IMG/VR virus record: IMGVR_UViG_2974506496_000001
Coordinates: 128,001-192,000 of that record
Origin: a virus
Lineage: Duplodnaviria > Caudoviricetes
DNA: 64,000 nucleotides
Direction: 5' to 3' (one strand)
Positions 1-64,000 of this stretch are shown here, piece by piece. Numbering within the stretch: position 1 is the stretch's first letter; each line of letters opens with the position of its first letter. The position numbers were made by a program, and so were the translations under genes. The notes beneath the pieces were generated by a model. The model worked only from the letters and a program-made list of their open reading frames with translations. It searched no databases and was not told the origin of the DNA.

Positions 1-47
1 GCCATGTTAACACCTTTATCAAGTTGCTGCTAAAAGGATCACTCATC

Positions 48-1664
48 ATGCGGTCAGCATTACTACCTTTTAACATTAAGATTACTGACTCCAAGCAGAT
101 CCCCTGGAGAATGATGCGACCCGTTACGTCGCTCGATATTTACGACGGCCTAACCACTGAGCTGAACGATAACGGTCTGTACTCAATTCCCATTTTTGGA
201 CGCGTTGGATCGGAAGAACGTGATGAGCGATTTAGCTACATCCACATCAAGTGCGCCGTGTTCCATCCTGATATCTTCCGGGCACTGACTGCATTAAAGC
301 AGATGTACGCAGGGATTCTCTCCGGTAACGTGTACGCGACATGGAGCGAGGAAGAGAAGGACTTCATAAAATCTACCCCGCTTGATGGCGACACCGGTTT
401 TTCCTTCTTTGTTAAACATTGGAAAAGCATAGAATTTAAGCAGACTGGCTCGCCGGCCCGTAGCGACAAGATCGCCCTGGTCGAGAAGTTCAAGGACGTG
501 GCCCTCTATCGTAACATCCTGGTCTCACCAGCAGGCATCCGTGAAATCCAGATTGATGAGCGCGGGCGCACCATCGAGAACGAAGTCAACTCCCTGTACC
601 GTAAGTTATTGTCAGCCGCGAACACCATCACTGATGATCCTTCTGCCGCCGATACCTCACTGTATGACTCGGTGCGTTGGTCGTTACAGAACCGCTTCAA
701 TGAGATCTATAAAAGTTACGCGGACATGCTCGAAGGTAAACGCGGGATCTTACAACAGAAGTGGGGTCGTCGTCGTATCTTCAACGGCACCCGAAACGTC
801 ATCACGGCCGCCCCTATCGGTACAGCCACACTCGGTGCGTTAAACTCCCCGCACATGAATGACACCCAGATCGGTCTGCATGAGCTGGCCCGTGGTGCAT
901 TGCCGTTAACCATCCATGGTTTATTGAATGGTTGGTTGAAGCATGTCTTTAATGACGGCACGCGTATTCAGGTCATCAACCCGAAGACCCTGAAACAGGA
1001 GTCGGTGGAAGTCGACATCCCGACCGTCACCAAGTGGACGACCCAGGAAGGCCTGGAGAAGCTTATCGCGGGCTTTAAAGATGTGACGTTGCGTAACAAG
1101 CCGATCACCATCCAAGGCCGCTACATCGGTTTGGTGTACGCTGACAACGATCATTTCCGGGTGTTCGGGGATATCGATGAATTACCTGCTTCGTTTAATC
1201 GCGAGCTGGTTCATCCGATGACCTACACCGAGTTACTGTACCTGTGTTTGTACCAACGCTGGAACACTCTTTATATGCTGGTTACTCGTTACCCCATTAC
1301 GGGTATGGGGTCGGTATATCAGACCAAAGCGTTTGTACGCACAACCATCAAATCCAGCGTGAAGATCGAACTCGATGCCGAATGGAAACCCATTCCTGGC
1401 GCGTACGCTACCGCCTTCCCGATTCACGATCGCTTTGCTGAGTTCATGGATTCGCTTTCAGTTCACCCCAGCCGCCTTGGCTTGCTCGGTGGTGACTACG
1501 ACGGCGACACCATGTCAGCAACCATCCTGCTCGGTGACGATGTCCTGCGGGAATGTGCGATGTTGCTCTCACGGCGTGAATCGTACATTACCGGACGCGG
1601 TGAGTTCTTGATCGATGTCACCAATGAAACCTTGGACTTTACCCTCAAGGCGCTGACTTCTTAA
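48..1664 (+). CDS. Virion RNA polymerase beta' subunit, N-terminal part with catalytic DxDGD (phiKZ gp180-like)
   Basis: GLYSIPIFG beta' N-terminal motif, GRRRIFNGTRNVIT, catalytic GGDYDGD near the C-terminus; directly upstream of a beta subunit. ATG at 48 preferred over TTG at 24. Confidence 0.9.
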   Translation: MRSALLPFNIKITDSKQIPWRMMRPVTSLDIYDGLTTELNDNGLYSIPIFGRVGSEERDERFSYIHIKCAVFHPDIFRALTALKQMYAGILSGNVYATWSEEEKDFIKSTPLDGDTGFSFFVKHWKSIEFKQTGSPARSDKIALVEKFKDVALYRNILVSPAGIREIQIDERGRTIENEVNSLYRKLLSAANTITDDPSAADTSLYDSVRWSLQNRFNEIYKSYADMLEGKRGILQQKWGRRRIFNGTRNVITAAPIGTATLGALNSPHMNDTQIGLHELARGALPLTIHGLLNGWLKHVFNDGTRIQVINPKTLKQESVEVDIPTVTKWTTQEGLEKLIAGFKDVTLRNKPITIQGRYIGLVYADNDHFRVFGDIDELPASFNRELVHPMTYTELLYLCLYQRWNTLYMLVTRYPITGMGSVYQTKAFVRTTIKSSVKIELDAEWKPIPGAYATAFPIHDRFAEFMDSLSVHPSRLGLLGGDYDGDTMSATILLGDDVLRECAMLLSRRESYITGRGEFLIDVTNETLDFTLKALTS

Positions 1665-1675
1665 TAAGGTGTCCC

Positions 1676-4600
1676 ATGATTCTTTATAATGCTTTCTTCC
1701 GTCGAACTGTAGTGCGCAAGAAAGAACAGATCTTTGGCCCGCGGTTCTTGCAACTGTCACAGTTTGAATTACCCCGTGGGTCATTGCTTCATTATATCCC
1801 AACGGATCTGACTGAACAGGGGATTGAGAACAACGACCTGTTGATCAACCGTTACAGTGATGACATCTATATCGACCACGTACCACAGATCCAAACGCCG
1901 TTGGGTAACCCTCAGCGCAAACCGATCTCCCTGATGCCTGCGATCAAGCGTTATCACAACACCCACCGTCGCTTTAAACTGGTGCGTAACATCAACTCCG
2001 TGATCCGCAACAAGCTGTACATGATCGTGGAGAACTACGCCATTGCTCAGCATCAGTTGGTGTATCGTCCGGCCATGTATTCCAACTACTACCGCTGGTA
2101 CAACATGCAGTACACGGTGATGCACAACATGACCCGGCTGCAAGGTGAGTCAGATCGCAACCAGTTTGTCTATCTGCCGATTCCTGCTTCGCTGCCACAG
2201 TTGGCCCAGCTGAAGATCTACGAAGAGCGTCTGTCAGCAGGCTTGGATAAAGTCAGTAATGGCACCGGGCTTGAGAACTTCGATGACCTCAGTGCCGAAG
2301 CGCGTATTGGTTACGCCATGGAAGCCATGCTGGAATACCAGGATACGGCGGACCTGAGTCAACCAATGGCACGTGACCAGGCGATGGCTTTCCAGACCCT
2401 GGTGATGAACGCCACCAATGACACGGTGAATCTGGCACAACGTATTCCCGGTTACTACAACGGCGATGCAGGCTCGGTGCTACGGGTTGGGATGGAAGCG
2501 TTGGGTGCGTATGCCTCGAAGGTGATGAACTTCACCCCGCAGCTGTCCATGGCGGTGATGAACCGTTTACGTACGCCGGCGGATTACTGGTTCATTCACT
2601 TCTGGATGTGGCTCGGTAATCAACGTGAAGCCTCGCTGTTCAGTATGCTTGACCACGACAAGCTCGATAAGATCCACTTGGTGCTGGGTAACGTTGGTGC
2701 GTACTCCGTCATCCGTTTGGATATTCTCGATCAGTGGCGTACTGAGATCTTAAGCAAGACCTCAAACCCTGAAACCGCGGTGCAGAACTTCCGTAAACAT
2801 ATCCTGAAGTTCTTGACCCGTCTGTTTGATGTGAAGAACGGTAACGAACTGGTTATTGAACATCTTGACGATGGAGCGGATGCACATGAGGTCGGTGAAG
2901 AAGGTCAGGAGATTGCGCCGGAGCAGGGCAGTGTGGTTCCGCCAACAGCAGATACCGGACTATTCGGTACTGAGCTTCCAACCCTGGACGACCCCGCCCC
3001 TGTCGTTGCGTCTAGCACTAAGAAGGGAACAAGTAAAGGAAAAGACATTGGTTCTGCTCTGAACGACGAAGAGCCGATCGATGCCGTGGACCTCTACGAA
3101 ACCCGCACCTTAGCCGATGACATCGACGACGATGAGTTTAACCACGACACTGAGAGTCGTCGGGGTGAAGCAGCAGCGTATACTGACACGAGCACTAATC
3201 CGGAAGACGGGGTGTTGCTCTACCTGGAACGCCTGAGCGATGCCGGCGTGTTGACGGTGGCGGAATACAAACGCTTCCAGCAATTGGCCGTGGCGTATAA
3301 GAACATCCCCAATCCCGTGGGTGAGGGGACGTTAGCCGACCTGATGATTATCGACCCGTCAAAGGTCACTGATCTCGGTGGTCTCGATGCCCCGGACTCA
3401 ATCAGTATTATCGATAAGGGCTTACTGAAATCCTCGACCAAGGACTTTGATAAGAACTACATCAAGAACCTGATGGAAGCGGATATCCTCAACGCCGTGT
3501 TGTCGATTCAGAACTCCGGTGTGGCGATCATCGATTACCAGCGTGAAGAGAAGAAAGACGCCCGCAACAGCTACGTGGTTTACAGCGTGCAGGTGCAGCC
3601 GGTTGGCGGTAAAGTCACTACCCTGCGTTTTCGTGTCCCGAAGTTGAACGAAGATGGTACCTCGGTGGTCAATGGCGTGAAATCCCGTCTGCGTAAACAG
3701 CGTGTGGATATTCCGATTCGTAAAGTCTCTGCCAGCAAAGTCTCATTAACCAGTTACTACGGCAAACTGTTTATGGAGCGCTCTGAACTGTCGGTGCACA
3801 ACTACAGCGAATGGTTATCACGGCGTATCAAAGCGCTGGCGATTGCGGATACTCCAGAGATCACCCGTCTGGTACTGGGTCGCTCCTTTGATCCAAAGGT
3901 ACGTGTCCCTCACCTGTATGCGATTCTGGCCTCGCAGTTCAAAGGCTTCCAGTATCTCGATTACACCTTCAACTTTAACCGCCGGGAAATGGTGGCGGTG
4001 TTTGGCGAAGAGGTGATTGAGAAATACGCTGAGAACCGTTTTGTGGTCTGCGGGATGATCGAAGACAGTCCGCTGTTGATGGATGATAACGGCACGCTGT
4101 ATCAAGCCAACAATGACGTGTTGTCAAACCTGGGTGATTTCGAAACCTTAATTGGTCTGGATGTTTCCAAGGCACCGATCGAAACTGTGGTGTTAGGCGT
4201 ATTCCGTCAGAAGGTACCGATCGGGATTATCCTCGCGTACTACTACGGTCTGGGTGCGATGATTGAGCAGTTCAATCTGCAGGTGCGTACGGCTAACCGA
4301 GGTGAGCGTTATCAACTGACCAAAGATGAACGGGCGATCTTGTTCAACGATGAAGTGCTGATCTTTAACCGTACCGATCGTTTGGGTGCGATGTTACTGA
4401 ACGGCTTTAACTCGTATGCCAAAGAAGTCAGTCGCTTCTCGCGGTATGACTTTGACCGTAAGTCGGTTTACCTGAATGTGCTCTCTTCTGCGGGTATGGG
4501 CGTGCGGTGGTTACGTGAGTTCGATCTGATGCGTGAGATGTACATCGATCCGATCACGCGTGAAGAACTGCTGAAGATGAATGCGCCGGTGAAGTTTGAT

Positions 4601-6259
4601 CTGCTGCTGGTTCATGGCACGAAGATGCTGCTGAATGATCAACACATTCGTGAGACCTCATTCCGTGAGCAACGTGTGCGTGGTGCCGAGCGTATCTCGG
4701 GTGCTATCTATCTGGAACTCGTGCGTTCAATGCGTATCCAGAAAGCGCGTGCTACGTCATCGAAGGTGGGCTTGGAGTTACACCCAGATGCAGTCTGGTT
4801 TGATTTGATGCAGGATACCTCCGCGATTCCGGTCGAAGAGTGTAACCCGATTCACAACATCAAAGACATGGAAGTGATCACGTATGGCGGAAGCGGTGGA
4901 CGTACCTCACGTTCCATGACCAAGCCGACACGTGAATACATCAAAGACAACATGGGGATGATCTCTGAAGCTTCGGTCGATAACGCCGATGTAGGGTATA
5001 CCGCGTACATGTCGATGGACCCGTTGATGACCGACCTGCGAGGGAACACCCAAGCAGCGACCGATGACACCAGTCCGACGCATATCGTGTCAACCTCTGC
5101 ATTGTTAGCCCCTGCAGCTGACCGTGATTCACCGAACCGTACCAACTTCATTTCGATTCAGCACTCCCAGGCAATGTATGCGGACGGGTATCAAACCACC
5201 CCGTATCGTACTGGCGCTGAGCGTATGATTGCACACCGTGCCTCTAAGCTGTTTGCCTATGCGGCGGAAGAAGATGGTGTGATTACCGAGATCTCTGCGA
5301 AGCACTTAATGGCGCAGTACAAAGATCGTCGGGTTGGGGTCGAGCTCGGGATTCGTTACGGGAATGCTTCTGGTACCACGTATGTGCATCCGATCATCAC
5401 CGACATGGCGGTAGGGCAGGCGTTTAAGAAAGGTGACATTCTGTGTTGGAACCGAAATTACTTCGAACGTGATTTCATGGAACCGATGCAGTGCTCTTGG
5501 AAGGCAGGGGCGATGGTACGGGTTGCATTAATGGAAGAAGAGTTTACCTTTGAAGACTCCTCGGTCATTTCGCAAACCACTGCCAAACGTCTTGGAACCC
5601 GGACGGCGAAGCCAATTGCTATTACAGTTGACTTCACTCAAGAGGTGCGTAACTTACTCCCGGTCGGCACGCAAGTAGACCCGGAAACTATTTTATGTAC
5701 CCTGGAAGATCCAGTCACGGCGAACCTTGGGCAGTTTGATGACGAGTCATTCGACAGTTTACGAATCCTTGCCAACAAAAACCCGAAAGCCAAAGTTACC
5801 GGTGAGATCGCAAGGATCGAAGTAACGTATCGCGGCAGTGTCGATGACATGTCCGAATCGTTAGGGTTGATCGCGAACCGCTCTGACCGTGAACGCACTA
5901 AACTCAATCGTCAGCTGGGTAACAATGAAGCGAACACCGGTGAGTCATTGACACCGATTCGTGTTCAAGGGACCCCACTGGAAGCCAACCAGGCAATCAT
6001 CGAAGTTTACGTCATTACCCCAATGCCGACACTGTCAGGCGATAAAGGGGTGTTTGCTAACCAGATGAAATCCACCTTCGGGTCGATCATGCCAGACGGT
6101 ATCACGACAGCCTCCGGTAAACGCCTGGATGCGAAGTTTAGTAACAAGAGTATTGCCAACCGTATGGTAACCTCTCCTTACGTGATGGGCACCACCAACG
6201 TCCTTCTTGACACCATTACCCGTAAAGCCTGTGCGATGTACAAACGTCTCAAAGGTTAA
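1676..6259 (+). CDS. Virion RNA polymerase beta subunit (phiKZ gp178-like)
   Basis: 1527 aa; beta-like motifs DEDG-type NEDGTSVVNG, GGSGGR, FTFEDSSVIS, GDKGVFANQMKS; synteny with the beta' gene. Confidence 0.9.
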   Translation: MILYNAFFRRTVVRKKEQIFGPRFLQLSQFELPRGSLLHYIPTDLTEQGIENNDLLINRYSDDIYIDHVPQIQTPLGNPQRKPISLMPAIKRYHNTHRRFKLVRNINSVIRNKLYMIVENYAIAQHQLVYRPAMYSNYYRWYNMQYTVMHNMTRLQGESDRNQFVYLPIPASLPQLAQLKIYEERLSAGLDKVSNGTGLENFDDLSAEARIGYAMEAMLEYQDTADLSQPMARDQAMAFQTLVMNATNDTVNLAQRIPGYYNGDAGSVLRVGMEALGAYASKVMNFTPQLSMAVMNRLRTPADYWFIHFWMWLGNQREASLFSMLDHDKLDKIHLVLGNVGAYSVIRLDILDQWRTEILSKTSNPETAVQNFRKHILKFLTRLFDVKNGNELVIEHLDDGADAHEVGEEGQEIAPEQGSVVPPTADTGLFGTELPTLDDPAPVVASSTKKGTSKGKDIGSALNDEEPIDAVDLYETRTLADDIDDDEFNHDTESRRGEAAAYTDTSTNPEDGVLLYLERLSDAGVLTVAEYKRFQQLAVAYKNIPNPVGEGTLADLMIIDPSKVTDLGGLDAPDSISIIDKGLLKSSTKDFDKNYIKNLMEADILNAVLSIQNSGVAIIDYQREEKKDARNSYVVYSVQVQPVGGKVTTLRFRVPKLNEDGTSVVNGVKSRLRKQRVDIPIRKVSASKVSLTSYYGKLFMERSELSVHNYSEWLSRRIKALAIADTPEITRLVLGRSFDPKVRVPHLYAILASQFKGFQYLDYTFNFNRREMVAVFGEEVIEKYAENRFVVCGMIEDSPLLMDDNGTLYQANNDVLSNLGDFETLIGLDVSKAPIETVVLGVFRQKVPIGIILAYYYGLGAMIEQFNLQVRTANRGERYQLTKDERAILFNDEVLIFNRTDRLGAMLLNGFNSYAKEVSRFSRYDFDRKSVYLNVLSSAGMGVRWLREFDLMREMYIDPITREELLKMNAPVKFDLLLVHGTKMLLNDQHIRETSFREQRVRGAERISGAIYLELVRSMRIQKARATSSKVGLELHPDAVWFDLMQDTSAIPVEECNPIHNIKDMEVITYGGSGGRTSRSMTKPTREYIKDNMGMISEASVDNADVGYTAYMSMDPLMTDLRGNTQAATDDTSPTHIVSTSALLAPAADRDSPNRTNFISIQHSQAMYADGYQTTPYRTGAERMIAHRASKLFAYAAEEDGVITEISAKHLMAQYKDRRVGVELGIRYGNASGTTYVHPIITDMAVGQAFKKGDILCWNRNYFERDFMEPMQCSWKAGAMVRVALMEEEFTFEDSSVISQTTAKRLGTRTAKPIAITVDFTQEVRNLLPVGTQVDPETILCTLEDPVTANLGQFDDESFDSLRILANKNPKAKVTGEIARIEVTYRGSVDDMSESLGLIANRSDRERTKLNRQLGNNEANTGESLTPIRVQGTPLEANQAIIEVYVITPMPTLSGDKGVFANQMKSTFGSIMPDGITTASGKRLDAKFSNKSIANRMVTSPYVMGTTNVLLDTITRKACAMYKRLKG

Positions 6260-6280
6260 CGGCGCAACTGCAAGGTGATA

Positions 6281-6997
6281 ATGATGAACAAAGACATTTT
6301 AGAAGTCCAGCAGATGTTAATCGGCGGTGGCTTCAATGTCGGGAAAGCAGGTGCAGACGGTCTCTACGGCCCGAGTACCCGTGAAGCCCTTCGTCAGTGT
6401 ATTGCCAAAGCAACCACCGGTGGGGCCGCAAGCCCCACCACTCCTATCGTTAGCACTGGCGATAGTTATGACCTGGCCTGGAGTGCAAAAGTCACTCCAG
6501 AGTTTTGTCGTAAGGTTGAGCACATGGCACAAGCACTGCTACTGCCCGCTGATGGCGCCAACAACTTCATGGCCTGCATGGCTTTTGAAACCGGCGAAAC
6601 CTTCAGCCCCAGTATTAAAAACGGCGCCGGTGCACCTTACTATGGTTTGATTCAGTTTGGTGCCGATGCAGCTATCGATTTGAAAACCACCACTGATGCA
6701 CTGCGTAAGATGTCGGCGTTTGATCAGCTGGATTACGTGTACGAGTTCTTCCGTCCGTATGCCGGCAAACTCAAAACGCTGAGCGACATCTATATGCGTA
6801 TTCTTTGGCCACGTGCCGTTGGGCAGCCAGAGTCGTATGAGCTGTGGAACAAAGTCAGTCGCCCTACCACCTATCTTCAAAACCGCGGTTTGGACATCGA
6901 CAAAAATGGCTCGATAACCAAAGCCGAGGCTGCGCAGATGGTGACGGCAAAATTAACGCGTGGCATGCAACCACAATTCCGTCGCAAGTTAACATAA
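6281..6997 (+). CDS. Endolysin / lytic transglycosylase with N-terminal peptidoglycan-binding domain
   Basis: QQMLIGGGF..GADGLYGPSTREAL PG-binding signature; lysozyme-fold FETG...YGLIQF; EF-hand-like DIDKNGSIT. Confidence 0.8.
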   Translation: MMNKDILEVQQMLIGGGFNVGKAGADGLYGPSTREALRQCIAKATTGGAASPTTPIVSTGDSYDLAWSAKVTPEFCRKVEHMAQALLLPADGANNFMACMAFETGETFSPSIKNGAGAPYYGLIQFGADAAIDLKTTTDALRKMSAFDQLDYVYEFFRPYAGKLKTLSDIYMRILWPRAVGQPESYELWNKVSRPTTYLQNRGLDIDKNGSITKAEAAQMVTAKLTRGMQPQFRRKLT

Positions 6998-7021
6998 GTT
7001 TTTATCAGTAAGGAGAGGTGT

Positions 7022-7222
7022 ATGTCACAGGTTAGCCTGTATGATAACGCAAACGTCGTCGCGAACATCATCAGTGTCACTGCTGCAGTGCATGAAGCTG
7101 TCGCCGGCAATGAGATCGCTGCATTGAGTTCGCCAAAAGACCCGGGTGCGTTAAGCTACCTGATCGCTGCGAAGCTGCAAGCGCGCATGGCTTCAATGAT
7201 TGCCAACGGAGCCAATAAATGA
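7022..7222 (+). CDS. Small hypothetical protein
   Basis: Strong RBS (AAGGAGAGG); ATGA-type overlap with the next gene. Confidence 0.65.
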   Translation: MSQVSLYDNANVVANIISVTAAVHEAVAGNEIAALSSPKDPGALSYLIAAKLQARMASMIANGANK

Positions 7223-8757
7223 TCAGAAAAAATGAAGCTGCTGCCGGTGTAGAACTGGCACAGTTACTCACCCGTTCTGGTGTGAGTTTAGTTGCTCAGG
7301 ACAACCTGCCACTGGGCGCCCTGCGTCTGGCCACGGAAGTGGTTACACCTGTTAGCGATGATGATGTCGAAGCCACACTGGTAAATCGCACGAAAGCGGT
7401 GATGCTGGGCGGGGTAGAAGAAGATGGGTCACCGCGCATGATTCCGTCTGAACACGGTTATGCCAAAAGTCGTCTGGTTGATGCGATGGCTGCCGGTGTG
7501 AAAGCGGTGATCAGTGCGGCTCGTACTACGGTCATTCCGTTGATCCGCAGTTCACACGATGCGGTAGACAAATATGTCGCTGAGAAAACTGACCCGCTGG
7601 CGATGATGCCGGACCTGGCCGTTTACAACTACGACGCGGTGTGGGATTCGCAGATCGTCGATGGTGTGGTTACGCACTACGCACAGGTAGCGCTGGTTGG
7701 CATGCCGATCGTTAGCCTGCCCGATCTGAGCGATGAACAATTGGCTGAGCTGGTCTCTTCTGGTTCATCTGAGCTGCGTGATTTTGTTCAGCGTCTGACT
7801 GCGTCTCAGCCGGATCTGGTGCGGGCGATCTATCAGGTGTGGTTCCAGGGTGCAGCGGTGTCTGATTCGGATGACTTCAGTTATCTGAGCCGCTCGCTGA
7901 CGGTGACTGCGGATGCACGTGCGTTGGCGATTACCGGTAATGATCCACTGGATGTGCGTCGTTCGTACGAACCCATCGTACTGGCGTATCTGATGGCTGA
8001 CAACCTGTACAACAACCCGGTTGCGGGTTCAGGTCTGGGTGCTGATCGCTATGCCATGGTGACGTCTGCCTTCCGGGCGCACTTTGCCAAATGCATGGAG
8101 CGGATCTATCGCGTGCGTTCAGGTAACCTTGATCGTAAGATCCTGGTCATTAGCATGCCGGTGGTTGACTCTTGGCGTTCTTATGCGCTGACCGGTGAAC
8201 GTCTGCTGATCAATGGTGATGTGTATAAATGGTACCTCGAAGCCGGTGGGTCGGTGGAAGCGCTGGTTGGGAACTGCTATACGGAGCGTTCTATTAATGC
8301 CCGTACTATCCTTGATGCCAAAGACCGTCTCGAAGCGGAGTTTGCGCGTATTGGTAGCATGGCCAAATCCATTGCGGTCACTAACCTGCACACGCTGACC
8401 ATCCAGGGTATTTTGAACGTGGTGGAAAACCATGTGGTCAACGAGATCGATATCCAAGCGTGGGATAAGATGTACAGTAAGTACAACTACACCACGACCA
8501 AGAACGATGCGATCACGGATGTGCGTCATTACTTATCTTCTATTCAGAACGTTTCGACGTATGAAGCAGTGGATAATGTCCTGACCTATATCTTCGCCTC
8601 GATGATCTACGGTCCACTGGAAACCGCACCGTTCATGCTGGCCATGGCAACGTACCCTGATCAGACGCTGTCTCCACGTGAGATTGCGGCCCATGTTGAA
8701 ATCGACATGGTTCTCGACAACCTGCTGAACATGACGTACTACCGCGGCCTGCGTTGA
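7219..8757 (+). CDS. Putative virion/head protein of the vRNAP-protease module
   Basis: 512-aa ORF in operon; position between vRNAP and protease genes as in phiKZ-like phages. Confidence 0.6.
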   Translation: MIRKNEAAAGVELAQLLTRSGVSLVAQDNLPLGALRLATEVVTPVSDDDVEATLVNRTKAVMLGGVEEDGSPRMIPSEHGYAKSRLVDAMAAGVKAVISAARTTVIPLIRSSHDAVDKYVAEKTDPLAMMPDLAVYNYDAVWDSQIVDGVVTHYAQVALVGMPIVSLPDLSDEQLAELVSSGSSELRDFVQRLTASQPDLVRAIYQVWFQGAAVSDSDDFSYLSRSLTVTADARALAITGNDPLDVRRSYEPIVLAYLMADNLYNNPVAGSGLGADRYAMVTSAFRAHFAKCMERIYRVRSGNLDRKILVISMPVVDSWRSYALTGERLLINGDVYKWYLEAGGSVEALVGNCYTERSINARTILDAKDRLEAEFARIGSMAKSIAVTNLHTLTIQGILNVVENHVVNEIDIQAWDKMYSKYNYTTTKNDAITDVRHYLSSIQNVSTYEAVDNVLTYIFASMIYGPLETAPFMLAMATYPDQTLSPREIAAHVEIDMVLDNLLNMTYYRGLR

Positions 8758-8777
8758 TCTAACAACTGGAAGAAAAC

Positions 8778-9503
8778 ATGGACCTGTCTAAATTAACACG
8801 CAATAAAGACAAGGTCCGTGCCAACCTTGTAAAGCTTGACGACAACTCAGTAGTTGCAAAAGGGGGATGTAAGATTTACATCCCTGGTCGTTATGTCAAC
8901 AAAGGGCTGGCAGGGATCGGCGACACGATCTGGACGGTGGGGATCTTTACCATCGTGACTGACTCGGGCTTTTATTGTACTGCGCTGGGACCAGCAACCA
9001 TTACACTGGACCCGACTGATATTCGTCAAGTGAAAGTAGATGGTAATCCGTACTACGAGTTCTCTTTTGAACCCGGAGCGACGGTGATCCAATCTACCAT
9101 CGTTGGTAAAAACGATCGTCTAATCGGTCCGTTGTTTAATGAGTTCCTGATTAACGGGAATGTGCCTTACGGGTTTAATCTGCTGGACCTGATCAAGTTG
9201 TTCAAGTTATCACAAAAGTACTGTGGGTTTACCATGGGTACGAACAACCAGATCTTCGAAGCGATCGTGAACATCGTGGCACGTGATAGCAAAGACCTGA
9301 ACAAGCTGTATCGCTATACGGTGAACTCGCTGGATGAGATCTACACCAATCCGCCAACCATTATTGGGCTGCGCAATGCGGCGAAGACCTCAACCAATAC
9401 CGTGGCGAAACTGGTGGGTAGTTATTTTGCTGACGGTCTGGTCTCTGCCTTGATCAACCCGTCTGATCGTGTTGAAGGCGTAGAAGAGATTCTGAGGAAA
9501 TAA
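8778..9503 (+). CDS. Conserved phiKZ gp176/SPN3US gp244-like protein (candidate small vRNAP subunit)
   Basis: Size and position upstream of the prohead protease; C-terminal KLVGSYF..GLVSALINP..E.ILR resembles the end of beta'. Identity rests on synteny recall. Confidence 0.55.
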   Translation: MDLSKLTRNKDKVRANLVKLDDNSVVAKGGCKIYIPGRYVNKGLAGIGDTIWTVGIFTIVTDSGFYCTALGPATITLDPTDIRQVKVDGNPYYEFSFEPGATVIQSTIVGKNDRLIGPLFNEFLINGNVPYGFNLLDLIKLFKLSQKYCGFTMGTNNQIFEAIVNIVARDSKDLNKLYRYTVNSLDEIYTNPPTIIGLRNAAKTSTNTVAKLVGSYFADGLVSALINPSDRVEGVEEILRK

Positions 9504-9505
9504 CT

Positions 9506-10207
9506 GTGGACAACACTACGGCGATTAGCATCAATAACTTTTTGGACTTGTTCCCGAACACCATCCGCAACAATGTGGAGATCTTACAAGCCCCGGAAGG
9601 CGGTGAGGTGGTTTTCCATATTAGCACTAACCCGAAGATCAAGTTGTTTGAACCTCGGGTCTCTCGCCGTACCATGAATAAAGAAGACCGTAGTGTTCCT
9701 CGTATTTCTGCTGCTGCCACGTTAAATGGCTGCCTGTCTGGATACGCTGCGGCGATCTATGATTGGGAAGGGGTGTCTGCAGGGTGGGTCGGTGGCTGGA
9801 AGATTTACGCACTGACGTATGACATTGCACTAAAACCAAATAAAAAGATTCTGGCGGATGCAGAGAGCACAGAAGAGATTTGGCTTGTCGGCTACGATAA
9901 AGAACACCGGGCTTATCCCGCTGTCCCGATGGGTGAGGTCTTTTTTGTTTCGGTTGCTCGTCAAACTACCGGTGATAAGAACCGACCGCGCAAGACGGCA
10001 GTCGTGGCTTATCTGCGGGTTGGTGAAGGTTACACTTTGCCGTTGAACAAAACTACGTTATTACGCTCGGGCTTTTACCAGATCACGTATAACGATTATT
10101 ACCAGGCGATGGATGTACGTAATCCTCAGGACATAATCGTTAAGCCGATCTCAGCTGCCGTTTACGGCGAGTATAAAAAACTCGATGCCGGGCTACTGAG
10201 CTTCTAA
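9506..10207 (+). CDS. Hypothetical protein (possibly virion-associated)
   Basis: 233-aa ORF tightly packed in the operon; GTG start. Confidence 0.6.
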   Translation: MDNTTAISINNFLDLFPNTIRNNVEILQAPEGGEVVFHISTNPKIKLFEPRVSRRTMNKEDRSVPRISAAATLNGCLSGYAAAIYDWEGVSAGWVGGWKIYALTYDIALKPNKKILADAESTEEIWLVGYDKEHRAYPAVPMGEVFFVSVARQTTGDKNRPRKTAVVAYLRVGEGYTLPLNKTTLLRSGFYQITYNDYYQAMDVRNPQDIIVKPISAAVYGEYKKLDAGLLSF

Positions 10208-10228
10208 TCTTTACTTCTCGGTGAAATC

Positions 10229-11017
10229 ATGCCAGCGAATATTTCTTTTACTTGCCAGACCCTGCGTGGCACAAATAAAGCAGGCCTGTTGAAGCCGGAT
10301 GAGAATGGGTATTACACTGTTCTTCTGGGTGGGTTCAACTTACGTAACGAGATGGGGAACTTCTATCCGTTCAACAAATACCTGGAAGAGATCTTTAAAG
10401 CCAGCTCAACCTTTATGCGTCGTGTTGAGCGCGGTCACCTACGCGGTGAGATGGATCACCCCCAACCGTGGAAGGGAATGACGGAGCGGGAATGGTTCAG
10501 TCGTCTGCGTAAGATCGACATGGGGAATGTTTCACACCACATCCGTCGCGTGACCCTGGACTTCCAGAACTACCGGAGTCAGCATGGCGAAACGATGGTG
10601 GCGGTGCTGGGTGAAGTCAAACCGGGTGGCGGACCAATCGGTGATCGTTTAAAAGCCTCGCTCGATAACCCGGATGAAGACACCTGCTTCTCCATTCGTA
10701 CCCTGACCCTGGACCAACCAATGGTGACGGGTGCCTGGCGTAAGGATGTCTATGAACTGGTCACCTGGGACTGGGTGCCAGAGCCAGGTGTGCGTAATGC
10801 CACCAAGTATCACTCCCCGGGTCTGGAGTCGTTCCAGGAATACCCAATCAGTGCACAGACGGTACAGGATGTTCTGGCGACCGGTAATAATGGTGCAATG
10901 GGTTACGGGCTGGAATCCGGCGGTAGCGATATGGCAGGCTTGAACAACCTGATGAAAGACTATGCAGCCGCACCGGGTCAGAAAATCCTGACACGTAAAG
11001 CGCATCTGCGTTGGTAA
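10229..11017 (+). CDS. Prohead protease (phiKZ gp175/SPN3US gp245-like)
   Basis: LRGEMDHP (His), CFSIRT (Ser), TWDWVPEPG (Asp) motifs of T4 gp21-like head proteases; C-terminal GLE sites compatible with self-cleavage. Confidence 0.85.
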   Translation: MPANISFTCQTLRGTNKAGLLKPDENGYYTVLLGGFNLRNEMGNFYPFNKYLEEIFKASSTFMRRVERGHLRGEMDHPQPWKGMTEREWFSRLRKIDMGNVSHHIRRVTLDFQNYRSQHGETMVAVLGEVKPGGGPIGDRLKASLDNPDEDTCFSIRTLTLDQPMVTGAWRKDVYELVTWDWVPEPGVRNATKYHSPGLESFQEYPISAQTVQDVLATGNNGAMGYGLESGGSDMAGLNNLMKDYAAAPGQKILTRKAHLRW

Positions 11018-11021
11018 TCTG

Positions 11022-11051
11022 AAGAGGGGGCTTCGGCCTCCTCTTATGCCG
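11022..11051 (+). terminator. Hairpin (UUCG loop) followed by TTATGCCG
   Basis: aagagggggc-ttcg-gcctcctctt then atgccg, right after the protease stop. Confidence 0.75.
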
Positions 11052-11114
11052 TCTGTAAAATTTAACGGGGATTGCCCTTAGTATGTACAAAAACCCAACA
11101 GGTAGGAAACCGTC

Positions 11115-11618
11115 ATGATTGACCTTCCCCACGTGCTGGCAAAGTCGATCTTTGCTATGCATGATCTGGCGCGCTTCGTTGAACGCTATCAGAGAGCCCA
11201 CAGCGCCATTGTAACGACGTATAGCAATGCAGCCATGGCTTTGGATGTCTCTGAGAAGAAAAGCCGTGACAACGTGTTAGCGGCGCTTTTAAAGGATATC
11301 AACATTATCCTTATTGGCAACCCCGATACGCAACCCTGGCCGTTGGTCGATATGAACCCGTATCACATCGGTCTGGCGTTCCGTCATGAGATGCTGAACC
11401 TCATGATGCAGGATGACATCGGCATGGAGCAGCTTAACCTGTTCATTAACAAAGTGTACTTCCCTGCGTTGGTATTAAAAGACCTGCAGACCATTTTGTT
11501 AACGCAAGGTAAATGCCCGCTGTATGACAAAGCGGTGGTGGATGCGATGGCCGGCTTAGCACACCAAGCGGCGTGCCTGCGAACCAACAACGCCTTAGAG
11601 GTACCGAAAGATGCCTGA
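11115..11618 (+). CDS. Hypothetical protein
   Basis: 167-aa ORF with RBS. Confidence 0.6.
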   Translation: MIDLPHVLAKSIFAMHDLARFVERYQRAHSAIVTTYSNAAMALDVSEKKSRDNVLAALLKDINIILIGNPDTQPWPLVDMNPYHIGLAFRHEMLNLMMQDDIGMEQLNLFINKVYFPALVLKDLQTILLTQGKCPLYDKAVVDAMAGLAHQAACLRTNNALEVPKDA

Positions 11619-11784
11619 GCAGGATTTAGCTTTACTGGTGAAAATGATCGCTGCAGGATACCAGAGACAGATTGAGGCAGAGCGCTTCAATGGCATGAGT
11701 CCGAAAACCCTGCACTTAAAAGCACTGCGTCAAGCTGCGGATGAGATGATCAACCCCGGGGTGATGGATTCAAAAAAATCATAG
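11611..11784 (+). CDS. Small hypothetical protein (57 aa, MPEQDLALLV...; not in the ORF track)
   Basis: ATG at 11611 overlapping the previous stop, GAGG RBS, in-frame TAG at 11782-11784. Confidence 0.5.
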   Translation: MPEQDLALLVKMIAAGYQRQIEAERFNGMSPKTLHLKALRQAADEMINPGVMDSKKS

Positions 11785-11795
11785 CCCTATATTAC
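11772..11795 (+). promoter_or_regulatory. Early (vRNAP) promoter, TATATTAC type
   Basis: A-tract then ctatattac (TATATTAC at 11788-11795), matching the phiKZ early promoter consensus. Confidence 0.65.
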
Positions 11796-11870
11796 CCATG
11801 TGCTTTATACACTAAGTGTAAACACTATCGATAGCCATACACAAATTAACCCGTAAAAGGAAACTGTCAC

Positions 11871-12317
11871 ATGAGCAAGACCACTACTGAAGTCAACGCA
11901 GCTACCCGTACTCTGGCCGACTCACTGAAAGCAGCAATGACCGGCGGCGAGAAAGGTAACTATGCAACGACTGAAACCTGGTATGCAGAAAACCTGCCAG
12001 AAGGTCTGACCATCGAACAGCGTCAGAAATTCCAGGAGCATGACACCACTGTGCTGGCAGCCGCCGCATTGGCACTCGGTGAAGTGAGCGTTCCTGCAAT
12101 GAAAGAAAACGGTGACATCACCGAAGCGACTGTTGCAGTTAATGTCGGTCATGACCGTATCACCGCATCGGTGCTGCGCGATTACACCAACGGCAAAGAA
12201 CAGTATCACGGTCACGTGATTGCGGCGTATGAAGTTAACAGCGCCGGCGCGAACAGTGGCCAGCTGGGTATTGCACTGAGCACCGTGCGTTCTCTGGCCG
12301 ACGAACTGCTGGGTTAA
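11871..12317 (+). CDS. Hypothetical protein (probably highly expressed early gene)
   Basis: AAAGGA RBS, biased codon usage, upstream early promoter. Confidence 0.75.
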   Translation: MSKTTTEVNAATRTLADSLKAAMTGGEKGNYATTETWYAENLPEGLTIEQRQKFQEHDTTVLAAAALALGEVSVPAMKENGDITEATVAVNVGHDRITASVLRDYTNGKEQYHGHVIAAYEVNSAGANSGQLGIALSTVRSLADELLG

Positions 12318-12545
12318 TCACTAACCCAAACTGTAACCATGGGAAGTCTAGACACCTTCCCATGTTAAACATCCCTGGCTGCAATACTGCAGTCATTCAC
12401 TTATAAGTGCGAAGTCAACTCAAGCACCCATAAGCGAACCGAAGCATTCGAAAAATAGACAAAGTAATCAAAGGTATGGTCCGGAAACCGTGCCTTTCTT
12501 TACTGTGTTTAATCCCAAATACAGTACGCCCTGCATTCAGAAAGA

Positions 12546-13754
12546 ATGCCAAATGAAAAGGACAGTACCATGAAAATTGAATACACCATCGACCCAATCG
12601 TTTCGCCAATTAACGAACAACGTATCCTGGCGAATCGTTTCACTATCGACACCCCCGATCTCAGCATCACCGGATTCATCTCATCACTCGATGTGCTGAT
12701 CAAACCGACCGGTCCTGATGCCCGCCCACATGACACCTACGACCGTCATCTTTCCTACGAGATTTCTGTTGTAATGAAAGATCTTGAGAAACGCTATCCG
12801 GCACGTCCAGATGGTTCATTTCGCTTGAACGTAAGTGTGGGTGACTTCCCAGAGAAAGAAGCGGATGGTTATACTCGCCGCTGGTTACCTATCATCGGCT
12901 TGGAAGCTGAATCAGAAATCGACGCAATGCGTTTAGTTATCCGCGCACTCTTCGGTGAATTATTGCGCCCCCACGACTACTCACATACAGTGGTCAATAA
13001 AAAATACCTGCATGTCTGTGAGCAACTCATGGATCTGGGTTTGGTAAACATCCCTAACGGTGATTATAAAAGCCCACTGGTGATGACGCGTGTTCATGAT
13101 GGTGAGGTCAGTGTTGATCGTGCATGGCGTGTGGTAAATAACAAGCTGGCGTTAAAGCGCACCATACTGACACGTCAGATTGATGCTAACACTCGCCAGA
13201 CCCGGATGTTTACCCCAGCTGAACATCAGTTCTTTGAACTGGATGGAAGCTTGCCGTTTAATCCAACGCAGAATCGCGGTCATGGGTTCTTTCAACCATG
13301 CCACAATTCAGGGTTGAGTCATGACTCCTGGATGCGTCAGCAAGCTGCTATGCAGATGAACGCCATGGGGTCGGTTGCTCAATACGGATTGAATGCCATG
13401 AATTATCAGCAACCGTCAATGCAACACGGAGTGCCAGCATATCACAATCGTTCGTTGGTTGAAAGTGATCTGGGTCCACGTAACGAAGATACACCGATCC
13501 GTGGTAAGGTGAAGTATATCGAAGTAGCTCCTGTTTTGATTACTGAAGATAGCGCATCAATTGTCAACGATGGTAGCCATAACGCATATGGCGTGTATCG
13601 TCGTGAAGAACTCGGTGGCGGTAACCTTGCCGTGCATATCGGTGACTTCCTGGACGGTGGGCTCGCTGTAGCGTACGCAACCAAAATGGGTAAGTTCTTC
13701 AATGTTGATGTCGAAGACTATGTTAGTCCTGCGCCTGCAGAATATAACAAGTAA
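12546..13754 (+). CDS. Hypothetical protein
   Basis: 402-aa ORF; start may be the ATG at 12570. Confidence 0.7.
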   Translation: MPNEKDSTMKIEYTIDPIVSPINEQRILANRFTIDTPDLSITGFISSLDVLIKPTGPDARPHDTYDRHLSYEISVVMKDLEKRYPARPDGSFRLNVSVGDFPEKEADGYTRRWLPIIGLEAESEIDAMRLVIRALFGELLRPHDYSHTVVNKKYLHVCEQLMDLGLVNIPNGDYKSPLVMTRVHDGEVSVDRAWRVVNNKLALKRTILTRQIDANTRQTRMFTPAEHQFFELDGSLPFNPTQNRGHGFFQPCHNSGLSHDSWMRQQAAMQMNAMGSVAQYGLNAMNYQQPSMQHGVPAYHNRSLVESDLGPRNEDTPIRGKVKYIEVAPVLITEDSASIVNDGSHNAYGVYRREELGGGNLAVHIGDFLDGGLAVAYATKMGKFFNVDVEDYVSPAPAEYNK

Positions 13755-13953
13755 TTAGTTTCCTGATAACAATAATAACGGCCCGGGGTAACACTTGGGC
13801 CGAGCTGTCTTTTTCCGCCATGGGGGGTTTCTGTTCCCCCTCTTTTTTTTATCCTAATTCACAAAGAGGTAGCCGGCAATGACCGGTTGCCCTTTCATAC
13901 CACTCTTTTTTTTTTATTAAGATTACACACGGCATCCTCAATAGGCGACCATC

Positions 13954-14349
13954 ATGAATGTTTGGACTATCCAGATCGCTCGATGGAAACTGGCTAAAGA
14001 GCGTAACATTGCTTTTCTTGATACCACTGTTAAATCTGCAAAAGAGTATGCCTTTCTGGCCCCGACCTGGAAGATGGTCATGGAGCATAAACAAGGCAGT
14101 CTCTCTGATACAGGTTACACGCAACTTTACTATGAGTTGTTACGTGCTCGCTATCGTGAGAACCGACAACCTTTTTTAAAGCTGTTTCATGACTTTGCTG
14201 ACCAGGATATTGCCGTGGCGTGCTTTTGCACTCCCGGTCATTTTTGTCACCGTCATTTGCTTGTAGATATTCTACGCGCTATAGCCGTTAGTGAACATAT
14301 ACCGTTTTGCTACAAAGGTGAACTTACTTTAGGAGAACACGTCACATGA
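13954..14349 (+). CDS. DUF488-like protein
   Basis: FLAPTWKMV...Y...Y.ELLR.R and C-terminal ACFC.PG.FCHRHLL pattern. Confidence 0.6.
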   Translation: MNVWTIQIARWKLAKERNIAFLDTTVKSAKEYAFLAPTWKMVMEHKQGSLSDTGYTQLYYELLRARYRENRQPFLKLFHDFADQDIAVACFCTPGHFCHRHLLVDILRAIAVSEHIPFCYKGELTLGEHVT

Positions 14350-14732
14350 GCGACATCAATCAGGCGTACACACGACTACAGGGATCAACGGACTTACCCA
14401 CGGGTGAATTGATTAACCCACCGAAAGGGTGCCCGGGGATTACCGCACAGGTCGTCTTACGTCTGTTTCACAAAGTCAATGGATTGATCATTTACACGGA
14501 AGAGGTTCCAATCACTGTATTGAACATGCGGTGTTGTGAGATCTCAATGTACATGTTTATGAACCCGGTACTGGAGCATACTGCCGCTCCGTTAACACCC
14601 AGTCTTTATATGGTTGGTAATAACGTGTTCTTAGACGTGGAAGTGCAGCTTGATCGTATGGCCCTTTCCTCCGGGGATGTCGGTCGTTATTGTCAGGCGA
14701 TGTTTTACCAGCAGTCCCTCAAGAGTAACTGA
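14346..14732 (+). CDS. Hypothetical protein
   Basis: ATGA overlap with the previous gene; AGGAG RBS. Confidence 0.65.
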   Translation: MSDINQAYTRLQGSTDLPTGELINPPKGCPGITAQVVLRLFHKVNGLIIYTEEVPITVLNMRCCEISMYMFMNPVLEHTAAPLTPSLYMVGNNVFLDVEVQLDRMALSSGDVGRYCQAMFYQQSLKSN

Positions 14733-14737
14733 ATTCA

Positions 14738-14759
14738 AATAAATTCAGGACTATATCAC
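14738..14759 (+). promoter_or_regulatory. Putative early promoter (TATATCAC variant)
   Basis: aataaattcaggactatatcac upstream of ORF 14797. Confidence 0.5.
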
Positions 14760-14796
14760 TTACGTGAGTAATAATAAGATAAAAAGGTTTTGAGCT

Positions 14797-15237
14797 ATGA
14801 GTGTAGCAGGTTCTATCTTAGCCTGGATCAATAATCAAATTGATCGGTTTGCCGACAGTCAGGAAGCCCAGGTCTGGACCGCCATTATTGTGCTGTTCTT
14901 TCTGTGCTTGCTTGTTAGTGAATTGCGCACTGTGCGACAAACCGAAAAGTTTGAAAATGGCTTACGTTTATTAATTGGGAAATACAATCTTTATTCACCA
15001 GAGGATGTCGAATCACTTAATCAACGCGGTTATGATTTGTTTGAGCTGTATGTTGAAAGCTTGACAGAATGTAACATCCCGGTCTATGACCGTGAGCGAG
15101 AAGAAGAGGAGTTTATGAAAGGCTTCTTCCACGGTTATGTGATCGGAAGACGTGTTATGGCCAAAGTGCATCCTGACCCAAGAGTTGTGGAGTGCTTTGA
15201 GAAAAAGTTTTACAAGTATCTCGGCGATATTCGTTAA
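14797..15237 (+). CDS. Hypothetical membrane protein
   Basis: Single hydrophobic helix VWTAIIVLFFLCLLV. Confidence 0.65.
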   Translation: MSVAGSILAWINNQIDRFADSQEAQVWTAIIVLFFLCLLVSELRTVRQTEKFENGLRLLIGKYNLYSPEDVESLNQRGYDLFELYVESLTECNIPVYDREREEEEFMKGFFHGYVIGRRVMAKVHPDPRVVECFEKKFYKYLGDIR

Positions 15238-15239
15238 AC

Positions 15240-15300
15240 CGGCATAAAGGCTAGCATTCCCGTTGGGGAATGCTAGCCTGCTTATGCTGCTTTTTTTTTT
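15240..15300. terminator. Bidirectional terminator with TTATGCYG on both strands
   Basis: 14-bp hairpin 15248-15279 between convergent genes; cggcataa on the left, ttatgctg plus T-run on the right. Confidence 0.8.
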
Positions 15301-16174
15301 ATCGAGTCGGAGTGACTTGATTGTTACGGGCGTCTTCAACATCCTGCGCGTAACCGGCTTTGATAGCCTGGACGTCAGCAGTGATCTGCTTCATGCGATC
15401 TGGCAGGTCCTGCGTGTACGGGTTGGCATTCAGAGGTGCGGTGTCTTTCAGGATCTTCGCAGCCAAGTTGTCCACAGCAAGGTTCATGATGAACGTGCCG
15501 GTAAACTCGATGCTGTGTACCCAGTCCGCTGCGCCTTGTGATTTATCAAAGCGAGACTCACGGGTACCTGAAGATTTCGGACGCATGTTCACGCCGAGGT
15601 AGGCGTTGATCACTTCCAGGCCCGTTGGGTCAGATTCCACATACAGACAGATCATGGAGATCATGTCCGGCAGCAGATCTGTCGGTGGGTTTGGATAAGT
15701 CATGATCAGTGGACGCTTAACATCAGGGTCCATGATGAACAGACGAATCCACCACTCGAACAACGTACCGTGCGGGAAGCCGTACTTTTCACCGATCTCA
15801 TGTACTGGGACCGGCTGCTGTTGGGTGACGTTACCTGGGTCGTGCTGTTCAGCACCGGCACCGCCGGCAGGCTGAGTGAAGTCATCAACAGTCAGTGCGC
15901 GTTGGAAGCCCGTAATGGTACGGGTGTGTTTTTCCATCACTGTCTTGATGTGACCATGCCACAATTCAGGGTGATCCAGGTAACGAATAGCACCTGGCGT
16001 TTCGAGAACGAAACAGCGCAGTTGCTGCTGGCGGAAGCCGGCGTTATCAACGTAACGTGCGAGGTTGGCGTTGAAGCCAAAGTAACCGCCCGTGAGGGCG
16101 TTTACCATGGTTGCGTTCGTGAACGCTGCCGGACCGACGCCAGACTGGGCGACGCTATCAGTAAAACGTGGCAT
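15299..16174 (-). CDS. Tail tube protein (phiKZ gp30-like)
   Basis: 291 aa immediately downstream of the sheath gene on the same strand; conserved phiKZ-like arrangement. Confidence 0.75.
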   Translation of the reverse strand: MPRFTDSVAQSGVGPAAFTNATMVNALTGGYFGFNANLARYVDNAGFRQQQLRCFVLETPGAIRYLDHPELWHGHIKTVMEKHTRTITGFQRALTVDDFTQPAGGAGAEQHDPGNVTQQQPVPVHEIGEKYGFPHGTLFEWWIRLFIMDPDVKRPLIMTYPNPPTDLLPDMISMICLYVESDPTGLEVINAYLGVNMRPKSSGTRESRFDKSQGAADWVHSIEFTGTFIMNLAVDNLAAKILKDTAPLNANPYTQDLPDRMKQITADVQAIKAGYAQDVEDARNNQVTPTR

Positions 16175-16175
16175 A

Positions 16176-18263
16176 TTACACTAAGTCCTCTTGGTTACGT
16201 GAGACGACCGTGAAGCTGCCGATGTACATGCCTTTATTGAAGGCAGCACTTACCTCACAGGAGTAGCGAACACGGCTGTTCTGGTCAGCGATTGTCCGGA
16301 ACGAGTTCACGCTAATAACTACGCGGTTGTCGTAACGGTCTTTCGTCAGGTTTTCCAGAATGCGGTTGAGTTCAGACAACGTCTGTGCGGTGGTGCGACG
16401 GGTATCGGTACCGAGCATGCGATAAGCGATCTGACACTGCTTCTCGATGTCCACACAAATGGTCAGCGCGATTTCATCACGCAGCACAGAGGATTCGGTA
16501 TCGTACACGGTCTGCACATGCGGAACGTACGCCTGACGACGGTTGTACGTCTGTGCGTAGTTCAGGCCCAGGCCCCACTCGGTATTGCGTACTTCGTTTG
16601 GTTCCCAAAGCGCGTCCATGTTTTTCATGAGCTGCACTTTGTTGTTTTCTGCTGCATCATACGCGAACGCATTCTTCAGCACGCCATCACCGCTACCCGC
16701 ATACCGTGCACGCTTGTAGGCGTGGTCCAGCAGGTGTGGATAGAAGTCATCGCTGTCTTCAGACGCCAGTTGACCTGACTGCATGAAGAACACCGCGCGG
16801 CAGGTTGAGGTGCCGTACAGAGATGACTCTGGGAACAGCATGGCGTAAGAACGCAGCGATGCGGCCATGGAACGTTGCTCCAGGCTTGACAGACGGCTAC
16901 CGCCAGCGATGTAGGTGCCCACGTAGACAGTGATGTCTTTGCGTTTACCCAGCAGGCTGATCAGTGACTTCTTGGTTTCCAGGCTGTAGCCCGCATCCCA
17001 GTAAGCCGACACCGGATAACGTGCGTCATCCAGCATTTCAATCCCTTCCAGGTCGCCGTAGTTATCGAACTGCTGTTTACACAGCGCGTCGTATACGGAC
17101 GTTGGGGTGATCGCTTTGCCATTGGCATCAACACCAGACAGCTTACCGTCAGTGCCGCCTTCTGCGTAGTAGATCGCGGTGTCATTGAGGTTCACACCGC
17201 CATCTGCTGTACCTTGCAGACGGAACGCGTAGTACGGTTGCCCGTAGAAGTCTACGCCGCCAATCAGGTTGATCTGATGTGCTGCATTGGTGCCTTCAGC
17301 CAAACCAGGGTTCAGCGGTTGCTCCAGTGCATAGATCTGATTCAGGACCTGGTCGAGGTTGTCATGATAGACAAACAGGTTGTCCATCGGGCCTGGCATC
17401 GGGGTGGTGCCATCATCGCCGCTGTTTGCGTAATCTTTAATACGCAGCTGCAGACCGTACTTGGTGTCAGTTGAGGTATCAACCACATCGCGACGGAAAG
17501 CAAAGTTGATCGCAGAAGCACGATCCTGGGTCAGCTTCACCACGGCAGTAGACTGCGCGTTCGGACGCTCGTAGAAACGCAGGCGATAGAGCTGGCTCAG
17601 CTGGTCAACAGCAACATTGACATTCAGCGGATCAGAACTCTTCGCGCTAGGTGCCCACAGCGACACGCCGACGTTGTTACCGAAAGCCCCTGGTGATGGC
17701 ACTTCCAGATCGAGGAGGGGATAGAAGTCAGACTGAGTACCGCTACCGGACATCAGCTGGCCTTTCTTCTTCTCACCGGCACCGATTGCTCGGGTTACAT
17801 CACGGTTGATCACCAGACGACCCAACATACCGTTGGTGGTGGTGTCAGCTTCGACGTAAGCGCCATTTTCATCTTTGACAGCATTGCCGTCTTCATCGCG
17901 CTCGTAATCTTTGATGACGTCCGCTACCAGCTCAATCCCCAGAGTGAACATAGCAGGCTTAACGGCATCCGCTGGGACCACACGCTGAACGATCAGGGTG
18001 TTTGCTGCCTGTGCAAAGATGTTCGCAAAGGCAGAGCCCATGGTGAAGAACTTTGACAGGTGGTTAAAAGTTGCAGAACCATACAGGGTGGTCAGTAACG
18101 TCGGGTCGATTAACTGCGGGTCAAGCGAACCACGCTCTGCCAATAAGTAGACATGCGGAAGGTGCTGGGGATACACCTCGGGCACGGCTACCGGTGCCAG
18201 TACGGACTCGTCCCGAATACCATTCAGGATGAACCGCGGTGCACCGTTGGAGATATTTGACAT
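16176..18263 (-). CDS. Tail sheath protein (phiKZ gp29-like)
   Basis: ~695 aa starting MSNISNGAPR..GIRDES after an AAGGAGA RBS; PQHLP and WDAGYSLETKK motifs; divergent from the structural/terminase operon. Confidence 0.85.
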   Translation of the reverse strand: MSNISNGAPRFILNGIRDESVLAPVAVPEVYPQHLPHVYLLAERGSLDPQLIDPTLLTTLYGSATFNHLSKFFTMGSAFANIFAQAANTLIVQRVVPADAVKPAMFTLGIELVADVIKDYERDEDGNAVKDENGAYVEADTTTNGMLGRLVINRDVTRAIGAGEKKKGQLMSGSGTQSDFYPLLDLEVPSPGAFGNNVGVSLWAPSAKSSDPLNVNVAVDQLSQLYRLRFYERPNAQSTAVVKLTQDRASAINFAFRRDVVDTSTDTKYGLQLRIKDYANSGDDGTTPMPGPMDNLFVYHDNLDQVLNQIYALEQPLNPGLAEGTNAAHQINLIGGVDFYGQPYYAFRLQGTADGGVNLNDTAIYYAEGGTDGKLSGVDANGKAITPTSVYDALCKQQFDNYGDLEGIEMLDDARYPVSAYWDAGYSLETKKSLISLLGKRKDITVYVGTYIAGGSRLSSLEQRSMAASLRSYAMLFPESSLYGTSTCRAVFFMQSGQLASEDSDDFYPHLLDHAYKRARYAGSGDGVLKNAFAYDAAENNKVQLMKNMDALWEPNEVRNTEWGLGLNYAQTYNRRQAYVPHVQTVYDTESSVLRDEIALTICVDIEKQCQIAYRMLGTDTRRTTAQTLSELNRILENLTKDRYDNRVVISVNSFRTIADQNSRVRYSCEVSAAFNKGMYIGSFTVVSRNQEDLV

Positions 18264-18465
18264 TTCTGTCTCCTTCACTATCGATAGTTGTTTGTTTGTC
18301 ACTTGGGTGAAACTTAAGCTTGCCTTAATTAAGGGCTACCACATACGTCCTGATTACCCGGGAGTAGAAAGTAAATGGTATGGTTCACTATTAGCTTTAA
18401 CCCTAGCAGTGCCATAGAATAAAGTGTTATTCTTAACATATTTGCCTATAGAGGGTTTTCTCCTT

Positions 18466-19428
18466 ATGTTTAAGTCCCCTTATGATACCACCACGGCACG
18501 CTGGACGCCGGGTCTGGAAGGTATCCGAAAAGAATTGCGGGTAGCAAAAATCGAACGACGTTTAACATCCGCATCCACGCCGCTTCCAGTGAGTGACCCT
18601 CTAGGCGCCTCTCCTTCTCCTAGCGATAAGCTGTGGTATGTCGTGTCAGGTGTGCCTGGAAACGAACGCATTCCACCGTTTATGCATCCACTGGAATTTA
18701 CCGATACGTTGGGTCGCACCAACATGGCCATTGATTTGCGCTCCGCTATCGGCATGGCGCCGGACGGTCGTACTCTGGTTGTGCGTAACCGCAATGGTCA
18801 ACTCGATGCTGAACAACTGATCATCCGTCTGAAGGCAACCGCCTACTGGATGTTGGAAAGCAGTGGTCCACGTGACCTGATGAACTTAAGTGGTGTCCCG
18901 ATGCGTATCTTTGCGCGCTGGATCACTGAGAACATCTCCCGTCGGGTTGGTCTGGATTACGATGCGGTTCCCCGTTATCTGGTTTACGCCTCCTGGTACT
19001 ACTTCTGCCTGTTCTTTAATAAAGAGCAGATGAGCGATGACCTGCGCCTGATTGCCATCAACAAGATCGCCACTCAAGGCGGGTTGCGTCGTGACATCGT
19101 GGCAGACGTATTGCAGGATGTCGGTTACGTCGGCAGCATCAGTGAGTTCTGTGAAACGGCACAAGCGGTCGTTGGTGCAGATCAGCTCAGCCTGGTTGAC
19201 GTGAAGACGTTGATCACCTTGGCCGGTAATGCCTGGTTTGGTCAGAATGCCAAAGAAGGTGGTGGGGTTGCCCTCGAGTATCCACCGCTGTTCCTGTCCA
19301 TGCTCTACGGGGCGATGGGGAACAAGGCGTATCGCAACACCGCCATCGGTACCATTGCCGATCGCAAAGATTACCAACGAGACGGCGCCGTGTTCACACG
19401 AGCCTTCGTAGGAACGATTAACGATTAA
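18466..19428 (+). CDS. Virion structural protein (phiKZ gp28-like position)
   Basis: First gene of the operon divergent from the sheath; probable start MFKSPY. Confidence 0.6.
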   Translation: MFKSPYDTTTARWTPGLEGIRKELRVAKIERRLTSASTPLPVSDPLGASPSPSDKLWYVVSGVPGNERIPPFMHPLEFTDTLGRTNMAIDLRSAIGMAPDGRTLVVRNRNGQLDAEQLIIRLKATAYWMLESSGPRDLMNLSGVPMRIFARWITENISRRVGLDYDAVPRYLVYASWYYFCLFFNKEQMSDDLRLIAINKIATQGGLRRDIVADVLQDVGYVGSISEFCETAQAVVGADQLSLVDVKTLITLAGNAWFGQNAKEGGGVALEYPPLFLSMLYGAMGNKAYRNTAIGTIADRKDYQRDGAVFTRAFVGTIND

Positions 19429-19433
19429 GCGGG

Positions 19434-21992
19434 GTGTGTATGACAAGTCCGTTAGTGGAAAATGCGATTGAATACGCATGGGCTAACCCACAAGCGGATA
19501 GACAACACGTTCTACGACTGGCAAGGGTGTCACGTGATGTCGGGGCTATGAACCACACCAGGGTCATGCGCATCGACATTCCCTTGCCAACACGAGAAGA
19601 AGTCTATCACGTTTTTCAGATCGGACAGAACCACCCTTGGGAGTGGAACTTTGGTGAGCGCTACGTCACCCCGATCCCTTTTGAAACTTGGGTTCCGTTA
19701 ACCGAGTTGAACGAAAAGCAGTTGTTGGTCAGTAACGTTTACATGGACAACGGCGTACAATTTCCGAATGCGGGCGTCTATGTACGCTTGCGCTATGATC
19801 ATAACATCATTGTCGCAATCAAACCATTCGCAAATATGACCGTCCCGCGTAACGTGCAAGTCTACCTCCGGGTGTACTCTAACGCCTACCTGGAAGACGC
19901 GGTATTGGGTGATGATGCAATCCAAAACTTTGGTGGTGTCATGACCGATACGACCAAAGTCCTCGATTGGCAGAACCGCTATCTGGCCTTAAAGCAGGCG
20001 CCGGGCTTAGCACAGGCTTTTGTTAATGGGGTGCTGGTCGACGATTTCCCGCCAGGTAGTTACCGGGCACGCGATTGGGTCGATGTGCGTTACGACGCCA
20101 CTGTGCGTAAAGTGGTGGACCTCAACATCAGTGACTTGCCTTCTTTTATGTCGACGCAGGACAAGAAGCGTAAGTACATTGTGCATCCGCCGCGTGGCAG
20201 TGATGACTTCGATGTAATCTACCATGATGACATTGACTTCTGGTTAATCGGACCAGACGGCACAGGGATCTACTTCCACCGTAACTTACCTGATGCGGTT
20301 CGTATGTTGACCCATCGTGATTATGCGCTGACCGTTGCCTATGTCTCGAATGCCATTGTCAATTTCCCTGCCTGGGAAGATGTCTCAAAACTGAAGCTGC
20401 GGGCGGTAATGCGGCGGGGCGGTCGTCAGAACACATTGGTGCATGAAGCCCATCGTTTACGGGAAATGTACAAGTTACCCGACTCGGTGATCCTGCAAGC
20501 CTTCCAGGGTATCGATTCTACGCTCCCAGAGTGGTCTGCAGACGGTTTAGAGCAATCTTGGTACAATGTACTGCTTGGAACGCCTTATCCCTTCCTGGGC
20601 ATTCCTGTGGTGCGTGACGCCTATGGTTACAATGCCATGACCAAAGTGATGGCAACTACCCCCATGGCAACCGCGACAACTGGTCTGGGTCAGGTCGCTA
20701 CCCTGGCGCCGTCGTTACGGGAGAACACCACGGTCTACGAGTATGACAAGGATGGGTTATACCTCGGCAGTCAATACTGGTCAGCCGGTGCGCGCTACAT
20801 TGCCAAGCACGCCAACTGTGCGTTGATCGAACCGCGCAGTGGGAAAGCCAGCAAGTCCTTAAGTTATGTGCTGGGTAATGACATGGTGCCGTTGAAGAAG
20901 GCTTACGGTTATCGGTTATACCAAGCGCATTGGACGGGCGGTGTGGTGGATGAAACCACTTGGGTTGATGTGACCGATGATGACACGATCGCGAAGGTGG
21001 ACAATGGGGTGGTGAGTTGGTTACACAACCCAGTACGTCGTGTGGGGTTGGTGTTGTTCAATGACATCTTCCTGGGGTATGACTTCACCCTGAACTACGC
21101 CGACAAGTCGTTGTCCTTTGCAGTGACCCACACCTGGCCAACCGGCGGATTACTCTCACCCTTCCCGTTGGGACAGATCGAACTGATCATGAATCAGCGG
21201 TCATTAATCCCGGGGTTGGATTACTTCGGTAAGTTCCCGCGCTTTGTGGTGGTGAATAAAGAGTACATCAATCAGGACGGTGCACAGAACTTTACCTTGC
21301 GCTGTACCGGTTATCCTCAGAAAGACCTGACGCCACAACCGGTAAACGAAGGCGGCTGGATGATCTTTAATCAGATCTCGGCCAACGACGTCTATAACCT
21401 GCGTGATGACCGAACGGTGCGGTGTATTCTGCGCGGACGGGTAGTCCCTAAAGAGACGTTGGTGTTTACTGAAGACCTGATGGCACGTGCGGTACCAGCG
21501 GCCAGTAATGGCGATCCGTATCACATCAGTAACGTCATGGCGTCTGTACGGGAAGTAAACGACTACGAGACCTATCCGTTGCGGGATGCCTCGGTGGATC
21601 TCGATAAGCGTCTGTCAGCTTATTTGACCGCACATCGTCCACAACCGGATCTGGGTAACCCGGCACCGATCGCTGACAAGTATGTCCTGTACTCGCCGTT
21701 CTTGTGCAAACTTATCAATGACATCCGTTTGAAGGTACTGGTTATTGGCAACGGCTGGCAATCTGATCAGAACCTGGACAAGATCATCACACCGTATAAA
21801 TGGTGGTTGGACTTTGACCCGGCGATCAAAGATGAGATGGACTGGACGTATATTGAAGTGCATCCGCATAACGAGGTGAATCCGATTGCGGTCACGGCAG
21901 TTGAGTACGCCTTCCTGAACCGGGTCATTGCACTGTATCTGAGTAGCCGTGTTCAGTTGTCTGGACATCTGACGATTAAGCAGGATACCTAA
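19434..21992 (+). CDS. Virion structural protein (baseplate/tail, phiKZ gp27-like position)
   Basis: 852 aa; synteny between sheath and terminase. Confidence 0.6.
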   Translation: MCMTSPLVENAIEYAWANPQADRQHVLRLARVSRDVGAMNHTRVMRIDIPLPTREEVYHVFQIGQNHPWEWNFGERYVTPIPFETWVPLTELNEKQLLVSNVYMDNGVQFPNAGVYVRLRYDHNIIVAIKPFANMTVPRNVQVYLRVYSNAYLEDAVLGDDAIQNFGGVMTDTTKVLDWQNRYLALKQAPGLAQAFVNGVLVDDFPPGSYRARDWVDVRYDATVRKVVDLNISDLPSFMSTQDKKRKYIVHPPRGSDDFDVIYHDDIDFWLIGPDGTGIYFHRNLPDAVRMLTHRDYALTVAYVSNAIVNFPAWEDVSKLKLRAVMRRGGRQNTLVHEAHRLREMYKLPDSVILQAFQGIDSTLPEWSADGLEQSWYNVLLGTPYPFLGIPVVRDAYGYNAMTKVMATTPMATATTGLGQVATLAPSLRENTTVYEYDKDGLYLGSQYWSAGARYIAKHANCALIEPRSGKASKSLSYVLGNDMVPLKKAYGYRLYQAHWTGGVVDETTWVDVTDDDTIAKVDNGVVSWLHNPVRRVGLVLFNDIFLGYDFTLNYADKSLSFAVTHTWPTGGLLSPFPLGQIELIMNQRSLIPGLDYFGKFPRFVVVNKEYINQDGAQNFTLRCTGYPQKDLTPQPVNEGGWMIFNQISANDVYNLRDDRTVRCILRGRVVPKETLVFTEDLMARAVPAASNGDPYHISNVMASVREVNDYETYPLRDASVDLDKRLSAYLTAHRPQPDLGNPAPIADKYVLYSPFLCKLINDIRLKVLVIGNGWQSDQNLDKIITPYKWWLDFDPAIKDEMDWTYIEVHPHNEVNPIAVTAVEYAFLNRVIALYLSSRVQLSGHLTIKQDT

Positions 21993-21994
21993 TA

Positions 21995-23713
21995 ATGAAT
22001 GATTTATCAAAGCTGTTTTCTAACTCACCGGTCAGTGCGGTCGTCACAGCACCGACGGTGCGGACTGAAGCGGATAAGTGGGCGGTCTGGAATCGGGATG
22101 TGATCTACGTCCCGGGTGTCCCGGTTACTGCCACCAAGAACTACATTGTACCAAAGCCCGATGATTTGATCTGGGACAAGGCACAAGGCTGGTTCTACGT
22201 GTCGCACGTTGACCTGGAAGGCGATCTGACTTCTACCCTCGAGCCCTGGTCGCCAGCGATGACGGAAGGCGGTGACACGGATGACTTGGTGGTGTTGGGT
22301 AATATCTCCCGACTGACCTCTGAGTTCATCATCTGTGCCATTGACTATTCACAAATGCCACCGACCATGATTGTGGATGACCGTATCCAGATTAATGGGT
22401 CGAAAGCCAAGTACGCGAAAGTGTTCCTGGGAACCGACATCGGGAAAACGGGTCAGGTTGTCAGTTGCATGTATGACAGCTCCGGGAATGTGGTCAGTGA
22501 GAATATCCCGTTGGAGCTGATGGCACTGCCGGGGATGATCAACAAAACCATCCGTCGGCCCGCGGTGGCGAACTGCACGACCACGATCCCCGATGGCGAA
22601 CTGCTCTCCTTGGTTGTGTACGATGATCAAGGGGGTTGGATTCCACCGGTGTACCGTATGGTGGCGCAGAACTCTGCGTTTGTGCGTCAAGCTGAATCAG
22701 GTCAGAAGTACGTCAAGGGTATTCAGTTACTCTCGCCGTTTGCTTCGAGCAGCAACCCGTCGCTGTTAGAGATCCCGGTGAATGTCAATGGTCTGGCATC
22801 GGTCGAGATGCGTGGACGGGTCTGGTACAGTGACAACACCTACAAAGATCTGTCGGTCGACGGAACCAAGATGGTGTTGAACGGTGCACGGGAATACATC
22901 CCAACCATCGTGGGCCAACGGGCGAATGTAACCCTGACCTATTTCCTCTCCAGTGATGAAGCAGCAATCTCTGCCAACCCGGGTGAGATCACCCATGTGG
23001 ACGAGACCTACGACATCACCACCGTGGATGCGGTTGGGGCTTACTCACCGAAGCTGTACGGTTATCCGGTCTGGGACAATGCAACCAGCACGTATCGTTT
23101 GACCTGGTGGCTGTACAACCTCGATCGTCAGATTGCGTATGAAGTCACCAACAAAGTGGATCTGGCGGTGAACAGCCCAGCCTTTGATCCGGCATTGTAT
23201 GGGACGGTGCAGCATCTGAAGGCCGCCGTAACCTTGTCACAGGTCGACAGTCGCTTTAAAGCCTATCGTCATGTGCAGGCGATTGACATCACTCTGTATC
23301 AAGCCGCAACGCTGAATGGCACGGCATGGACGGTTGGGTTTGATCCCGGTCAAACACCACAGTTCGGTCCAGGTCTGAAAGCCACCATCAAATCGATGGC
23401 TGCCAACAATCGCCGGATGCGGATTGATGCCGGTATTGCGACATACACCGACTGGTTAGATCAGCTGTACTACAACATCCGACCGCTGCGTGCTGTAAAC
23501 TCAGAGACCAAAGCCCCTGAGCCTACGCACTTTATTCTCTACATTGATGACACCCATGAATACCGCTTCCCGATTGCCAACTGGAACCAAGACCTTCCGG
23601 TCGACGTGAACGTGGACAACGGTCAGTCTGTATTCGTGAAGTGGATCAAAGCGGACTCAGGTAACACTGAGCTGCAACTGGGTATCTCTTCCCTGGTAGC
23701 GAAGACAGCTTAA
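21995..23713 (+). CDS. Virion structural protein (beta-rich, phiKZ gp26-like position)
   Basis: 572 aa directly upstream of terminase. Confidence 0.6.
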   Translation: MNDLSKLFSNSPVSAVVTAPTVRTEADKWAVWNRDVIYVPGVPVTATKNYIVPKPDDLIWDKAQGWFYVSHVDLEGDLTSTLEPWSPAMTEGGDTDDLVVLGNISRLTSEFIICAIDYSQMPPTMIVDDRIQINGSKAKYAKVFLGTDIGKTGQVVSCMYDSSGNVVSENIPLELMALPGMINKTIRRPAVANCTTTIPDGELLSLVVYDDQGGWIPPVYRMVAQNSAFVRQAESGQKYVKGIQLLSPFASSSNPSLLEIPVNVNGLASVEMRGRVWYSDNTYKDLSVDGTKMVLNGAREYIPTIVGQRANVTLTYFLSSDEAAISANPGEITHVDETYDITTVDAVGAYSPKLYGYPVWDNATSTYRLTWWLYNLDRQIAYEVTNKVDLAVNSPAFDPALYGTVQHLKAAVTLSQVDSRFKAYRHVQAIDITLYQAATLNGTAWTVGFDPGQTPQFGPGLKATIKSMAANNRRMRIDAGIATYTDWLDQLYYNIRPLRAVNSETKAPEPTHFILYIDDTHEYRFPIANWNQDLPVDVNVDNGQSVFVKWIKADSGNTELQLGISSLVAKTA

Positions 23714-23779
23714 CTGTAACACATCAGGCCGGTGGGGGTGACCTCACTGGTCTGGTTTCACTTATGCGGAATGCTAACG

Positions 23780-25975
23780 ATGATCCTCTATGCGAACGAT
23801 TGGATTAAATACCAAACCCAACCGCATGTGCATTATGAAACCCGTAACGATTCCTTTCGTCAGATGGCATCCAAGTATCATGAGATGGGTGTTAAGAACT
23901 GTCTGTTCCATCTGTCGTTGTTCAACCGCACATTGATCGGGGTAGATCCACACAGCCCGAACTTAACGCCTGAACAGAAAGCGGCTATCGCGATCGAGTG
24001 CACGCAGAACTTTTGGTATTTTATCCGTGAGGTTATACGCATACCCGTAAAAGGGGTAGAAGGCGGTATCAGTTATATCGCCAACCGCGGTAACCTTGCG
24101 CTCTCCTGGCTCTACCTGTGTCACATCGACACCTTCTTAATTCAGCCACGTCAGACCGGTAAGTCGGTCTCGACGGACTGTGTGATGTTGTGGTTGATCT
24201 ATTTCGGTTCTTTGAAGAACACCTACTCGCTGATTACCAAAGGCGACTTGCGTGCAGAGAACATCAAGCGTATTAAAAGCATGCGTGACATGCTGCCGCC
24301 GTATCTGATTGTACGGGACAAGAAAGACCCGGATAACTCAGAGTGGATCGGGTATGCCAAACTCGGGAACGTTTACAAGGCGGCAATTGCCCAGGGTAAC
24401 GAGACCGCAGCCAACAACCTTGGTCGTGGTATTACCACGGCCACCATCCACATCGATGAAGGCCCGTTCCTTTCGTTTATCGACATCACGGTTCCGGCGG
24501 CGCTGAACGCCACAACCAACGCCCGTCGTTACGCTGAGATGAACGGCACGCCCCACGGCAACATCTTTACTACAACAGCCGGTCGACGCGACTCCCGTGA
24601 AGGTAAATACTTCTACGGCATTCTGCAGAAAGCCGCCACCTGGTCAGAGATCTATCTGGACTGTGTTGACTTTAATGAACTGTCTGAGCTCATCATGAGT
24701 AACAGCGGGTCAGCAGCACCGGCGGTGAACATCACCATGTCGCACCGACAACTGGGGTACACTGACGAATGGCTGCGTAAAGTTATTGCCCAGAACCAGA
24801 ACACCAAAGACTCCGCGGAACGTGACTATCTGAACCGTTGGACGTCAGGTAACTTGACTTCGCCTTTATCCATTGCACTCAACGAAAAGGTTACGGCCTC
24901 GATGCGTGAAGTGGTATGGGAGGAGATCACCCGTCAGAAGTTCATTATCCGTTGGTATATTTCCAAGCGTGATGTGGAGGCGAACAAAACGCTGACGCAC
25001 TATGTCATTGGGATGGATACCTCCGATGCCACCACCACCGGCGATGGGATCACTGTGGTGATTCGTGATATCCGTGACATGGGTGTGGTCGGTGTCATGA
25101 ACTTCCGTAACACTAACCTGGTTCCGGTATCCCAGATGGTGGCTGAACTGCTGATCACGCATGTCAACTCCACCTTGGTTATCGAACGTAACCGCGCACA
25201 AGGTCTGATCGATCACCTGTTGATCGAACTGCCGAAACGGGGCATTGATCCCTTCAAGCGTATCTACAACACGCTGGTCAATGACCAAACAGTGCGCCGG
25301 GCTGAGTTCATGGAACTTACCCAAACCAACCTCGGTCAGCGTACACAAGAGTTCTACGATTCCAAACGTACCTGCTTTGGTTTCTGGACAGGGGCACAAA
25401 CCCGTTCGTTACTGTACGGTACGGTTCTGCAAGAGTCCGCTAAACAAACCGGTTACCTGGTGCGTGATGCCGAACTCATCAGTCAGATCACCGGTCTGGT
25501 TGCGAAGAACTCGCGTGTCGATCATAAGTCAAACTCCCACGATGACCTCGTGATTGCCTGGCTTCTGACCTACTGGTTTATCACTGAAGCCCGACACCAT
25601 GATTTCTACGGTATCAACACCGGACAAGTCATGTCGGTTAAAGAGCGTACCCAAACCTTCAGTCCGCAAGAAGAGGCGTGGCTGGATCAACAGGAACGCT
25701 ATCGTGAAGAGTTGGCCGAAATTATGGAACAACTCAAATCAACCTCAAACCCAATGCTACTTGCTCGTCTTGAGAAGAAACTTGTGTTTGTGAAATCGAA
25801 GATCGTCGCCACTGACGAAGCTGCCGTGACGGTCGATCAGTTATTGCAAGAAGCGAAAGAAGCGCGTGCACTGAAGGCGCGTACTGAACGTGTCAATAAT
25901 TCACCGCTCCGTCGCAACATGGGTTACCGGCCACCAAGTGCGCGTCGTGCGTACGCTGGCGCTGGATTCTTCTAA
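23780..25975 (+). CDS. terL: Terminase large subunit
   Basis: Walker A QPRQTGKS, Walker B IHIDE, TTTAG coupling motif, RNase H-like GMDTS...HDDLV. Confidence 0.92.
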   Translation: MILYANDWIKYQTQPHVHYETRNDSFRQMASKYHEMGVKNCLFHLSLFNRTLIGVDPHSPNLTPEQKAAIAIECTQNFWYFIREVIRIPVKGVEGGISYIANRGNLALSWLYLCHIDTFLIQPRQTGKSVSTDCVMLWLIYFGSLKNTYSLITKGDLRAENIKRIKSMRDMLPPYLIVRDKKDPDNSEWIGYAKLGNVYKAAIAQGNETAANNLGRGITTATIHIDEGPFLSFIDITVPAALNATTNARRYAEMNGTPHGNIFTTTAGRRDSREGKYFYGILQKAATWSEIYLDCVDFNELSELIMSNSGSAAPAVNITMSHRQLGYTDEWLRKVIAQNQNTKDSAERDYLNRWTSGNLTSPLSIALNEKVTASMREVVWEEITRQKFIIRWYISKRDVEANKTLTHYVIGMDTSDATTTGDGITVVIRDIRDMGVVGVMNFRNTNLVPVSQMVAELLITHVNSTLVIERNRAQGLIDHLLIELPKRGIDPFKRIYNTLVNDQTVRRAEFMELTQTNLGQRTQEFYDSKRTCFGFWTGAQTRSLLYGTVLQESAKQTGYLVRDAELISQITGLVAKNSRVDHKSNSHDDLVIAWLLTYWFITEARHHDFYGINTGQVMSVKERTQTFSPQEEAWLDQQERYREELAEIMEQLKSTSNPMLLARLEKKLVFVKSKIVATDEAAVTVDQLLQEAKEARALKARTERVNNSPLRRNMGYRPPSARRAYAGAGFF

Positions 25976-26019
25976 CCCGCTTGTACATTGTGACATAGTT
26001 CACTAACTATATAAGGGCT

Positions 26020-26352
26020 ATGTCACAATCCAATCGCGAGGTAATCATGGTGGACCCGAAAGAGCTAGAAGTCCTGATGGGTTTAATCCGGCAATTAGAG
26101 CACTCGCCTTTGCCGCAGAACCCATCCAACATTTTGCAAGAAGGGATGTCCGAACTGGGCGATCGAATCATTAATAAGATCCGTCGTCACGTTACCGGTC
26201 CTTATGGTTATACCAATGCAGATTTTGTCAGTGTAATGCAGGCGCACGGTTACAGTGTGCTTCCGCTACTGCAGGATCTGGTTTGCCCGACTTTATATGG
26301 ACTACCCACCACCAAAGGGATGATTCAGGTTAAGCCGATGCATATGCACTAA
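26020..26352 (+). CDS. Hypothetical protein
   Basis: 110-aa ORF followed by a terminator hairpin. Confidence 0.6.
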   Translation: MSQSNREVIMVDPKELEVLMGLIRQLEHSPLPQNPSNILQEGMSELGDRIINKIRRHVTGPYGYTNADFVSVMQAHGYSVLPLLQDLVCPTLYGLPTTKGMIQVKPMHMH

Positions 26353-26364
26353 CCTGAACTTGAT

Positions 26365-26403
26365 CAGCATAAGGAGAGGGCAAACGCCCTCTCCTCTATG
26401 CCG
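26365..26403. terminator. Bidirectional hairpin with flanking TATGCYG motifs
   Basis: cagcataa, aggagagggc-aaac-gccctctcct, ctatgccg between convergent genes. Confidence 0.75.
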
Positions 26404-26429
26404 ATTAAAAATCGAGTCGTGCTGATCAG

Positions 26430-26870
26430 TTACTCTGCCGGAGCCGGCTGAGGGGCTGGATCGTTTGGTGCACCTACAGGCGGCTCACCGGCAGGCTGTG
26501 GTTGTGGATCTGGTTTAGGATCAGAACCCGGAACCGTAGGCGGTGGATTACTTTCAGTACCCGCGCCCAGCTCACCTTCTTCGTGTGCTTCTTCTTTTGC
26601 CTGCAGCAGCTGCAAACCTTCAATACCGTTGGAGAGTTTGGCAATCAAGGTATCAATACCTTCCATACCGGAACCAACTGTAAAGATGTCAGGGTACTTG
26701 GCAGCCATGCCAGATTGAATCAGGTTACCGGTAGGGTAATCCATAGACTCTAAGCCGGCATTGACGAAGCCTGTCTTGTATTGACACAGCGCATCCAGGT
26801 CGGCCTTGAGTTCTTCAATCCCTGCACCGATATCAATCGGCTTACCCGACTTGGTCGTTAGGATAGTCAT
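26430..26870 (-). CDS. Putative internal head protein with G-x-E propeptide and Pro-rich tail
   Basis: AGIEE, AGLES, SGMEG, NGIEG, AGTES sites; N-terminus paralogous to 26933..27898. Confidence 0.65.
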   Translation of the reverse strand: MTILTTKSGKPIDIGAGIEELKADLDALCQYKTGFVNAGLESMDYPTGNLIQSGMAAKYPDIFTVGSGMEGIDTLIAKLSNGIEGLQLLQAKEEAHEEGELGAGTESNPPPTVPGSDPKPDPQPQPAGEPPVGAPNDPAPQPAPAE

Positions 26871-26932
26871 GTTTAAACCTCTCTATTATAAAAAAGGAGG
26901 GCCAAAGCCCACCACATATATATTAGCCACTT

Positions 26933-27898
26933 TTACTTAATAGAGGCCAAGATAACTGCTTCGAGTGCTTTTGCAACCGAGAGCAGGTTCTTAGCTGCTT
27001 CTTCTGCAATGTCCGATACCGGGAACGTCAACATTTCCCAGTGAGTGCGGTCGTACAGCGCGTCTGACAGATCTTCACTGGCGATACCATCATAGTCGCC
27101 GATATCACTCAGACCACAGTTGATGCGCAGATCTTCAGCAACCTCTTCCATCTGGTTACCGTGGTCAAACAGATCGAGAATCAGCAGACCGGCTTTCGTT
27201 AAGTTTTCTTTGCTTAGTGCAAAGATCTTATCGTTGTCGCCTTCCAGCTTATACGTTGGGAGTGTGCGGTTGATTGACTTACCCGGTCTTTCAGGCAGGG
27301 CTTTGACCAGGTCAGCTTTCACCGCAGACGCTGTTTCTTCAGTGGCGCTTTTGGCTTTGGCAATGAAAGGTTTAACTTTCGCCCAGTAATCCTTGGTTTC
27401 TTTTGCGCTGGCATTGACCGCGTCTTTGTTGAACTTAACGAGATCATTGATCTTTGCAACAATCTCATCGTAGTCTTTAGCGCCGCCGATCAGTTTAACA
27501 ATAGGGGCGATAGACACACTGCCTTTGGCACCGGTTTGTGCTTCTGCCCATTTTGGGTCAGCGTAGGTTTTCTTCACCTCGTTGATCACCGCCATGGTTT
27601 GCTTTTCAATAACCGGCTTAGCTTTGCCGCGCGCTAGCTTCTTCAGACCAGCAATGCCTTTTTTCAGGCTTTCGATCAAACTACCGATACCTTCAATGCC
27701 GCTGCCAAGCTGAAAGGCCTGTGGGTACTTAGCCGCCATACCAGACTGGATCAACAATCCGGTTGGGTTATCCATCGACTCCATACCCGCATTAACAAAA
27801 CCATGACGGTATTGCTCTAACATCTTGACATCTGCCTGCAGTTCTTCCATACCGGCGCGCAGAAGATGAAGTTTAATAAATGAATCAGTAATAAGCAT
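26933..27898 (-). CDS. Putative internal head (ejection) protein with G-x-E propeptide
   Basis: AGMEE, AGMES, SGIEG sites in the first 70 aa. Confidence 0.65.
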   Translation of the reverse strand: MLITDSFIKLHLLRAGMEELQADVKMLEQYRHGFVNAGMESMDNPTGLLIQSGMAAKYPQAFQLGSGIEGIGSLIESLKKGIAGLKKLARGKAKPVIEKQTMAVINEVKKTYADPKWAEAQTGAKGSVSIAPIVKLIGGAKDYDEIVAKINDLVKFNKDAVNASAKETKDYWAKVKPFIAKAKSATEETASAVKADLVKALPERPGKSINRTLPTYKLEGDNDKIFALSKENLTKAGLLILDLFDHGNQMEEVAEDLRINCGLSDIGDYDGIASEDLSDALYDRTHWEMLTFPVSDIAEEAAKNLLSVAKALEAVILASIK

Positions 27899-27907
27899 GA
27901 TTAACCT

Positions 27908-29257
27908 TTACGAAGTATAATGTTGCATGGAGAGCGCACGGATAATAACATACAGGAACACCCCAACGCGCACCGTGGCGATTGTTGCAGGGGCTTTAAT
28001 GCCAGTGGCGATCTTCACCAGTTCATCTCCTGCTTCACGCATCTTCAGCACCGATGCATTGGAGGTTCGACTGGAGCGATAGGCACCGCGCATTTTGGAC
28101 ACCACATCTGGGAAGTCATTCAGACGCAGGTTCTTCTGGCTGATGTACTCAAACAGATGCTGGATGGTTTCTGACAACAGCTCGTCAATTACCCCGTCTT
28201 TATCATAGCGGTAGTTCTGCGAGATAAACTTCAGGGTATCCGAGAGCGGTTTCTCGGGGATAGTGTTGTTGGAGCGCACCACCATCTCCAGGAGCTCAGG
28301 GCGATACCAGTCTGACTCAACCCCGACGATGTTCTTGATGTAGCGCACATACTTGGTTACCGTCTTCTCGACATCACGGATATGCTTGACCCCATCGAGT
28401 TCGACGGTGTTCTTGCCTTCTACCACTAACGCTTCTTTGAGCTTCACGGTGTGAAAGACATTGTTGATTGAATTGACCACATCACGCAGACGGTCCTGCA
28501 CATCCCCCACCATGTAGACCACGGCTTTGTCATCTACCATGCGCACATAGGTTTCGTAGTGAATACCGGTGCCTTTGGTGATGATGGATTTCGAACGCGC
28601 ATCGATCAATGCACCCCAGGAACCGTAGACCTTTAAGTCAAACTTCTTCGAAAGTTGCTTATAGGTTTCCATGGCCACGGACTTGTTGGCCGGGTAGGGG
28701 TAATCGTGGTTCAGAATAGATGACAGGTTTTTGTAGTGGAAGATGCGCACCACATTCATCTTCGACTCTTCGATCTCCGCAGGTGATAACCCAACCGCTT
28801 CGTTGTGCAGGATGTGTAACAAGTACGGCATGCACTGGTTAAACATATCGCCGGTGACGTGGAACTTCGGGTTAACGAATTGGGTACCGTGGACATCGGC
28901 AGTCAGATCCACTTCATCGCAATCCATGATCGTATCAAACCACTCGTTACGATCTGATACAGTAAACTTGATCGGATATACCCCAATCAGGTTAGAACCA
29001 AAGAAGTCGATATGGTCCTGATTCTTGGTACGAAACCGACTGGCGTATTTGGCCAGGTTCAGGGCTAAGGCTTTATCGGCAACGAGCGTAGGGCAGTTCT
29101 TTTTGAATGCCTCTTTGATCGTCATGCCATTACCGGGACCAAATCCTAAGGCTTCCAAACCTGCGGCTACATGAGCATAGCCCCGACTGTAATCGATTTC
29201 ATCCTGGATCAGCCGGTTGTCAAACGGGAAGAACCCGGTCAAGAGGCTAGCTAACAT
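27908..29257 (-). CDS. Conserved phiKZ-like virion protein
   Basis: 449 aa; AAGLEA site near the N-terminus; position near terminase. Confidence 0.6.
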   Translation of the reverse strand: MLASLLTGFFPFDNRLIQDEIDYSRGYAHVAAGLEALGFGPGNGMTIKEAFKKNCPTLVADKALALNLAKYASRFRTKNQDHIDFFGSNLIGVYPIKFTVSDRNEWFDTIMDCDEVDLTADVHGTQFVNPKFHVTGDMFNQCMPYLLHILHNEAVGLSPAEIEESKMNVVRIFHYKNLSSILNHDYPYPANKSVAMETYKQLSKKFDLKVYGSWGALIDARSKSIITKGTGIHYETYVRMVDDKAVVYMVGDVQDRLRDVVNSINNVFHTVKLKEALVVEGKNTVELDGVKHIRDVEKTVTKYVRYIKNIVGVESDWYRPELLEMVVRSNNTIPEKPLSDTLKFISQNYRYDKDGVIDELLSETIQHLFEYISQKNLRLNDFPDVVSKMRGAYRSSRTSNASVLKMREAGDELVKIATGIKAPATIATVRVGVFLYVIIRALSMQHYTS

Positions 29258-29280
29258 AATGGTTCCTTAATATTGAAGAT

Positions 29281-29299
29281 ATTGTCAAACCTATATTAT
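29281..29299 (+). promoter_or_regulatory. Putative early promoter (TATATTAT variant)
   Basis: caaacctatattat upstream of ORF 29338. Confidence 0.5.
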
Positions 29300-29337
29300 C
29301 CATCTGGTAGAACATTAACTAATCAAGGACATTGGTC

Positions 29338-30195
29338 ATGAAAGTATTAACCTTAAGTGAATTCGCTGAATTCCTGAACACCACATCGGGCACTGATCAA
29401 CTGCAGTTTGCCGTCATTCCCGGACAAGTCATGACAGGTGATAACAACATCACCATCTTTGCCAAACGTGAACAGGGGGTGAACTACCTGCTCGAGCACA
29501 CTTACAGTAAACCGGTAAATGTGGTTGAGATCACCGACCCGAAAGTCAGTGCAGTTATTACCGCCGCTTGTCAGGATGACGAGGCGGATTGCGTACTGGC
29601 GTTCAACATGAAGTTCGACAGTATCGCTGAACTCATCCCGGCGCATGAACTGTCAGTAAAAGAATCGATCAGCGTGTTCGCCAGTAAGTTGGTTGAGAAG
29701 CTGGCGGTAACAACCCCAGTGGTTTGCCGTGCAATTGACACCACCACACTCGTGCCCCGTAATGGGCTCGACTTGGTGCTCAGTGCGGCACACTGCATAA
29801 ACCTCTCATTGATCGCGTATCAGTGGGAAGGGGAAACCGTCGTCGTCATTGGAAAAGGCTTTAAGGAAGAAGTGGTACTGGACCTGGTGCGTTTTGATGC
29901 CGAGAAGCGTCATGCGTTCTTCTCCGGGATCGTGGCAGGGAAGCCCATCTATCAGCGCGTGGTCATCGATGAAGTGATGTTCAAAGGTGACCGGGCTTTC
30001 TTGAAGTGGGTCTCGTGCAATAACGTCGATGCCAGTAAAGGCGGGTCATTGTGGTGGGTGCGTCACATGGGTGTCTCGTTACATGACGAGAGCAACAGCC
30101 TGACCTTGAAAAACCCGCACATCTCCATCCGCGGTCAGCTCGACAAAATCCCTGACGAATACGACTTCGTCAATAACCGTAACGTCATTCTCTAA
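29338..30195 (+). CDS. Hypothetical protein
   Basis: ~285-aa ORF, AAGGA RBS. Confidence 0.7.
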   Translation: MKVLTLSEFAEFLNTTSGTDQLQFAVIPGQVMTGDNNITIFAKREQGVNYLLEHTYSKPVNVVEITDPKVSAVITAACQDDEADCVLAFNMKFDSIAELIPAHELSVKESISVFASKLVEKLAVTTPVVCRAIDTTTLVPRNGLDLVLSAAHCINLSLIAYQWEGETVVVIGKGFKEEVVLDLVRFDAEKRHAFFSGIVAGKPIYQRVVIDEVMFKGDRAFLKWVSCNNVDASKGGSLWWVRHMGVSLHDESNSLTLKNPHISIRGQLDKIPDEYDFVNNRNVIL

Positions 30196-30204
30196 GAGGC
30201 AGTC

Positions 30205-30678
30205 ATGATTCCAACAAAAGCGCGTTTTGTAAAAGACATCACTGCGGTGCTCGAACACCACCAGGTCGAAGACACCACTGTGCGGGTCTTTGAAACACAA
30301 GCCGGTAAACCTTTCCACCTGGCGATTGAAGCAGGTGTCTCGGGCGAGATCACGGACTATTTGGTGATCAACAACAACTATGCCAAAGAGATGGTTGTTG
30401 CCTGGTTGCGTAACACCTCCGTCAATGTCTGGCCATACAGCGAAATGGACTATTCGCAAGAAGGGGTCATCAAAGCGATTATCAAAGTAGATGATCCAAG
30501 CTTTGGTGATCAAGATTACAAAGTCGCCCATTATGTCCGTGCGGCTCTGCGCTCTGCCATCAAACATGGCGATAACGTCTGGTTGTCTACCAAAGCCGGT
30601 GCATTGCCAAGTGCCGGTACTGCATCGGGTACTATCGGGGCATCTGGCCCAGTCAGTCAAACCCGCGCTCCACTGTAA
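30205..30678 (+). CDS. Hypothetical protein
   Basis: 157-aa ORF, GAGG RBS. Confidence 0.7.
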   Translation: MIPTKARFVKDITAVLEHHQVEDTTVRVFETQAGKPFHLAIEAGVSGEITDYLVINNNYAKEMVVAWLRNTSVNVWPYSEMDYSQEGVIKAIIKVDDPSFGDQDYKVAHYVRAALRSAIKHGDNVWLSTKAGALPSAGTASGTIGASGPVSQTRAPL

Positions 30679-30710
30679 GTTCACCCATTAACCTTTAGTA
30701 AGGATTTATC

Positions 30711-31970
30711 ATGCAACAGTCAACTTCCCTCGGCGCTCTGCTGGACCACGCTTACCGTATGGGTGACATTCACCTGATCATTCGTGTGGGCGAACTCGCC
30801 ACCACTGTCGTTATCCCACACCGTAAAGCACGTCACGCCTGTATCGCGTTGCTGGAGTTCTTTGACCGCAATAAGGTACTGGTTCAGCGGGTACTGGATC
30901 GCAGCGGGAATACCATCGACATCACGCTGGATGATTTCCAACATGAAGCCACAATCCCGGGCTATGATCGCGAGCACTACCTGAAGACCCTGACGCATCG
31001 GGTGGAAGCCATGGCTGCACCGGATGATGTTACTGAGCAGACAAACCAAAACGCAGGCATCTATAACCCACATGCTGGGTTTGAGAAAGCCGCGGCAAAT
31101 GTTGCGCAGTTACTTACGTCAGAGCGGCGTTATGCGTTTGTCGATCACATCGGATCTGTGGTGGGTGACGGTATGGTCCTGGTGCGTCGTAGCGACCTGC
31201 CAAGTAATGTCCAGAACGTAACAGAAATCACCGATCCACGCTGGCTCAGTATGTTGGTGGTGAACGAAGCTACTTTCGAACGTTTACCGACAGGGCGTGA
31301 AGTCTACGCCTATGCGCAGGCGACACGTCTGGGTGATTTGATCAATCTGCTGGGTGAAGAAGGTTTCGCTATCGATGGGATCAGTTATCCGTGGGTGCAT
31401 ATCGTACGCAAAACGGATGTGGTGCGTGATGCACGTTCAGTGGAGTGGGGTCAGGTTGCGGATGAACTGACTAACGCTGAAGGGCCAGTGGGTATTCGGC
31501 AGACATTAGGCTCTGGCGCGCCGAACCCGTTCCTTCATGAAGATGGGAGTGTGCGCGGGTTACTGTTCTCCGGTCGGCCACAGGGTTACCCAGAGCAACC
31601 AGCAACACCTGCTGAACCAGTCGTGACCAAGCTGGTCGAACACGGTATGACCCGTCAGTACGGGTCCGTGACTCCACCACGGACGGTAACCACCTCACCA
31701 TTAGGTACACCGGCGAGTGTATCGAGTGAAGCGAAGTGGGCAGCAGCCATTGCTGCAGTAGTGGCAGAGGGTTATGAGTTCCGGGGTAGTAAGGAAGACA
31801 TCAATCCTGAGTTGTTCAAGATTGCCTCAACGATGAGATACTGGGCAGGATGCCAGGGCAGTGATACTCTCCAGAAACGAGATGAGGTTGTCTCTACACC
31901 GGAGCTGATGATGCTGCTGGCAGGTAAGCCTTCTGGCAGTGAGATTGATCACGAAGAGAATGACGAATAA
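30711..31970 (+). CDS. Hypothetical protein
   Basis: 419-aa ORF, AAGGA RBS, followed by a terminator. Confidence 0.7.
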   Translation: MQQSTSLGALLDHAYRMGDIHLIIRVGELATTVVIPHRKARHACIALLEFFDRNKVLVQRVLDRSGNTIDITLDDFQHEATIPGYDREHYLKTLTHRVEAMAAPDDVTEQTNQNAGIYNPHAGFEKAAANVAQLLTSERRYAFVDHIGSVVGDGMVLVRRSDLPSNVQNVTEITDPRWLSMLVVNEATFERLPTGREVYAYAQATRLGDLINLLGEEGFAIDGISYPWVHIVRKTDVVRDARSVEWGQVADELTNAEGPVGIRQTLGSGAPNPFLHEDGSVRGLLFSGRPQGYPEQPATPAEPVVTKLVEHGMTRQYGSVTPPRTVTTSPLGTPASVSSEAKWAAAIAAVVAEGYEFRGSKEDINPELFKIASTMRYWAGCQGSDTLQKRDEVVSTPELMMLLAGKPSGSEIDHEENDE

Positions 31971-31980
31971 GTAAAGCTAG

Positions 31981-32020
31981 GCAGGAGGGGGCAACCTCTC
32001 CTGCTCTTTATGCTTTTTTA
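31981..32020 (+). terminator. Intrinsic terminator (GCAA loop) with TTATGCT and T-run
   Basis: gcaggagggg-gcaa-cctctcctgc then tctttatgctttttt. Confidence 0.75.
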
Positions 32021-32486
32021 ATTTTTGTCAAATATAGTATTATGCAATTCTAGTAATTAACGACACGGTAAAGTATACTTATAAGGAGAACAGGCCAGCA
32101 ATGGGGGAAACCTTTAAGGATGGGGGCTTATGCTGATATATATTACAGACAGTATTAACAGTGATATATTGAGTATATCAGCATACCAGTAAGTAGCCTT
32201 ATAGCTGTCAATAATCATTATCTATTATAACCCAGAGAGAACACCCTCTTAGAACAAAGATATAATAGATAATCATTAACCTGTAATCGGATAAAAAAAA
32301 ACCGCGAAATTGAAACCGGGAGGCTGAAGCCTCTCTTTATGCCTGTTTAGTGTATTCTAGTAATTCGTGACTAGAGTGGCTAACAGTATGAAAGTATTTA
32401 AATCTTTCACCCGAGCTAAGGGTAACGTAGAGGTTTAGATATATGCTGATTAAATTTTAATTACGATTAAGAGAAGGATCGTTATC
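32021..32486. other. AT-rich intergenic region
   Basis: No ORF of 60 aa or more; visibly more AT-rich than the flanks; ATTCTAGTAATT occurs twice. Confidence 0.5.
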
Positions 32487-32912
32487 ATGACAGATCTCAA
32501 CAAAGACAACCTCATGAAACCCGGGGATGTGAAAGCCTTGTTTGCCAATAACGAGCATGTCAATCTCCCAACGTTAGTCAGTGAAGTCCGTGGACTGTTT
32601 ACCCTGTTATGCAATGAACCCGAGAATGCTCGCTTCTTGTGGTTTCCGGATCATGCTTCAGTGCTCTCCTGGGTGGGGCAGTTCAGCGTGCAGTTGAAAG
32701 TCTATTTCAGCGGTGAGATTGAAGTGAGCATCAATACCGAGCTGGGGGCGTCAGTGATTGGTCAGGAACGGGCGAATGCGTTGGTGTTTGTTGATCGCAT
32801 CTTACCCCTTACAGGTTACTACGCCAACATCACCCATTGGCCTGCCAAAGAGGGGCACGGTGAGATCATCCTGATCCAGTACTTACTGAAGGCGCCGTCT
32901 GCTGACGTGTAG
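32487..32912 (+). CDS. Hypothetical protein
   Basis: 141-aa ORF, AAGGA RBS. Confidence 0.65.
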   Translation: MTDLNKDNLMKPGDVKALFANNEHVNLPTLVSEVRGLFTLLCNEPENARFLWFPDHASVLSWVGQFSVQLKVYFSGEIEVSINTELGASVIGQERANALVFVDRILPLTGYYANITHWPAKEGHGEIILIQYLLKAPSADV

Positions 32913-32926
32913 GGTTATAACTATGG

Positions 32927-33322
32927 GTGATTCCGTCCTTGAGTCACACCACTCAACCTGCACACGGCCGAGACATACGCACTATGATAACACAACCCAA
33001 TGTCAGATTAACCCCCGAGGACACGCAATACCGAATCTACCTGGCAAATGACTTAGGTCTGGATTCCAGCCCGATGCTCCATCTGGAGTGGGAAAAAGGA
33101 CGTAATGAGTATTTAATTGGAGACCTCATCCTGGCGCGCCAAGGTGATCATTTTCTCCTGTCGATCAAAAGCTGTCGTCGTAAAACTGTCATCGCTTCTG
33201 CCAAAGTTTTAGATAACGGCTCAGTGGGCATTTATCTAAACCAGTGCTTTAGCAACATGGCCAACAAAGCAGAATTGGTGTTGAGTTTACGCGACGCTGT
33301 GACGCGATACCTCTACTGTTAG
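32927..33322 (+). CDS. Hypothetical protein
   Basis: ORF in operon; start uncertain. Confidence 0.55.
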   Translation: MIPSLSHTTQPAHGRDIRTMITQPNVRLTPEDTQYRIYLANDLGLDSSPMLHLEWEKGRNEYLIGDLILARQGDHFLLSIKSCRRKTVIASAKVLDNGSVGIYLNQCFSNMANKAELVLSLRDAVTRYLYC

Positions 33323-33416
33323 TCGTCGTATATCTTATGAAATAGACTCCTTCGCCCGCCTCCTTCTTCCTGAGGGTCGTGGGTTGAAGGGTCTATGCCG
33401 ATCGATATGTAATCTA

Positions 33417-33438
33417 ATAAATTTTGTATCTATATTAC
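33417..33438 (+). promoter_or_regulatory. Early promoter TATATTAC
   Basis: aaattttgtatctatattac; exact consensus at 33431-33438. Confidence 0.65.
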
Positions 33439-33511
33439 GAATAGGTAATTGTTGGCCAACAACATGACAGCATTTTTATGACTGTCTTATTAACCCCTCG
33501 GAGTTGCTTCT

Positions 33512-34057
33512 ATGATGAACGAAGATTTTGTCGGTACTGGTACGTATTACAAGACCGCTGTTGAACAACCAGCTGTACCGACCGTGCCAGTCAGTGATGC
33601 ACAGATCGTCGAGTCAAGCACCAAGTTTGAAGCATGGTTAGCCTCCGTGGGTTGGCCGGCATGCAAACGCCCGCGCAGCTACCCGGCGGTAGTGACTCTT
33701 TATAAAGGGAAGGCATCCACCTTTACTGCCATTGAGATCAATACCCGTACTCGCTACTACCTGGCGATCCAGCGCATCGCGGCAAACTATGCACACCTGG
33801 TCAAAGCCGAGCCGAACAAACGTCACCGGATCATCTTGCGGGGTTCATTACTGACCAGCCGTCTGGATGGACGGGTCGCAGTGGTACTGGCTGATCAAGA
33901 TGTCACTGACCTGGTCGTGGGTATCGCCTACAACAAAGTCAGTGTCGTGTTTAATCCACAATCGTTTATCAACGCCATAGAGGACATCGATAACAGCTTT
34001 CGCAATCAAAACAAATGGAGCTGGTCGATTGGGCTGGAGATTGTGACATCCCGTTAG
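33512..34057 (+). CDS. Hypothetical protein
   Basis: 181-aa ORF, GGAG RBS. Confidence 0.7.
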   Translation: MMNEDFVGTGTYYKTAVEQPAVPTVPVSDAQIVESSTKFEAWLASVGWPACKRPRSYPAVVTLYKGKASTFTAIEINTRTRYYLAIQRIAANYAHLVKAEPNKRHRIILRGSLLTSRLDGRVAVVLADQDVTDLVVGIAYNKVSVVFNPQSFINAIEDIDNSFRNQNKWSWSIGLEIVTSR

Positions 34058-34063
34058 TAGGAA

Positions 34064-34471
34064 TTGGTCATGGAACATTTAACTTTTGCTGATCTCACTG
34101 CTGATCAGTTTACTGCTTTACTTCAGACCGTTACACACCGTGTAACCATTCATTGTCCCGATAAATGGCTCTGGGTTGATTCATCTGCAAAGCAACCGCA
34201 ACTTGTGGTTTCTACGCGCTTTTCAGATAAACGCAATCCTTCGGGCTGGGCGCCCTACCTTACGCGACTCAATCTTCCTTCAGATGTCGAGGTGACATCA
34301 GTGTCTGTCCTTTGGATAGAGAAGGCAGATTGGTTCTTGTATGAAGTAACTGGGGTTGATGCGCAGGGGAGCTTGTGCCATCAGTTTATCAAAGCTACAG
34401 TGCAAGGGGAAAAGAAATACAAAACCCACGCACTGTGTCTCTATCGGGATCGTCTCACATTACAGGAGTAA
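34064..34471 (+). CDS. Hypothetical protein
   Basis: ORF in operon; probable ATG at 34070. Confidence 0.6.
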   Translation: MVMEHLTFADLTADQFTALLQTVTHRVTIHCPDKWLWVDSSAKQPQLVVSTRFSDKRNPSGWAPYLTRLNLPSDVEVTSVSVLWIEKADWFLYEVTGVDAQGSLCHQFIKATVQGEKKYKTHALCLYRDRLTLQE

Positions 34472-34476
34472 ACCTC

Positions 34477-34749
34477 ATGAAACTAACTTTATGCCAGGCC
34501 AACGGGTATTCATTGATTCACCCAGCGTACCACAGTCACACCCCGAAGAACAACGTCGTGTTGGCGGAGGGGAAGTTATCCTTTAAAGACAACCGCTGTT
34601 TCCTCGGCACCAAAGAGATCGGTCATGTGCTGGCGAACGGCAACGTACAGTTGAACACCGATGTGGTGCTGCCTACCCTCGGCTTTGTCACTGGGTTGCG
34701 TAACCAGATCCGCTTCCTGCACAAAACCATTGCCCGTCAGCTTCATTAA
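34477..34749 (+). CDS. Hypothetical protein (90 aa, MKLTLCQ...)
   Basis: AGGAG RBS before the ATG at 34477; followed by a hairpin and T-run. Confidence 0.6.
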   Translation: MKLTLCQANGYSLIHPAYHSHTPKNNVVLAEGKLSFKDNRCFLGTKEIGHVLANGNVQLNTDVVLPTLGFVTGLRNQIRFLHKTIARQLH

Positions 34750-34961
34750 GGTCACAGGGGGGTAGTTGGACTACCCCCTCGCCTTTGTGCTCTTTTTTTT
34801 GTATTTAATTACACAAGAGAGCATCGTATGTAGGTCAGTCGTGACCACCAATAGTGACAACAACTAAATTAAGTTCACCAGTACTCTTGGCGGGGGATGT
34901 GTCAGTAACGGTACGCACCCCCGTTCCTTTTTTTTTTTATACCGCACCCAAATTCCCGAAC

Positions 34962-35065
34962 AGGTTGAGCAGATCACCCAGGTCACGTTGTCCTAGCAAC
35001 GTACTTACGGCGCCCGTCGTATCAGACACCCCCTGCGTCTAAGTTTGACCCGATCTGCTCGACCT
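34962..35065 (+). ncRNA. Candidate structured RNA / 5' leader (multibranch)
   Basis: 14-bp closing helix aggttgagcagatc/gatctgctcgacct, inner helix ggtca/tgacc and three inner hairpins. Confidence 0.45.
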
Positions 35066-35097
35066 TCCTTATCTACCACTACCCTAAGGAACCTGCT

Positions 35098-35418
35098 GTG
35101 AGCGATGATATCAAAGTAACCAAACAACTGACCGTGTCCGCCCCTGAGCACGGCATCAAGGTACAGATCGACGCCCTGGCATTAAAGGACGATGAACACG
35201 CCGATCCTGAGCAGTACCGGATCATCTCAACCGCGATCGCTGAAACTGGTGGTGAGCCGTTGACGGAAGGTGAGTTCAATGATTTCCGTCGTTATGACGA
35301 AGAAGGTCGTCTGCTGTTCTCCTTCTTCCCGGCCAGTGGCATCCTTGAGATTGCCCACGGCTACGACAACGAGATCAACCTGACTGTGGTTGTTACCCTG
35401 CGTGAAGTCGCCGCGTAA
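35098..35418 (+). CDS. Hypothetical acidic protein
   Basis: TAAGGA RBS, GTG start. Confidence 0.65.
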   Translation: MSDDIKVTKQLTVSAPEHGIKVQIDALALKDDEHADPEQYRIISTAIAETGGEPLTEGEFNDFRRYDEEGRLLFSFFPASGILEIAHGYDNEINLTVVVTLREVAA

Positions 35419-35529
35419 TGCCTTGCTCAGGTTTAGGGGTGCGGCATAACAGCCGCACTATCTCCGTACGGGAGAAACGACGCCGTACTGCGCTCTATCG
35501 TGCCTTAGCTAAAGCTAGAGAGGTGTGCG

Positions 35530-35769
35530 GTGGAGCGAACTGAACTTATGGCCGGCGGGGAATACACCCACTATAAAGGCGGTTGCTACAAGGTTGTTGG
35601 GTTTACGAACCTGCATGCAAAAGACAACCCGCAGTTTATCCCGCAAGTGGTGTATCACTCGATCAGTCCGAACGACCCCAATAACTGGTACTCGCGTCCA
35701 CTGAGTGAGTTCCTGGAAAAGTTCAGGCCAATTACGCCTGAAGATGTGAAGGCCGACATCGGTCTTTAA
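35530..35769 (+). CDS. DUF1653-like small protein
   Basis: GEYTHYKGGCYKVVG...VVYHS...WYSRPLSEFLEKF signature. Confidence 0.75.
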   Translation: MERTELMAGGEYTHYKGGCYKVVGFTNLHAKDNPQFIPQVVYHSISPNDPNNWYSRPLSEFLEKFRPITPEDVKADIGL

Positions 35770-35844
35770 GCACGACCCGGCTTACGAGCCACGGTGTTAC
35801 GACACCACCTTTAACTACTACTCTTAACTACTAAGGAATGACTA

Positions 35845-36984
35845 ATGTCCATGATCGTGAAAATCACCTCGGGTGAAGATAAAGCTGACAACAATGTGAG
35901 CAAAGGGTTTGAACTGATCCCAGTAGCGGCCGGTATGCGCACTGCCTTTGAGCGCGATGAACAATCCCGCGCCTGGTTTAAGTTGTTCAATACGGATGCA
36001 GAAGGTATTGAACAGCAACTGCTCACCCGTCAGGTACTGGGTAACGTCTATGTGATGGAAGCCGGTAAGACTATCGCCAGTTTCTCCTCGGCCGATATCA
36101 GTGATATCCGGACGTCAGCAGAAGGCACCGTGTTCTTGAGCAGCCCTGCCAACGGTATCAGTAACCAACCTTATACCGAGCCTGCTATCTCTGAGCTCAA
36201 CGTACTGGGGTATAATGACCGCCTGCACGACTATACCGAGCTGCCTTTCATCACCTCAGAAGAAGTGAATGATGCCCGGGTGTTTAAGTTTCACGCCAAC
36301 TCAGAGCCAGAAGTCTGGTATGTCAATGCCGATAAAGAGTGGCAGCTGCATGAGCAGGCAACACTCAACCATCGTCAGTCTGGCGCAGCAACCAGTGAGC
36401 GCGTAGATGTCGAGGAGTTTGCCAAGGAGCTCGCCCTGGCCGTATTTGACAGTGCCGATGTTTCAGCCAGCAATGATAACATGATGTTTATCAAAACGTT
36501 GGCGGCGACGGTGATGACTGCGCACGAGAAGAACGTCACTGACTACATGGGCCTGGAATTGTTGTCAATCATTCGAGTGCCATTCTCGCGCTTAAAAACG
36601 CTGGAAGAGTATCTGCGCGTGTGCAAGTATCCGGTGCTGTGTAAGTTCGCCACTGAAGGTACACGTATTGTGAGTTACCATGTGCGGGCGTATGAGCCAA
36701 TCAATGACATCCTGCCTGGTACCGAGCTTCTGCTCCAACGTCTCAAAAGCGAACAGAAAGGCCTGGTAAAGAACCTGGTTGATAAGATCGTTAAGTACTA
36801 CCGTGCGGATTGCACCGTCGTACCGGTCGAGCCCAACCTGGTTTTTGAGTCCTTCGAGGAGCGGGCGCTGTCTGATGAATTCAGACGACTGCTTAAAATC
36901 CAGCTGGACTTCATCATGAACGATGACGGTCACTGCCATACCGCAGTGATCAGTTATCCGAGTATCATCCGTATGGGTGAGTAG
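35845..36984 (+). CDS. Hypothetical protein
   Basis: 379-aa ORF, TAAGGA RBS. Confidence 0.7.
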   Translation: MSMIVKITSGEDKADNNVSKGFELIPVAAGMRTAFERDEQSRAWFKLFNTDAEGIEQQLLTRQVLGNVYVMEAGKTIASFSSADISDIRTSAEGTVFLSSPANGISNQPYTEPAISELNVLGYNDRLHDYTELPFITSEEVNDARVFKFHANSEPEVWYVNADKEWQLHEQATLNHRQSGAATSERVDVEEFAKELALAVFDSADVSASNDNMMFIKTLAATVMTAHEKNVTDYMGLELLSIIRVPFSRLKTLEEYLRVCKYPVLCKFATEGTRIVSYHVRAYEPINDILPGTELLLQRLKSEQKGLVKNLVDKIVKYYRADCTVVPVEPNLVFESFEERALSDEFRRLLKIQLDFIMNDDGHCHTAVISYPSIIRMGE

Positions 36985-37027
36985 CAGGTATTTGTAAATA
37001 AATACTAGATACCTGCTATTACTATGT

Positions 37028-37180
37028 AAACTACGACGCTCCGAAAATCCCCCAAGATAAAGGAGTCATAACCTCTCCGTTATGCGCCTCGTAGTTTTCT
37101 TTTGAGACAGGCAAGGACGTCGACTGGGTTCAGCTGATACTGTAAAGTGTTGCTGTGTGTACCCGGTCCCTTGCCGTCTC
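37028..37180 (+). ncRNA. Candidate structured RNA(s) at the start of the RNA island
   Basis: aaactacga/tcgtagttt (37028-37097) and a long hairpin gagac-a-ggcaagg/ccttgcc-gtctc (37104-37180), each followed by T-runs. Confidence 0.4.
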
Positions 37181-37407
37181 CTTTTTCTCGATTTGTGCGA
37201 TTCTCTTCCAGGCTGTTCTTACCTGATCTCGTGTCAGGAAACAGATCGAAGACAGACATGCGAATCAACTTTGGTAGTGCCTACTATATACACACTTAGC
37301 TGTAAATTTTACTCAAAAGCAATATTAAGGATGACCCATGGACAAGCAGAGAGAAGATTCTATCGTTGAGATGATGACACTCGCTCAGCGATTAAATAAC
37401 TTAGTCG

Positions 37408-37659
37408 TTGGAATGCAAGTCCGCAAAGCCCAGTTAACGTCAGGTTCCGCCAAAGTCGTCGCTGATGCAATCAGCAAAGCGAATGTGAAACCTGAGGATC
37501 ACTGAGGTAGCCGTAAACGTAGTGGGTATGGCGGGGATCAATGATAGCCCTGCTCGGTGAGTTTGTTAATCCCCGCCGTATCGCTTCGTAGAACACAGGG
37601 TCACTCATGACGTGGGGAGTGGCATAAACACCTGGGGTAGAAGTCCCAACTGCATCCAA
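37408..37659 (+). ncRNA. Candidate ~250-nt structured RNA immediately 5' of tRNA-Asn
   Basis: Terminal helix ttggaatgca/tgcatccaa; inner helices tcaggtt/aacctga, gctgat/atcagc and 12-bp tatggcggggat/atccccgccgta. Confidence 0.5.
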
Positions 37660-37665
37660 AATTCT

Positions 37666-37741
37666 TGGTCTATAGTTCAGTCGGTAGAACAGCGGACTGT
37701 TAATCCGTAGGTCGCTGGTTCGAATCCAGCTAGACCAGCCA
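37666..37741 (+). tRNA. trnN: tRNA-Asn (GUU)
   Basis: Full cloverleaf: tggtcta/tagacca acceptor, gttc/gaac D arm, gcgga-ctGTTaa-tccgt, gctgg-ttcgaat-ccagc, encoded CCA. Confidence 0.97.
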
Positions 37742-37746
37742 AACAA

Positions 37747-37891
37747 TGACGCCCGTCACAGCCGCTTAAGCGCGCAGAAGATGACTTGTGTGCTCTGTGG
37801 CGATACTCGGACTTGCCAGCCTGTGGGGGCGGAGTAAAGTCTGGGTATTAGCCCGCTGCCATGTTACCACGTGAAAGTCGTGGGGGCGTCA
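37747..37891 (+). ncRNA. Candidate ~145-nt four-helix RNA immediately 3' of tRNA-Asn
   Basis: tgacgccc/gggcgtca closing stem; gtcacag/ctgtggc; atactcggactt/aagtctgggtat; ccacg-tgaaagt-cgtgg. Confidence 0.55.
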
Positions 37892-37973
37892 CCCTATTAG
37901 ATCGATCGCTGACAGTACGTGTTTATACTTACTTGCTTCTCTGGTTACGCTAACCTATCGTGAGGAGATAAAC

Positions 37974-38270
37974 ATGAATCTGTATATAGTCAAACGTGAT
38001 GATAGAGCTGTGGATTTCGAACAGTGTGCGGGGATGGTGGTTGCTGCGTCGTCTGAGGATGAAGCTTTGCGATTGCACCCGATGGTTCTTGACTCTAGCC
38101 ACCCAGACAATGCTGAGCGGCACCTGGCTGAATCGGCGGAGAACTTCGAGGATGGTACGTTGTACGGCTGGCCTAGCCAGGACCGTTTTCACGAACTGAC
38201 CATCACCTTGATAGGAACCACACACCTGACTATTCCGCAAGTTCTGTTACTCGACTATAAAGGCGGTTGA
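37974..38270 (+). CDS. Hypothetical phage protein
   Basis: GAGGA RBS; MNLY...VVAASSEDEA pattern common in small phage proteins. Confidence 0.7.
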   Translation: MNLYIVKRDDRAVDFEQCAGMVVAASSEDEALRLHPMVLDSSHPDNAERHLAESAENFEDGTLYGWPSQDRFHELTITLIGTTHLTIPQVLLLDYKGG

Positions 38271-38389
38271 TCTAAGTCCGGGGTAACACCCGGACACCCT
38301 ATTCTGTTTTTCAGTACATCACTGGAAGATACTATCGAGAGCAGCCACTCCGATACTCTAATTTATAAAGTTTAAAAAGGATAATAACG

Positions 38390-39043
38390 ATGTCAACCGA
38401 AATGACCATTTCTCGTGCACTGGCTACAGTGAAGTCTTTGAATGTCCGCATCAAAGATATCTCTAAAAAGCAGGTGCTGATTCTGCCAACTGCCGGCACC
38501 GGCGACATGCAAGCGGTGATCAACAACAGCATCACTGTTACCGATGCTGAAGCCGCCATCCAGAATAACTGGAATGCGCTGAACGACATGATCAAAGTGC
38601 GTAACGATATTCGTGCGAAGATCATCCTGTCGAACGCCACAACCAAAGTGACTATCGCCGGTAAAGAATACACCATTGTTGAGGCATTGGACTTCCGCAA
38701 CTCCCTGGTCGAAAAGAAAGACACGGTTGAGTGCCTGAAGCGCAACTACGACTCCACAATGAAAGTTCACCGCCAGCAGGGCGACATCTACGAAAAGCGT
38801 TTAAGCGATGTGCGCTCCGAAGCCCTGGCCTCCGGCAAGAAGTTTGATGAAGCCAGCTTGAAGACCTTCACCGATCCAATCGATGTGAAGATGAAACCAG
38901 GCCTGATCGATCCTCTGGGTATCTCAGCAGTTATTGAGAAGCTGGACAAAGAGATCGCTGACTTCGAACTTAACGCCGACTACGCGTTGTCCGAATCTAA
39001 CGCAACGACCAAGATCACTGTTGAACTTGGTAACATTGCTTAA
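38390..39043 (+). CDS. Coiled-coil protein, DIP1984/septicolysin-like, directly upstream of a large ncRNA
   Basis: MTISRAL..K.L..RI, SNATTKVTIAGKEYTIVEAL, IDPL.I...IEKL..EI..FE...DYALSESNATT; family assigned from motif recall only. Confidence 0.65.
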   Translation: MSTEMTISRALATVKSLNVRIKDISKKQVLILPTAGTGDMQAVINNSITVTDAEAAIQNNWNALNDMIKVRNDIRAKIILSNATTKVTIAGKEYTIVEALDFRNSLVEKKDTVECLKRNYDSTMKVHRQQGDIYEKRLSDVRSEALASGKKFDEASLKTFTDPIDVKMKPGLIDPLGISAVIEKLDKEIADFELNADYALSESNATTKITVELGNIA

Positions 39044-39139
39044 CCCGTATTAAAAGGCTTGTCTTCGTTTGACGAAAGATCAAACACCGCCTTCCTATTT
39101 GGCCGGATGGAAGTAAAATAACCGGCCAGCCATTATACA

Positions 39140-39205
39140 TCTGTAGGTCGCAGGTTCGATTCCTGTCGGGGTGAAACCCGTAGCTCAGTCGGTTAGAGCA
39201 GCAGA
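39140..39205 (+). ncRNA. Circularly permuted tRNA-like domain (T arm, looped acceptor, D arm)
   Basis: tctgt-aggtc-gcagg ttcgatt cctgt-cggg gtgaaa cccg-ta-gctc agtcggtta gagc-a-gcaga. Confidence 0.85.
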
Positions 39206-39278
39206 ACAACTGCTTATGCTAAAAGCAATGATCTTTGGGATCATCAATGGTGTACTGTGAGCACCTTGAAATCACAGG

Positions 39279-39402
39279 TCTAAAGCTTAAAGCTATAACG
39301 TATAATGACTAAAGCTCTAAAGGTTTAAACTTATAACGTTAAAAAGATCTACACTCCCTGATGACTGTGTTCGTCGGGCTATAACGCTAAAACCTTTTAA
39401 AC
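39279..39402 (+). repeat. Degenerate 7-8-nt tandem repeat (YTAAAGC / TATAACG-like)
   Basis: tctaaagc ttaaagc tataacg tataatg actaaagc tctaaagg tttaaac ttataacg ttaaaaag, a hairpin, then ctataacg ctaaaacc ttttaaac. Confidence 0.7.
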
Positions 39403-39517
39403 AAATCCTGGGTATTCCTCCGCTGTGAGGATGGGTAATGTGGAGTGTGGTCTGCCACGTATCGCCGCCAGGCTGTCTTGCGGAGACAAGTCTTTCCCTT
39501 TTGCAATAGGTGACCTA

Positions 39518-39688
39518 ATGACAGGCACTGCCTTAATGATCATTGAGCAACCACAACTGGAATTCAATATCCCGTTGAGGTCGCCTTATCCTACCCTTCA
39601 TGACGTAAGGTTTTCTATGTTCCCTGTTATGGCTGAGCCTGAGAACGAAGGGTTTGAACAAGATTCAGAAACTGACGCATTACATTGA
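39518..39688 (+). CDS. Possible small acidic protein (56 aa)
   Basis: AGGTGA RBS before the ATG at 39518; short, so uncertain. Confidence 0.35.
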   Translation: MTGTALMIIEQPQLEFNIPLRSPYPTLHDVRFSMFPVMAEPENEGFEQDSETDALH

Positions 39689-40106
39689 GGAGATTCAATC
39701 GCGCAGGTTCTTAACCGACTAAAGCCAGGGTGACTTGTGTTATCTTGGTAACAGGTGAACGCGTCGTTACAGCGCATACGACTGAATGGGCCGATCCCCC
39801 CTTCGGAGTAATATTAGCCCAGATCCATTGCACACCAATAAGTCAATGGCTAGCCAGACACACAAAAAACTATTATGCTTCGACAGATGGTAGGTGCCTG
39901 ATTACTACAATTCGATTCGATACCTCAACTAAAAGGCGGACACAAGGGCCGTTATGAGTGAAGCACCAGGAAACTATACCTTGGTAAGGCCCCAGGCTTT
40001 TTATCCTTACCAAGGTTCTCTTTCTTTTACTACCTGATAATGGGTGGATGCCTTAGTCACCTTTCTTTCACAGAGGCAACAACCTAAGGCGTCTGCCCGC
40101 CCTATA

Positions 40107-40216
40107 ACCCGAGTCGTCTAGCGACAAGACACCGTCAGACCCATTTGGTAACAGCCTAACTTACCTGTTACCCAACCTATGACGGAAACAGGTGGTTCAA
40201 CTCCACCTCTTGGGTC
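40107..40216 (+). ncRNA. tRNA-like element with a 42-nt insert replacing the anticodon loop
   Basis: acccgag/cttgggt acceptor, gtct/agac D arm, ccgtca/tgacgg stem, aggtgg-ttcaact-ccacct T arm; no CCA. Confidence 0.65.
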
Positions 40217-40293
40217 TTAGGTATTGGCTTAGGCAAACTCCGTCGCGGCTTTACCCTCAATAGGCTGCGTTGCGTAAGTCAGTACCGTGCTGT

Positions 40294-40449
40294 GCGTCGT
40301 ACTCCCTGATGAGGCGCCCGACGTTAAAAGGCACGAAACGGGGACAGAGGATACTCCATCGGTGATTGCAATCAACCACGCTGGGGTTTATACAGGCACT
40401 TGAGAGACACGCTGGTTTCTCGTTGCCTGTCCCTTTGTCCCGTCGGAGT
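40294..40449 (+). ncRNA. Type I hammerhead ribozyme; predicted cleavage 3' of C40444
   Basis: Stem I actcc/ggagt, core CUGAUGA (40306-40312), stem II, GAAA (40335-40338), stem III acggggacagagg/cctttgtcccgt, GUC triplet; loop II cgacgt pairs with 5' gcgtcg. Confidence 0.85.
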
Positions 40450-40853
40450 CCCTTGCGTTCCTGGAGGGATGACACCGCGTTAAGACTGATCCCCTTAACG
40501 AAGTTGCAATAGCCGGGGGTGTTTCTTGCAAAGGTTACTCACAGCAGACTGCCTCCGCCAATTGCGGATGGCTTAGGCCCTCAGTCCGTCAGGAAGTTGT
40601 CGTTGAATAAATGACAGCTGGACTAGGGTTGCATTATAACCCGGCAAATGTGCAGCCTGTTTTTTCTTCATGTGTACCTGAACCGGTTCAGGAGCCTACA
40701 GATGAGGGAACGACGGGAAGCATATTGCTACCGATCATTTGCTGTGTGACCGGGCCAAGGATGGCATATACCGGAACCAGTAGTCGTATTCAGCGCAGGT
40801 GCGCTTTCTCTTCCTTATCTTGTGGTTAAACCGCGCCTGTCTGGATCATACGT

Positions 40854-40881
40854 GCCGGGGTCACACCTGGCGCTTATGCCG
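40854..40881 (+). terminator. Hairpin plus TTATGCCG closing the RNA island
   Basis: gccggg-gtcaca-cctggc then gcttatgccg. Confidence 0.55.
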
Positions 40882-40956
40882 TCTGAGTTGTATCCTTTTT
40901 TACTCCTACATTACGAAGCTGATATACCCATCAATTCAATTTAAAGGAGTTTAGTT

Positions 40957-41379
40957 ATGAAGAACGTTACTATTGCTATTGGTCGTAATCCGCTGTCCAA
41001 CCAGAAATGGATTCTGGATCAGATCGTGAGTCTGGTGAAGTCCGGCAAGTCCGACATCTTCATCGTCAATACTGACTCACGGGTTTCCACTGCGGTACTC
41101 AACGCCTTGAAAGAGTATACGAAGGATGATGCGGAATACACTCGCTTGGTTGCTGAGAACGGTGTCATGTTCCACACAACCGAGACCGAAGACCTGCAAA
41201 CGCTGGATGATGCTAAGATGAACAGCCGCTCGGCGATTCTGGCCAACATGCTGTTCAGCCTGCCATTGGTCAAACAGTGTCGTGATCTGGCGCGTCACCA
41301 CGTCCCGGTCTTTGTGAGTGCCACACCTGCCATGTCTGGTAAGGTGCCGGCTGCCGCCCATACCAAGTTCCTCGATTAA
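40957..41379 (+). CDS. Hypothetical protein
   Basis: AAGGAG RBS; TACATTAC promoter-like site at 40907-40914. Confidence 0.7.
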   Translation: MKNVTIAIGRNPLSNQKWILDQIVSLVKSGKSDIFIVNTDSRVSTAVLNALKEYTKDDAEYTRLVAENGVMFHTTETEDLQTLDDAKMNSRSAILANMLFSLPLVKQCRDLARHHVPVFVSATPAMSGKVPAAAHTKFLD

Positions 41380-41388
41380 GGATAGCCC

Positions 41389-41850
41389 ATGGTAAATCAC
41401 CTGTGGGGTCAGTTGTCGGAGCGTGCCATCCGCGCTGCTGCTACTGACCTACGGTTGAAGCCTGTAGAGAGCCTGCCCATGTGTTGGGCAGAGCTCCTCT
41501 CCATCGGGATCACCAAACCCCTTGGACGCTTTGACGTTCTTACCCATATCGGTCGCCGTCCTGAGCTTCACTACTTAACCGTGTTAGCCGAGGAAGGTGT
41601 CCGTTTCATCGATGTGTTAGCGGAAGATACTGATGCCCGTCACGCACATCGCGCTCGAGCAAACGCAGTCTGCTATTATGACAAAGATCAGAAGCCGCAA
41701 CTGTGTTGGTTATACCTCTCCCGTGGCGAGTTAACGGAGGGGAATTTTAGTCGTGCTGTGCGTGAAGGTATTCATCGTGTCGCTGGGAAGTTCCCGGAGG
41801 ACACCAACACTCACTTCTGTGATCTATCGGGATTGACCCATGCTAAGTAA
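41389..41850 (+). CDS. Hypothetical protein
   Basis: TAAGGA RBS, in operon. Confidence 0.65.
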   Translation: MVNHLWGQLSERAIRAAATDLRLKPVESLPMCWAELLSIGITKPLGRFDVLTHIGRRPELHYLTVLAEEGVRFIDVLAEDTDARHAHRARANAVCYYDKDQKPQLCWLYLSRGELTEGNFSRAVREGIHRVAGKFPEDTNTHFCDLSGLTHAK

Positions 41851-41982
41851 AAAGATTATGACTGAACTGCGTCGTCGGATTAATAAAGGCAATAAGCCTC
41901 AGCAGTCAGGTCGTTTGACCCATGTTCTTGTAGACAGCAAGTCTACAGGCTTTAAACCACAATAACGTTTCTCGGTGTCCTC

Positions 41983-42528
41983 ATGACTCAAACACAAAGT
42001 TATTCCGTTAATGCCTTTGACGAAATCGTCATCACCGCTACCCGTCACGCGTCCAACCATATCCACTACCAATTCGCAACCCCTGGGGAAAAATCGGTAG
42101 TGGTCCATGCGTTTGACTCAACCACGGAGCTGACCACCCAGGAGGCTTTTAAACGGGCTTATGCCGAACTGGCACACTGGGTAGGGGTTAAGGCCGGTTA
42201 TGATCATCTGCAGCGTAACGATGCCATTCCGTTGCTGATTTCGGTGGCCCGTGATCTGTTTGTTGAGAACATCTTCAAAGACATGAAAGATCTCAGCGGT
42301 GAGTTCTTGCACAATGGCGTGTCTGTCAACTGGAAACGCACGTTGATGATGGATGTGTTACTGACCAGTTTTGAAACCCAGGTAAGTGACCATATCAGCG
42401 AAGATGGTTTGGGTGTTCGGACGTATTCCAAGATCGAGCTGCGCACCCACTCGAAAGAAGACAACCTGTCACCAAACCTGCAGTACGCGGAATACGCGGG
42501 GGTATTTGATCGTGGTCCAACTCTCTAA
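41983..42528 (+). CDS. Hypothetical protein
   Basis: 181-aa ORF. Confidence 0.65.
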   Translation: MTQTQSYSVNAFDEIVITATRHASNHIHYQFATPGEKSVVVHAFDSTTELTTQEAFKRAYAELAHWVGVKAGYDHLQRNDAIPLLISVARDLFVENIFKDMKDLSGEFLHNGVSVNWKRTLMMDVLLTSFETQVSDHISEDGLGVRTYSKIELRTHSKEDNLSPNLQYAEYAGVFDRGPTL

Positions 42529-43084
42529 CTTCGCCCATCCTGTTAACGCGGTTAATACACAGCAACAGTTCGAGCTGTTTACGATCACTACCCTGCAGTT
42601 GCATGGCGGGAGTGTTTTCCATCGGGTGACATTGCCTTTGGATGGACGCCCTACCGAGATCGCATTGTTTGCCCAACCCACGAAGATGTCACATGTCGAT
42701 GTGTTGCGCACGGTGCACGATCTGGTGTTTCTGTGGATTCCGCCGGTGACTGATCCGCGGGGGTTAATCATGGGTCATCGTGATTATATCCTCAATCTCT
42801 GTAAAGAGACCTTGCGGGTTGTTGCAGGCGTGGGTAGCTGGCCAGTTCCAGCGTTTAATAAACAGGACGTCACGGATAACGGCGTGCTTCATTTGTTGCG
42901 CTACTATGATCCGATAATGGACCGTATCATCACTCAGGTGGTTGGTACACCGCCAATGGATCTGGATGATCGGGATATGCGCCAGGATAAGCAAGGGGCA
43001 GGGCTTGTCGCCTTCTCACCCTCTTGGCTTGACCCAGGGCCTTTCACGGCACAGGATCACAACTACGGCGTTGCGGATGCATAA
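42386..43084 (+). CDS. Hypothetical protein (true start probably near 42500)
   Basis: Open frame ending at a bidirectional terminator; the 5' part overlaps the previous gene. Confidence 0.5.
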   Translation: MTISAKMVWVFGRIPRSSCAPTRKKTTCHQTCSTRNTRGYLIVVQLSNFAHPVNAVNTQQQFELFTITTLQLHGGSVFHRVTLPLDGRPTEIALFAQPTKMSHVDVLRTVHDLVFLWIPPVTDPRGLIMGHRDYILNLCKETLRVVAGVGSWPVPAFNKQDVTDNGVLHLLRYYDPIMDRIITQVVGTPPMDLDDRDMRQDKQGAGLVAFSPSWLDPGPFTAQDHNYGVADA

Positions 43085-43086
43085 AA

Positions 43087-43140
43087 CGGCATAAGAGGAG
43101 GAGCAAATGCTCCTCCTCTGTTTATGCTGCTTTTTTTTGT
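43087..43140. terminator. Bidirectional terminator with TTATGCYG on both strands
   Basis: cggcata, agaggaggagc-aaat-gctcctcctct, gtttatgctgc plus T-run. Confidence 0.8.
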
Positions 43141-43991
43141 TATCGTTTGGGGACACTCATCCGAATCGAGCGGTGCTTACGGAGTTTGTCTGACCACGCT
43201 GCTGTCTTCTTCCATCGGGTTTCCAGGAAGTCGGTGTAGTTGTCCACCGCATCAGCATAGCTTTCAATGGTGTCTTTAAACGCCCCGAGTTCCACACCAC
43301 CCACTAACGCCCCTTGGTCAACAGGAATACGCAGACGTTGATAGATGTAGGCTTTCACCGCATAGTTCACCAACTGTGAGAACCGAGTGTAAGCCCGCAC
43401 CGGGATGTTAGTCATCTCTGAGTCGTTTGAGACAATACAACGCAGGGTCAGCATGTTCGTGATCATTTGGGTTTCATAGATCGCTACCATGTTCTGACCA
43501 ATCAACGCTACGTTGGTCATCTGAATCTCAGGGGCTGGGGAGTAAGACTGCAACATCTGCTGCATGCCCTGGGTGATTGCCCCGTTACTGCACCCCATGT
43601 TCATTCCACCGGTATACCCGCCAATCCCTGCTCCACCGGGTACGCCAAATAACGCATCGGGGTAACCGTACATCAAGGAGAGAATCGAGGTGATCACTCG
43701 CCCGCCGGTTAACGACTTCGGTACCCGAAAGACCGTGGTGAAGTTATCGGGTTGAACGTACTCCACATCCCGTAAGGGTATGATGACTTCTACCCCACCC
43801 ACGACGTCACAATCACGACGCACTTTGGCATCGATCACTTTCGTACGGATGGCTTCATTAAGTGAAGTGTTGAGAACCTGACGAACGCCAGTGTGGTAGT
43901 AAGCAACATCATTGGTCATGAACGCTGCTCTTAACAAACTGGGATCAAAGTTCCACATCACGTCATTAATGGCATGATCTATCGCGCTCAT
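43140..43991 (-). CDS. Conserved phiKZ-like protein divergent from phuZ (putative virion protein)
   Basis: 283-aa ORF; function inferred from synteny only. Confidence 0.55.
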   Translation of the reverse strand: MSAIDHAINDVMWNFDPSLLRAAFMTNDVAYYHTGVRQVLNTSLNEAIRTKVIDAKVRRDCDVVGGVEVIIPLRDVEYVQPDNFTTVFRVPKSLTGGRVITSILSLMYGYPDALFGVPGGAGIGGYTGGMNMGCSNGAITQGMQQMLQSYSPAPEIQMTNVALIGQNMVAIYETQMITNMLTLRCIVSNDSEMTNIPVRAYTRFSQLVNYAVKAYIYQRLRIPVDQGALVGGVELGAFKDTIESYADAVDNYTDFLETRWKKTAAWSDKLRKHRSIRMSVPKR

Positions 43992-44079
43992 AATCGCACC
44001 TTTGTTACATTCTACATGGATGTATGTATATATGTTGAAAAACTGATCTCATAGAATTTAACCAACGGAGCAATATCAC

Positions 44080-45054
44080 ATGTCAAAACGTTTAACCCGC
44101 ATCTACGCTTGTGGCGGTGCTGCCATCAACATCACCGCGGCGCAGAAGGACCAGCACGATCAACTGGGCTTCTCTGACCTCAGCGTATCACGTATCGATA
44201 CTTCGGATAAGAACATCAAACCAGGCATGTCACCGAACAGCGTCTACATCCTGGAAAACGCAGACGGTTCTGGTAAAGAGCGTAAACACAACTACAAAGC
44301 GATCGTGGCCTCACTCGAACAGATCCTGGCGATGCACAAACCGGGCGATTACAACATCGTCATGATGTCAGCCTCAGGCGGTTCTGGTTCGGTCATCGGT
44401 CCGGTAATCATTGGCGAGCTGCTGAAGCGTAAGATCCCAGTGGTTGCGCTGGTTGTGGGTACCATCGGTTCTGAAACTGAAACGCAGAACTCCATCAATA
44501 CCCTGAAGTCCCTGGCCGGTGTCTCTGAAGCTCAGAAAGCCCCACTGGTGATGTCATACTTCCCGGTGAACCAGCACTTCGATCAGCGTGAAGTGGACAA
44601 GCAAGTCCTGACCACCATGACGCTGTTGCTCAACCTGTTCGACTCGAAGAACATCGAAATCGATTACAAAGATATCGTGAACTTCCTGAACTACACCAAC
44701 ATCCGCAACACCCGCCCTGGCCTGGTTGGCCTCGAAACGTACAACGACGACGAACTGCAGACCATCGCCGGTACCTCGCCGTTGTCCATGGCGTCAGTGT
44801 TCAAAGATGATAACCGTCCGTTCCTGCCGGTTACCCCGGACTACCATGCCACCGGTACCCGTGACCAGGACATGAAAGATGAGCGTATGCAGTTCAATGC
44901 GCACTATGTCATTACCTCAGCGCCGGTTAAAATGGCGTTCGAAGATCTGAACAAACGTATGAAGCAGATCACTGATCAGCAGCATACTCGCGGCCAGAAC
45001 TTCAACCTGCTGGGTGATGGCGACCAGGGTGACGATAACGGGATGTTCCTGTAA
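44080..45054 (+). CDS. phuZ: PhuZ phage tubulin
   Basis: YACGGAAINI, IDTS, DGSGKER, tubulin signature SGGSGS, short acidic tail DDNGMFL. Confidence 0.93.
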   Translation: MSKRLTRIYACGGAAINITAAQKDQHDQLGFSDLSVSRIDTSDKNIKPGMSPNSVYILENADGSGKERKHNYKAIVASLEQILAMHKPGDYNIVMMSASGGSGSVIGPVIIGELLKRKIPVVALVVGTIGSETETQNSINTLKSLAGVSEAQKAPLVMSYFPVNQHFDQREVDKQVLTTMTLLLNLFDSKNIEIDYKDIVNFLNYTNIRNTRPGLVGLETYNDDELQTIAGTSPLSMASVFKDDNRPFLPVTPDYHATGTRDQDMKDERMQFNAHYVITSAPVKMAFEDLNKRMKQITDQQHTRGQNFNLLGDGDQGDDNGMFL

Positions 45055-45201
45055 TCCACTGAGCCTCTCTATTATATGTAACCGCTGCTGCAACACTCCT
45101 CTGTCTGGGTTTTCTGTATTCCTTTTACCAGAGATGAGTGAAGCGTTACATTTCTTCCGTGACCATGGCTGCTAGCGGGAGAGGCTGTTTAAAGAGCGAA
45201 T

Positions 45202-45234
45202 CCCCTCCACCGTTTTGGTGGAGGGGTTATGCCG
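45202..45234 (+). terminator. Hairpin plus TTATGCCG, no U-tract
   Basis: cccctccacc-gtttt-ggtggagggg-ttatgccg. Confidence 0.7.
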
Positions 45235-45356
45235 TCAAAAATAATTCAAACCTACATTATAATCACGAGCAGTACCAATTACTTTCGTACATTAACGTAC
45301 TATTATTTAGGGCATAGCCCTTTTATAGTTGGATGTATGACTAGGAGCTTAACACC

Positions 45357-46646
45357 GTGAACTACAGCACAGACAATTTTATTATCGACGTTGGTCAGTA
45401 TATTCCAACCATCATGTTTCGCGCACCGTACCTGAACGGTAAGCCATTAACCCACGAACAAACGTATTGTATTTTCGCTGCCATCCACGATGAAATCTTT
45501 AATGAGACATTCCCGTGGGCCCACATTAACAACAGTTTAGAAACCGCCTTATCAACGGTGTATGCAGACTACCCTTTATTTACTCTTGGTGAACCACGCT
45601 ATTGGCGTTTTGGACATAACGGCTATGAGATCTATCGCCCAACCCAAAATGGCTTTAATTACATGGATGCTCCGCATGGACGTTTACCGCAGAACCCACC
45701 ACGTGGTTCGATCTTTAAGATTGCCGGCGGACGGGTCTATGCAGAGTGGTTAAGCGCGTTTGTCACGAACACCTTGTTTGGTATTCGTAACCGACTCCAC
45801 GACGAACTGCTCCGTTTCGTCGGTACGGCTGCGGATTACGAATGGCACTTTGAGTATGTGTCAAACGGAATTTTCTATACCAAAGTTTCTAAGAACCCAT
45901 TGGTCACTCAACCGGTGCATATCAAGCTCCAGGCAATGACTGAAGCTGAGCAGATACAACAGGCGATTTCAGATCTTCCAGATGTTCGTCAACCAACCGT
46001 AGGGAATGCGGTGGCGGTGAATCTGGATATTCGTGCACACAGCAGTCTCGAACGTATCCCTGAAGTTTGTGGTTATCTGCAACAGCTGATCATGCATGCG
46101 CAGCAACATCATGCACCGCTTGAAGTGAAGGTGATCTATCACAGCAAAACCTACTACGATAAAGTGGTCAGCTTTGCGCGTGGGTTTATTGAACAATATC
46201 AATTGCCAGTGAAGCTCGCCTTCAAAGAGCAATGGGTGGATTTGCAACAAGCTCACCCAATCTCCCTGGGCGCTGTATCGGTATCTTCTGACATCCCTAG
46301 CATTAAAGATATAGAGCGTGACCACGATCGTCTGCGTGAAATCCGTACCCAGCTGATTCGTAATAACGCCCTCAGTCCCTGGTTGACACAAGAACTGTTG
46401 GCAATTGCACCAGGCTTGTTTAGTAAGAAGATCTCCGATGAAGAGATGTTCACCGCCATGATGACAACGGACTGGGGAGTAAACAACAAAGGCCGGCGGG
46501 TAGATGCCACTCGACTGAACCCGATGGTGATTGGGGCAGTAATCTCCATTGATCGTCAGTTAGAAGGGGAAGCATTGCCACAGGTTACCCAGCCACAACA
46601 CCAACTTCACGTGTTACATGAGATCAACTGGAATAATGTGCGATGA
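45357..46646 (+). CDS. Hypothetical protein
   Basis: 429 aa, AGGAG RBS; TACATTAT promoter-like site at 45253-45260. Confidence 0.7.
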   Translation: MNYSTDNFIIDVGQYIPTIMFRAPYLNGKPLTHEQTYCIFAAIHDEIFNETFPWAHINNSLETALSTVYADYPLFTLGEPRYWRFGHNGYEIYRPTQNGFNYMDAPHGRLPQNPPRGSIFKIAGGRVYAEWLSAFVTNTLFGIRNRLHDELLRFVGTAADYEWHFEYVSNGIFYTKVSKNPLVTQPVHIKLQAMTEAEQIQQAISDLPDVRQPTVGNAVAVNLDIRAHSSLERIPEVCGYLQQLIMHAQQHHAPLEVKVIYHSKTYYDKVVSFARGFIEQYQLPVKLAFKEQWVDLQQAHPISLGAVSVSSDIPSIKDIERDHDRLREIRTQLIRNNALSPWLTQELLAIAPGLFSKKISDEEMFTAMMTTDWGVNNKGRRVDATRLNPMVIGAVISIDRQLEGEALPQVTQPQHQLHVLHEINWNNVR

Positions 46647-46999
46647 ATGCCAATGTGCTTCTGATCGATCTTAAACCGATAGTCTATCAGTGGTTCACAC
46701 CAGAACAAGCCAATGACAGTGACTTGCACATGGCAATAGATGATCTGGCCATCTGGGCAACCAGCACGGCGGTGGAACAGGAATGCGACACCGACCTGAT
46801 TGGCCCGACCTTCTTCCTGGTCAACTCAGGTTGGCAGCATGACCAATTGCAAGCCATGATCGATACAATGGCCAAAGTAGTAAGAACGATCTACCTGACC
46901 CAGTCCACTCCCGAATGGCGTAGCGCCGGGGTGAAACGTATTCAGGTAGATCAATTCTATCTGATGACCGTTAAGCTGGGGATTGATCCATATGTCTGA
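46643..46999 (+). CDS. Hypothetical protein
   Basis: ATGA overlap with the previous gene. Confidence 0.65.
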   Translation: MNANVLLIDLKPIVYQWFTPEQANDSDLHMAIDDLAIWATSTAVEQECDTDLIGPTFFLVNSGWQHDQLQAMIDTMAKVVRTIYLTQSTPEWRSAGVKRIQVDQFYLMTVKLGIDPYV

Positions 47000-47354
47000 A
47001 GTCCTGTCCCGAACCAAAGCCATCGTCCCGTGCGGTGAGCTGCTCGGGTCTTTGAAACGCTACCCTGGCGTGGGTGATGAAGCAGCCCATGCTTTTATCA
47101 CCGCCGGGGCGGTACATTTATTCCACGACCGTTATGTTGATCCCATCCTCAGTGTAGATGACCTGGCGTTAATTGGGGAGACCCGGGCCAGTGTCTTGAC
47201 CGGTTTAGCGTACGAGTGGTTGCATGATCAGTTCACGATCATTCACAACGACATCAAACGACACGTCAAGCACTTTGACGAGTTGCGTGCCGACGACTAC
47301 AGCTGGGAGGGGGATTGCATACATCTTGACTTGTCGCTTTACGATGAGGACTAA
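46992..47354 (+). CDS. Hypothetical protein
   Basis: Coupled ORF; ATG at 46992. Confidence 0.6.
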   Translation: MSEVLSRTKAIVPCGELLGSLKRYPGVGDEAAHAFITAGAVHLFHDRYVDPILSVDDLALIGETRASVLTGLAYEWLHDQFTIIHNDIKRHVKHFDELRADDYSWEGDCIHLDLSLYDED

Positions 47355-47357
47355 CCT

Positions 47358-47942
47358 ATGCAGCAGCAGGAACTTACAGTACACCCGTTTTCACCCGCTT
47401 TTATTCCCCAGCCTATACACACACCGTTTATAGTGGATACGCCAGACTTAATATCATGGCTGAAGGCGCCAGTCAAGGGAGATCCTAATGACCCTGACCG
47501 GATTGATACCACCAGTATCTATGTTCCACCGGAGGTTGAAATGAAACCCGTCGCTATCATCGATTTGTTCGGTTTATCCTGGACAAACCACGGCGGGCTA
47601 CTGACCATGTTCTCGCAGGTAAACCTGTTTGATCTGTTTGTCGAAGTGATCCACAAATCCCTGGGTCAGCCGTCTTACAACCTGTATCTGTTGAACGAAT
47701 GGATTGAGGCGATGATGGGCGTGGGGGATTACTTCGATCCTGAGACCAACCTCCCACAACCGTCAATGGAAGAAGTCATGGTGATGCAGGATGCATTGAT
47801 GCGGATGTTCTGTGACTTCGTGGTTAACAACCAGAGCTTTATCATGAAAGTGCTTCAGCCGCTGTTAGTGAATCAGGCTGTGGATACGATCAGTCTGCAG
47901 CAATTAAAAGCAGGTGGCAGTATTGTCGTTAATTTAGGGTGA
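47358..47942 (+). CDS. Hypothetical protein
   Basis: GAGGA RBS, in operon. Confidence 0.65.
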   Translation: MQQQELTVHPFSPAFIPQPIHTPFIVDTPDLISWLKAPVKGDPNDPDRIDTTSIYVPPEVEMKPVAIIDLFGLSWTNHGGLLTMFSQVNLFDLFVEVIHKSLGQPSYNLYLLNEWIEAMMGVGDYFDPETNLPQPSMEEVMVMQDALMRMFCDFVVNNQSFIMKVLQPLLVNQAVDTISLQQLKAGGSIVVNLG

Positions 47943-47950
47943 GGTAAGAA

Positions 47951-48334
47951 ATGAATACGCTTGTCGTATTAGACCTGAAACCCAGTTGGGTATATCTTCG
48001 GGCGTGTTATGACCGCAGTACGGCTAATACCCTGATGATTCCCTTCGACCGTTTTCTGGAGATTGTCTTAGAAGCGTACACGGCCGAGTTAAATAAGCCG
48101 GGGAGTTCGGATGTGATCTTGGAAGCCCTGGTTGACTTTGGCGAGCTCCAACCGATGATCGACCAATCGGATATGGTGAAGCGCGAGATCTGTATGGCAT
48201 CCAATGTCATCGACGAGCAGCTGACCTATGCGATGGCTGGCTATTTTGGCGTGGAGTATTTAGGCGGGGTATCACAGATGCGGATTACCCCACATCGAAC
48301 CTTAGAAGTGTATTACGGTAAGGAGGTCACATGA
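47951..48334 (+). CDS. Hypothetical protein
   Basis: GAGGT RBS. Confidence 0.65.
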   Translation: MNTLVVLDLKPSWVYLRACYDRSTANTLMIPFDRFLEIVLEAYTAELNKPGSSDVILEALVDFGELQPMIDQSDMVKREICMASNVIDEQLTYAMAGYFGVEYLGGVSQMRITPHRTLEVYYGKEVT

Positions 48335-48759
48335 GCATTACCCGCGTGTCGTTGATCTTCAATATCATGCCGGATGCCGAAAAGCGAATGTATGAAGGTG
48401 TGCGAAAAACACTGACGGATGTGGGTGAGGTTGACCGCAACACCCTTGTCTATCTGGCACTGAATGAATTAACCCTGGGGCGTACCATCGCACACACCCC
48501 AACAATGTCTATGGAGGCGAAGATCCCCGTGATCTTTCCTCAGTACTCATACACCGCGCATGAAGCCATCAAGCAAGCCGTTATGGTTGTTGCCTCTGAA
48601 CTGTACAAGGAGTTCTTTACCATTCTGGAAGGCGCCCACATGAGTTACCCCGCCGTGCTGTCACAAGCCGGTATCAGTGGGTGTTCGGTGAGCACCATCT
48701 TTGACAGTCATGAGGAGCCACGGCCATGCAACTGGCAGTACTCGAGTTCACCCCAATAA
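48331..48759 (+). CDS. Hypothetical protein
   Basis: AAGGAGG RBS, ATGA overlap. Confidence 0.65.
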   Translation: MSITRVSLIFNIMPDAEKRMYEGVRKTLTDVGEVDRNTLVYLALNELTLGRTIAHTPTMSMEAKIPVIFPQYSYTAHEAIKQAVMVVASELYKEFFTILEGAHMSYPAVLSQAGISGCSVSTIFDSHEEPRPCNWQYSSSPQ

Positions 48760-49307
48760 TGCAGGACATCCAGACCACCTTGACTACGATGAGCAACATG
48801 GTTGTTAATCATGTGCAAATCACTCAAGCGGTCTGTGCTGGGTTTCCCGTGAAAGCCAGTTCAGCCAGTGAGCTGGATGTGTTGATCAGCAATACCCCAG
48901 GTTATCTCAGTCAACAGGATATCGAGAAGGTGCACCTGTGTGGTGAGCTGATCTTTGATTTCCTGGTTCAGCAACTGCAGCCCTATGCAGTACCTCGGTT
49001 GTTGCGTTACGGTTGTCCTGGCTTTTTCCAAACTCAAGGTTATGTCCTGATGTCGCAATATCACGACGACGCCTTCTTCAAAGAGTTTGTGAACATCCAG
49101 GCGAACATCACAACCCAGCAACTCCCAATCAGGAAACTGATGACATTGGAACAGGTGGTTGAAAGCAGTGAGATGCGGATAGCCGAGCTCAATGCAATGC
49201 AGCTTAGTGGGGATAACAGCGTTGAAGTACATCGGCAAATTGCCAGACATCAAAACTATCTCGATCGGTGCTCCGGTGAGATGGCGAAGATAAGAATAAA
49301 ACAATAA
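48726..49307 (+). CDS. Hypothetical protein with C-terminal coiled coil
   Basis: GAGGAG RBS. Confidence 0.65.
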   Translation: MQLAVLEFTPIMQDIQTTLTTMSNMVVNHVQITQAVCAGFPVKASSASELDVLISNTPGYLSQQDIEKVHLCGELIFDFLVQQLQPYAVPRLLRYGCPGFFQTQGYVLMSQYHDDAFFKEFVNIQANITTQQLPIRKLMTLEQVVESSEMRIAELNAMQLSGDNSVEVHRQIARHQNYLDRCSGEMAKIRIKQ

Positions 49308-49326
49308 CAGCAAAGAAGGTTTGCAC

Positions 49327-49629
49327 ATGGTTATCATCGACCGCAATCCAGAGTTTGAACATATCGTGGATGCCATCAAGCACCTGATAGACCCGGACGC
49401 GCCTGATGGTGCGTCTGTTAAAGGCATTAACGATGTCATCGTTGACCTTCTCCACCACTACCACATGCGGTCGAACATTGTTGATATGGACCCGGACATT
49501 GCAGCATTGCATGAGCCATTTTATGTGGCACTTAACAATCTCTTAATCCGGTATGGTTTTCAAGAAGACCAGATCATCAATTTCATCATCAGTGATAAGC
49601 ATGCAAACTTTGTGCTCATCACAACGTAA
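49327..49629 (+). CDS. Hypothetical protein
   Basis: ATG at 49327 after AAGG. Confidence 0.6.
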   Translation: MVIIDRNPEFEHIVDAIKHLIDPDAPDGASVKGINDVIVDLLHHYHMRSNIVDMDPDIAALHEPFYVALNNLLIRYGFQEDQIINFIISDKHANFVLITT

Positions 49630-49640
49630 CACTTGGGAGT

Positions 49641-50066
49641 GTGCACGTGTCAAAAAGCTATGCAGATCTCGTCAAGGGCGCGATCGTCGACTTTAATGTG
49701 GTGGCGCCAGATATCCTGGGCGAAGGGTTTACCTCATGTACGGTCAATGGTCGCTTTGATGCCGATACCGCTAACCTGCTTGGGTTGGATGTCCAGGCGA
49801 AACACCAGAACCTGTACCCGCTGGTGAAACCCCAAGGCATCCCGGATAATCCTGATAGCTACGACTTTATCAAGGTAACCAAAACCAGTGGCGCGCAAGC
49901 GATCCTGTGGCTACCCTGGATTGTCGAATCAACGATCGCCCCGGTCTCTCGTAACAAGATCAATGTGGTGATTGAAGACGTGGGATCAAAAGACATCGCT
50001 GTGGTTAAAGCCGCACTGGAGTCTAACGGTTATCTGAATGCAGTGGTTACCCTGATTGACAATTAA
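49641..50066 (+). CDS. Conserved phiKZ-like protein upstream of the DNA polymerase
   Basis: 141 aa, IPDNPDSYDFI..LPWI motif; synteny. Confidence 0.6.
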   Translation: MHVSKSYADLVKGAIVDFNVVAPDILGEGFTSCTVNGRFDADTANLLGLDVQAKHQNLYPLVKPQGIPDNPDSYDFIKVTKTSGAQAILWLPWIVESTIAPVSRNKINVVIEDVGSKDIAVVKAALESNGYLNAVVTLIDN

Positions 50067-50190
50067 TAATAAACGCCTGTGGGTTTCCACAGGCTTTATG
50101 ACCCACTTCTTTTTTTTTGTTATCAACTATTTCCTTACATGGATCGTCTAATCATTTAGAGAGTTAAGCCAGCGCTAAGGATATCCTGCC

Positions 50191-52302
50191 ATGGATTTAT
50201 TCATTAACCACCCGAGTGAGTATAAACGCGATTACCGTATTTATCATCACTACGTTGAAGGAAAGGCACTTGCCATTTCCAAGATCACCGGCCGTCCGCT
50301 TGATGAAGCACGTGAGTACGTTACCCGTGTTACCGGCGAGACCGGGAAGTTTGCGTTACAAGATCCCCGGGTTAAAATCCTGGTGCGGAACAAAGTGGGT
50401 GACCGTGAACTGAAGTACACCACCTTTAATAAGTTTCTGAAGGCCGTAGAAGACCGTGGTGCGATTTTATCGCCGAGCCTGACTGCTTACCTACATCCGA
50501 AAGAGAAGGTCTCACAATACGCTGTATCGACTGATAAGAACATCAAAGCGCGTAAAGTGATTAAGCATGAGATGTTCATCGCCGAGCAACGCGGCGACAT
50601 GGTGACCAAGAACGTAAAAGAGATCATGCAGACTGGGCGTAAGCTCACCAACAACGGAATGTCCGGCGGGTTCTGTACTGCATCGACGCCGTTCTTCTGC
50701 CGATCAGCCCACAGCTCACTGACCTCCTGCTGTCGTAGTGCTACCAGTTCCACCAATGCCTTCAACGAGAAGTTCTTGGCCGGGAACCGCCACTACTACA
50801 GTCCCGAGATTACCATTGAGTCGATTACTACGCTGATCCGCCTCAGCGACCTGGAAAAAATCCAGGCGGTCATGACCGAGTTTAATCTGCAAGCACCAAC
50901 CGTCACCCAGACCATGGCCTGTATCTATCGCAGTACTCGGCGTTATTGGTCTGACAAGTACTTCATGGGTGTGATCTTAAAACTCATTGAAGGGTTGACG
51001 GATGTTGAACGTGCAGCCTTCATGTTTGTCTCCGACCTCTACCATCTGCGTGAAGTCAACCCGGACTTTGTGCGCAAGTTCTTAATTGATCTGGCAGAGC
51101 GCAGTGAAGAGCAGTTGGCTGACGATGTGAAGATGAAGGATGGGGATTGTCGTATCCTGGCAACCATGAAGTGTGCGGACGATATCGCGCGTATCGGGAC
51201 AAAGAACCTGGAGCACAGCGAGGAGTTCAAAGCACGCCTGAAAGCGAACTATGTATTGAGTGAACGCAACATCACGCAATATGAATCGTTCATCCGTGCT
51301 TTCTTTGTTACCAAGAACACCCCGACCAGTATTGCCATGATGCCGCACCATGTGCGTGAAGTGGTATTGGCATCCGATACCGACTCCTCAATCTTTACCG
51401 AGCAGATCTGGATTGACTGGATTCAGCCAGACTACTCCAAACGCCAGGAACGTATCCAGGTAAACGCCGCAGTAACTTTCCTGATCTCGCAGCAGGTCGT
51501 GCATTTACTGGCAATCGTTTCCGGTAACATCGGGGTAGCGGACGAACATCTGTTCCGTCTGGCAATGAAGAACGAATACTACTTCGAAACGTTTGTGTTG
51601 ACCAATATGGGTAAACACTACTTTGCGACCCAGGCTGCCCGTGAAGGGAACTTCTTCCCGAAACCCAAGCTTGAGCTCAAGGGTGTGCACCTACGCAACT
51701 CTAACGTACCGAAAGAGATCCGAGACCGCGGTAACAAACTGATCAACGACATCCTGGATAAGTCCAACGTCAATGAGCAGTTCTCGGTGGTAGATCTGTT
51801 AAACCAGGTTGGGGATATAGAGCGCTTCATCATCAACTCCATTACCAAAGGCGAGACGATCTTCTTAACCAAAGCCACGATCAAGGATAAGGGGTCTTAC
51901 GCTAAACCGTACAGTTCAAACTACTACCACTACTGTATGTGGCAGGAAGTCTTTGCTGAGAAATACGGTCAAGCACCGCCATTGCAATACATTGGCCTGA
52001 AAGCTAAGTTGGGTCTGAGCTCACAAACCGCCGTGAACGATTGGCTGGACAGCTTAGACGACCAAGCCCTGGCTGAGCGTATGCGTAAGTTCTTAGTGAA
52101 GTACGGCAAGAAGTCGATCACCCAGGTGGTCATGCCGGCAGATATCGTGATGAACATGGGCGTACCGCCTGAGATCATTGCCGGTATCGATCTGCGTAAC
52201 CTGATCATGGAGAACCTGTCCATGGTGTATTCGTGTCTTGAATCGCTAGGTCTTTATTACGTAAACGACAACGCAACCAAACTGGTATCTGACGAACATT
52301 AA
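50191..52302 (+). CDS. Family-B DNA polymerase, catalytic subunit of the split phiKZ-type enzyme (gp50-like)
   Basis: Motif B K.TNNGMSG, motif C SDTDS, KHYFA, ELKGV; no N-terminal exonuclease domain recognised. Confidence 0.85.
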   Translation: MDLFINHPSEYKRDYRIYHHYVEGKALAISKITGRPLDEAREYVTRVTGETGKFALQDPRVKILVRNKVGDRELKYTTFNKFLKAVEDRGAILSPSLTAYLHPKEKVSQYAVSTDKNIKARKVIKHEMFIAEQRGDMVTKNVKEIMQTGRKLTNNGMSGGFCTASTPFFCRSAHSSLTSCCRSATSSTNAFNEKFLAGNRHYYSPEITIESITTLIRLSDLEKIQAVMTEFNLQAPTVTQTMACIYRSTRRYWSDKYFMGVILKLIEGLTDVERAAFMFVSDLYHLREVNPDFVRKFLIDLAERSEEQLADDVKMKDGDCRILATMKCADDIARIGTKNLEHSEEFKARLKANYVLSERNITQYESFIRAFFVTKNTPTSIAMMPHHVREVVLASDTDSSIFTEQIWIDWIQPDYSKRQERIQVNAAVTFLISQQVVHLLAIVSGNIGVADEHLFRLAMKNEYYFETFVLTNMGKHYFATQAAREGNFFPKPKLELKGVHLRNSNVPKEIRDRGNKLINDILDKSNVNEQFSVVDLLNQVGDIERFIINSITKGETIFLTKATIKDKGSYAKPYSSNYYHYCMWQEVFAEKYGQAPPLQYIGLKAKLGLSSQTAVNDWLDSLDDQALAERMRKFLVKYGKKSITQVVMPADIVMNMGVPPEIIAGIDLRNLIMENLSMVYSCLESLGLYYVNDNATKLVSDEH

Positions 52303-52309
52303 TCTCCGT

Positions 52310-52360
52310 CGGCATAAAGGCCTCTTAGCGGGATAACCCCCGCTAAGAGCGCCCTTTTAT
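52310..52360. terminator. Bidirectional terminator
   Basis: cggcataa plus ctcttagcggg/cccgctaagag hairpin plus T-rich tail between convergent genes. Confidence 0.75.
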
Positions 52361-53473
52361 TTATGTGTCTTTGCCGGTGATCATATTCTGGATATGGGTC
52401 AGCTCGTAATCGATGGTGTTCTTGACCTTGCTGGTTAAACCACTCAGATAGAAGGTGTTGTCTGACCGGATGCGCTGAATCGCGTGCAAGATGGTGTTGA
52501 AGTTCGCACCCTCTTTTCGCCGTTTAAACGACACCTCCAGCTCCACCAGGAAATCGATCACCCAGGTGCGGGCGATGATCCACGCCCAACGGTTCTGTCG
52601 CATCTCCATGTCAATCGGTAACCGGATCGCATCGTACCCGTTTCGCCAGACAGTAGGGATATGCAGTAACACCGCTTCAAAGAACCGCTGACTGCGTTGG
52701 AGCTCCACCACAGTTCTAACAATCACCTGATCGGTGATGGCCAGTTCATCGTTGAGCCAGAAGCTTTGTCTGACATTGCGGGTTTCCCGTAAGTCATTAT
52801 CATAGCGACCGATAAAGCGATTGAAGATGGCGATGTCATTGTGGGACTTGAGCAGATTGGGGATCGGGTACTTGGTGACGAACAGATAGGGCGCGGGTGC
52901 TGTTGCGCCATCTTTGGTTTGCTCACGCAACCACATCAAGTACTGCAGTGCTAATAAAGGAATGTTGATACTGAGTACCGCGATCCCTGAGCCGCCTAAG
53001 TCATGCTTCTTACAGAGCAAACCGTAGTAGGTGACATTATAAGGGTGGCGATGGACTTTGATCGGTTCCGCATCTTGCCAGTTATACAGCATCTCCGGTT
53101 TAAACGGTTCAGAGTTGGTGATGATGATCTCATCTACCGAGTCGTCGTAGAACTGAGACCGCACGATGGCACCGAAGCGGGTGGCGCTGGTTAAGTTGAA
53201 TTTATTACCATAGCGGTAATCCACGGCCCGTAGGTCATCGTAGTACTTTCGTACATTATCGAGAGATAATTGTGTAAGACTACCGCCTGGTAGTGGTAAC
53301 TCCTTTATGAGCTTCACCACCAGATGGTTATTCAATATGGAATTCTCGTTTGACCGCCAATGGTTAAGCGCACGTTCCATATTGCGATGGGAAATATCGA
53401 CAAGTCTTTTGTGCAGCGGCGTCAACATGCTACCGTAATTGGTAGTGACGTCAGAGGCAAATAGGTTAAGCAT
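52361..53473 (-). CDS. Conserved phiKZ-like protein between DNA polymerase and chimallin
   Basis: 370-aa ORF; conserved position. Confidence 0.65.
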   Translation of the reverse strand: MLNLFASDVTTNYGSMLTPLHKRLVDISHRNMERALNHWRSNENSILNNHLVVKLIKELPLPGGSLTQLSLDNVRKYYDDLRAVDYRYGNKFNLTSATRFGAIVRSQFYDDSVDEIIITNSEPFKPEMLYNWQDAEPIKVHRHPYNVTYYGLLCKKHDLGGSGIAVLSINIPLLALQYLMWLREQTKDGATAPAPYLFVTKYPIPNLLKSHNDIAIFNRFIGRYDNDLRETRNVRQSFWLNDELAITDQVIVRTVVELQRSQRFFEAVLLHIPTVWRNGYDAIRLPIDMEMRQNRWAWIIARTWVIDFLVELEVSFKRRKEGANFNTILHAIQRIRSDNTFYLSGLTSKVKNTIDYELTHIQNMITGKDT

Positions 53474-53602
53474 ACGACCTCTATTGACTATATGTAAAAG
53501 TGTACATGGCTCGAGTATATATTATGTAAGAGGTCACACTCTTGACTCCCTGTTCACGCAGGGGGTCGAACTGAGGGTAATGCTGCCTCAAAAGGTAAAT
53601 TC

Positions 53603-53626
53603 AAAAAAATTACAAGTCTATATTAC
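53603..53626 (+). promoter_or_regulatory. Early promoter TATATTAC driving chimallin
   Basis: aaaaaaattacaagtctatattac; consensus at 53619-53626. Confidence 0.7.
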
Positions 53627-53695
53627 GTATGTGTATAGAGTAATCTATGCAACATTAGCTAATGTAAACTTGCAAGTAAATTAAAAGGAATCGGT

Positions 53696-55831
53696 ATGAA
53701 AACTCCTGAAGGCGAAAACAAGGCACAGGGTCAGCAGCCATCTGACCAGCAGCAGCCTAACAATTCGGCAATGGGTGATGCGCTACTACAAGCGCAACAG
53801 AGGCAGAGTCAGCAGCCACAGCAGCAGCAAACTCCGCCTCAACAAGCGCCGCAGTCAGCACCTCAACCAGTGCAAGCAGCAACCCAGCAACAGCAACACA
53901 CCCCACAATTTCATCAGACTGCAGGTAACAGCACCGTGAACAACACAACTAACAACACCAACACCGAACAACAGCAGCCGCGTCAGTCACGCATTTACGG
54001 CATGAACGAACGCCGTTCTCGTATCTTCGACGCGACCGCGTTTGGTGAAAACTTTAAGATCGCGCTGGAAGCGACCAAAGAAGTGCTGGAAGGCTACGAA
54101 GATAAAGGTTTCAACAAATCTTTCTTCCTGGTTCCTGTTGCTGACGCAACCCTGCACTGCAATGGCCTGGCGTATGCGTCTGTGTTCAACTTCGGCGGTA
54201 GCACCAAAGCGATCGTCTACACCCTGATGCTGGAAAACACCGGTTCTCCACTGAAGCCACAGCGCGGTAACGATCCACTGACGGGCGAACCGTTTGAGAT
54301 CCCACGCATGACCGGTTCTCAGTACGACAACACCTACTGGGCTCGTGTAGCACAGCTGGTCGCGCACCGTGTTGGTAACAACGCAGAAGTGCTGGATGCT
54401 GGCGCCTGTGTGGTGCACGCTGAGATGAAGTGGGACGACAAGTCTGCGATCAAACAGCTGCTGAACAACGCAGAAAACGCCACCATGGCGTATGCGAACA
54501 GCCTGTCTGGTTACCGTATCGAACCACCATTCAACATCGCGCAGGAAGTGGACCCGAACATCGACCGCATCACCGCGGGCTTTAACTTCAATCCACAGCC
54601 GCTGTTCACTGTTGATGGTCAGCCGATCCGTAACGACGTCGAAGTGAAACTGTCTGCTTACGCAGAAGGCGCAGGCCAGGTTCAGACCACCGAAGCTATC
54701 ACCACCGTGAACGGCTATGTTGAGCTGATCGCTGCACCGCAGCAGCAGATGGGTTATCAGCAGCAGATGATGATGGGTATGAACCCGCAGCAGGCGATGC
54801 AGTTCTACCGTCGCTTCTACCCGCAGTTCACCATCACTTCAACTGGTACCGGTATCTCTAACGCACAGGGTCCTGAGTTCCAGCTGCTGGCGCTGTTCGC
54901 TGCTTCACTGATTGGTGAAAACAGCAACTGGCACCATGCGTTTGCGCCGAAGATGGTAAACGGTGTCGATATCAACGATATCGGTGCGATCAACTACGAA
55001 CTGAAAATGGGTCTGGAAAGCCCAGATGACCGTCCGAAGAAGATCATCACCAAAGACCACAGCTTCACCACGCAGGCTCTGCATCAGCTGCTGTACACCG
55101 CATGCCACGAATCCATGTCTATCGCGATCGACATCGAAGAGACCGGCACGCGTACCTGGGTTAACTCCATGCTGCTTCTGGCTGGCGGTCAACCAAACGG
55201 TAATGCTGCAGCACTGAGCCCACAGGGTCAGCAGGCGCACAAAGCGATCATCCAGGCGGCGAACAACCTGACCAACGGTGAGTTCAGCAAACACTTCACC
55301 GATCAGAACCAGCTGATTGCTGTACGTGACGGTACCCGTATTCAGGGTGGTTTCTACGTCTCTAAAGACAACCATCAGAAAATGGATATCCGTAACGTCG
55401 ACCTGCTGGCGGTTCTGAACTTCGTCGGTGAAACTGATCCGCGCATCGTGGAAGAGTGGAAAATCATCACCAGCTCTACTTCTGGTATGTCTACTCCGAA
55501 ACGTGTCGCGCTGCGTCAGCAGAAACTGCAGCAGCTGCTGGGTGAGTCTTTCGTCCTGAAAGCTTACTACGAGCGTGTAGTGATCAACTGGGCATTCATG
55601 GATGCTCTGCGTAAAGCAATCACTGCAGCAGGCCTGATCGTGCGTCCGGAAAACACCAACATGCAGTACAACGTACAGAGCTACGGCACGCCAATGGCGC
55701 AGCTGTACGGCATGCCTACCAACATCGGCAGCTCACTGCAGCAGGGCGCTTACGCAACCGACAACCAAGGTCGCGTAGTGAACATGGCAGCGTTCCGTAC
55801 TGGTGGTGCATTCGGTACGTTCAACGGCTAA
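53696..55831 (+). CDS. chmA: Chimallin, phage nuclear shell protein (phiKZ gp54-like)
   Basis: 711 aa, strongly biased codons, early promoter, position between the DNA polymerase region and nvRNAP beta' as in Chimalliviridae; GQPIRND motif. Confidence 0.8.
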   Translation: MKTPEGENKAQGQQPSDQQQPNNSAMGDALLQAQQRQSQQPQQQQTPPQQAPQSAPQPVQAATQQQQHTPQFHQTAGNSTVNNTTNNTNTEQQQPRQSRIYGMNERRSRIFDATAFGENFKIALEATKEVLEGYEDKGFNKSFFLVPVADATLHCNGLAYASVFNFGGSTKAIVYTLMLENTGSPLKPQRGNDPLTGEPFEIPRMTGSQYDNTYWARVAQLVAHRVGNNAEVLDAGACVVHAEMKWDDKSAIKQLLNNAENATMAYANSLSGYRIEPPFNIAQEVDPNIDRITAGFNFNPQPLFTVDGQPIRNDVEVKLSAYAEGAGQVQTTEAITTVNGYVELIAAPQQQMGYQQQMMMGMNPQQAMQFYRRFYPQFTITSTGTGISNAQGPEFQLLALFAASLIGENSNWHHAFAPKMVNGVDINDIGAINYELKMGLESPDDRPKKIITKDHSFTTQALHQLLYTACHESMSIAIDIEETGTRTWVNSMLLLAGGQPNGNAAALSPQGQQAHKAIIQAANNLTNGEFSKHFTDQNQLIAVRDGTRIQGGFYVSKDNHQKMDIRNVDLLAVLNFVGETDPRIVEEWKIITSSTSGMSTPKRVALRQQKLQQLLGESFVLKAYYERVVINWAFMDALRKAITAAGLIVRPENTNMQYNVQSYGTPMAQLYGMPTNIGSSLQQGAYATDNQGRVVNMAAFRTGGAFGTFNG

Positions 55832-55863
55832 TCCGGCGTTGTAAGCAAGCAGTAACATGAACG

Positions 55864-55910
55864 GGTAGGCGGGAAACCGCCTACCTTGTTTATGCCCACT
55901 TTATTTTTTA
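55864..55910 (+). terminator. Hairpin (GAAA loop) plus TTATGCC
   Basis: ggtaggcgg-gaaa-ccgcctacc then ttgtttatgccc. Confidence 0.75.
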
Positions 55911-55936
55911 GTAGTACGTAAAAAGGAAAACCGGTA

Positions 55937-57424
55937 ATGATGCATGAAATGCAAGCAGCGCAACCGGCACTCGTGCAAGAAGGTGGTTTGACAGCGGTTG
56001 TGGGAAACCATGACCAACACTTCTTCATGTTGTCGCGTCCACCCATCATTGCTAACGACTATGACCTCTCGATCGAAGCTGACCGACAAGCCCTGAATAA
56101 CCATCTGCGGGTGAGTTATGATACGGACATGTTCAGTGTCAAGCCGAAGTGTCAGTGCGGGCATACCAGCGGCGGTGATAAAGTTGGAAAGCTGTGTGTA
56201 AAGTGCGGCACGAAGGTCACCACTGTAACCGAAGAAGAGATTGAGTCTCAGCTCTGGTTACGCAAGCCTGAAGGTGTAAAGGGCTTCATTAACCCACAGT
56301 TATGGTTATTGTTCTTTGAACCGTTTAATGTCAAAGGGTTCAATCCAATGGAGTGGTTTGCAGACCGTTCCTATACTCCAGCCAAGGGGGGTATGGATTA
56401 CAAGAACAAAGATGTGTACAAAGTCTGCGCGGACATGGGTATCGAACGAGGCATAAACTCCTTGTACGATAACTTTGACGCTATCGTAACAAACCTACTT
56501 AACTCTCCGGTCGTGCGTGATCAGGTCACGTCACAAGAAGTGCTGCGTCAACGTTCTGATTTGTTTATTAAATACCGTGATCGTTTCTTCTGTGAACACT
56601 TACCGATGCCCTCCAAGCTGATGTTTGTGGTGGAATCCAATGCAACCGGTCGCTATGCTGCCCCTGAGATGAAACTGGCTCTGGATGCAGCGTTGACCGT
56701 CTGTTCAGCAAAACGCCAACTGCATACGGTGCGGGATGTGCGCTTTAATGAAAGCATTGCGATTAAAGTGGTCCGTCAGATCTCGAAGTTCTATGCGACG
56801 CATGACAGTGACAACTTTGCGGGTAAGTTAGGGTTACTGCGTAAGAACATTGCTGGGGCAAAACATCCGTGGACTGGTCGTTGTGTGATTACCTCGCATA
56901 CTGGCGATCATGACATGGATGAAGTGATCCTGCCACGTTGTTTGGCGATCCCGATGTTGAAATACCACATCATCAACAAACTGCGTCGTCGGAACTACAC
57001 CCCAACACAATGCCTCAAACTTATCCAGGCGGGTATTAAACAAACCATCCCAGTGATCGATGAGGTGTTAGATGAACTCCTCGCAGAAAGCCCTACAGCG
57101 TCGATACGGGTATATGTGCAACGAAACCCAACCCTGCGTTGGTTATCGAACCGTCGGTTCCATTGCCGAACCATCAACCGTGATCCAAATGACATCAGTA
57201 TCCGTATCAGTACCTTATCTATCAAATCCTCGAATGCGGACTTTGATGGTGATGAACTGAACGTGATGTTACAGCTGGATAACGTCTCAGCGAACTATGC
57301 GGAAGCGTTCGGTTCACACAACTGTGTGCTGGACATGAACACCCCGCTGAAGATCTCTGGTGACGTGGGTCTGCCGGGTACGTTGATCTCGACCATGAAC
57401 CGTTGGATGTACAGTAACGACTAA
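55937..57424 (+). CDS. Non-virion RNA polymerase beta' subunit, N-terminal part (phiKZ gp55-like)
   Basis: Zn-binding CQCG...CVKC, GRCVITS, QRNPTL, catalytic NADFDGD. Confidence 0.92.
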   Translation: MMHEMQAAQPALVQEGGLTAVVGNHDQHFFMLSRPPIIANDYDLSIEADRQALNNHLRVSYDTDMFSVKPKCQCGHTSGGDKVGKLCVKCGTKVTTVTEEEIESQLWLRKPEGVKGFINPQLWLLFFEPFNVKGFNPMEWFADRSYTPAKGGMDYKNKDVYKVCADMGIERGINSLYDNFDAIVTNLLNSPVVRDQVTSQEVLRQRSDLFIKYRDRFFCEHLPMPSKLMFVVESNATGRYAAPEMKLALDAALTVCSAKRQLHTVRDVRFNESIAIKVVRQISKFYATHDSDNFAGKLGLLRKNIAGAKHPWTGRCVITSHTGDHDMDEVILPRCLAIPMLKYHIINKLRRRNYTPTQCLKLIQAGIKQTIPVIDEVLDELLAESPTASIRVYVQRNPTLRWLSNRRFHCRTINRDPNDISIRISTLSIKSSNADFDGDELNVMLQLDNVSANYAEAFGSHNCVLDMNTPLKISGDVGLPGTLISTMNRWMYSND

Positions 57425-57475
57425 ACTTATGGCCAGGGGTAATTCCCTGGCCTTATTACCGACGGGATATTTTTT

Positions 57476-58123
57476 ATGGATAATTTGCTTGAAAGGGGAC
57501 GGTTTCTTCTTGAGAACACTGCAGCCGCCATGAACCCTTATCCTTACACGATCATTTTCGTCACCACCCCAATGGATTGGGATGCCGTGGTCACTGCCAT
57601 GCATGCTAACGATCCTGCAGCAAACATCATTAAACATAAAGGACAGTTCACGACCCGGCGCGATTACCAATATGTCATTTATCGAGATGAACATTGGTAT
57701 ATCGCTGGTGCGAATATGAGAAGCCTGCCTTACAACCATTACCATACCGGTGCGATGCTCGGCATTGCCATGGACCTGGGGCATGAAATCATTATCGATA
57801 TCAGCAATCGCATCGGGAATGATGCGACTGCAGCTCCGGCGATAACGGCGATCATGCACGATTGGTTTATGGTCAACTGGCGCGAAGCTGTGTGCGTTAC
57901 CCATGAGAACTACCTGGCGTTTATTCCGGATGATGATTACTTGTACTTGAGTAACAACAAAAAAATACTCAGGCAAGTGATTCGCGCACAAGAACAACTG
58001 GGATCGCCCTTGGCATTGACGTCGGCGTTACAGCGTGAGTGTCAGCGCCTGATGAACACCCAGGTGATGATCGAGCCCACTGGTTGGAACGCCACTACGT
58101 ACTACAGCGGAGGTGAGGTATGA
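57476..58123 (+). CDS. Zincin-like paralog 1 (degenerate HExxH)
   Basis: GHEIII lacks the second His; shared C-terminal RE...N.....GW..TTY. Confidence 0.6.
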   Translation: MDNLLERGRFLLENTAAAMNPYPYTIIFVTTPMDWDAVVTAMHANDPAANIIKHKGQFTTRRDYQYVIYRDEHWYIAGANMRSLPYNHYHTGAMLGIAMDLGHEIIIDISNRIGNDATAAPAITAIMHDWFMVNWREAVCVTHENYLAFIPDDDYLYLSNNKKILRQVIRAQEQLGSPLALTSALQRECQRLMNTQVMIEPTGWNATTYYSGGEV

Positions 58124-58791
58124 CGTTTGCTGAAGCTGAACAGTATATTTACAGTCTCAGTCAAGACGGCGGGGTCTATAAACAAGAGTTCATCTTTGTG
58201 TTTGATCCCGAGTCGTGGGATAAGGTGAACCTGGCGTTGGATATCCTGGACAATAACCGTGGGATCTGGGTGAAGAACGTCGGAGAGTTCAAAACCGCTG
58301 GTATGACGACCTACGGACCGGTGTCGGGAAGGCTTAAAGGGTATGTTGTTATTGCTGTCCATTTCATGGGCGAACGTAAACTGTTCAATCCAGGGTATCT
58401 GCAGCATGTGTTGAATACCGCGACCCATGAGTTGGTCCACGCTGCTCAGTTCGCTGTTCGGGCGCAGAGCTACCATGATCCATTGATTGCTGTAGAGCCA
58501 TTGGCTTACCTGACCGGCTGGCTAATGGAGAAATGGATCTATGCGGTCTGGGAGAAGTTTAAAATCACGATTGCAACAACACCCACCGGCGAGATCTCAT
58601 ACAACGTGTTGTTTGACATGCTGTATCGGTTTAATGACCGCCGGCTGGCAGATCGTCTGTGTGAGCTCACCATGACACAGATTCAGAGTGCTTTAGTTAG
58701 GGAGTCGATTAACAGTCTGAATAACGTGGCAGTGGTAAACGATATCGGCTGGTCCTCGACAACGTATCTTGATGGAGTTAACAAGAAATGA
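58120..58791 (+). CDS. Putative HExxH metallopeptidase-like paralog 2
   Basis: THELVH...EPLAYLTGW. Confidence 0.65.
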   Translation: MTFAEAEQYIYSLSQDGGVYKQEFIFVFDPESWDKVNLALDILDNNRGIWVKNVGEFKTAGMTTYGPVSGRLKGYVVIAVHFMGERKLFNPGYLQHVLNTATHELVHAAQFAVRAQSYHDPLIAVEPLAYLTGWLMEKWIYAVWEKFKITIATTPTGEISYNVLFDMLYRFNDRRLADRLCELTMTQIQSALVRESINSLNNVAVVNDIGWSSTTYLDGVNKK

Positions 58792-59414
58792 AGATGCCGG
58801 TCAGTCAGTATGTAGATAAGTTTCTATTAAGGCTGTTCCCTTATCCGCGGCAGTTTATCTTTGTCACTAGTGTTGCAGATTTTGATGCGGTGATTACCGA
58901 ACTGGCACGTCGGCAGACTGCGGCTGGGATTAGCAATAAATGGCTGAGTCACAGAGGGCATTTCAAAGGGAATGGGATTTGTGCTTCGGGGAATCAGATC
59001 TGTGTATTAGGTGCGCTTTATGATACCGGCACGCAGCTCAGCCCAGCTAACATCGCCGGGACGATCGGTACCATGCAACATGAAATCCAACACATGTTAC
59101 TACATACCTGTGCGCAGATTGGTTATAACCCGATGCGCGAACACGAACCGTTTACGTATTTAACGAAGTGGGTGTTTGAGTTGTTCCTGGCGTTTATGCG
59201 TAATTACCACGGCGTGATGATCACCGATGTGCAGCGGCAAGATACTGGTATGCTGAGTCGGTTGCAGAAGGGAGGGGCTTTTGAGTTACTGCACGCCCTG
59301 CCCGTTGAAAATGTTCGAGATTCATTAGCAAGAGAATCTCGTGCATTATTAAACAACGCGGTGGTCGTCAGTCCTATTGGCGCATCCCGTTCCACAACCT
59401 ATTTCGAATTATAA
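58788..59414 (+). CDS. Putative HExxH metallopeptidase-like paralog 3
   Basis: QHEIQH...EPFTYLTKW. Confidence 0.65.
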   Translation: MKMPVSQYVDKFLLRLFPYPRQFIFVTSVADFDAVITELARRQTAAGISNKWLSHRGHFKGNGICASGNQICVLGALYDTGTQLSPANIAGTIGTMQHEIQHMLLHTCAQIGYNPMREHEPFTYLTKWVFELFLAFMRNYHGVMITDVQRQDTGMLSRLQKGGAFELLHALPVENVRDSLARESRALLNNAVVVSPIGASRSTTYFEL

Positions 59415-59463
59415 TTAACCCGGCCAGGGAAACCTGGCCTGTATGTCAAAAAAGGAAAGTAAC

Positions 59464-60165
59464 ATGGGTATGTATACCGGCGTCTCATTTCGTTTGAAGG
59501 TCAGAAAAAATGCACCCTTGCCGGTGTTAGAGTTCATGGATAAGTTCTTCATGGAAGGTGAAACACTGCAAGCAGTGAAAGACCTACAGAAAGAAACGGG
59601 TATCCAGTTCCAGTCCACAGCCATTGCATTACCGGGTGATCAGTTTCATTACAGTGAAATTGCCGATATGGTCATGATGGTTCGCGGGCACTCTTCCAGT
59701 TTTGAAAGCTGGTACTGGCGTGTTAAAGAAGATAAGGGCGATTACTGGTTGTATGAAACCCGCGCCAATACCAAACGCCCTCACCATGACCTGGCCGCCA
59801 ACCTTATCCAGGCATTATTACCATGTCTGGTTATCGAAGAAGGTGAGGTGGTGTTGCGCTCCATTTATGAAGACAGCGCCCAAGAACGCGTTCTGGCATT
59901 GGTAAATGGCAAGATTATTGAGGAACGTGGTTATGAGTACGAGGATGAATACAATAGCCCGTGGAATGAAAAGGCGCCGATAGATTATGTCAAGGGTGAT
60001 TTTGGTGCAATTGCACATATCCGCATCACGGAAGAAGAAGAGTTCACACCACCTTGGACTTTACAGGAACTGCGGGCCGGTGAAGAAAAAGCACGGTTAG
60101 AGAAAGAAGCTGAGCACGAACGGATACGGGCAGAAGGCGGTGGTTTCGGTTTCGGTGGTTGGTAG
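59464..60165 (+). CDS. Hypothetical protein (MGMYT-type phage family)
   Basis: AAGGA RBS before MGMYTG; acidic C-terminus ending GGGFGFGGW. Confidence 0.65.
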   Translation: MGMYTGVSFRLKVRKNAPLPVLEFMDKFFMEGETLQAVKDLQKETGIQFQSTAIALPGDQFHYSEIADMVMMVRGHSSSFESWYWRVKEDKGDYWLYETRANTKRPHHDLAANLIQALLPCLVIEEGEVVLRSIYEDSAQERVLALVNGKIIEERGYEYEDEYNSPWNEKAPIDYVKGDFGAIAHIRITEEEEFTPPWTLQELRAGEEKARLEKEAEHERIRAEGGGFGFGGW

Positions 60166-60230
60166 TTTTAATTAATTTAACCTGACGTACAACACAGCAA
60201 ACAATAACACAGATTAATTGAGGGTAGTTT

Positions 60231-60932
60231 ATGAACGGTATGAAGATGATGATTGGTTCCCTGCCACTGAGCAGCATGATGGGTGGTAGTCGTTCAGACG
60301 CGGGTACTTTCAATCCTGCACCGCACGCTGTCCCTTTCCGCGCAGTTGGTGAGTACATCGCGGATGCGGCATTTGAGGATCGTGGGGTGTTGGTTTCTGC
60401 AGACGGGATCGTTGCTACTGTGCGCGCCAAAAAGATGACCTTCCAGGAAGCCGCAGATGCCCGCGGTGCAGCCACCGGACTGTATGCCATTATGTTCCCA
60501 GTCGCTAACGGGGCGAAAGACGATACTGTCGTGATCACCACTACCAGTCAGGCTGTGTTGTTTAACTTACTGGCAGTTGAAGATCTCCCTGATGAACTGT
60601 TTGTGCAGTTTGGTCTGGCAACGACTACCGCGACGGTGAAAGCCATGACCAATGACAACAACGACCATATCCGGGTACTGGCCAACGCCGGCGGTATCGC
60701 CCCAAGCAATACTTCCCCGTCCCATTTGATTGTGGATAAGCAGCGCAATCTGATCATTGGTCATATTGTAAAAGAAGGTGATGATCAAGCAGACTTCAGT
60801 ATCTTCGCCGCCTCACGTAAATCCAAATCATCACAGGACTACATTATCAACGTGAGTACCGATGATAGTGATATCATCAAGCATATCGTCCAGGCTACAG
60901 TGGAAGAGATTGCACTGGGAGACGCTGTCTAG
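60231..60932 (+). CDS. Hypothetical protein
   Basis: 233-aa ORF, GAGG RBS. Confidence 0.7.
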   Translation: MNGMKMMIGSLPLSSMMGGSRSDAGTFNPAPHAVPFRAVGEYIADAAFEDRGVLVSADGIVATVRAKKMTFQEAADARGAATGLYAIMFPVANGAKDDTVVITTTSQAVLFNLLAVEDLPDELFVQFGLATTTATVKAMTNDNNDHIRVLANAGGIAPSNTSPSHLIVDKQRNLIIGHIVKEGDDQADFSIFAASRKSKSSQDYIINVSTDDSDIIKHIVQATVEEIALGDAV

Positions 60933-61000
60933 TCTGTAATTGCAGACAAAACCGGCGGATGATATAGCACCAGAAATTAACCGGAAGTAGGAGTAAAAGA

Positions 61001-61648
61001 ATGTCAGTCATGACAGGTGGTTTTGGCGCAATCAATGCGCTAATGTCCAACGGCCGCCCGACTCAGGGTGCCATGGAGTATTTTAACAATCAGTATCAGG
61101 GCATGCTGCAAGCAGCGCAGCAAGTGGGTAGTGTAGCGATGCAGCAGATCTATCAGATCGCAACACACACCTATGAGAACCTGATGCAGACCCGTCCGTG
61201 GGAACTGGCAGAAGCAGCGTTGCGTCAAACAGTGCACATGTTTGACCCGAACACGGTTCGTCAGCTTCTCAACCTGGCTGATATGCAAACCGCCAAACCG
61301 ATCATGCAGCGGTGGGTGATGGCGCAACCGGATATCCGTCAGATGTATCATCAGCAGCGTATCGATGGTTACAGCGAAACGTATGAAGATGCCCAACCAG
61401 GGATGGTAGGTGCAGACCATTATGATTATCGTCGTGCAGCAAACGGCATGTTGCAGTTTGCACACACTGAAGAGGTGCCGATGGCGTCTTGGCAGGCGAC
61501 GACCTATTATGAGCGTCTGGTAGAAGGTGATAACGAACTGTCGTTCCATGAGAAGCGTGACATCCATGTAACCTGGGATGCGTGTCTGAATCTGATGAAC
61601 ACACAGGCGTATGATCCGACCTCCATCTTCAACATGAAGCTGGCGTAA
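61001..61648 (+). CDS. Conserved phiKZ-like hypothetical protein
   Basis: AGGAG RBS; MQRWVMAQP...DGYSETY...DYRR pattern recalled from jumbo-phage core genes. Confidence 0.65.
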   Translation: MSVMTGGFGAINALMSNGRPTQGAMEYFNNQYQGMLQAAQQVGSVAMQQIYQIATHTYENLMQTRPWELAEAALRQTVHMFDPNTVRQLLNLADMQTAKPIMQRWVMAQPDIRQMYHQQRIDGYSETYEDAQPGMVGADHYDYRRAANGMLQFAHTEEVPMASWQATTYYERLVEGDNELSFHEKRDIHVTWDACLNLMNTQAYDPTSIFNMKLA

Positions 61649-61656
61649 GTTAATCG

Positions 61657-61684
61657 GAGGAGGGGTAGCCCTCCTCTTATGCCG
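61657..61684 (+). terminator. Hairpin plus TTATGCCG
   Basis: gaggaggg-gtag-ccctcctc-ttatgccg. Confidence 0.7.
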
Positions 61685-61696
61685 TTTGAGGGTAGC

Positions 61697-61921
61697 ATGG
61701 CAAAAAAGGAACTCACGATGAAGCGACTTCAGATAGACATCTCTGAACAGGGCTTTAGCAAACTCAATGCACTCAAGGTGAAAATGGAAACCACTGCCAT
61801 GGGTAGCGTTGTCAGCCGCGCCTTATCGATTACCGATCGTTTGTTCACCGCCAAGGAGAAAGGCAGTAAGATCCTGATCGTGGATAAAGATGGTAATGTC
61901 ACCGAAATCGAATTACTGTAG
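61697..61921 (+). CDS. Ribbon-helix-helix-like DNA-binding protein
   Basis: KRLQIDIS beta strand, helix SKLNALK, helix VVSRAL, tail GSKILIVDKDG. Confidence 0.55.
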   Translation: MAKKELTMKRLQIDISEQGFSKLNALKVKMETTAMGSVVSRALSITDRLFTAKEKGSKILIVDKDGNVTEIELL

Positions 61922-61929
61922 AGGTTAAC

Positions 61930-62157
61930 ATGGCTTGGTCCAAACGCCGTGCAAAGAAACGCATCATTCACTTACGTGGTTTTCATTATCGTGTTCAATC
62001 ACGTAGTATCGCAATCTGGGAACAGTATCGCGAATATCATCAAAATCGACCATTTGGATCTGGCGTTGGTTTATTGATGTTACTTGACCCTGAAACTGGT
62101 TGTCCAATAGGAGCTCATCGTGGCCTTAAGCAAAACAAAAATAAAGCGTCGTACTAA
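61930..62157 (+). CDS. Small basic hypothetical protein
   Basis: GAGGT RBS. Confidence 0.55.
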   Translation: MAWSKRRAKKRIIHLRGFHYRVQSRSIAIWEQYREYHQNRPFGSGVGLLMLLDPETGCPIGAHRGLKQNKNKASY

Positions 62158-62404
62158 TGCGCTGTATAACTACAAAACGCTGGTTGAACGCATTAGCTAT
62201 AAATGCATGATAGCCCACATCGATGCTCAGGGTATCAAGCTTGAATTGAACCGCACGGGTTCGTCAATTAAAAGTGAAGACATTCCTGCTGCAAAAGAAG
62301 CCCGTCTTGCATTGAAACGCGAAATCGTCCGTCTGCGGAATATCCAGGGGCGTCGTCGTATCGTGAATGCCGGTAAGATCAAAGCGGCAATCAGCCAGTA
62401 TTAA
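62120..62404 (+). CDS. Small basic hypothetical protein
   Basis: AGGAG RBS, GTG start, followed by a terminator. Confidence 0.6.
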   Translation: MALSKTKIKRRTNALYNYKTLVERISYKCMIAHIDAQGIKLELNRTGSSIKSEDIPAAKEARLALKREIVRLRNIQGRRRIVNAGKIKAAISQY

Positions 62405-62407
62405 TAG

Positions 62408-62438
62408 AAGGGACTTCGGTCCCTTTATTTTTTTTTTG
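62408..62438 (+). terminator. Canonical intrinsic terminator
   Basis: aagggac-ttcg-gtccctt plus long T-run. Confidence 0.85.
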
Positions 62439-62465
62439 TCTTGAATAATGAAATTTTTACGCTGT

Positions 62466-62488
62466 AGAAAATCTTAGACCTATATAAC
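62466..62488 (+). promoter_or_regulatory. Putative early promoter (AGAAAATCTYAGACCTATAT)
   Basis: Near-identical copy at 63072-63094; TATATAAC variant. Confidence 0.6.
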
Positions 62489-62528
62489 GGCACTGATAGA
62501 GTAATCTAAATTAACTTACGAGGTTATC

Positions 62529-63059
62529 ATGAAAAACACTACTTTTCTAATTGAGACCCTGAAACGTATCTTGGAAGAGCTGGACCAGGCAACGTTATCA
62601 ACTGAAGAAAAAATTGAATTAACCACCATGGTTGAGAAAGAACATTTTGCTAAGCTGTTCGGTGTCCGCGCAGAAGAAACCACTCAGTTAAGTGAGCGCG
62701 ATTTCTCTAAACTGACCGGTTATCAGTACAACAGTGTTTACGCGGGGTTAGATTTGGTTGGTAATTTTGACTGGGTGATCACGGCGGATGGCGCAGTCGT
62801 AACAAGAGAAATGCCTCATCACGGCAGTAACCATTGGTTGCCACCGCGCAGGCAATTTATATTCAGACTGATCGATGAAGGTCGTGAAATATTTAATGAA
62901 GGCACTAGACTGCTTGTTATCAGAATTGAGAACACCATCACCAAAGAGGTCTTTTCAATTAACTTTGAAGTTGCTGATATTCAAATCGGCAGTGCGGTTG
63001 TTAAAATGGTTGAGCGTTATCTGTTCGATTATTACAGGGTCAGCGTCAAGAAACTGTAA
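62529..63059 (+). CDS. Hypothetical early protein
   Basis: GAGGT RBS, upstream promoter. Confidence 0.7.
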   Translation: MKNTTFLIETLKRILEELDQATLSTEEKIELTTMVEKEHFAKLFGVRAEETTQLSERDFSKLTGYQYNSVYAGLDLVGNFDWVITADGAVVTREMPHHGSNHWLPPRRQFIFRLIDEGREIFNEGTRLLVIRIENTITKEVFSINFEVADIQIGSAVVKMVERYLFDYYRVSVKKL

Positions 63060-63071
63060 AATATGAGTTGC

Positions 63072-63094
63072 AGAAAATCTCAGACCTATATGAC
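63072..63094 (+). promoter_or_regulatory. Putative early promoter (copy 2)
   Basis: agaaaatctcagacctatatgac. Confidence 0.6.
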
Positions 63095-63162
63095 TGGGGT
63101 GATAAAGAGTAGTGAATACTCTTAACCCCTAACCCAATTAACCTTAAGTATGGAGTAGTATC

Positions 63163-63453
63163 ATGACTGTAACTTTCTCTCAGCAAATGCAGGTTGTCGA
63201 ATCTATCGCTGTGATGCAGGAAAAAGCAATGGAACTGCAAGTTGCTACCAAAGCGTGTTACGACGAAGTCACCCGTCTGGCCAACCGACTGGCTGACATC
63301 AACGACCCACTCGGCTTTCAGAAAGCCTATGAAGAATATCGTGCCAAGCTGGCTGAAGCGGATGTATTAGCCGATGCTACTCGCCTGGCTTACAACATGT
63401 CAGACGCTGCACTGAAAACCATCCTGGGTGAAGCTAACCCAACCTTTCATTAA
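63163..63453 (+). CDS. Small coiled-coil hypothetical protein
   Basis: GGAG RBS, Ala/Glu-rich helix. Confidence 0.7.
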   Translation: MTVTFSQQMQVVESIAVMQEKAMELQVATKACYDEVTRLANRLADINDPLGFQKAYEEYRAKLAEADVLADATRLAYNMSDAALKTILGEANPTFH

Positions 63454-63492
63454 TAGTTAATTACTCATCGTCATTACGCCTCGGAGAAACTC

Positions 63493-63702
63493 ATGAGCGA
63501 TTTTATTAGCAACCTGTTCGAAATCGCTATTGCAGTTTCTTCTGTAGTGGCGATGGTTAAATTGATTAAATCTGATAATGCCTATATTGCAGAAACAGTT
63601 CGTATCATCGATGCCTGCGCTTCTTTACAGGAAGGGCAAGTAATTCAGGGCGAAGTGGTTAACACCAACACCCAGACAACCAACTTATACATCACCCATT
63701 AA
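63493..63702 (+). CDS. Small hypothetical membrane protein
   Basis: GGAG RBS, hydrophobic N-terminus. Confidence 0.55.
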   Translation: MSDFISNLFEIAIAVSSVVAMVKLIKSDNAYIAETVRIIDACASLQEGQVIQGEVVNTNTQTTNLYITH

Positions 63703-63724
63703 TCTACTTGTAAGGAATACACCC

Positions 63725-64000
63725 ATGTCAAACTCTATGTTCATCTGCCTGTCACTGTTAGCGGTTATCTCTGTCTCCGGTGGTATCGCCTTTGCCAAGA
63801 GCCTGTCACCGACCCATGCCATGATGACCGCCTTTGCTTACTTACGTGAGCAACTCGGTGATGACGCAGCACAGTACGAATACGATAAACGCTCACACCT
63901 TCTTTGCATGACAAACCTGGTGGAAACTAACTATGCCCTGGTCTGCGGTAAGCACTTTGAACGCGCAGAACAAAAACGTGCATGGTTAGTTAAGGAAGCA
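63725..64000 (+). CDS. Partial ORF with N-terminal signal/TM segment (runs off the window)
   Basis: TAAGGA RBS, MSNSMFICLSLLAVISVSGGIAFAK. Confidence 0.55.
   Translation, partial: MSNSMFICLSLLAVISVSGGIAFAKSLSPTHAMMTAFAYLREQLGDDAAQYEYDKRSHLLCMTNLVETNYALVCGKHFERAEQKRAWLVKEA

Follow-up and report, generated by a model that had tools for sequence, protein, structure and literature searches.

The stretch of DNA analysed here (‘the window’ in short) comprises 64,000 nucleotides of an Erwinia jumbo phage, positions 128,001 to 192,000 of IMG/VR record IMGVR_UViG_2974506496_000001. On its + strand, a gene at 38390-39043 encodes a 217-aa protein (phrog_1491), which ends with TAA at 39041-39043 and is a helical bundle with a small beta-sheet tip and two SNAxT motifs. 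The gene is followed by a structured non-coding RNA of about 445 nt (39053-39497) and then by a gene for a 56-aa protein (39518-39688, +; phrog_10783), which is not part of the RNA but sets its 3' limit. The only ORF annotated inside the RNA, gp208 of phage Deimos-Minion (87 aa from GTG 39425), matches its PHROG only over residues 32-87, and the real gene therefore starts at ATG 39518, after the RNA. A preliminary description made from the sequence alone had proposed an end-paired RNA of about 440 nt without a credible ORF at this position, and this observation was confirmed, with every sequence feature found where it had been placed.

The RNA is closed by a terminal stem, P1, in which 39053-39068 pairs with 39480-39495 over 16 bp, three of them G-U. 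The stem is extended by GAC/GUC, which we read as GACG (39071-39074) paired with UGUC (39474-39477) across a UU/UU internal loop. Together with the following AAAG junction, the 5' strand forms GACGAAAG at 39071-39078, which is the ‘CG|AAA’ junction found throughout the family and also fits the pattern GNCGAAN0-1G. Next comes an H-type pseudoknot (39091-39128), in which S1 pairs CUUCC (39091-95) with GGAAG (39109-13), S2 pairs UGGCCGG (39100-06) with CCGGCCA (39122-28), and the A-rich loop 3 is UAAAAUAA (39114-21). A permuted tRNA-like module (39140-39206) is closed by UCUG(U) (39140-44) with CAGA (39202-05) and holds a T arm (39150-66), an acceptor-like hairpin (39167-80) and a D arm (39183-99). 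It is followed by variable hairpins (39207-39279; for example GAUC...GAUC at 39230-42 and 39249-77), whose sequence and number differ between subclades, and by an A-rich array (39280-39346) of about 9 units of (Y)UAAAG or UAUAAC, spaced 6-8 nt apart and predicted to be single-stranded. Another variable hairpin (39356-39378) is present in all members of the jumbo clade with different sequences. The 3' domain (39399-39479) consists of an AAAUCC lead-in, a closing helix of CCUGG (39407-11) with CCAGG (39468-72), a clade-specific extra hairpin (39417-30), an inner hairpin (39439-59), GGCUG (39471-75) and the P1b 3' strand UGUC (39474-77). The terminal stem is followed by a pyrimidine-rich tail, CCCUUUUGC (39496-39504), conserved as CCCYYUUU in the jumbo clade, which may be a terminator tail or a 3' single-stranded end. 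The T-run of the preliminary description is only CCCUUUU (39496-39502) and is weak as a terminator. A scan for sigma-70 promoters and intrinsic terminators found nothing on the + strand around the RNA, although such a scan is not informative for a phage that uses its own RNA polymerases.

Conservation of the RNA fold

To determine whether these features exceed chance, we compared the RNA with shuffled sequences and with its relatives. The minimum free energy gave a z-score of -3.38, and 0 of 100 shuffles were as stable. The RNA block was 89.1% identical to phage AH06, against 74.5% for the protein gene and 61% and 33% for the short flanks, with the high similarity ending at the pyrimidine-rich tail. 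In an alignment of twelve jumbo-phage relatives, RNAalifold predicted 54 pairs, 20 of them compensatory. The 60 pairs of the structure named above, pseudoknot included, were paired in 93.5% of cells against 36-51% for slid controls, and twenty pairs had double changes against 2-6 in the controls; 0 of 500 shuffles reached this. Eight pairs of P1 had compensatory changes in the 12 relatives, and the stem sequence differs completely between clades. S1 was 100% paired with one compensatory pair, and S2 covaried between subclades (GGCCGG, GGCCAG, GGUCAG, GAGCCGG). MAFFT misaligned S2 and the 3' closing helix by one column between jumbo subclades, which lowered their counts, and they were therefore checked by anchored scripts instead. 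In this way, the closing helix was found in 18 sequence versions across about 85 RNAs at a constant span of 46-52 nt. The columns of the A-rich array were conserved in the 12 relatives, and family-wide 57% of unit spacings were 6-8 nt against 15% in shuffles, with a median of 10 units per 110 nt.

A further long-range pairing between the 5' junction strand and the 3' domain was also sought (AAACC(UU) with (AA)GGUUU in gut phages; GUUUGA with UCAAAC in some jumbo members). The signal was suggestive but not significant, with a median of 27% of shuffles doing as well, and the pairing is absent from the window RNA. By eye, a pairing between a loop and the 5' strand was seen in T5, Ro1 and L011 (handles of this form denote individual related loci collected through the protein), with AUCUUAC opposite GUAAGAU and AUCUUG opposite CAAGAU; both sides are invariant in the window clade.

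A search for transcripts revealed contigs at least 99% identical to the region in three leaf-litter metatranscriptomes and one wastewater cDNA run. These covered only 39078-39484 of the 38390-39500 query and none of the protein gene. They are, however, low-depth contigs (about 2x) from libraries that may contain DNA, and contigs cannot define transcript ends. No contig covered 38390-39043 or 39500-40500, which is not evidence in itself.

Distribution of the pair and its known relatives

The protein occurs in 714 phage records, including T5, and in 278 IMG/VR stretches from a single search pattern. In T5, Ro1, KIL3 and Athena the gene is followed by an unannotated gap of 300-450 nt with the same architecture. 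A terminal stem starts 3-25 nt after the stop codon in most of about 100 viral loci, and 14 of 15 loci in bacterial assemblies show the same. A covariance model of the 3' domain, R1, scored the window RNA at E 6.5e-9 as the only copy in the genome, and found the domain once, downstream and on the same strand, in 73 of 82 loci; inspection rescued nearly all the rest. The RNA persists where an ORF or a repeat element is inserted between gene and RNA (L012-15, L075-81, L088, L094/95). As the loci were collected through the protein, RNAs without it would have been missed. The pseudoknot topology recurs in T5, Ro1, L011 and gut phages, and the pseudoknot, the periodic A-rich tract and the C-G/G-U ‘CGAAA...GGCUG’ junction, in which the terminal stem ends, are family-wide.

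The protein is weakly but consistently similar to DIP1984/DUF6847 (‘septicolysin’; PF20935), as the preliminary description had suggested. PDB 3kdq was the top match by Foldseek (E 0.01, probability 1.0, TM 0.38/0.52), by VIA-align 2 (Z 9.2, rmsd 9.3 over 151 residues) and by sequence profile (E 0.012), the profile alignment running across the conserved SNAxT...TxAEAI segment; helical bundles, however, give Z 7-9 by chance, and apart from 3kdq the fold matches were generic helical bundles. The window protein gave no hit at the Pfam gathering score (27 bits), whereas 5 of 38 relatives hit PF20935 below threshold, with a best E of 8.6e-4. It is about 60 residues longer than 3kdq, and as the bacterial family has no known function, the relationship explains nothing yet. 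Pfam, NCBIfam and PADLOC scans of the protein and its neighbours gave nothing usable and no recognisable RNA-binding domain; a Csl4 hit (20 bits against a cut-off of 90) lies on a helical region and was treated as chance. The ESM Atlas returned only unnamed viral clusters. The upstream 218-aa gene in L107/L110 is not a paralogue of the partner protein. Literature searches for T5.085, phrog_1491, DUF6847, RAGATH-27 and T5 ncRNAs found nothing relevant.

Among catalogued RNAs, the window RNA matched no Rfam family at gathering score. The family is nevertheless not wholly uncatalogued, since in gut-phage members the first roughly 86 nt, covering the inner part of the 5' arm, the CGAAAAC junction and the pseudoknot, match the orphan candidate sRNA motif RAGATH-27 (RF03100). 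L091 scored 96.9 bits and L084 77.1 bits, above the gathering score of 76.1, and seven more loci scored below it. These loci share with the window RNA the position after the homologous protein gene, the terminal stem, the CGAAA junction, the pseudoknot topology, the repeat array and the R1-detected 3' domain. The window RNA itself gave no RAGATH hit at E up to 10 (36900-41000 scanned), and no similarity to RAGATH-19 was seen in any locus scanned. The Rfam model covers less than a quarter of the RNA and annotates one hairpin only, lacking the terminal stem, the repeat array, the 3' domain and the partner protein. The large ornate RNAs GOLLD and ROOL are likewise multi-pseudoknotted, encoded among phage tRNA genes, sometimes with embedded tRNAs, and of unknown function. 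No match to their covariance models was found at gathering score or at E up to 10. They form RNA-only multimers and have no fixed partner gene (bioRxiv 10.1101/2024.12.08.627333), whereas this RNA is smaller and, in nearly all loci collected, follows one protein gene.

The tRNA-like module matched positions 23-87 of the 114-position YrlA Y RNA model (RF02553) at 44.5 bits and E 7.7e-8, below the gathering score of 69; the model also hit AH06, SNUABM_48 and SA002. Its helices were 98-100% paired with nine compensatory pairs, and the T-loop and D-loop consensus is kept. As in YrlA-type Y RNAs of bacteria and mycobacteriophages, which partner Ro60/Rsr (Chen et al. 2014, PMC4201824), the ends are paired, a GNCGAA-like motif lies on the 5' strand, the module (T arm, acceptor-like hairpin, D arm) is closed by an anticodon-stem equivalent, and a protein gene lies alongside on the same strand. 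However, Y RNAs measure about 100-130 nt and lack a pseudoknot, a repeat array and a 3' domain. By the description of Chen et al. (2014) they are encoded within about 4 kb of a Ro60/Rsr (TROVE) gene on the same strand, but no PF05731 match was found in the whole 271-kb genome or in Deimos-Minion, AH06, SNUABM_48 or SA002, although the control genomes did give matches; the partner protein here has an unrelated helical fold. GACGAAAG fits by sequence the conserved GNCGAAN0-1G motif that serves Ro60 binding near the 5' end of Y RNAs, but it is the family's CGAAA junction and is replaced by GCGGG in the sister jumbo subclade, which leaves it weak as evidence for a Ro60 site. The module is a clade-specific graft, present only in the jumbo clade and a few others, and derives from the phage's own tRNA-Asn, not from a bacterial Y RNA, its halves matching at 19/21 and 21/25 bases, including both strands of the anticodon stem. 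T5, Ro1 and gut-phage members carry plain hairpins at this place, and L021/L022 carry a whole tRNA-Asn. ARAGORN and the Rfam tRNA/tmRNA models detected only tRNA-Asn at 37666-37741 and nothing in 39053-39497; the module is circularly permuted and has no free acceptor end.

Possible roles of the RNA and its partner protein

The preliminary interpretation, an undescribed RNA-protein system in which the protein oligomerises on the RNA and displays a tRNA mimic as a decoy for tRNA-targeting defences or a tether for RNA-processing enzymes, was only partly supported. The discrete end-paired RNA, its co-occurrence with the helical protein far beyond this phage and the absence of a full-length Rfam match held, whereas the mimic is not a core feature, and oligomerisation, decoy and tether roles remain conjecture.

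With moderate confidence, we propose that the window RNA belongs to a large, functionally uncharacterised phage RNA family that travels with the gene just upstream, which encodes a roughly 210-aa helical protein distantly related to DIP1984/DUF6847. Our analysis establishes the fold, conserved with covariation from T5-like phages, Mydovirus, Thalassavirus and jumbo phages to Firmicutes (pro)phage-like loci, and the gene-then-RNA order across the same range. The remainder is inference. The RNA, which starts 10 nt after the stop codon and ends 22 nt before the next gene, would be made as part of the protein's transcript and probably released by cleavage in or beside the long terminal duplex, with RNase III as the obvious candidate. 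It probably assembles with the co-expressed protein into a ribonucleoprotein, in which the repeat array would serve as a multivalent, possibly cooperative binding platform and the pseudoknot and 3' domain as the folded frame. Such binding is inferred without direct evidence of contact, and synteny could reflect shared transcription or processing only. Moreover, the protein family is near-neutral to acidic (median pI 5.9; only 3 of 109 members exceed pI 8), which is unusual for a protein that coats RNA. In the RAY/Deimos-Minion lineage, the module, with the topology of the YrlA tRNA-like domain, would present a tRNA elbow (T loop and D loop) without an anticodon loop or a free acceptor end. As the pair sits in tRNA gene clusters and tRNA parts are repeatedly grafted onto it, the most likely field of action is tRNA or translation upkeep during infection; that it binds or diverts a factor recognising tRNA shape is speculation, and the tRNA-related role rests on context only. 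It is possible, though tentative, that the DUF6847-like protein and the pseudoknot/heptad-repeat RNA form a previously unrecognised class of phage ribonucleoprotein, present in T5 and in hundreds of large virulent phages, in which several protein copies load onto the UAAAG array and act on the host or phage tRNA/translation apparatus, with lineage-specific tRNA-shaped grafts as baits or handles for tRNA-recognising enzymes or defence nucleases.

Very few large structured RNAs have known functions, and of this widespread one only an 86-nt fragment of one clade is catalogued. Its presence in the model phage T5, which infects E. coli K-12, makes its function directly accessible to standard genetics and biochemistry. 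Public annotations place spurious ORFs over the RNA (Deimos-Minion gp208, AH06_218) and call the partner protein a ‘tail fiber’. A ribonucleoprotein would be a new type in phages and would give the bacterial DIP1984/DUF6847 family its first functional lead. The module shows that a Y-RNA-like tRNA mimic can arise independently from a phage tRNA, which bears on how YrlA-type RNAs originated.

Other explanations appear less likely. The RNA could act by itself as a scaffold, a multimeric assembly or a sponge for a host RNA-binding protein or nuclease, with the protein linked only by co-transcription or an indirect functional tie. This doubtful but not negligible reading agrees with the RNA being more conserved than the protein gene, with a protein that is not basic and has no recognisable RNA-binding domain, and with the position in tRNA clusters and the occasional embedded tRNA, as described for GOLLD and ROOL (bioRxiv 10.1101/2024.12.08.627333). 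On the other hand, the gene order is kept, even across inserted DNA, in phage families that share almost nothing else (T5, Mydovirus, jumbo phages, Firmicutes loci), and there is no Rfam match to ROOL or GOLLD. It is also unlikely that the element acts in cis, either as a 3' UTR or intercistronic structure that stabilises, terminates or processes the polycistronic transcript, or as an operator through which the protein controls its own or the next gene's translation. The close spacing to both genes, the pyrimidine/U tail of the jumbo clade and the pseudoknot followed by A/U-rich repeats would fit, and resemble the T4 gene 32 leader, where a pseudoknot nucleates cooperative binding along UUAAA/UAAA repeats (PMC10690425). 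That element offers a model for cooperative loading of a protein along single-stranded RNA, but it is much smaller and lies upstream of the regulated gene, whereas the RNA here lies downstream of the partner gene and is closed on itself. A 350-450-nt multi-domain fold with pseudoknots is far more than a stabiliser or terminator needs, the downstream neighbour varies (a small ORF here, tRNA-Thr in Ro1, an HNH gene in Athena, a promoter in T5), the RNA stays when inserts separate it from the protein gene, and the metatranscriptome contigs cover the RNA but not the coding region.

A true Y RNA is very unlikely. Besides the YrlA model hit and GACGAAAG on the 5' strand of the terminal stem, this reading could draw on the phage's RtcB (E 5.7e-127), the enzyme that shares an operon with rsr and yrlA in Salmonella (PMC7790460), which is present in 4 of 5 genomes whose RNA has the module and in 0 of 6 without it. 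This correlation is confounded by shared ancestry, SA002 is an exception, and RtcB lies 122 kb from the RNA. The hit is below threshold and covers the tRNA-like part only, the TROVE gene is missing from this phage and four relatives, the module derives from phage tRNA-Asn, and the family thrives in T5, whose host species, E. coli, shows no TROVE match in the E. coli control genome. Only a remote chance is left for non-functional debris of decayed tRNA genes and repeats in a recombination-prone tRNA region, with fortuitous stems. Pieces of tRNAs of different origin do occur in the variable region (the permuted Asn-like module here, class II-like pieces in L020 and L106, whole tRNA-Asn in L021/22), and MITE-like inserts lie nearby (L013). 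For the core RNA this reading is already refuted, as strong conservation and compensatory changes occur in every core helix and in the tRNA-like module itself, and the covariance model detects the element across distant phage families.

A structured RNA downstream of the 217-aa gene

The window is 99% identical to Erwinia amylovora jumbo phages of the genus Agricanvirus (Rebecca, MadMel, Deimos-Minion), and its genome record comprises 271,182 bp. The RNA lies at genome position about 167 kb, in a gene-poor stretch that also holds the single tRNA of the phage, tRNA-Asn(GUU) at 37666-37741. One tRNA-Asn has been reported for RAY-type genomes and none for Deimos-Minion (PMC6690015). To evaluate the preliminary description, which placed an end-paired non-coding RNA directly behind a helical-protein gene, we first re-examined each of its sequence features. 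All of them were found where they had been placed, and the observation is thus confirmed. The 217-aa ORF ends at 39043, and 39053-39068 pairs with 39480-39495 over 16 bp, three of which are G-U. After a UU/UU internal loop, the helix continues as GACG (39071-74) with UGUC (39474-77). The motif GACGAAAG, the CCUGG/CCAGG helix (39407-11 with 39468-72) and GGCUG (39471-75) are also present, whereas the T-run described after the stem is modest (CCCUUUU). The minimum-free-energy fold keeps the end-to-end stem and is more stable than all 100 dinucleotide shuffles (z = -3.38). A search against Rfam returned no match at gathering score. With relaxed thresholds the only meaningful hit was YrlA (RF02553; 44.5 bits, E 7.7e-8), which covers model positions 23-87 of 114, that is, the tRNA-like part only.

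To learn whether the RNA is conserved, we compared it with the corresponding region of Erwinia phage AH06. The RNA block is 89.1% identical, while the upstream protein gene is 74.5% identical at the DNA level and the short flanks are 61% and 33% identical. The similarity stops just after the U-rich tail. The ORFs annotated over the 3' part of the RNA, Deimos-Minion gp208 (window 39425-39688) and AH06_218 (4094-4279 of the AH06 locus, L002), start inside the RNA and are artefacts. The PHROG match covers only residues 32-87 of the 87-aa frame, so the real 56-aa gene starts at ATG 39518. Beyond it, a stretch of about 1.27 kb (39690-40957) has no annotated gene in Deimos-Minion and contains only short ORFs. 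Relatives carry tRNA-like sequences just downstream of the RNA (loci L103 and L107, and the SA002 locus L004 at 3956-4026, with a tRNA hit of 34 bits), and this stretch may hold further RNA genes or decayed tRNAs.

Twelve jumbo-clade RNAs, whose partner proteins are 46-100% identical to that of the window, were then collected from phage records, IMG/VR and assembled runs, and aligned. RNAalifold predicted 54 pairs, 20 of them with compensatory double changes. A named structure that includes the pseudoknot was 93.5% paired, against 36-51% when partners were slid by 1-3 columns. It contained 20 pairs with double changes, against 2-6 in the slid controls, and none of 500 shuffles reached these values. 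The supported helices are the terminal stem (8 compensatory pairs), pseudoknot stem 1, the closing stem, T arm and acceptor-like hairpin of the tRNA-like module (9 compensatory pairs), and the invariant D arm. Pseudoknot stem 2 and the 3' closing helix covary as well, although MAFFT slips them by one column between subclades.

Distribution of the gene-RNA pair

The upstream protein belongs to phrog_1491, which is labelled 'tail fiber' without evidence. A tblastn search found it in 714 phage records, including T5 and its many relatives, Mydovirus, Flaumdravirus, Vibrio Thalassavirus, Bacillus phages and jumbo phages. In T5 (gene T5.085), Raoultella phage Ro1, Pseudomonas phage KIL3 and Vibrio phage Athena, the gene is followed by an unannotated gap of 360-440 nt. 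Reading of these gaps revealed the same plan: a 5' arm; a helix end 'CG' followed by AAA; an H-type pseudoknot with an A-rich third loop; a variable middle; a run of (Y)UAAAG units; a small 3' domain closed by CCNNG/CNNGG that runs into GGCUG; and the 3' arm. In about 100 IMG/VR loci found through the protein, a terminal stem begins 3-25 nt after the stop codon and closes 280-470 nt later in most cases, with completely different stem sequences between clades. The 3' closing helix occurs in 18 sequence versions at a constant span of 46-52 nt; the span is 64 nt in the window, which has an extra hairpin. The A-rich units are periodic, as 57% of successive spacings are 6-8 nt against 15% in shuffles, with a median of ten units per 110 nt.

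A covariance model of the 3' domain (R1) was subsequently constructed and hit 73 of 82 loci. Each of the 73 has a hit downstream of the gene on the same strand at E of 1.6e-4 or lower; the gut-phage locus L075 also has a marginal second hit upstream (E 0.005). The nine misses are the six second-subclade jumbo RNAs that we aligned by hand, together with KIL3, locus L019 and the truncated locus L125. The genome of the window itself has exactly one copy. The hits include loci in which an extra ORF or a repeat element separates gene and RNA. An extra ORF of about 100 aa sits between them in the gut-phage loci L075-L081, L088, L090, L094 and L095. In locus L013 (2104-2509) a perfect, MITE-like 71-nt inverted repeat is inserted, and GC-rich repeat blocks are inserted in loci L014 and L015 (about 2110-2700), yet the RNA still follows (R1 hits at 2872-2943, 2800-2875 and 2934-3010, respectively). 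In bacterial genome assemblies, comprising Firmicutes isolates and MAGs, 14 of 15 loci show the same pair.

Part of this family is already catalogued. In gut-phage loci the Rfam motif RAGATH-27 (RF03100) hits the 5' end of the RNA (roughly the first 86 nt), above threshold in L091 (96.9 bits) and L084 (77.1 bits) and below it in seven others, whereas the window RNA gives no such hit. RAGATH-27 is an orphan motif with one annotated hairpin, and a literature search found no paper that discusses it. No similarity to RAGATH-19 appeared in the scans. Another orphan motif, RAGATH-36 (RF03104), lies about 1 kb upstream of the protein gene in gut-phage loci (L087 440-567, 103 bits; L074 1-65). Relative to the literature and Rfam, the full-length RNA, its partner protein and the tRNA-Asn-derived mimic appear undescribed, with only a 5' fragment of one clade catalogued.

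The tRNA-like module and the partner protein

The tRNA-like module (39140-39206) reads, in order, the 3' strand of an anticodon stem, variable loop, T arm, a closed acceptor-like hairpin, D arm, and the 5' strand of the anticodon stem. It is a tRNA circularly permuted at the anticodon loop, the same topology as the YrlA tRNA-like domain. Its two halves match the tRNA-Asn of the phage at 19 of 21 and 21 of 25 bases, and the closing stem is the tRNA-Asn anticodon stem with one compensated change. The module is therefore most simply derived from phage tRNA-Asn, and we infer that this could have occurred, for instance, from a tandem pair that lost its outer halves. It was probably not acquired from a bacterial Y RNA. 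The module is under selection in the jumbo clade but is not a family feature. T5, Ro1, locus L011 and most gut-phage RNAs have plain hairpins at this position, while a complete tRNA-Asn is embedded in the variable region of the RNA in two 237-kb phages (loci L021, at 2399-2470, and L022). Loci L020 and L106 carry permuted pieces that resemble class II tRNAs; L106 (about 1990-2110) combines a permuted class II-like T/acceptor/D module with a separate hairpin identical in form to an Asn anticodon stem-loop.

No Ro60/TROVE gene was found in this phage or in four relatives. The phage does encode a full-length RtcB RNA ligase (E 5.7e-127), located outside the window at 44575-45723 of the genome. 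RtcB is likewise encoded by three of the four other module-bearing genomes tested and by none of six module-less genomes: it is present in AH06, pEa_SNUABM_48 and the 287-kb genome of locus L010, and missing from SA002, T5, Ro1, KIL3, Athena and the genomes of L011 and L021. As all module-bearing genomes belong to one clade and RtcB lies 122 kb away from the RNA, this association is only a lead.

To investigate the partner protein, a structure was predicted with AlphaFold2, which gave a confident model (pLDDT 88). It is predicted to be a helical bundle whose N-terminal strand, central hairpin and C-terminal strand form a small sheet at one tip, where the two most conserved segments, both of the form SNAxT, are located. 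The best structural and profile match is PDB 3kdq, an uncharacterised Corynebacterium diphtheriae protein (Foldseek E 0.01, VIA-align 2 Z 9.2, profile E 0.012), and five of 38 relatives touch Pfam DUF6847 below threshold. The 3kdq protein is DIP1984, and the 'DIP1984-like' label of the preliminary description is therefore weakly supported. The family is not basic (median pI 5.9), which counts against a simple RNA-coating role.

Possible mode of action and hints of expression

The preliminary description had inferred that the adjacent protein oligomerises on this RNA to form a ribonucleoprotein scaffold that displays a tRNA mimic. This interpretation is partly supported by our analysis and considerably widened by it. 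The data demonstrate a conserved fold and a conserved gene-then-RNA arrangement, while the steps that would connect them to a ribonucleoprotein are inferred. In this view, the RNA would be co-transcribed with the protein gene and then released at the terminal duplex, for which RNase III is the natural candidate given a 16+4-bp stem set between two genes. It would then assemble with the co-expressed protein, using the periodic single-stranded array as a multi-site platform; the T4 gene 32 operator and repeat-binding ring proteins offer functional analogies. A role in tRNA or translation upkeep, with the tRNA-shaped graft as a handle or bait, is speculative. An RNA-only machine like ROOL or GOLLD, or a cis-acting element of the operon, cannot be excluded, whereas a true Ro60-dependent Y RNA and non-functional debris are unlikely.

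Environmental sequence data gave a weak hint that the RNA outlasts the mRNA. Three leaf-litter metatranscriptome runs from three studies and one wastewater cDNA run hold contigs at least 99% identical to the window, lying at 39078-39228, 39239-39388, 39258-39483, 39252-39484 and 39217-39385. The depth is about 2x, and contigs can neither show ends nor exclude DNA. All of these contigs are inside the RNA and none is in the protein gene, although this gene made up 59% of the query. The only other phage-specific piece recovered in the 3-kb stretch was one leaf-litter metatranscriptome contig (37975-38155; 181 nt, no mismatches), which covers the start of the 98-aa ORF at 37974-38270 (phrog_5444).

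What the first reader, a model, noticed from the sequence alone, without database searches (positions are those of the whole stretch)
39140..39205. Circularly permuted tRNA mimic that resembles the phage's own tRNA-Asn
Seen: the 3' half of a tRNA (tctgt, variable loop aggtc, T arm gcagg-TTCGATT-cctgt) precedes the 5' half (ta, D arm gctc-agtcggtta-gagc, a, gcaga). They are joined by a shortened acceptor stem cggg/cccg capped by gtgaaa. The anticodon stem gcaga/tctgt is open and connects to the host RNA. Both halves closely resemble the tRNA-Asn 1.4 kb upstream (tagttcagtcggtagaacagcgga vs tagctcagtcggttagagcagcaga; tccgtaggtcgctggttcgaatcc vs tctgtaggtcgcaggttcgattcc). Known: this T-acceptor-D order is the YrlA topology. 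Inference: it cannot be aminoacylated or decode but preserves the tRNA elbow, and it may have arisen by permutation of a tRNA gene.
Basis: partly seen in the sequence, partly recalled or inferred. Interest (0 to 1): 0.82.

Follow-up and report, generated by a model that had tools for sequence, protein, structure and literature searches.

The report
Permuted tRNA mimic in phage RNA
A jumbo Erwinia phage carries a tRNA-shaped module with a sealed acceptor end and no anticodon loop, grafted onto one hairpin of a conserved ~440-base structured RNA that follows one uncharacterised gene in hundreds of phages; it is built like the tRNA-like part of bacterial Y RNAs, but the phage has no Ro60 gene.

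Summary
The order is anticodon-like stem, variable loop, T arm, loop-capped 4-bp acceptor-like stem, U8-A9, D arm. It matches only the tRNA-like core of Rfam YrlA (44.5 bits, below the cut-off of 69). ARAGORN calls a tRNA only after the halves are swapped. The fold is kept by compensatory changes in 10 related phage sequences.

It is not a standard Y RNA. The 271-kb genome has no TROVE/Ro60 gene. The module sits at the tip of one hairpin of a 443-nt RNA (39053-39495) closed by a 16-bp stem. This larger RNA has a pseudoknot, a YAAAG repeat track and a 3' domain. It directly follows the T5.085/PHROG 1491 gene (38390-39043) in every homologous locus I examined. T5-like, My1 and PVP-SE1-like phages have a plain hairpin where the jumbo clade has the tRNA body. 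One metagenomic relative has a tRNA-Leu-like class II body at that site.

The resemblance to the phage's own tRNA-Asn is real but not specific.

Most likely the module is a selected tRNA-elbow handle on a protein-RNA particle. Its function is unknown.

This scan had already noted the scaffold RNA, and a similar module, on other DNA.

The parts
38390..39043 (+). Gene for a 217-aa protein of the T5.085 / PHROG 1491 family. It is the conserved upstream neighbour and presumed partner of the RNA.
   Evidence: PHROG 1491, E 1.3e-72. No Pfam family. Found in 706 phage records by tblastn. The AF2 model has pLDDT 88.6 and is mostly long helices. The only standout fold match is 3kdq, a protein of unknown function (VIA Z 10.3).
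39053..39495 (+). Whole structured scaffold RNA, 443 nt, closed by a 16-bp terminal stem (39053-39068 with 39480-39495).
   Evidence: Long-range stems of 12-25 bp, with unrelated sequences, close the equivalent region in 10 jumbo relatives. The same is true in My1, AKFV33, PVP-SE1, BCP8-2, Vibrio phage Gary and Clostridium phage D-1873; 7-11 has 9 bp. RNAalifold gives a 20-bp closing stem with 8 compensatory pairs.
39071..39078 (+). GACGAAAG, which fits the YrlA 5' motif GNCGAAN0-1G. It lies in a local hairpin (TTCGT 39064-39068 / ACGAA 39072-39076) that competes with the inner end of the closing stem.
   Evidence: Read directly. Kept in the Agricanvirus group, L127-L129 and AKFV33, but replaced by GCGGGA/T in the SNUABM48/SA002 clade, where it co-varies with its hairpin partner.
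39091..39129 (+). H-type pseudoknot. S1 is CTTCC 39091-39095 with GGAAG 39109-39113. S2 is 39099-39106 with 39122-39129. The loop GT(A/T)AAATAA is conserved.
   Evidence: S1 is 100% paired with a CG/UA swap. S2 is complementary with different sequences in every lineage, including My1 and Gary by script, and AKFV33 and PVP-SE1 by direct reading.
39140..39205 (+). Circularly permuted tRNA-like module, the finding itself. Parts: anticodon-like stem 39140-39144/39201-39205; variable loop 39145-39149; T arm 39150-39166; capped acceptor-like hairpin 39167-39180; U8-A9 39181-39182; D arm 39183-39199; A26 39200.
   Evidence: G-U pairs (39150-39166 and 39144-39201) would be A-C mismatches on the other strand, which argues for the + strand.
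39228..39244 (+). Hairpin ATGATC-TTTGG-GATCAT.
   Evidence: Read directly. GATC..GATC is kept in the relatives.
39249..39277 (+). Probable second pseudoknot: GGTG 39249-39252 with CACC 39262-39265, and CTGTGA 39255-39260 with TCACAG 39272-39277.
   Evidence: The second helix co-varies in AH06 (CCGTGA/TCACGG), L127 and L129 (CCACGG/CTGTGG) and L128 (CCATGG/CCATGG), read. This segment is absent from the SNUABM48/SA002 clade.
39280..39347 (+). Track of about nine short A-rich units of the YAAAG type, with a period of 7-8 nt.
   Evidence: This is the most conserved stretch between distant relatives. Analogous tracks occur in all other lineages: TTCAAAG, TTAAG and CTCAAGA.
39407..39472 (+). 3' domain. 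Stem CCTGG 39407-39411 with CCAGG 39468-39472 encloses hairpin 39416-39431 and hairpin GTGG/CCAC 39440-39458. The loop of the latter (39444-39454) resembles half a T arm.
   Evidence: The enclosing stem co-varies in My1 (CTCAG/CTGAG), AKFV33 (CCTAG/CTAGG), PVP-SE1 and BCP8-2 (read). The hairpin stem co-varies as GTGG/CCAC, GTGA/TCAC, GCGA/TCGC and GCAC/GTGC.
39518..39688 (+). Downstream gene (PHROG 10783). The GTG start at 39425 (annotated in the near-identical phage Rebecca and listed by the ORF scan) lies inside the RNA; the real start is probably ATG 39518.
   Evidence: The PHROG match covers only residues 32-87 of the long ORF. Relatives begin at the same ATGACAGGCACTGCC behind a ribosome-binding site.
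37666..37741 (+). tRNA-Asn(GTT), the phage's only tRNA gene. It is the comparison object, not part of the RNA.
   Evidence: ARAGORN and Rfam. It is the only tRNA in the whole genome.

Best explanation
Positions 39140-39205 encode a real, selectively maintained mimic of the tRNA body: T arm, D arm, variable loop and a short sealed acceptor stem, which together should form the L-shaped elbow. It is not a free-standing small RNA. It is grafted onto the tip of one hairpin of a 443-nt structured RNA (39053-39495, + strand). That scaffold RNA begins 9 nt after the stop codon of the T5.085/PHROG 1491 gene. It follows a homologue of that gene in every locus I examined, drawn from eight or more very different phage groups, so protein and RNA most probably form one ribonucleoprotein.

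In T5-like, My1 and PVP-SE1-like phages the same hairpin is plain. In a clade of ~270-295-kb jumbo phages (Agricanvirus, SNUABM_37/48, SA002 and metagenomic relatives) its loop has been replaced by a tRNA body.

Inferred mechanism: the module cannot be charged or decode. It presents a tRNA elbow that recruits or occupies a tRNA-recognising protein, such as T- and D-arm modification enzymes or another elbow reader, and so couples that factor to the particle. This is analogous to the tRNA-like module of YrlA in Ro60 particles, but without Ro60.

Shown: the structure, its conservation, its place in the scaffold, the gene linkage, and the absence of Ro60. Inferred: transcription as one RNA, protein binding, and the recruiting function.
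For: Structure and selection:
- YrlA core match, E 1.5e-8; it is the only such site in the genome.
- The swap test gives an ARAGORN tRNA.
- Unguided RNAalifold recovers all four helices plus the closing stem; 20 of 56 pairs have compensatory changes.
- Pair counts are 95-100% paired; all 4 acceptor-like pairs are compensatory, and 0 of 500 shuffles reach the covariation score.
- The stem length varies from 4 to 8 bp while staying paired.
- The Levitt pair co-varies in L127.

Scaffold:
- Closing stems with unrelated sequences occur in most lineages at 9-25 bp by script; KIL2 and L132 have 8 bp by eye.
- The pseudoknot is shared.
- Alignment shows the module is an insertion relative to AKFV33, My1 and PVP-SE1. 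There the site folds as a plain 7-bp hairpin in AKFV33 and My1 and reads as a 5-bp hairpin in PVP-SE1.

Gene linkage:
- 300-500 nt unannotated gaps lie behind the gene in My1, AKFV33, PVP-SE1, BCP8-2, Gary, KIL2, D-1873 and 7-11 and in 8 metagenomic jumbo loci.

Not Ro-type:
- No TROVE domain in the 271-kb genome.
- YrlA scores are 32-44.5 bits against a cut-off of 69 in all relatives that match.

Weak hint of transcription:
- Near-identical contigs in three leaf-litter metatranscriptomes cover 39078-39484, with two ending at 39483/39484. Of the flanking 3 kb, only one 181-nt piece is also covered by near-identical contigs.
Against: - There is no direct evidence of a transcript with these ends. 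Contigs show neither strand nor ends, and the runs were chosen because they hold this stretch.
- No binding, modification or phenotype data exist.
- The protein has no recognisable RNA-binding fold.
- The folding-energy z-score of the module is ordinary.
- The covariation rests on 10 sequences from about four sub-clades.
- With longer flanks the single-sequence minimum-energy fold shifts to alternatives.
- A later check of this scan's earlier claims about the T5 scaffold RNA was recorded as 'part of it fell'.
Confidence: 0.5

Rival explanations
1. It is a true YrlA-type Y RNA. The phage RNA uses the host's Ro60/Rsr protein, and the tRNA-like module does whatever it does in bacterial Rsr-YrlA particles.
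For: - Same topology, with a significant partial match to the YrlA model.
- GACGAAAG at 39071-39078 fits the GNCGAAN0-1G motif that Chen et al. 2014 (PMC4201824) link to Rsr binding.
- The phage encodes RtcB, the ligase encoded in the same operon as rsr and yrlA in Salmonella (PMC7790460, abstract seen).
Against: - The score is below the Rfam cut-off, and only model positions 23-87 align.
- No TROVE gene is in the genome, whereas published YrlA genes lie within 4 kb of Ro60.
- The motif is not kept in the SNUABM48/SA002 clade and co-varies as part of a hairpin.
- The module sits in a 443-nt RNA, not an 80-130-nt Y RNA.
- The scaffold has its own conserved protein neighbour and also occurs in phages of E. 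coli. From my own knowledge, not checked here, E. coli K-12 lacks rsr.
- RtcB is missing from SA002, which has the module.
- I could not test whether Erwinia amylovora has rsr.
Confidence: 0.08
2. It is a decoy. The sealed, anticodon-less tRNA body competes with real tRNAs for a host factor that reads the tRNA elbow or T/D arms, for example a tRNA-targeting defence nuclease or transferase. It titrates that factor during infection, and the scaffold merely provides stability and copy number.
For: - The module keeps exactly the parts read by elbow- and arm-binding proteins, and lacks both usual attack sites, the anticodon loop and the CCA end.
- It is restricted to one jumbo-phage clade, as an accessory counter-measure would be.
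- A different tRNA class (Leu-like) occupies the same site in L132, as expected if different tRNA shapes are being imitated.
Against: - No target is known.
- Anticodon nucleases would not be titrated by a module that has no anticodon loop.
- The fixed position on a conserved particle RNA suggests an integrated role.
- There is no experimental evidence.
Confidence: 0.2
3. It is a purely structural element that acts in cis. A compact, nuclease-resistant tRNA fold caps the hairpin to help the large RNA fold or survive. It may pick up tRNA modifications, but it has no trans-acting partner of its own.
For: - The same site is an ordinary hairpin in most lineages, so the scaffold works without the module.
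- The acceptor-like loop and its length are free to vary.
Against: The T-loop, the D-loop and the tertiary Levitt pair are held much more tightly than stability alone would require. Two different tRNA classes were recruited, where any stable hairpin would have served.
Confidence: 0.17
4. It is not a functional unit. Either it is the chance juxtaposition or decayed remnant of two tandem tRNA genes (T arm of one, D arm of the next), or it is a permuted tRNA or two-piece tmRNA gene that is processed into a working adaptor.
For: Dimeric tRNAs are a known source of false YrlA hits (PMC4201824). My own pattern scan of viral contigs mostly returned tandem tRNAs.
Against: - The 'acceptor' strands are only 4-8 nt and are joined by a 4-8-nt loop, with compensatory changes.
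- The flanks pair as an anticodon-like stem.
- The module is conserved across phages whose neighbouring protein is only 44-59% identical.
- There is no anticodon loop, CCA, tag reading frame or ARAGORN tmRNA call.
Confidence: 0.03

Closest known systems
YrlA (Y RNA-like A; Rfam RF02553; Chen et al. 2014, PMC4201824; structure in Wang et al. 2018, bioRxiv 10.1101/312249)
   Same: Same circular permutation: T arm, loop-capped acceptor stem, then D arm, with the chain opened at the anticodon stem. The T- and D-loop nucleotides are conserved and the Levitt pair co-varies. It is embedded in a non-coding RNA encoded next to a protein gene. Published examples include phages.
   Different: - No Ro60/TROVE gene anywhere in the genome.
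- Score of 44.5 bits against a cut-off of 69, with the Ro-binding stem of the model unaligned.
- The host RNA is 443 nt, with pseudoknots and a repeat track, instead of about 100-130 nt.
- The neighbouring protein belongs to a different, uncharacterised helical family.
- The module is more tRNA-like than the YrlA consensus, with a 5-nt variable loop and a position-26 nucleotide.
Mycobacterium smegmatis YrlA (PMC4201824)
   Same: Some relatives (SA002, L131, L132, L133) have acceptor-like stems of 7 bp or more. [quoted passage not shown]
   Different: The window's stem has only 4 bp, so such processing is unlikely here. No CCA is encoded.
Uncatalogued ~355-nt RNA behind gene T5.085 of T5-like phages
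   Same: The window's 39053-39495 RNA is a member. It has the same gene neighbour, closing stem, pseudoknot with GGAGGTTAAA, A-rich repeat track and 3' domain.
   Different: The jumbo-phage version is about 60-90 nt longer. It carries the tRNA body, and in some relatives a second pseudoknot and a changed 3'-domain loop.
GOLLD and ROOL large ornate RNAs (Rfam; PMC12286853)
   Same: These are large structured phage or prophage RNAs of unknown function that lie near tRNA genes. A GOLLD example in my own loci is followed by tRNAs (L094).
   Different: There is no sequence or model match. From my own knowledge, the tRNAs associated with GOLLD are normal genes, not permuted sealed mimics, and those RNAs have no fixed protein-gene neighbour.
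tmRNA, including two-piece permuted forms, with SmpB
   Same: Both combine a tRNA-like domain with pseudoknots. Permuted ssrA genes also place the T arm before the 5' acceptor strand.
   Different: There is no 7-bp acceptor stem with CCA, no tag reading frame and no ARAGORN tmRNA call. A full D stem is present and the acceptor is closed by a small loop.

Membership tests
YrlA / bacterial Y RNA (RF02553) | tRNA-like domain in the order T arm, capped acceptor-like stem, D arm, with conserved T- and D-loop nucleotides | tested here: met
   cmscan aligns model positions 23-87 with E 1.5e-8. The helices are supported by covariation.
YrlA / bacterial Y RNA (RF02553) | Score at or above the Rfam gathering threshold (69 bits) over the whole model | tested here: not met
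   44.5 bits in the window. Eight of 10 relatives score 32.3-41.9 bits; L132 and L133 have no hit at E <= 0.1.
YrlA / bacterial Y RNA (RF02553) | Encoded near (within about 4 kb, same strand) a Ro60/Rsr (TROVE) gene | tested here: not met
   PF05731 finds nothing in the 98%-complete 271-kb genome, while the control genomes are detected. True phage YrlA-plus-Ro60-sized-ORF loci (Ro60 judged by eye from the ORF start, not by a Pfam search) were seen elsewhere for comparison: L049, L071, L088, L095, L098.
YrlA / bacterial Y RNA (RF02553) | Terminal stem carrying the GNCGAAN0-1G motif thought to bind Rsr | tested here: inconclusive
   GACGAAAG is at 39071-39078, just inside the closing stem. It is kept in the Agricanvirus group, L127-129 and AKFV33, but not in the SNUABM48/SA002 clade. 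Model positions 1-22 and 88-114 are not aligned.
YrlA / bacterial Y RNA (RF02553) | Small RNA of about 80-130 nt bound by Rsr and carrying tRNA-type modifications | not testable with these tools
   By comparative structure the RNA is 443 nt. Binding and modification need experiments.
Functional tRNA or permuted tRNA gene | Anticodon loop, 7-bp acceptor stem, and a 3' end that can carry CCA | tested here: not met
   There is no anticodon loop. The acceptor-like stem has 4 bp and is closed by GTGAAA. ARAGORN finds nothing in the native order.
tmRNA (standard or two-piece) | Alanine-type acceptor stem, tag reading frame, detection by ARAGORN or the Rfam tmRNA models | tested here: not met
   No tmRNA was called by ARAGORN or by Rfam at E <= 10.
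T5.085-associated scaffold RNA (uncatalogued) | Lies directly downstream of, and on the same strand as, a T5.085/PHROG 1491 gene | tested here: met
   The closing stem starts 9 nt after the stop codon. The arrangement is the same in all other complete loci examined; L134's contig ends about 100 nt after the gene.
T5.085-associated scaffold RNA (uncatalogued) | Long closing stem, H-type pseudoknot ending in GGAGGTTAAA-like loop, A-rich short-repeat track, and a 3' domain stem after AAATCC | tested here: met
DUF7873-associated double tRNA-mimic RNA (earlier notes of this scan) | The neighbouring protein is a DUF7873 (PF25283) member | tested here: not met
   PF25283 gives no hit at E <= 10 in this genome, AKFV33, PVP-SE1 or BCP8-2. 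No member of the protein family hits it in Pfam scans. The only link is a language-model similarity of 0.85. Remote homology was not tested by profile-profile comparison.

The most novel reading that the evidence does not exclude
The T5.085-family protein and its ~350-450-nt RNA form a widespread, undescribed phage ribonucleoprotein with a modular plug-in hairpin. One clade of jumbo phages has at least twice plugged whole tRNA bodies into that site, a class I body here and a tRNA-Leu-like class II body in L132. That clade includes the genus of the nucleus-forming phage RAY (bioRxiv 10.1101/2023.02.24.529968). The tRNA bodies would couple the particle to tRNA-handling machinery, for example RtcB-type repair, tRNA modification enzymes, or traffic of RNA out of the phage nucleus. 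This would be a Ro60-independent parallel to Y RNA particles.
Probability: 0.12. Interest if true: 0.85.

Novelty: new variant of a known kind. Interest (0 to 1): 0.6.

Why it matters
Permuted, sealed tRNA mimics have so far been tied to Ro60 and its Y RNAs. Here the same design sits on a different and much larger RNA with a different protein neighbour, in a genome without Ro60. This suggests that a tRNA elbow on a stem is a general, repeatedly recruited adaptor for RNA-protein particles.

The natural series offers a ready-made comparison for asking what the elbow does. The series runs from a plain hairpin in T5-like phages, to a class I tRNA body in this clade, to a class II body in one relative. 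T5 relatives and RAY-type Erwinia phages are tractable systems.

The result also corrects local annotation. A 443-nt RNA gene is missing from the records, the 'tail fiber' label of the neighbouring gene is doubtful, and the annotated start of the next gene lies inside the RNA.

Tried and rejected
- A pattern scan of viral contigs for T-loop...TAGCTCAG returned mostly tandem tRNA genes and some classical YrlA-plus-Ro60 loci. None belonged to this family.
- Pattern scans for the pseudoknot motif found nothing or were swamped by ribosome-binding sites; only 6 of 113 loci were true.
- The sigma-70 promoter and terminator scan gave nothing useful for the RNA's ends.
- Rfam in permissive mode found no family for the scaffold in the window or in 8 non-jumbo loci.
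- Pfam, PDB sequence search and Foldseek gave no function for the 217-aa protein. There were only weak links to DUF6847 and 3kdq.
- My first guess at the DUF7873 accession was wrong. The correct one, PF25283, gave no hit.
- RNA ligase PF09414 and CCA-adding enzyme PF01743 are absent from the genome.
- RtcB presence does not track the module cleanly; SA002 lacks it.
- Host Rsr could not be checked.
- Metatranscriptome contigs leave most of the flanking 3 kb uncovered. This cannot be read as absence, because the runs were chosen for this stretch.
- No paper on T5.085 or on this RNA was found.
Full report
**Where the window comes from.** The window is 99% identical over this region to the Erwinia amylovora jumbo phages Rebecca, Desertfox, MadMel and Deimos-Minion, genus Agricanvirus. 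The genome record is 271 kb and about 98% complete. It has a single tRNA gene, tRNA-Asn at 37666-37741.

**The observation.** Reading 5' to 3' on the + strand:
- anticodon-like strand TCTGT;
- a 5-nt variable loop;
- a 5-bp T arm with loop TTCGATT;
- a 4-bp acceptor-like stem closed by GTGAAA;
- the dinucleotide TA at the place of U8-A9;
- a 4-bp D arm with a 9-nt loop containing GG;
- one A at the place of position 26;
- the strand GCAGA, which pairs back to TCTGT.

Several tests show this is not chance:
- A permissive Rfam scan of 801 nt gives one meaningful hit, YrlA, covering only model positions 23-87 of 114. The score is 44.5 bits with E 1.5e-8, against a gathering score of 69.
- It is the only such site in the genome.
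- ARAGORN finds nothing in the native order. It calls a tRNA once the two halves are swapped around a borrowed 7-nt loop, even with the native 4-bp acceptor.
- The 74-nt segment folds into exactly this shape as its minimum-energy structure.
- Its energy z-score is unremarkable (-1.26), so the case rests on the model match and on comparative data.

**Conservation.** BLASTN finds the region in AH06 (86% identity), SNUABM_37/48 and Salmonella phage SA002 (about 70%). Through homologues of the neighbouring protein I fetched eight further metagenomic loci.

Ten sequences carry the module at the same place (A3). On that alignment:
- the anticodon-like, T, acceptor-like and D helices are 96, 100, 95 and 100% paired;
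- two, two and four pairs of the first three have changes on both sides, and the D stem is invariant;
- no shuffle out of 500 reaches the observed covariation score;
- sliding the partners destroys the signal.

RNAalifold on the full-length RNAs recovers the same four helices without guidance. The acceptor-like stem ranges from 4 bp (window) to 8 bp (SA002), with unrelated sequences and loops. The T loop, the D loop and the D stem are almost invariant. In L127 the D loop has A15 and the variable loop ends in U48, where all the others have G15 and C48. This is a compensatory change in the tertiary Levitt pair, the same argument used for YrlA (PMC4201824). G-U pairs in the T and anticodon-like stems fit the + strand only.

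**What the module is attached to.** The anticodon-like stem opens into a much larger RNA.
- A 16-bp stem joins 39053-39068 to 39480-39495. Equivalent stems of 12-25 bp, with entirely different sequences, close the homologous region in the relatives. RNAalifold extends it to 20 bp, with many compensatory pairs.
- Inside it lies an H-type pseudoknot at 39091-39129, whose second helix differs in every lineage but always pairs.
- The hairpin bearing the tRNA-like module follows, then further hairpins and a probable second pseudoknot.
- Next comes a strongly conserved track of YAAAG-type units at 39280-39347.
- The 3' domain is enclosed by CCTGG/CCAGG (39407-39472).

The RNA starts 9 nt after the stop codon of a 217-aa gene (38390-39043). 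It overlaps the first 31 codons of the ORF that begins at 39425. That ORF's family match begins only at residue 32, so its real start is probably ATG 39518.

**The gene-RNA pair is widespread.** The 217-aa protein belongs to PHROG 1491, the family of T5 gene T5.085, with tblastn matches in 706 phage records. I inspected these phages:
- My1;
- the T5-like AKFV33;
- PVP-SE1;
- Bacillus phage BCP8-2;
- Vibrio phage Gary;
- Pseudomonas phage KIL2;
- Clostridium phage D-1873;
- Salmonella phage 7-11.

In all of them the gene is followed by an unannotated gap of 300-500 nt. Most gaps show the same parts: a closing stem, an A-rich short-repeat track and a 3' stem after AAATCC. A recognisable GGAGGT-type pseudoknot is present in My1, AKFV33, PVP-SE1 and Gary. 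The gaps often lie inside or next to tRNA gene arrays.

No Rfam family matches the scaffold, and I found no paper on it. Earlier notes of this scan describe the same ~355-nt RNA in T5-like phages, and one describes a sealed tRNA-shaped module on this scaffold in another jumbo phage. So the scan has seen this before on other DNA. I re-derived the points used here from my own calls.

**The module is an insertion.** An alignment of the 5' parts shows homology up to and including the 5' strand of the hairpin (AATCT). After that, AKFV33 and My1 have a 7-bp hairpin with a 5-nt loop and PVP-SE1 a 5-bp one, while the jumbo clade has the roughly 60-nt tRNA body.

All seven complete jumbo-type loci fetched through the protein carry a tRNA body there. 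In one of them, L132, it is a different kind. It has a long variable arm, a 7-bp capped acceptor stem and a D half whose 20 best matches are 16 tRNA-Leu and 4 tRNA-Ser. The site has therefore accepted at least two kinds of tRNA body.

**Origin.** Still, a tRNA-Met, two tRNA-Arg and a tRNA-Gln from unrelated phages score higher. The relatives' modules match Arg, Thr, Met or Phe best. The module is a generic class I tRNA body. Descent from tRNA-Asn is neither shown nor excluded.

**Why it is not filed as YrlA.** The published family is defined by:
- proximity to a Ro60/TROVE gene;
- a terminal stem with GNCGAAN0-1G;
- a size near 100 nt (PMC4201824).

Here the genome has no TROVE domain. The model's stem positions do not align. 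All relatives score 32-42 bits. The RNA is 443 nt. GACGAAAG at 39071-39078 does fit the motif and recurs in AKFV33. However, it is part of a co-varying hairpin and is lost in the SNUABM48/SA002 clade, so I rate it inconclusive. Genuine phage YrlA genes next to ORFs of Ro60 size, whose starts read like Ro60, turned up in my pattern scan and look different in context.

**The partner protein.**
- It has no Pfam family.
- Its AF2 model is confident (pLDDT 88.6) and consists of long helices with small strands following two SNAT-like motifs.
- The only standout structural match is 3kdq, an uncharacterised Corynebacterium protein (sequence profile E 0.011, VIA Z 10.3).
- A language-model search places DUF6847 and DUF7873 nearest, at 0.86 and 0.85. 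The DUF7873 model itself finds nothing in these genomes, even at E 10.

The link to the 'DUF7873 plus double tRNA-mimic RNA' systems noted earlier in this scan is therefore a resemblance of design. It is not a shown homology.

**Expression.** Three small leaf-litter metatranscriptomes contain contigs with 0-2 mismatches covering 39078-39228, 39239-39388, 39258-39483 and 39252-39484. Within the 3-kb stretch examined, only one 181-nt piece outside the RNA is also covered by near-identical contigs; divergent contigs matching the tRNA-Asn gene also lie on it. Two contigs end at 39483/39484, inside the 3' strand of the closing stem. This is a weak hint of an abundant RNA. Contigs give neither strand nor true ends, and the runs were selected for holding this stretch.

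**Context for function.** The phage encodes an RtcB ligase elsewhere in the genome. AH06 and SNUABM48 also have it, but SA002 does not, and neither do AKFV33 or PVP-SE1. I give this no weight. The genus includes RAY, a nucleus-forming phage (bioRxiv 10.1101/2023.02.24.529968). That motivates the speculative trafficking idea in the novel case.

**Verdict.** The added result is the identity of the 'host RNA'. It is a conserved ~440-nt partner RNA of the T5.085-family gene, and a jumbo-phage clade has inserted a tRNA body into it. I consider the structural claims about 90% secure. The functional reading, an elbow handle on a Ro-independent ribonucleoprotein, is about even odds against the decoy and purely structural alternatives.

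Noticed in passing
window 39425-39688: The GTG start of this ORF (annotated in Rebecca, listed by the ORF scan here) lies inside the structured RNA. The PHROG 10783 match covers only residues 32-87, and relatives start at the equivalent of ATG 39518, so the annotated N-terminus is probably spurious.
   Followed up: partly
L132:2264-2350 and about 40 nt downstream: A metagenomic relative carries, at the same hairpin, a permuted class II (tRNA-Leu-like) body with a long variable arm. Shortly after it lies a hairpin CGGA-CTGTTAA-TCCG, identical in sequence to the anticodon arm of the window's tRNA-Asn.
   Followed up: partly
window 39440-39458: The loop of this 3'-domain hairpin has the consensus GTTGYRGGTTCG in several jumbo relatives. 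It resembles the end of a variable loop plus the 5' half of a T arm. T5-like phages have CATAAGATAT there, so this loop co-occurs with the tRNA insert. It could be a docking site or a remnant of a second tRNA-like element.
   Followed up: no
window 39280-39347: A track of about nine YAAAG-type units with a period of 7-8 nt is the best-conserved stretch between distant relatives. Other lineages use TTCAAAG, TTAAG or CTCAAGA. It looks like a binding platform for several copies of a protein.
   Followed up: partly
window 38390-39043: The 'tail fiber protein' label that PHROG 1491 and several RefSeq records give this family looks wrong. In the T5-like phage AKFV33 the gene lies among genes with T5-type promoters, and in several phages it lies in or beside tRNA gene arrays. 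The protein is predicted mostly helical and resembles only PDB 3kdq, of unknown function.
   Followed up: partly
own genome G000:C1:44575-45723 (outside the window): The phage encodes a full-length RtcB RNA ligase (420.7 bits). AH06 and SNUABM48 have it too; SA002, AKFV33 and PVP-SE1 do not.
   Followed up: partly
L127:2609-2690; L129 and L133 just after the scaffold RNA; tRNA-Asn at L127:776-848, L129:780-852, L003:3742-3814: tRNA or tRNA-like genes directly follow the scaffold RNA in several relatives. A tRNA lies at L127:776-848 and L129:780-852, the place the window's tRNA-Asn occupies upstream of the gene (isotype not checked here), and SNUABM48 has an annotated tRNA-Asn downstream of it at L003:3742-3814.
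   Followed up: no
L250:2610-2717: Clostridium phage D-1873 has a drum RNA (RF02958, 47.7 bits, above its cut-off) about 430 nt after its copy of the scaffold RNA.
   Followed up: no
L049, L071, L088, L095, L098 (IMG/VR contigs): These are classical phage YrlA-type permuted tRNA mimics lying directly upstream of Ro60-sized ORFs (433-546 aa) that look like Ro60 by eye. None reached the Rfam YrlA gathering score in the default scan.
   Followed up: partly
L085:12550-12680 (minus strand; contig end): Another permuted tRNA mimic is followed by a track of CAAGG repeats. The design resembles the window's RNA, but the upstream gene is cut off by the contig end.
   Followed up: no

Follow-up and report, generated by a model that had tools for sequence, protein, structure and literature searches.

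The window analysed here, a 64,000-nucleotide stretch of phage DNA, carries at 40108-40215 an element that, judged from its sequence and from comparison with relatives, is a conserved non-decoding tRNA mimic with a class-I tRNA body. An unannotated hammerhead ribozyme, predicted to be of type I and missed by the earlier reader of this DNA, lies 78 nt downstream of the element, and by these comparisons the element belongs to a family, so far undescribed, in which non-decoding tRNA mimics are coupled to a hammerhead. Searches of RNA catalogues and papers turned up neither the tRNA-shaped RNA nor the hammerhead.

The 1.8 kb around the element is 99.3-99.6% identical to Erwinia phages Rebecca, MadMel, Deimos-Minion and Desertfox and 81% identical to Erwinia phage AH06; by sequence the window comes from an Erwinia phage of Agricanvirus, a genus of PhuZ-encoding jumbo phages. 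The element sits within ORF-poor DNA (39044-40956), for which the deposited annotations give one small hypothetical ORF only, and no ORF of 40 aa or more overlaps the element core, 40014-40228. In published annotation, Agricanvirus-type Erwinia jumbo phages have one tRNA at most, and this 1.9-kb gap is left without RNA genes; the genome paper covers tRNAs and RtcB, neither non-coding RNA nor intergenic regions (PMC6690015). ARAGORN at default settings makes a single call in the window, a tRNA-Asn at 37666-37741, the one true tRNA of the phage; in related phages true tRNAs occur at the region equivalent to that of the element. The phage genome encodes RtcB (420 bits) about 120 kb from the element and contains neither a Ro60/TROVE gene nor Rnl2. 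In addition, a YrlA-like, circularly permuted tRNA module is present at 39142-39205, 0.9 kb upstream of the element (44.5 bits, under the gathering score of 69 for Rfam RF02553). The parts of the element, which is single-copy in the phage genome, are as follows.

40108 to 40215, + strand: tRNA-shaped non-decoding RNA module, recognised by covariance-model matches, covariation, MFE z-score and single copy
40108 to 40113, + strand: acceptor 5' strand CCCGAG, pairing with CUUGGG at 40209-40214, with C-G to U-A and G-U to G-C changes
40116 to 40130, + strand: D arm, GUCU, loop AGCGACA, AGAC; stem constant, loop variable
40132 to 40185, + strand: extended 'anticodon' arm, with three double changes in each of its two stems
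40158 to 40163, + strand: AACUUA of the apical loop, invariant in 10/10 distinct family members found
40190 to 40208, + strand: T arm, 6-bp stem AGGUGG/CCACCU, loop UUCAACU

The cloverleaf drawn in the earlier note is present in the DNA: the acceptor acccgag (40107-13) pairs with cttgggt (40209-15) with one G-U, the D arm reads gtct (40116-19), agcgaca, agac (40127-30), and the arm ccgtca (40132-37)/tgacgg (40180-85), the insert hairpin ggtaacag (40147-54)/ctgttacc (40165-72) and the T loop TTCAACT (40196-202) are all found. The conserved acceptor is 6 bp (40108-13/40209-14), the 40107-40215 pair being confined to the window and AH06; with a T stem that is also 6 bp, the stack is still 12 bp. 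The discriminator position is 40215, a U. Residues corresponding to U8 (40114), A14 (40120) and A21 (40126) are in place, as are U54, U55, C56, A57, A58 and the G53-C61 pair of the T arm. In the extended arm the 6-bp stem leads through an internal loop (40138-46 and 40173-79) to the 8-bp hairpin with its 10-nt loop (40155-64). The MFE fold of 40108-40215 (-36.4 kcal/mol; z = -3.5 relative to dinucleotide shuffles) contains the acceptor, the T arm and the hairpin-bearing long arm. Directly 3' of the discriminator, 7/7 sequences inspected (five of Agricanvirus type, SA002 and SNUABM_48) have a C, and the 3' end reads U-CUU in the window and A-CCA in SA002. The reported absence of CCA is correct for the window; the reported lack of GG in the D loop also holds there but not in AH06, L124 and L126, which have GG.

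Relatives of the locus in the IMG/VR contigs L124, L125 and L126, which share about 68% nucleotide identity, were reached via the neighbouring protein gp209. A first covariance model, for which the window and AH06 were combined with the structure proposed by the earlier reader, finds these three at E ~1e-19, and matches of models R1 and R2 in AH06 and the three contigs range from E 1e-19 to 1e-33. In the resulting five-sequence alignment (window, AH06, L124, L125 and L126; ~68-81% identity), standard pairs occupy 150/150 pair cells and 30/30 pairs are kept, while in 8/30 pairs both partners have been replaced (the 6-bp stem and the insert hairpin account for three each, the acceptor and the T stem for one each); when the partners were slid by 1-3 columns as a control, only 0-1 double-changed pairs were obtained. 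The cloverleaf covariation that the earlier note had proposed to look for among related phages is thus seen in these five Agricanvirus-type sequences, and the kept pairs, the eight double changes and the z-score mark the fold as more than chance; the description in that note of a tRNA-shaped, non-decoding RNA is borne out. Variation in the loops falls where tRNA loops vary, and AACUUA is constant, the apical loop across relatives reading CCUAACUUA(C/A).

A second clade comprises Salmonella phage SA002, Erwinia phage pEa_SNUABM_48 and the IMG/VR contigs L130, L135 and L180 (= L207), in which gp209 is only ~42% identical to that of the window and an element of 99-100 nt occupies the equivalent position. 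R2 ranks this element first within its loci (27.5 and 23.1 bits); the score alone is not decisive, because R2 also scores true tRNAs (8/8 T4 tRNAs, up to 27 bits). What we take as decisive for membership is the predicted folding of these sequences, independently, into the same shape. Folded each alone, they give a 7-bp acceptor, a 4-bp D stem, a 5-6-bp stem, an internal loop and, at the arm tip, a 6-7-bp hairpin with the 7-nt loop AACUUAC, and the sequences of acceptor, stem and hairpin diverge while pairing persists, acceptors of the SA002 type covarying at three positions. The elements of this clade start 8 nt past a stop codon and end in ACCA or ACCU. Two wide-gap patterns returned 97 loci, which after the R2 filter yielded only L180 and L207 as new members, and a 14-mer scan of IMG/VR gave chance matches only. 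A partner complementary to the AACUUA loop was sought in the locus and its flanks, and none was found at a conserved position; the window has more TAAGTT than expected (42 copies, expectation 24), yet its copies of AACTTA do not recur as hairpin loops.

The element has the acceptor, D, anticodon-like and T arms of a cloverleaf, and in place of a 7-nt anticodon loop with U33 it carries a 42-nt structured insert. Neither of the candidate loops, CAACCUA and the apical CCUAACUUAC, has U33, conservation is lacking in the 3' internal loop, and the long arm is far too long for decoding; from these features the element is predicted to be one that cannot decode. The earlier note expected standard finders to miss it, and they do: ARAGORN at its default threshold makes no call on the element and finds no tmRNA, and Rfam searches of 40107-40215 at E<=10 return no family, RF00005 and RF02553 included. 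Its suggestion that ARAGORN be run with introns allowed succeeded in part, in that a lowered threshold (-ps80) gives a tRNA-Gly(acc) at 40108-40216, i(31,35), with a 35-nt intron. This call, along with the true tRNAs that related phages carry in the region, is what speaks for a tRNA pseudogene in decay or an intron-containing decoding tRNA, a reading that we consider extremely unlikely. Inserts of 35-42 nt are below the size of group I introns. There is no call once the insert is deleted or replaced by a 7-nt loop, CAACCUA, which would be the anticodon loop, carries A33 and varies across relatives (AAACUCUA, CAACCCA, CAACACA, GUAAU and UGGUGU), and the compensating changes and the invariant apical loop speak against decay.

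The same relatives bear on the proposal that the cloverleaf is one state of a switchable RNA, in competition with pairings to the flanks and with an upstream 15-bp hairpin. The complementary stretches reported for the window phage do exist there, namely acccatt with aatgggt (40039-45), gcctaa (40154-59) with ttaggc (40229-34), the ccta/tagg extension of the acceptor and the 15-bp hairpin (40042-56/40084-98), but not one of these pairings is conserved. AH06 and L124-L126 keep the cloverleaf without aatgggt, the 15-bp hairpin, ttaggc or ccta/tagg; the upstream partners are absent from them because homology begins only at 40101-40108 (40107 in AH06, 40108 in L124 and L125, 40101 in L126). At the position of ttaggc AH06 reads ttgcac, in L124-126 the arm reads acagcatt, and the MFE fold places ttaggc within a covarying linker hairpin. 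Comparison with relatives that retain the cloverleaf but lack the alternative pairings and the hairpin largely refutes the switch, which we regard as very improbable.

The hammerhead is arranged as follows.

40294 to 40449, + strand: predicted type I hammerhead; 13 loci fit, and stems I and III and the pseudoknot covary
40294 to 40299, + strand: pseudoknot strand; its partner in loop II is CGACGU, 40319-24
40301 to 40305 with 40445 to 40449, + strand: stem I
40306 to 40338, + strand: core, with CUGAUGA (40306-12), stem II and loop II (40313-34) and GAAA (40335-38)
40338 to 40343 with 40438 to 40443, + strand: stem III, enclosing a 94-nt branched insert; C17 is 40444
40444 to 40445, + strand: self-cleavage site GUC/G, predicted from sequence

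SA002 is 84% identical to the window over 40296-40339, reading CUGAUGAG...CGAAAC, and the core in the first seven phage sequences is CUGA[U/A/C]GA, then stem II, then GAAA. A pattern of the core and loop II added six IMG/VR loci and, from metagenomes, seven distinct ones, of which two duplicate sequences from IMG/VR. Five further metagenome loci were read by eye. Thirteen loci were tabulated in full, and their fit was judged on the parts outside the search pattern. All 13 have CUGANGA (N7 = U, A or C), G10.1-C11.1, GAAA and A15.1-U16.1, and H17 is C, U or A, never G. The A15.1-U16.1 pair closes a stem III of 5-14 bp that encloses 4 to 98 nt, while stem I, of 2-7 bp, is open and formed from the strand directly 5' of the core and the bases after H17. 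The loop II pseudoknot, of 5-7 bp, has its partner strand 5' of stem I and occurs in seven compensating versions (ACGUCG/CGACGU, ACGUCU/AGACGU, AAGUCG/CGACUU, ACGUCC/GGACGU, AUGUCG/CGACAU, AGUCC/GGACU and UGUCG/CGACA). With shuffled flanks, both stems and the pseudoknot arose in <=0.7% of trials per locus. The loci thus show the core, three helices backed by covariation with stem I open and the loop II contact that define a type I hammerhead.

The window copy could have low activity, since its stem II contains a G.A mismatch (10.2/11.2) and its stem I has no more than 5 bp. Neither the window nor 121 nt surrounding the minimal L129 ribozyme matched the Rfam hammerhead models at E<=10. A chance-level match to RAGATH-32 was the only nearby Rfam result. 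In L129, L133 and L234 the ribozyme abuts the CCA end of a true tRNA-Arg or tRNA-Leu, and in L131/L132, L232 and L238 it follows a coding gene; given that it also occurs after plain coding genes, its link to tRNA shapes is frequent, not exclusive. A repeat of the 12-mer ACTCCCTGATGA at 39353 was considered as a second hammerhead and rejected, as no GAAA follows it and in L125 and L126 it corresponds to a different motif. Full-text literature searches for hammerheads together with phage tRNA-like RNAs, jumbo phages or phage pseudoknots returned general or unrelated papers only.

The remaining features of the locus lie on either side of these two RNAs.

40034 to 40106, + strand: upstream spacer with the 15-bp hairpin, unconserved
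40220 to 40286, + strand: linker hairpin with conserved loop ACCCUCA; in RNAalifold (5 sequences) 5 pairs have double changes, and the hairpin is in the MFE fold
40445 to 40900, + strand: conserved non-coding 3' domain, ~80% identical to AH06 and 68% to L125/L126

The region from 40445 to ~40890 is judged to be non-coding because the 72-aa ORF at 40611-40829 stops after 4 codons in AH06. The 3' domain ends in a hairpin (40853-76) that is homologous to the SA002 terminal hairpin, ...UUAUGCCGUCU, and a promoter-like CCTACATTAC at 40905-14 precedes gp209 (ATG at 40957); its SA002 counterpart is TCTATATTAC, and the motif stands ~45 nt before the next gene. This succession of conserved 3' domain, terminal hairpin and then a motif ahead of gp209 suggests that the mimic heads a separate RNA locus of ~0.8 kb and does not belong to a simple 5' leader. 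On the other side, the spacer is a remnant directly downstream of the site (~40033) at which a 172-aa P-loop ORF is missing from the window phage. L123, which is nearly identical, has this ORF, as do two other sequencing runs, AH06 and L124-L126; in relatives it belongs to phrog_2586 (function unassigned) and to no solid Pfam family, and its AlphaFold model (pLDDT 75.5) gives weak matches to RecA-like or DEAD-box domain 1 folds (TM 0.4-0.5, E >= 1e-3). DUF7873 was matched by no upstream protein among those tested. Four sequencing runs, two of RNA or guessed to be RNA and two of unrecorded type, were compared as contigs, from which ends and strand cannot be read. One 196-nt metatranscriptome contig spans 40198-40393 and is listed under two run ids, possibly a single data set; it is a weak hint of expression and may be DNA carry-over. 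RNA cover was missing over the other stretches, a gap that carries no weight as evidence.

The reading that we favour, and hold to be moderately probable, is that the tRNA mimic is the 5' module of a processed non-coding RNA of ~0.8 kb, with a 5' end made by RNase P, a hammerhead cut and an interaction site in AACUUA. From 40108 to ~40890 the locus contains the mimic, the linker hairpin, the pseudoknot-stabilised hammerhead, the 3' domain and the terminal hairpin. Host RNase P would cut between 40107 and 40108, with the tRNA-like body as its recognition signal, and the hammerhead would cleave itself between 40444 and 40445, leaving 337 nt of RNA that begin with the tRNA-shaped domain and end in a 2',3'-cyclic phosphate; if the 3' side were instead trimmed in the manner of a tRNA, the product would be a mimic of ~108 nt. 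The tRNA body would serve for processing, for stability and as a handle for tRNA-binding factors, the cyclic-phosphate end would, with the tRNA body, stabilise the product, and the AACUUA loop on the long arm would probably be the specific interaction site. The role of RNase P processing signal, already among the suggestions of the earlier note, agrees with the point where conservation sets in, which coincides with the predicted cut or lies a few bases from it, and with the 8-nt distance from the stop codon in the SA002 clade. Counting against the scheme, the -1/+1 bases (A/C) are not the usual favourites of RNase P, and the window phage has neither CCA nor GG in the D loop.

Two other readings share parts of this scheme. 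In one, the tRNA shape would be a cutting signal for RNase P in cis and nothing else, like mitochondrial 'tRNA punctuation': an upstream mRNA would be split from a downstream RNA, and what is released would itself be functionless. The position of the element directly behind a stop codon in SA002 and SNUABM_48 (8 nt) and behind the P-loop ORF in Agricanvirus relatives (90-150 nt) is as expected of such a signal, and the adjacent hammerhead, which elsewhere follows tRNAs or coding genes, is also a cutter. However, an acceptor/T minihelix suffices as a cutting signal and yet the long arm is kept by compensation in two clades with AACUUA invariant, and the window phage, although it lacks the upstream ORF, retains the element intact; we therefore consider pure punctuation unlikely. 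The other reading, which appears improbable to us, makes the mimic a decoy or handle in a conflict over RNA damage, binding or distracting a host tRNA-directed factor; an anticodon nuclease or a tRNA-modifying or tRNA-sensing protein would be such a target, with the mimic acting alongside RtcB and the YrlA-like RNA. The phage does have RtcB and the permuted mimic, and the apical loop of the SA002 clade, AACUUAC, is 7 nt and anticodon-like, its CUUA presumably resembling C34-U35-U36-A37 of a Lys(CUU) anticodon loop, but with A33. In the Agricanvirus clade, on the other hand, the apical loop is 10-11 nt and not 7, there is no Ro60/TROVE gene in the phage and RtcB is distant. More speculatively, and to our mind decidedly improbably, the mimic, the YrlA-like RNA, the hammerhead and RtcB might form one RNA-centred counter-defence kit of nucleus-forming phages, in which AACUUA, as the pseudo-anticodon of the arm, would capture or mislead a defence protein that cleaves or senses tRNA, and the cyclic-phosphate end would protect the RNA or mark it for RtcB.

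The processed-RNA reading can be set beside several known systems. With canonical tRNA (RF00005) the element shares the 7/6-bp acceptor, the 4-bp D stem, the 4-5-nt variable region, the UUCAA T arm, U8, A14, A21, G53-C61 and the 12-bp acceptor/T stack, and the model of the element scores real tRNAs; unlike a tRNA, it has no 7-nt anticodon loop, U33 or encoded CCA, and its arm is ~14 bp longer. YrlA, a Y RNA-like tRNA mimic (Chen et al. 2014, PMC4201824; Rfam RF02553), is likewise a non-decoding mimic of bacteria and phages in which the anticodon side is swapped for a long helix, but the tRNA-like domain of YrlA is circularly permuted and closed off by a stem that binds Ro60, with the RNA ends in the long stem and a capped acceptor, whereas the element has the normal order and open acceptor ends. 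A search of the literature for YrlA in phages returned known Y RNA work only. The RNAs C and D of T4 (species 1 and 2) are also stable non-decoding RNAs beside phage tRNA genes, at the end of the T4 cluster, and rnaC ends in a canonical T arm; they differ in size and fold, and no annotated ribozyme is adjacent to them. With filters off, R2 finds the 8 T4 tRNAs, and not rnaC or rnaD.

For the ribozyme, pseudoknot-stabilised hammerheads that process transcripts of phages and prophages have been documented (Perreault et al. 2011, PMC3088659). These share with the window copy the full core, the three helices, the tertiary pseudoknot of loop II and an intergenic setting in phages that suits transcript processing, and the copy in the window differs in its 94-nt branched stem III insert (4-98 nt in relatives), its short stem I, its escape from Rfam models and, as a group, its frequent junction to tRNAs or mimics. 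Theta ribozymes, which are HDV-like, lie directly 3' of phage tRNA genes, and a role in tRNA processing has been proposed for them (PMC10879173); they are of a different class from the hammerhead of the window. An HDV-like ribozyme cuts at its own 5' edge and so would release the 3' end of the tRNA, whereas a type I hammerhead cuts at its own 3' side and so would stay attached to the tRNA or mimic. The element also resembles an engineered method, the 'tRNA scaffold', which is reportedly due to Ponchon and Dardel and serves for the production of recombinant RNA. There, too, a hairpin is grafted in place of the anticodon loop and the product is processed and stabilised by the cell; the scaffold is man-made, and the likeness is a functional analogy only. 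Hammerheads have been used alongside the tRNA scaffold (PMC3401473).

An unpermuted tRNA body that carries a conserved display arm would be the natural counterpart of the engineered tRNA scaffold, and it extends the few known non-decoding tRNA mimics by a new architecture. A 1.9-kb gap that had been annotated without RNA genes contains, on these predictions, at least two tRNA mimics and one ribozyme. The partnership with a pseudoknotted hammerhead, copies of which in relatives sit on the CCA end of real tRNAs, would give phage hammerheads a concrete and testable job, and since the Agricanvirus relatives are culturable and their host is a plant pathogen that standard laboratories can handle, the predictions may be tested directly.

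Between gp207, which ends where the ORF-poor stretch begins, and the tRNA mimic, the conserved non-decoding tRNA-shaped RNA at the head of the non-coding RNA locus, lie two further conserved elements, and in some relatives an additional ORF.

38390-39043, +: gp207, RefSeq 'tail fiber protein', with a match to phrog_1491
39142-39205, +: YrlA-like permuted tRNA module, a partial RF02553 match
39635-39955 and 39971-40016: further conserved non-coding stretch, 72-74% identical to Erwinia phage AH06 and to the IMG/VR relative L124
L123:103-621 and L002:4086-4604: 172-aa P-loop ORF, absent at window position ~40033

The YrlA-like module sits just 3' of gp207. With 44.5 bits it stays below the gathering score for RF02553 (YrlA), which is 69; it comprises a T arm, a capped acceptor and a D arm, and is ~70% conserved in Salmonella phage SA002 and in SNUABM_37/48. 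This is presumably the 'first' tRNA-like RNA implied by the earlier note, and no Ro60/TROVE gene was found in the phage genome. The gp207 product matches phrog_1491 at E 1.3e-72 and has no Pfam match, nor does it match DUF7873.

The conserved stretch that follows resembles, as judged by eye, the region 3' of tRNA-Tyr in SA002. It closes with an inverted repeat of 11 bp and a hairpin that, with its T run (39986-40005), resembles a terminator. In AH06 and L123-L126 the tRNA mimic lies 90-150 nt downstream of the P-loop ORF (motif GPRQxGKT; phrog_2586), the product of which is weakly predicted to adopt a RecA-like fold. The SA002 clade carries this ORF immediately 5' of tRNA-Tyr, the window phage and Deimos-Minion-like phages lack it, and the insertion containing it is present in two other sequencing runs.

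Other features lie around the predicted hammerhead ribozyme in relatives, downstream of it in the window, and elsewhere in the phage genome.

L122:7066-7189, L135:2404-2527 (-) and L130: second tRNA-shaped element, 17.6-18.3 bits with R2, the covariance model of the mimic
L129:12400-12583 (-), L133:772-960 and L234: minimal versions of this hammerhead, stem III loop of 4-7 nt
40611-40829, +: 72-aa ORF, unconserved in relatives
40905-40914 and L121 ~7237-7246: promoter-like motif, CCTACATTAC / TCTATATTAC
G000:C1:44575-45723, outside the window: RtcB RNA ligase, intact, 420 bits

The second element has a canonical T arm; in pEa_SNUABM_48-type phages it follows the first mimic and precedes the hammerhead. 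Further on, the 72-aa ORF stops after four codons in AH06, and L124 lacks homology across 40557-40706; the ORF segment probably represents non-coding RNA. The motif, preceded by a conserved hairpin (...UUAUGCCGUCU), lies ~45 nt upstream of the next gene in both clades and may be a phage promoter.

The minimal hammerheads start at the CCA end of a true tRNA-Arg(TCT) or tRNA-Leu(TAA), with the pseudoknot strand overlapping A76 of the tRNA. RtcB acts on 2',3'-cyclic phosphate and 5'-OH ends, the ends left by hammerhead cleavage.

Follow-up and report, generated by a model that had tools for sequence, protein, structure and literature searches.

A predicted type I hammerhead ribozyme with a branched stem III domain, located between a tRNA-like RNA and a structured non-coding RNA in Erwinia jumbo phages

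The stretch of DNA analysed here, referred to as the window, comprises 64 kb (G000:C1:128001-192000) of a 271-kb Erwinia jumbo phage. The region described below is 99.3-99.7% identical to its counterparts in the Agricanvirus phages Rebecca, MadMel, Deimos-Minion and Desertfox, and ∼80-84% identical to that of Erwinia phage AH06. Positions 40100-40513 are without any change across the four cultured Agricanvirus phages. In GenBank, the hammerhead region is unannotated, and the equivalent in Rebecca is a 1.27 kb segment between gp205 and gp206 that carries no annotation. This 1.3-kb stretch, blank in the GenBank records, can now be marked as RNA-coding. Features of the locus and its surroundings are listed in Table 1.

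Homologues of the hammerhead were found in AH06 (L001), in three uncultured contigs (L004, L005 and L006), in Salmonella phage SA002 (L041) and in Erwinia phage pEa_SNUABM_37 (L042, here pEa37). These six were reached via the neighbouring 140-aa protein or via DNA similarity, and were therefore not selected for the presence of a hammerhead motif. In SA002 and pEa37, the 140-aa protein is just ∼41-43% identical to that of the window. Pattern scans added five minimal members (L008, L013, L016, L017 and L018), in which stem III is short and all of which come from unrelated viral contigs. A corrected loose pattern scan yielded zero additional members, and a scan of 185,579 prokaryote genomes gave no instance of the motif. 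L008 and L013 have a CUGAGUGUGUGCUC box and a homologous ORF in common downstream of the ribozyme.

The only tRNA called in the island upstream of the hammerhead by ARAGORN and the Rfam tRNA model is a tRNA-Asn at 37666-37741. It is followed by a Y-RNA-like module that matches positions 23-87 only of the YrlA model (RF02553), with 44.5 bits against a gathering score of 69, and that falls short of membership of the family, which requires the gathering score with the Rsr-binding stem. The elements of this YrlA-like tRNA mimic are permuted, with the T arm first, then a short hairpin and then the D arm, and its central hairpin is compensated relative to AH06. Further downstream, an A+U-rich stretch at 39290-39400 (+) includes three CUAUAACG-type boxes, conserved in AH06. 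A perfect 12-bp hairpin followed by a U-rich tail, located at 39978-40016 (+) just upstream of the tRNA-like element, resembles a host-type intrinsic terminator; in AH06 and L004-6, an ORF of 172-188 aa that is absent in this phage is found in this region.

The initial annotation had placed a tRNA-like RNA upstream of the ribozyme, and a cloverleaf with covariation is indeed predicted there. Its acceptor-like stem spans 6 bp (CCCGAG with CUUGGG) and its D-like arm 4 bp, the long anticodon-like arm carries the invariant loop CCUAACUUA, and the T arm reads GGUGG UUCAACU CCACC; a CCA end is missing. Compensatory changes are seen in the acceptor stem, the long arm and the T arm when five homologues are folded together with RNAalifold. 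The element is called by neither ARAGORN nor the Rfam tRNA model, and it is tRNA-like in its modelled cloverleaf and T arm only. A hairpin lies between it and the ribozyme, and probably insulates ribozyme folding.

All core nucleotides of the complete hammerhead that had been claimed at this position can be read directly from the sequence, the third strand being the GUC at 40442-40444. The three helices form a junction of type I topology, in which stem I is open, with stems of 5, 4+1 and 11 bp, and the A15.1-U16.1 pair is present between GAAA and U40443. Both the 5-bp stem I and the imperfect stem II described earlier are found in the sequence, stem II being made up of the pairs G-C, G.A, G-C, C-G and C-G with a bulged C after the second. 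Loop II is CGACGUUAAAA, and the pairing proposed between this loop and the 5′ flank is real, with compensatory changes in relatives. The stem that encloses the insert, described earlier as 12 bp, is likewise present and has 11 pairs and one bulged G. The structured insert in stem III, initially put at ∼80 nt, is 81 nt long and branched. The two hairpins that had been named within it are present at 40392-40430, where ACAGGCA (40392-98) pairs with UGCCUGU (40424-30) and GAGAGAC (40402-08) with GUUUCUC (40415-21); a further hairpin is located at ∼40354-40386. The sequence features by which a hammerhead is recognised, namely the core strands, a non-G H17, compensated helices and a tertiary contact between stem I and stem II, are all found here.

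Table 1. Position of the RNA elements, flanking signals and related loci (window coordinates, or contig coordinates where a contig is named).
Feature	Position	Strand	Details
YrlA Y-RNA-like (RF02553) module	39142-39205	+	partial model match
tRNA-like cloverleaf	40108-40214	+	RNAalifold on 5 homologues
Hairpin between tRNA-like element and ribozyme	40224-40286	+	consensus fold; ends approximate
Hammerhead, whole	40294-40449	+	
Pseudoknot 5′ strand	40294-40299	+	GCGUCG; pairs with CGACGU of loop II (40319-40324), 6 bp; a single U separates it from stem I
Stem I 5′ strand	40301-40305	+	ACUCC; pairs with GGAGU 40445-40449
Core C3-A9	40306-40312	+	CUGAUGA; invariant in relatives except N7
Stem II and loop II	40313-40334	+	GGCGCC (40313-18) with GGCAC (40330-34); loop 40319-40329, its first six bases paired with the 5′ flank
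Core G12, A13, A14 and A15.1	40335-40338	+	GAAA; invariant in 12/12 sequences
Stem III	40339-40442	+	40339-50 with 40432-42; 11 pairs and a bulged G
Stem III insert	40351-40431	+	81 nt; two hairpin arms
U16.1 and C17	40443-40444	+	predicted scissile bond 40444/40445; UC, UU or UA in relatives, never UG
Stem I 3′ strand	40445-40449	+	GGAGU; predicted 5′-OH end of released RNA
Downstream structured ncRNA	40445-40881	+	∼437 nt; ends at hairpin 40852-40873 followed by UUAUGCCG (40874-40881)
Promoter-like motif	40906-40914	+	CUACAUUAC; ahead of 140-aa ORF 40957-41379
Hairpin and UUAUGCCG sites	11044, 15240(-), 40874, 43087(-), 45227, 52310(-), 61677		GCAUAA often before the hairpin
Full-length RtcB RNA ligase gene	G000:C1:44575-45723		420 bits; outside the window, ∼124 kb from the ribozyme
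Minimal hammerheads	L008:12439-12511(-), L013:781-850(-), L016:2716-2785, L017:43-117, L018:1901-1975		unrelated viral contigs

Downstream of the predicted cleavage site, where an RNA of ∼400 nt had been proposed, a conserved and covarying RNA of ∼437 nt was found. Of its 145 predicted pairs, 22 show double changes; many covarying helices alternate with long invariant single-stranded stretches, and it contains no conserved ORF. The RNA has no match in Rfam and was found in the Agricanvirus-like group only; a search with an 18-base stretch from it returned chance matches in coding DNA only. SA002 and pEa37 have a shorter downstream RNA of ∼215 nt, which shares only the terminal hairpin and UUAUGCCG.

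The window has 9 copies of the octamer UUAUGCCG, where 1.8 are expected. A G+C-rich hairpin immediately precedes seven of them, and at least two of these seven sites come straight after a stop codon. The combination of hairpin and octamer is probably a phage-specific terminator or processing signal. The motif CUACAUUAC begins 25 bases beyond the octamer, and at this position it is conserved in L004-6, SA002 and pEa37. The general form, CTAYATTAC, has 4 occurrences (11787, 33430, 40906 and 53618, all +; 0.67 expected), ahead of genes and in three cases preceded by an A-run ∼10 nt upstream, and resembles a promoter used by a phage RNA polymerase. For both motifs, it is recurrence and position that suggest these roles. 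Between 36900 and 40960 there is one terminator-type signal (40874) and one promoter-type signal (40906), with no others within one mismatch, which fits a single long precursor for the RNA island. Exposure of a sequestered ribosome-binding site through the freed 5′ GGAGU was considered and rejected, as a terminator-type and a promoter-type signal separate the RNA from the ORF.

To assess the motif statistically, a hammerhead descriptor was written that requires the core, stems of at least 4 bp and an H17 other than G, and that allows inserts up to 150 nt long. It has one match in the 64 kb, counting both strands. Dinucleotide shuffles gave 0.033 matches per window at the loosest setting, and an equally good match in 0 of 300. 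A covariance model (R1), built only from the minimal relatives L013 and L016 from unrelated viral contigs, matched the window at 40290-40354 with 36.1 bits (E 3.4e-7), and this was its only match in the whole 271-kb phage genome. R1 is unable to bridge the 81-nt insert, so that the score derives from the motif's 5′ two thirds (the pseudoknot strand, the 5′ strand of stem I, core, stem II and GAAA), and its 3′ alignment is spurious for members carrying the insert.

The initial annotation had also proposed a check against hammerhead models, and here the curated Rfam models gave no match. RF00163 (Hammerhead_1), RF02275 (HH9) and the rest of the clan did not match at gathering score or at E≤10 when 3.8 kb and 191 bases of the locus were searched, and neither did any other ribozyme family. 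The core register is nevertheless alike. Among the minimal relatives, L013 reaches just 10 bits on HH9 against a cut-off of 52, with the register right, and this weak alignment puts CUGAUGAG, CGAAAC and GUA correctly. The curated models thus miss a whole subfamily of phage hammerheads, including the form with the branched stem III. The silence of Rfam is the one point in favour of a chance match to the hammerhead motif. That explanation is rejected by the shuffles and by the covariation described below, the R1 match also speaks against it, and it is regarded as exceedingly improbable.

Every core base is kept in AH06, L004, L005, L006, SA002 and pEa37, the only variable positions being N7, a U that is replaced by A in L004 and by C in pEa37, and H17, which is C, U or A. 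These are the two positions of the hammerhead core long known to be free. The three-helix type I layout is kept in 12/12 sequences. For the five sequences found by pattern, the search itself dictated the core and stem II, which hence are not independent evidence; for these members such evidence consists of stems I and III, the pseudoknot and the cleavage site. When the five are aligned by the model, pairing holds in 94% of cells and 10 pairs show double changes; 0 of 500 shuffles reach any of these measures, and slid controls are 27-40% paired.

In 10 sequences, the four core-proximal pairs of stem I are never broken and each occurs as 2-4 pair types, and stem III differs in sequence from lineage to lineage with its pairing retained in all. 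In each of the 10 sequences other than SA002 and pEa37, exactly one downstream site closes stem III, pairs with the stem I strand and provides U16.1 along with an H17 other than G. Stem II of most relatives consists of G-C, U-A, a bulge, G-C, C-G and C-G; in SA002 and pEa37 it is GUCGC paired with GCGAC, which amounts to two double changes and lacks the bulge. The pseudoknot has double changes at three positions, including G-C replaced by U-A in AH06 and by C-G in L008, L017 and L018, and its centre pairs are changed in L016, L017 and SA002.

In the first arm of the insert, one stretch is nearly invariant within the Agricanvirus-like group. The insert of SA002 and pEa37 is also branched and of similar size, but has a completely different sequence. 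As predicted from these sequences, the branched stem III thus exists in two versions, unrelated in sequence, in distant jumbo phages. Immediately upstream of the ribozyme, minimal relatives also carry a tRNA or a stable hairpin. In L008 this is a true tRNA-Arg, the CCA end of which abuts the pseudoknot strand; of the other minimal members, one ribozyme comes directly after the stop codon of an ORF and two directly after a strong hairpin. In SA002 and pEa37, tRNA-like 3′ ends precede the ribozyme.

Thousands of bacterial and phage hammerheads are known, and their cellular roles are largely unproven (PMC3088659). The pseudoknot-stabilised hammerheads that Perreault et al. 2011 (PMC3088659) described from bacteria, prophages and phages have the core, the three-helix junction and a stem I-stem II pseudoknot of 5-6 bp in common with the present element. 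An intergenic position in phages is also common to both, and processing of long transcripts was proposed for them in that study. In contrast to those hammerheads, the element described here is of type I and forms its pseudoknot via the open 5′ tail beyond stem I, it has an 81-nt branched domain in stem III, and it is flanked by a tRNA-like RNA and a terminator-bounded ncRNA rather than by protein genes. In the discontinuous hammerhead of mammalian Clec2 3′ UTRs (Martick et al. 2008), as outlined in PMC3088659, the halves are likewise split by a long insert, which according to that outline measures hundreds of bases, is carried in a different loop and belongs to a eukaryotic mRNA. The insert here is instead a compact and conserved two-hairpin domain in stem III.

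GOLLD and ROOL are large phage-borne ncRNAs found next to tRNA genes. They resemble the present locus, in a comparison made via Rfam only, in that a large ornate phage RNA lies beside tRNA or tRNA-like elements. They differ in that Rfam gives no match to either family here and in that the 5′ end would be made by a ribozyme, not by a tRNA-processing enzyme. A literature search found no paper connecting hammerheads with jumbo phages or Agricanvirus, and none of the papers searched describes the present element. The class of ribozyme is well known, and it is the branched, tRNA-linked form that is not catalogued. What is notable about the predicted element is its conserved branched stem III and its constant location, with a tRNA-like RNA on one side and a terminator-bounded ncRNA on the other.

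The arrangement is best read as an active hammerhead of type I, predicted to cleave and belonging to the pseudoknot-stabilised phage subfamily, and a probability of about 0.8 is assigned to this reading. The long precursor that we infer would be transcribed from the + strand and cover the RNA island, with the tRNA-Asn, the Y-RNA-like module and the tRNA-like element among its parts. First to fold would be stem II and the pseudoknot between the 5′ flank and loop II, and the three-way junction would close once transcription of the 81-nt domain in stem III and of the stem I 3′ strand was complete. The 2′-OH of C40444 would then attack its own 3′ phosphate. A 2′,3′-cyclic phosphate would terminate the 5′ product, in which the complete ribozyme follows the tRNA-like RNA and the hairpin, and the 3′ product would be the ∼437-nt folded ncRNA, predicted to start with 5′-OH-GGAGU and to end with the hairpin and UUAUGCCG. 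With a stem I of 5 bp, the products should separate quickly. Most likely, then, the ribozyme would cut a folded RNA of ∼440 bases free from a tRNA-shaped RNA. The predicted substrate is clear, being a precursor that the ribozyme would split into two conserved folded RNAs. Tractable cultured carriers are Erwinia phages Deimos-Minion, Rebecca, MadMel, Desertfox, AH06 and pEa_SNUABM_37 and Salmonella phage SA002, and because the ribozyme is found in cultured phages its role is testable by phage genetics and RNA end mapping.

Among natural hammerheads, ∼40% are known to depend on a stem I-stem II pseudoknot in order to cleave fast (PMC3088659). Some details of the helices would suit an RNA that retains a hammerhead-like shape for a structural or protein-binding purpose after cleavage was lost, or a decaying relic. 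In this phage, the pair next to the bulge in stem II is a G.A mismatch where relatives have U-A, and stem I is short, with 4-5 bp, or 3-4 bp in SA002 and pEa37; the lack of an Rfam match points the same way. However, loss of activity is very unlikely given that all catalytic bases are kept across lineages in which the flanking protein is ∼41% identical and that variation in the core is confined to N7 and H17. Folding predictions also bear on a conditional form of cleavage, in which either the stem III domain or a helix between 40286-91 and 40330-35 (CGUGC with GCACG) would be a switch and the ribozyme would fire only if a protein, RNA or ligand stabilised the active fold. ViennaRNA predicts that the nested alternative fold containing this helix (-68.2 kcal/mol) is more stable than the active one (-54.1 kcal/mol for the enforced nested hammerhead and ∼-7.3 for the pseudoknot). 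The insert has a conserved hairpin, and a role in control has been proposed for the large loops of natural hammerheads (PMC3088659). The competing helix is, however, broken by an uncompensated change in L004-6, and so is read as lineage-specific and possibly modulatory rather than as conserved structure. A switch is judged to be quite unlikely, considering also that the insert sequence of SA002 and pEa37 is entirely different, that no aptamer family was matched and that the minimal relatives use the same core with the insert absent.

A type I hammerhead remains on the 5′ fragment, so that the tRNA-like RNA and the attached ribozyme would gain a 2′,3′-cyclic-phosphate end. It is possible, if rather unlikely, that the ribozyme chiefly serves this upstream product, the end of which could give protection from 3′ exonucleases or be a substrate or signal for RtcB-type repair; release of the downstream RNA is compatible with this. 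The nearly invariant hairpin of the insert suggests a function beyond catalysis, a tRNA or tRNA-like element is found upstream in the window, L008, SA002 and pEa37, and the phage encodes both RtcB and a YrlA-like module. In addition, 5′ tRNA halves with a cyclic phosphate have been proposed as RtcR ligands in Salmonella (PMC10159003). Yet RtcB is missing from SA002, which has the hammerhead locus, and from the complete 54.6-kb L008 phage, no TROVE/Rsr (Ro) gene was found in the phage described here, the L013, L016 and L017/18 hammerheads have no tRNA upstream, and the downstream RNA is conserved at least as well as the upstream one. A broader proposal is that the hammerhead is the processing core of a conserved jumbo-phage RNA cassette, made up of the tRNA-like RNA, the hairpin, the pseudoknotted hammerhead with its branched stem III and the terminator-bounded ncRNA, in which the stem III domain is not passive. 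Either a factor of phage or host origin would then be required for cleavage, or the 5′ product would be a deliberate signal or substrate for RtcB/RtcR-type repair. Such a cassette combined with an active stem III domain is considered unlikely, and the preferred reading remains an active hammerhead that would release the downstream RNA.

The initial annotation had suggested looking for rtcB elsewhere in the genome, and this phage does encode RtcB, as do AH06, the L006 genome and pEa37. The ends left by the predicted cleavage chemically suit RtcB. A tie between the ligase and the ribozyme was considered and is not supported by the distribution, as the SA002 and L008 phages have the ribozyme and not RtcB. 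Circularisation of the released RNA, which had also been suggested, is not supported either, since no second self-cleaving element was found in the Rfam searches.

A second copy of ACUCCCUGAUGA, the same as the stem I and core strand of the ribozyme, is located at 39353-39364 (+). It is not conserved in AH06, and neither GAAA nor the closing strands accompany it. The copy is followed by CGUCGGGC, which is complementary to 40316-23, and it may be a partial duplication.
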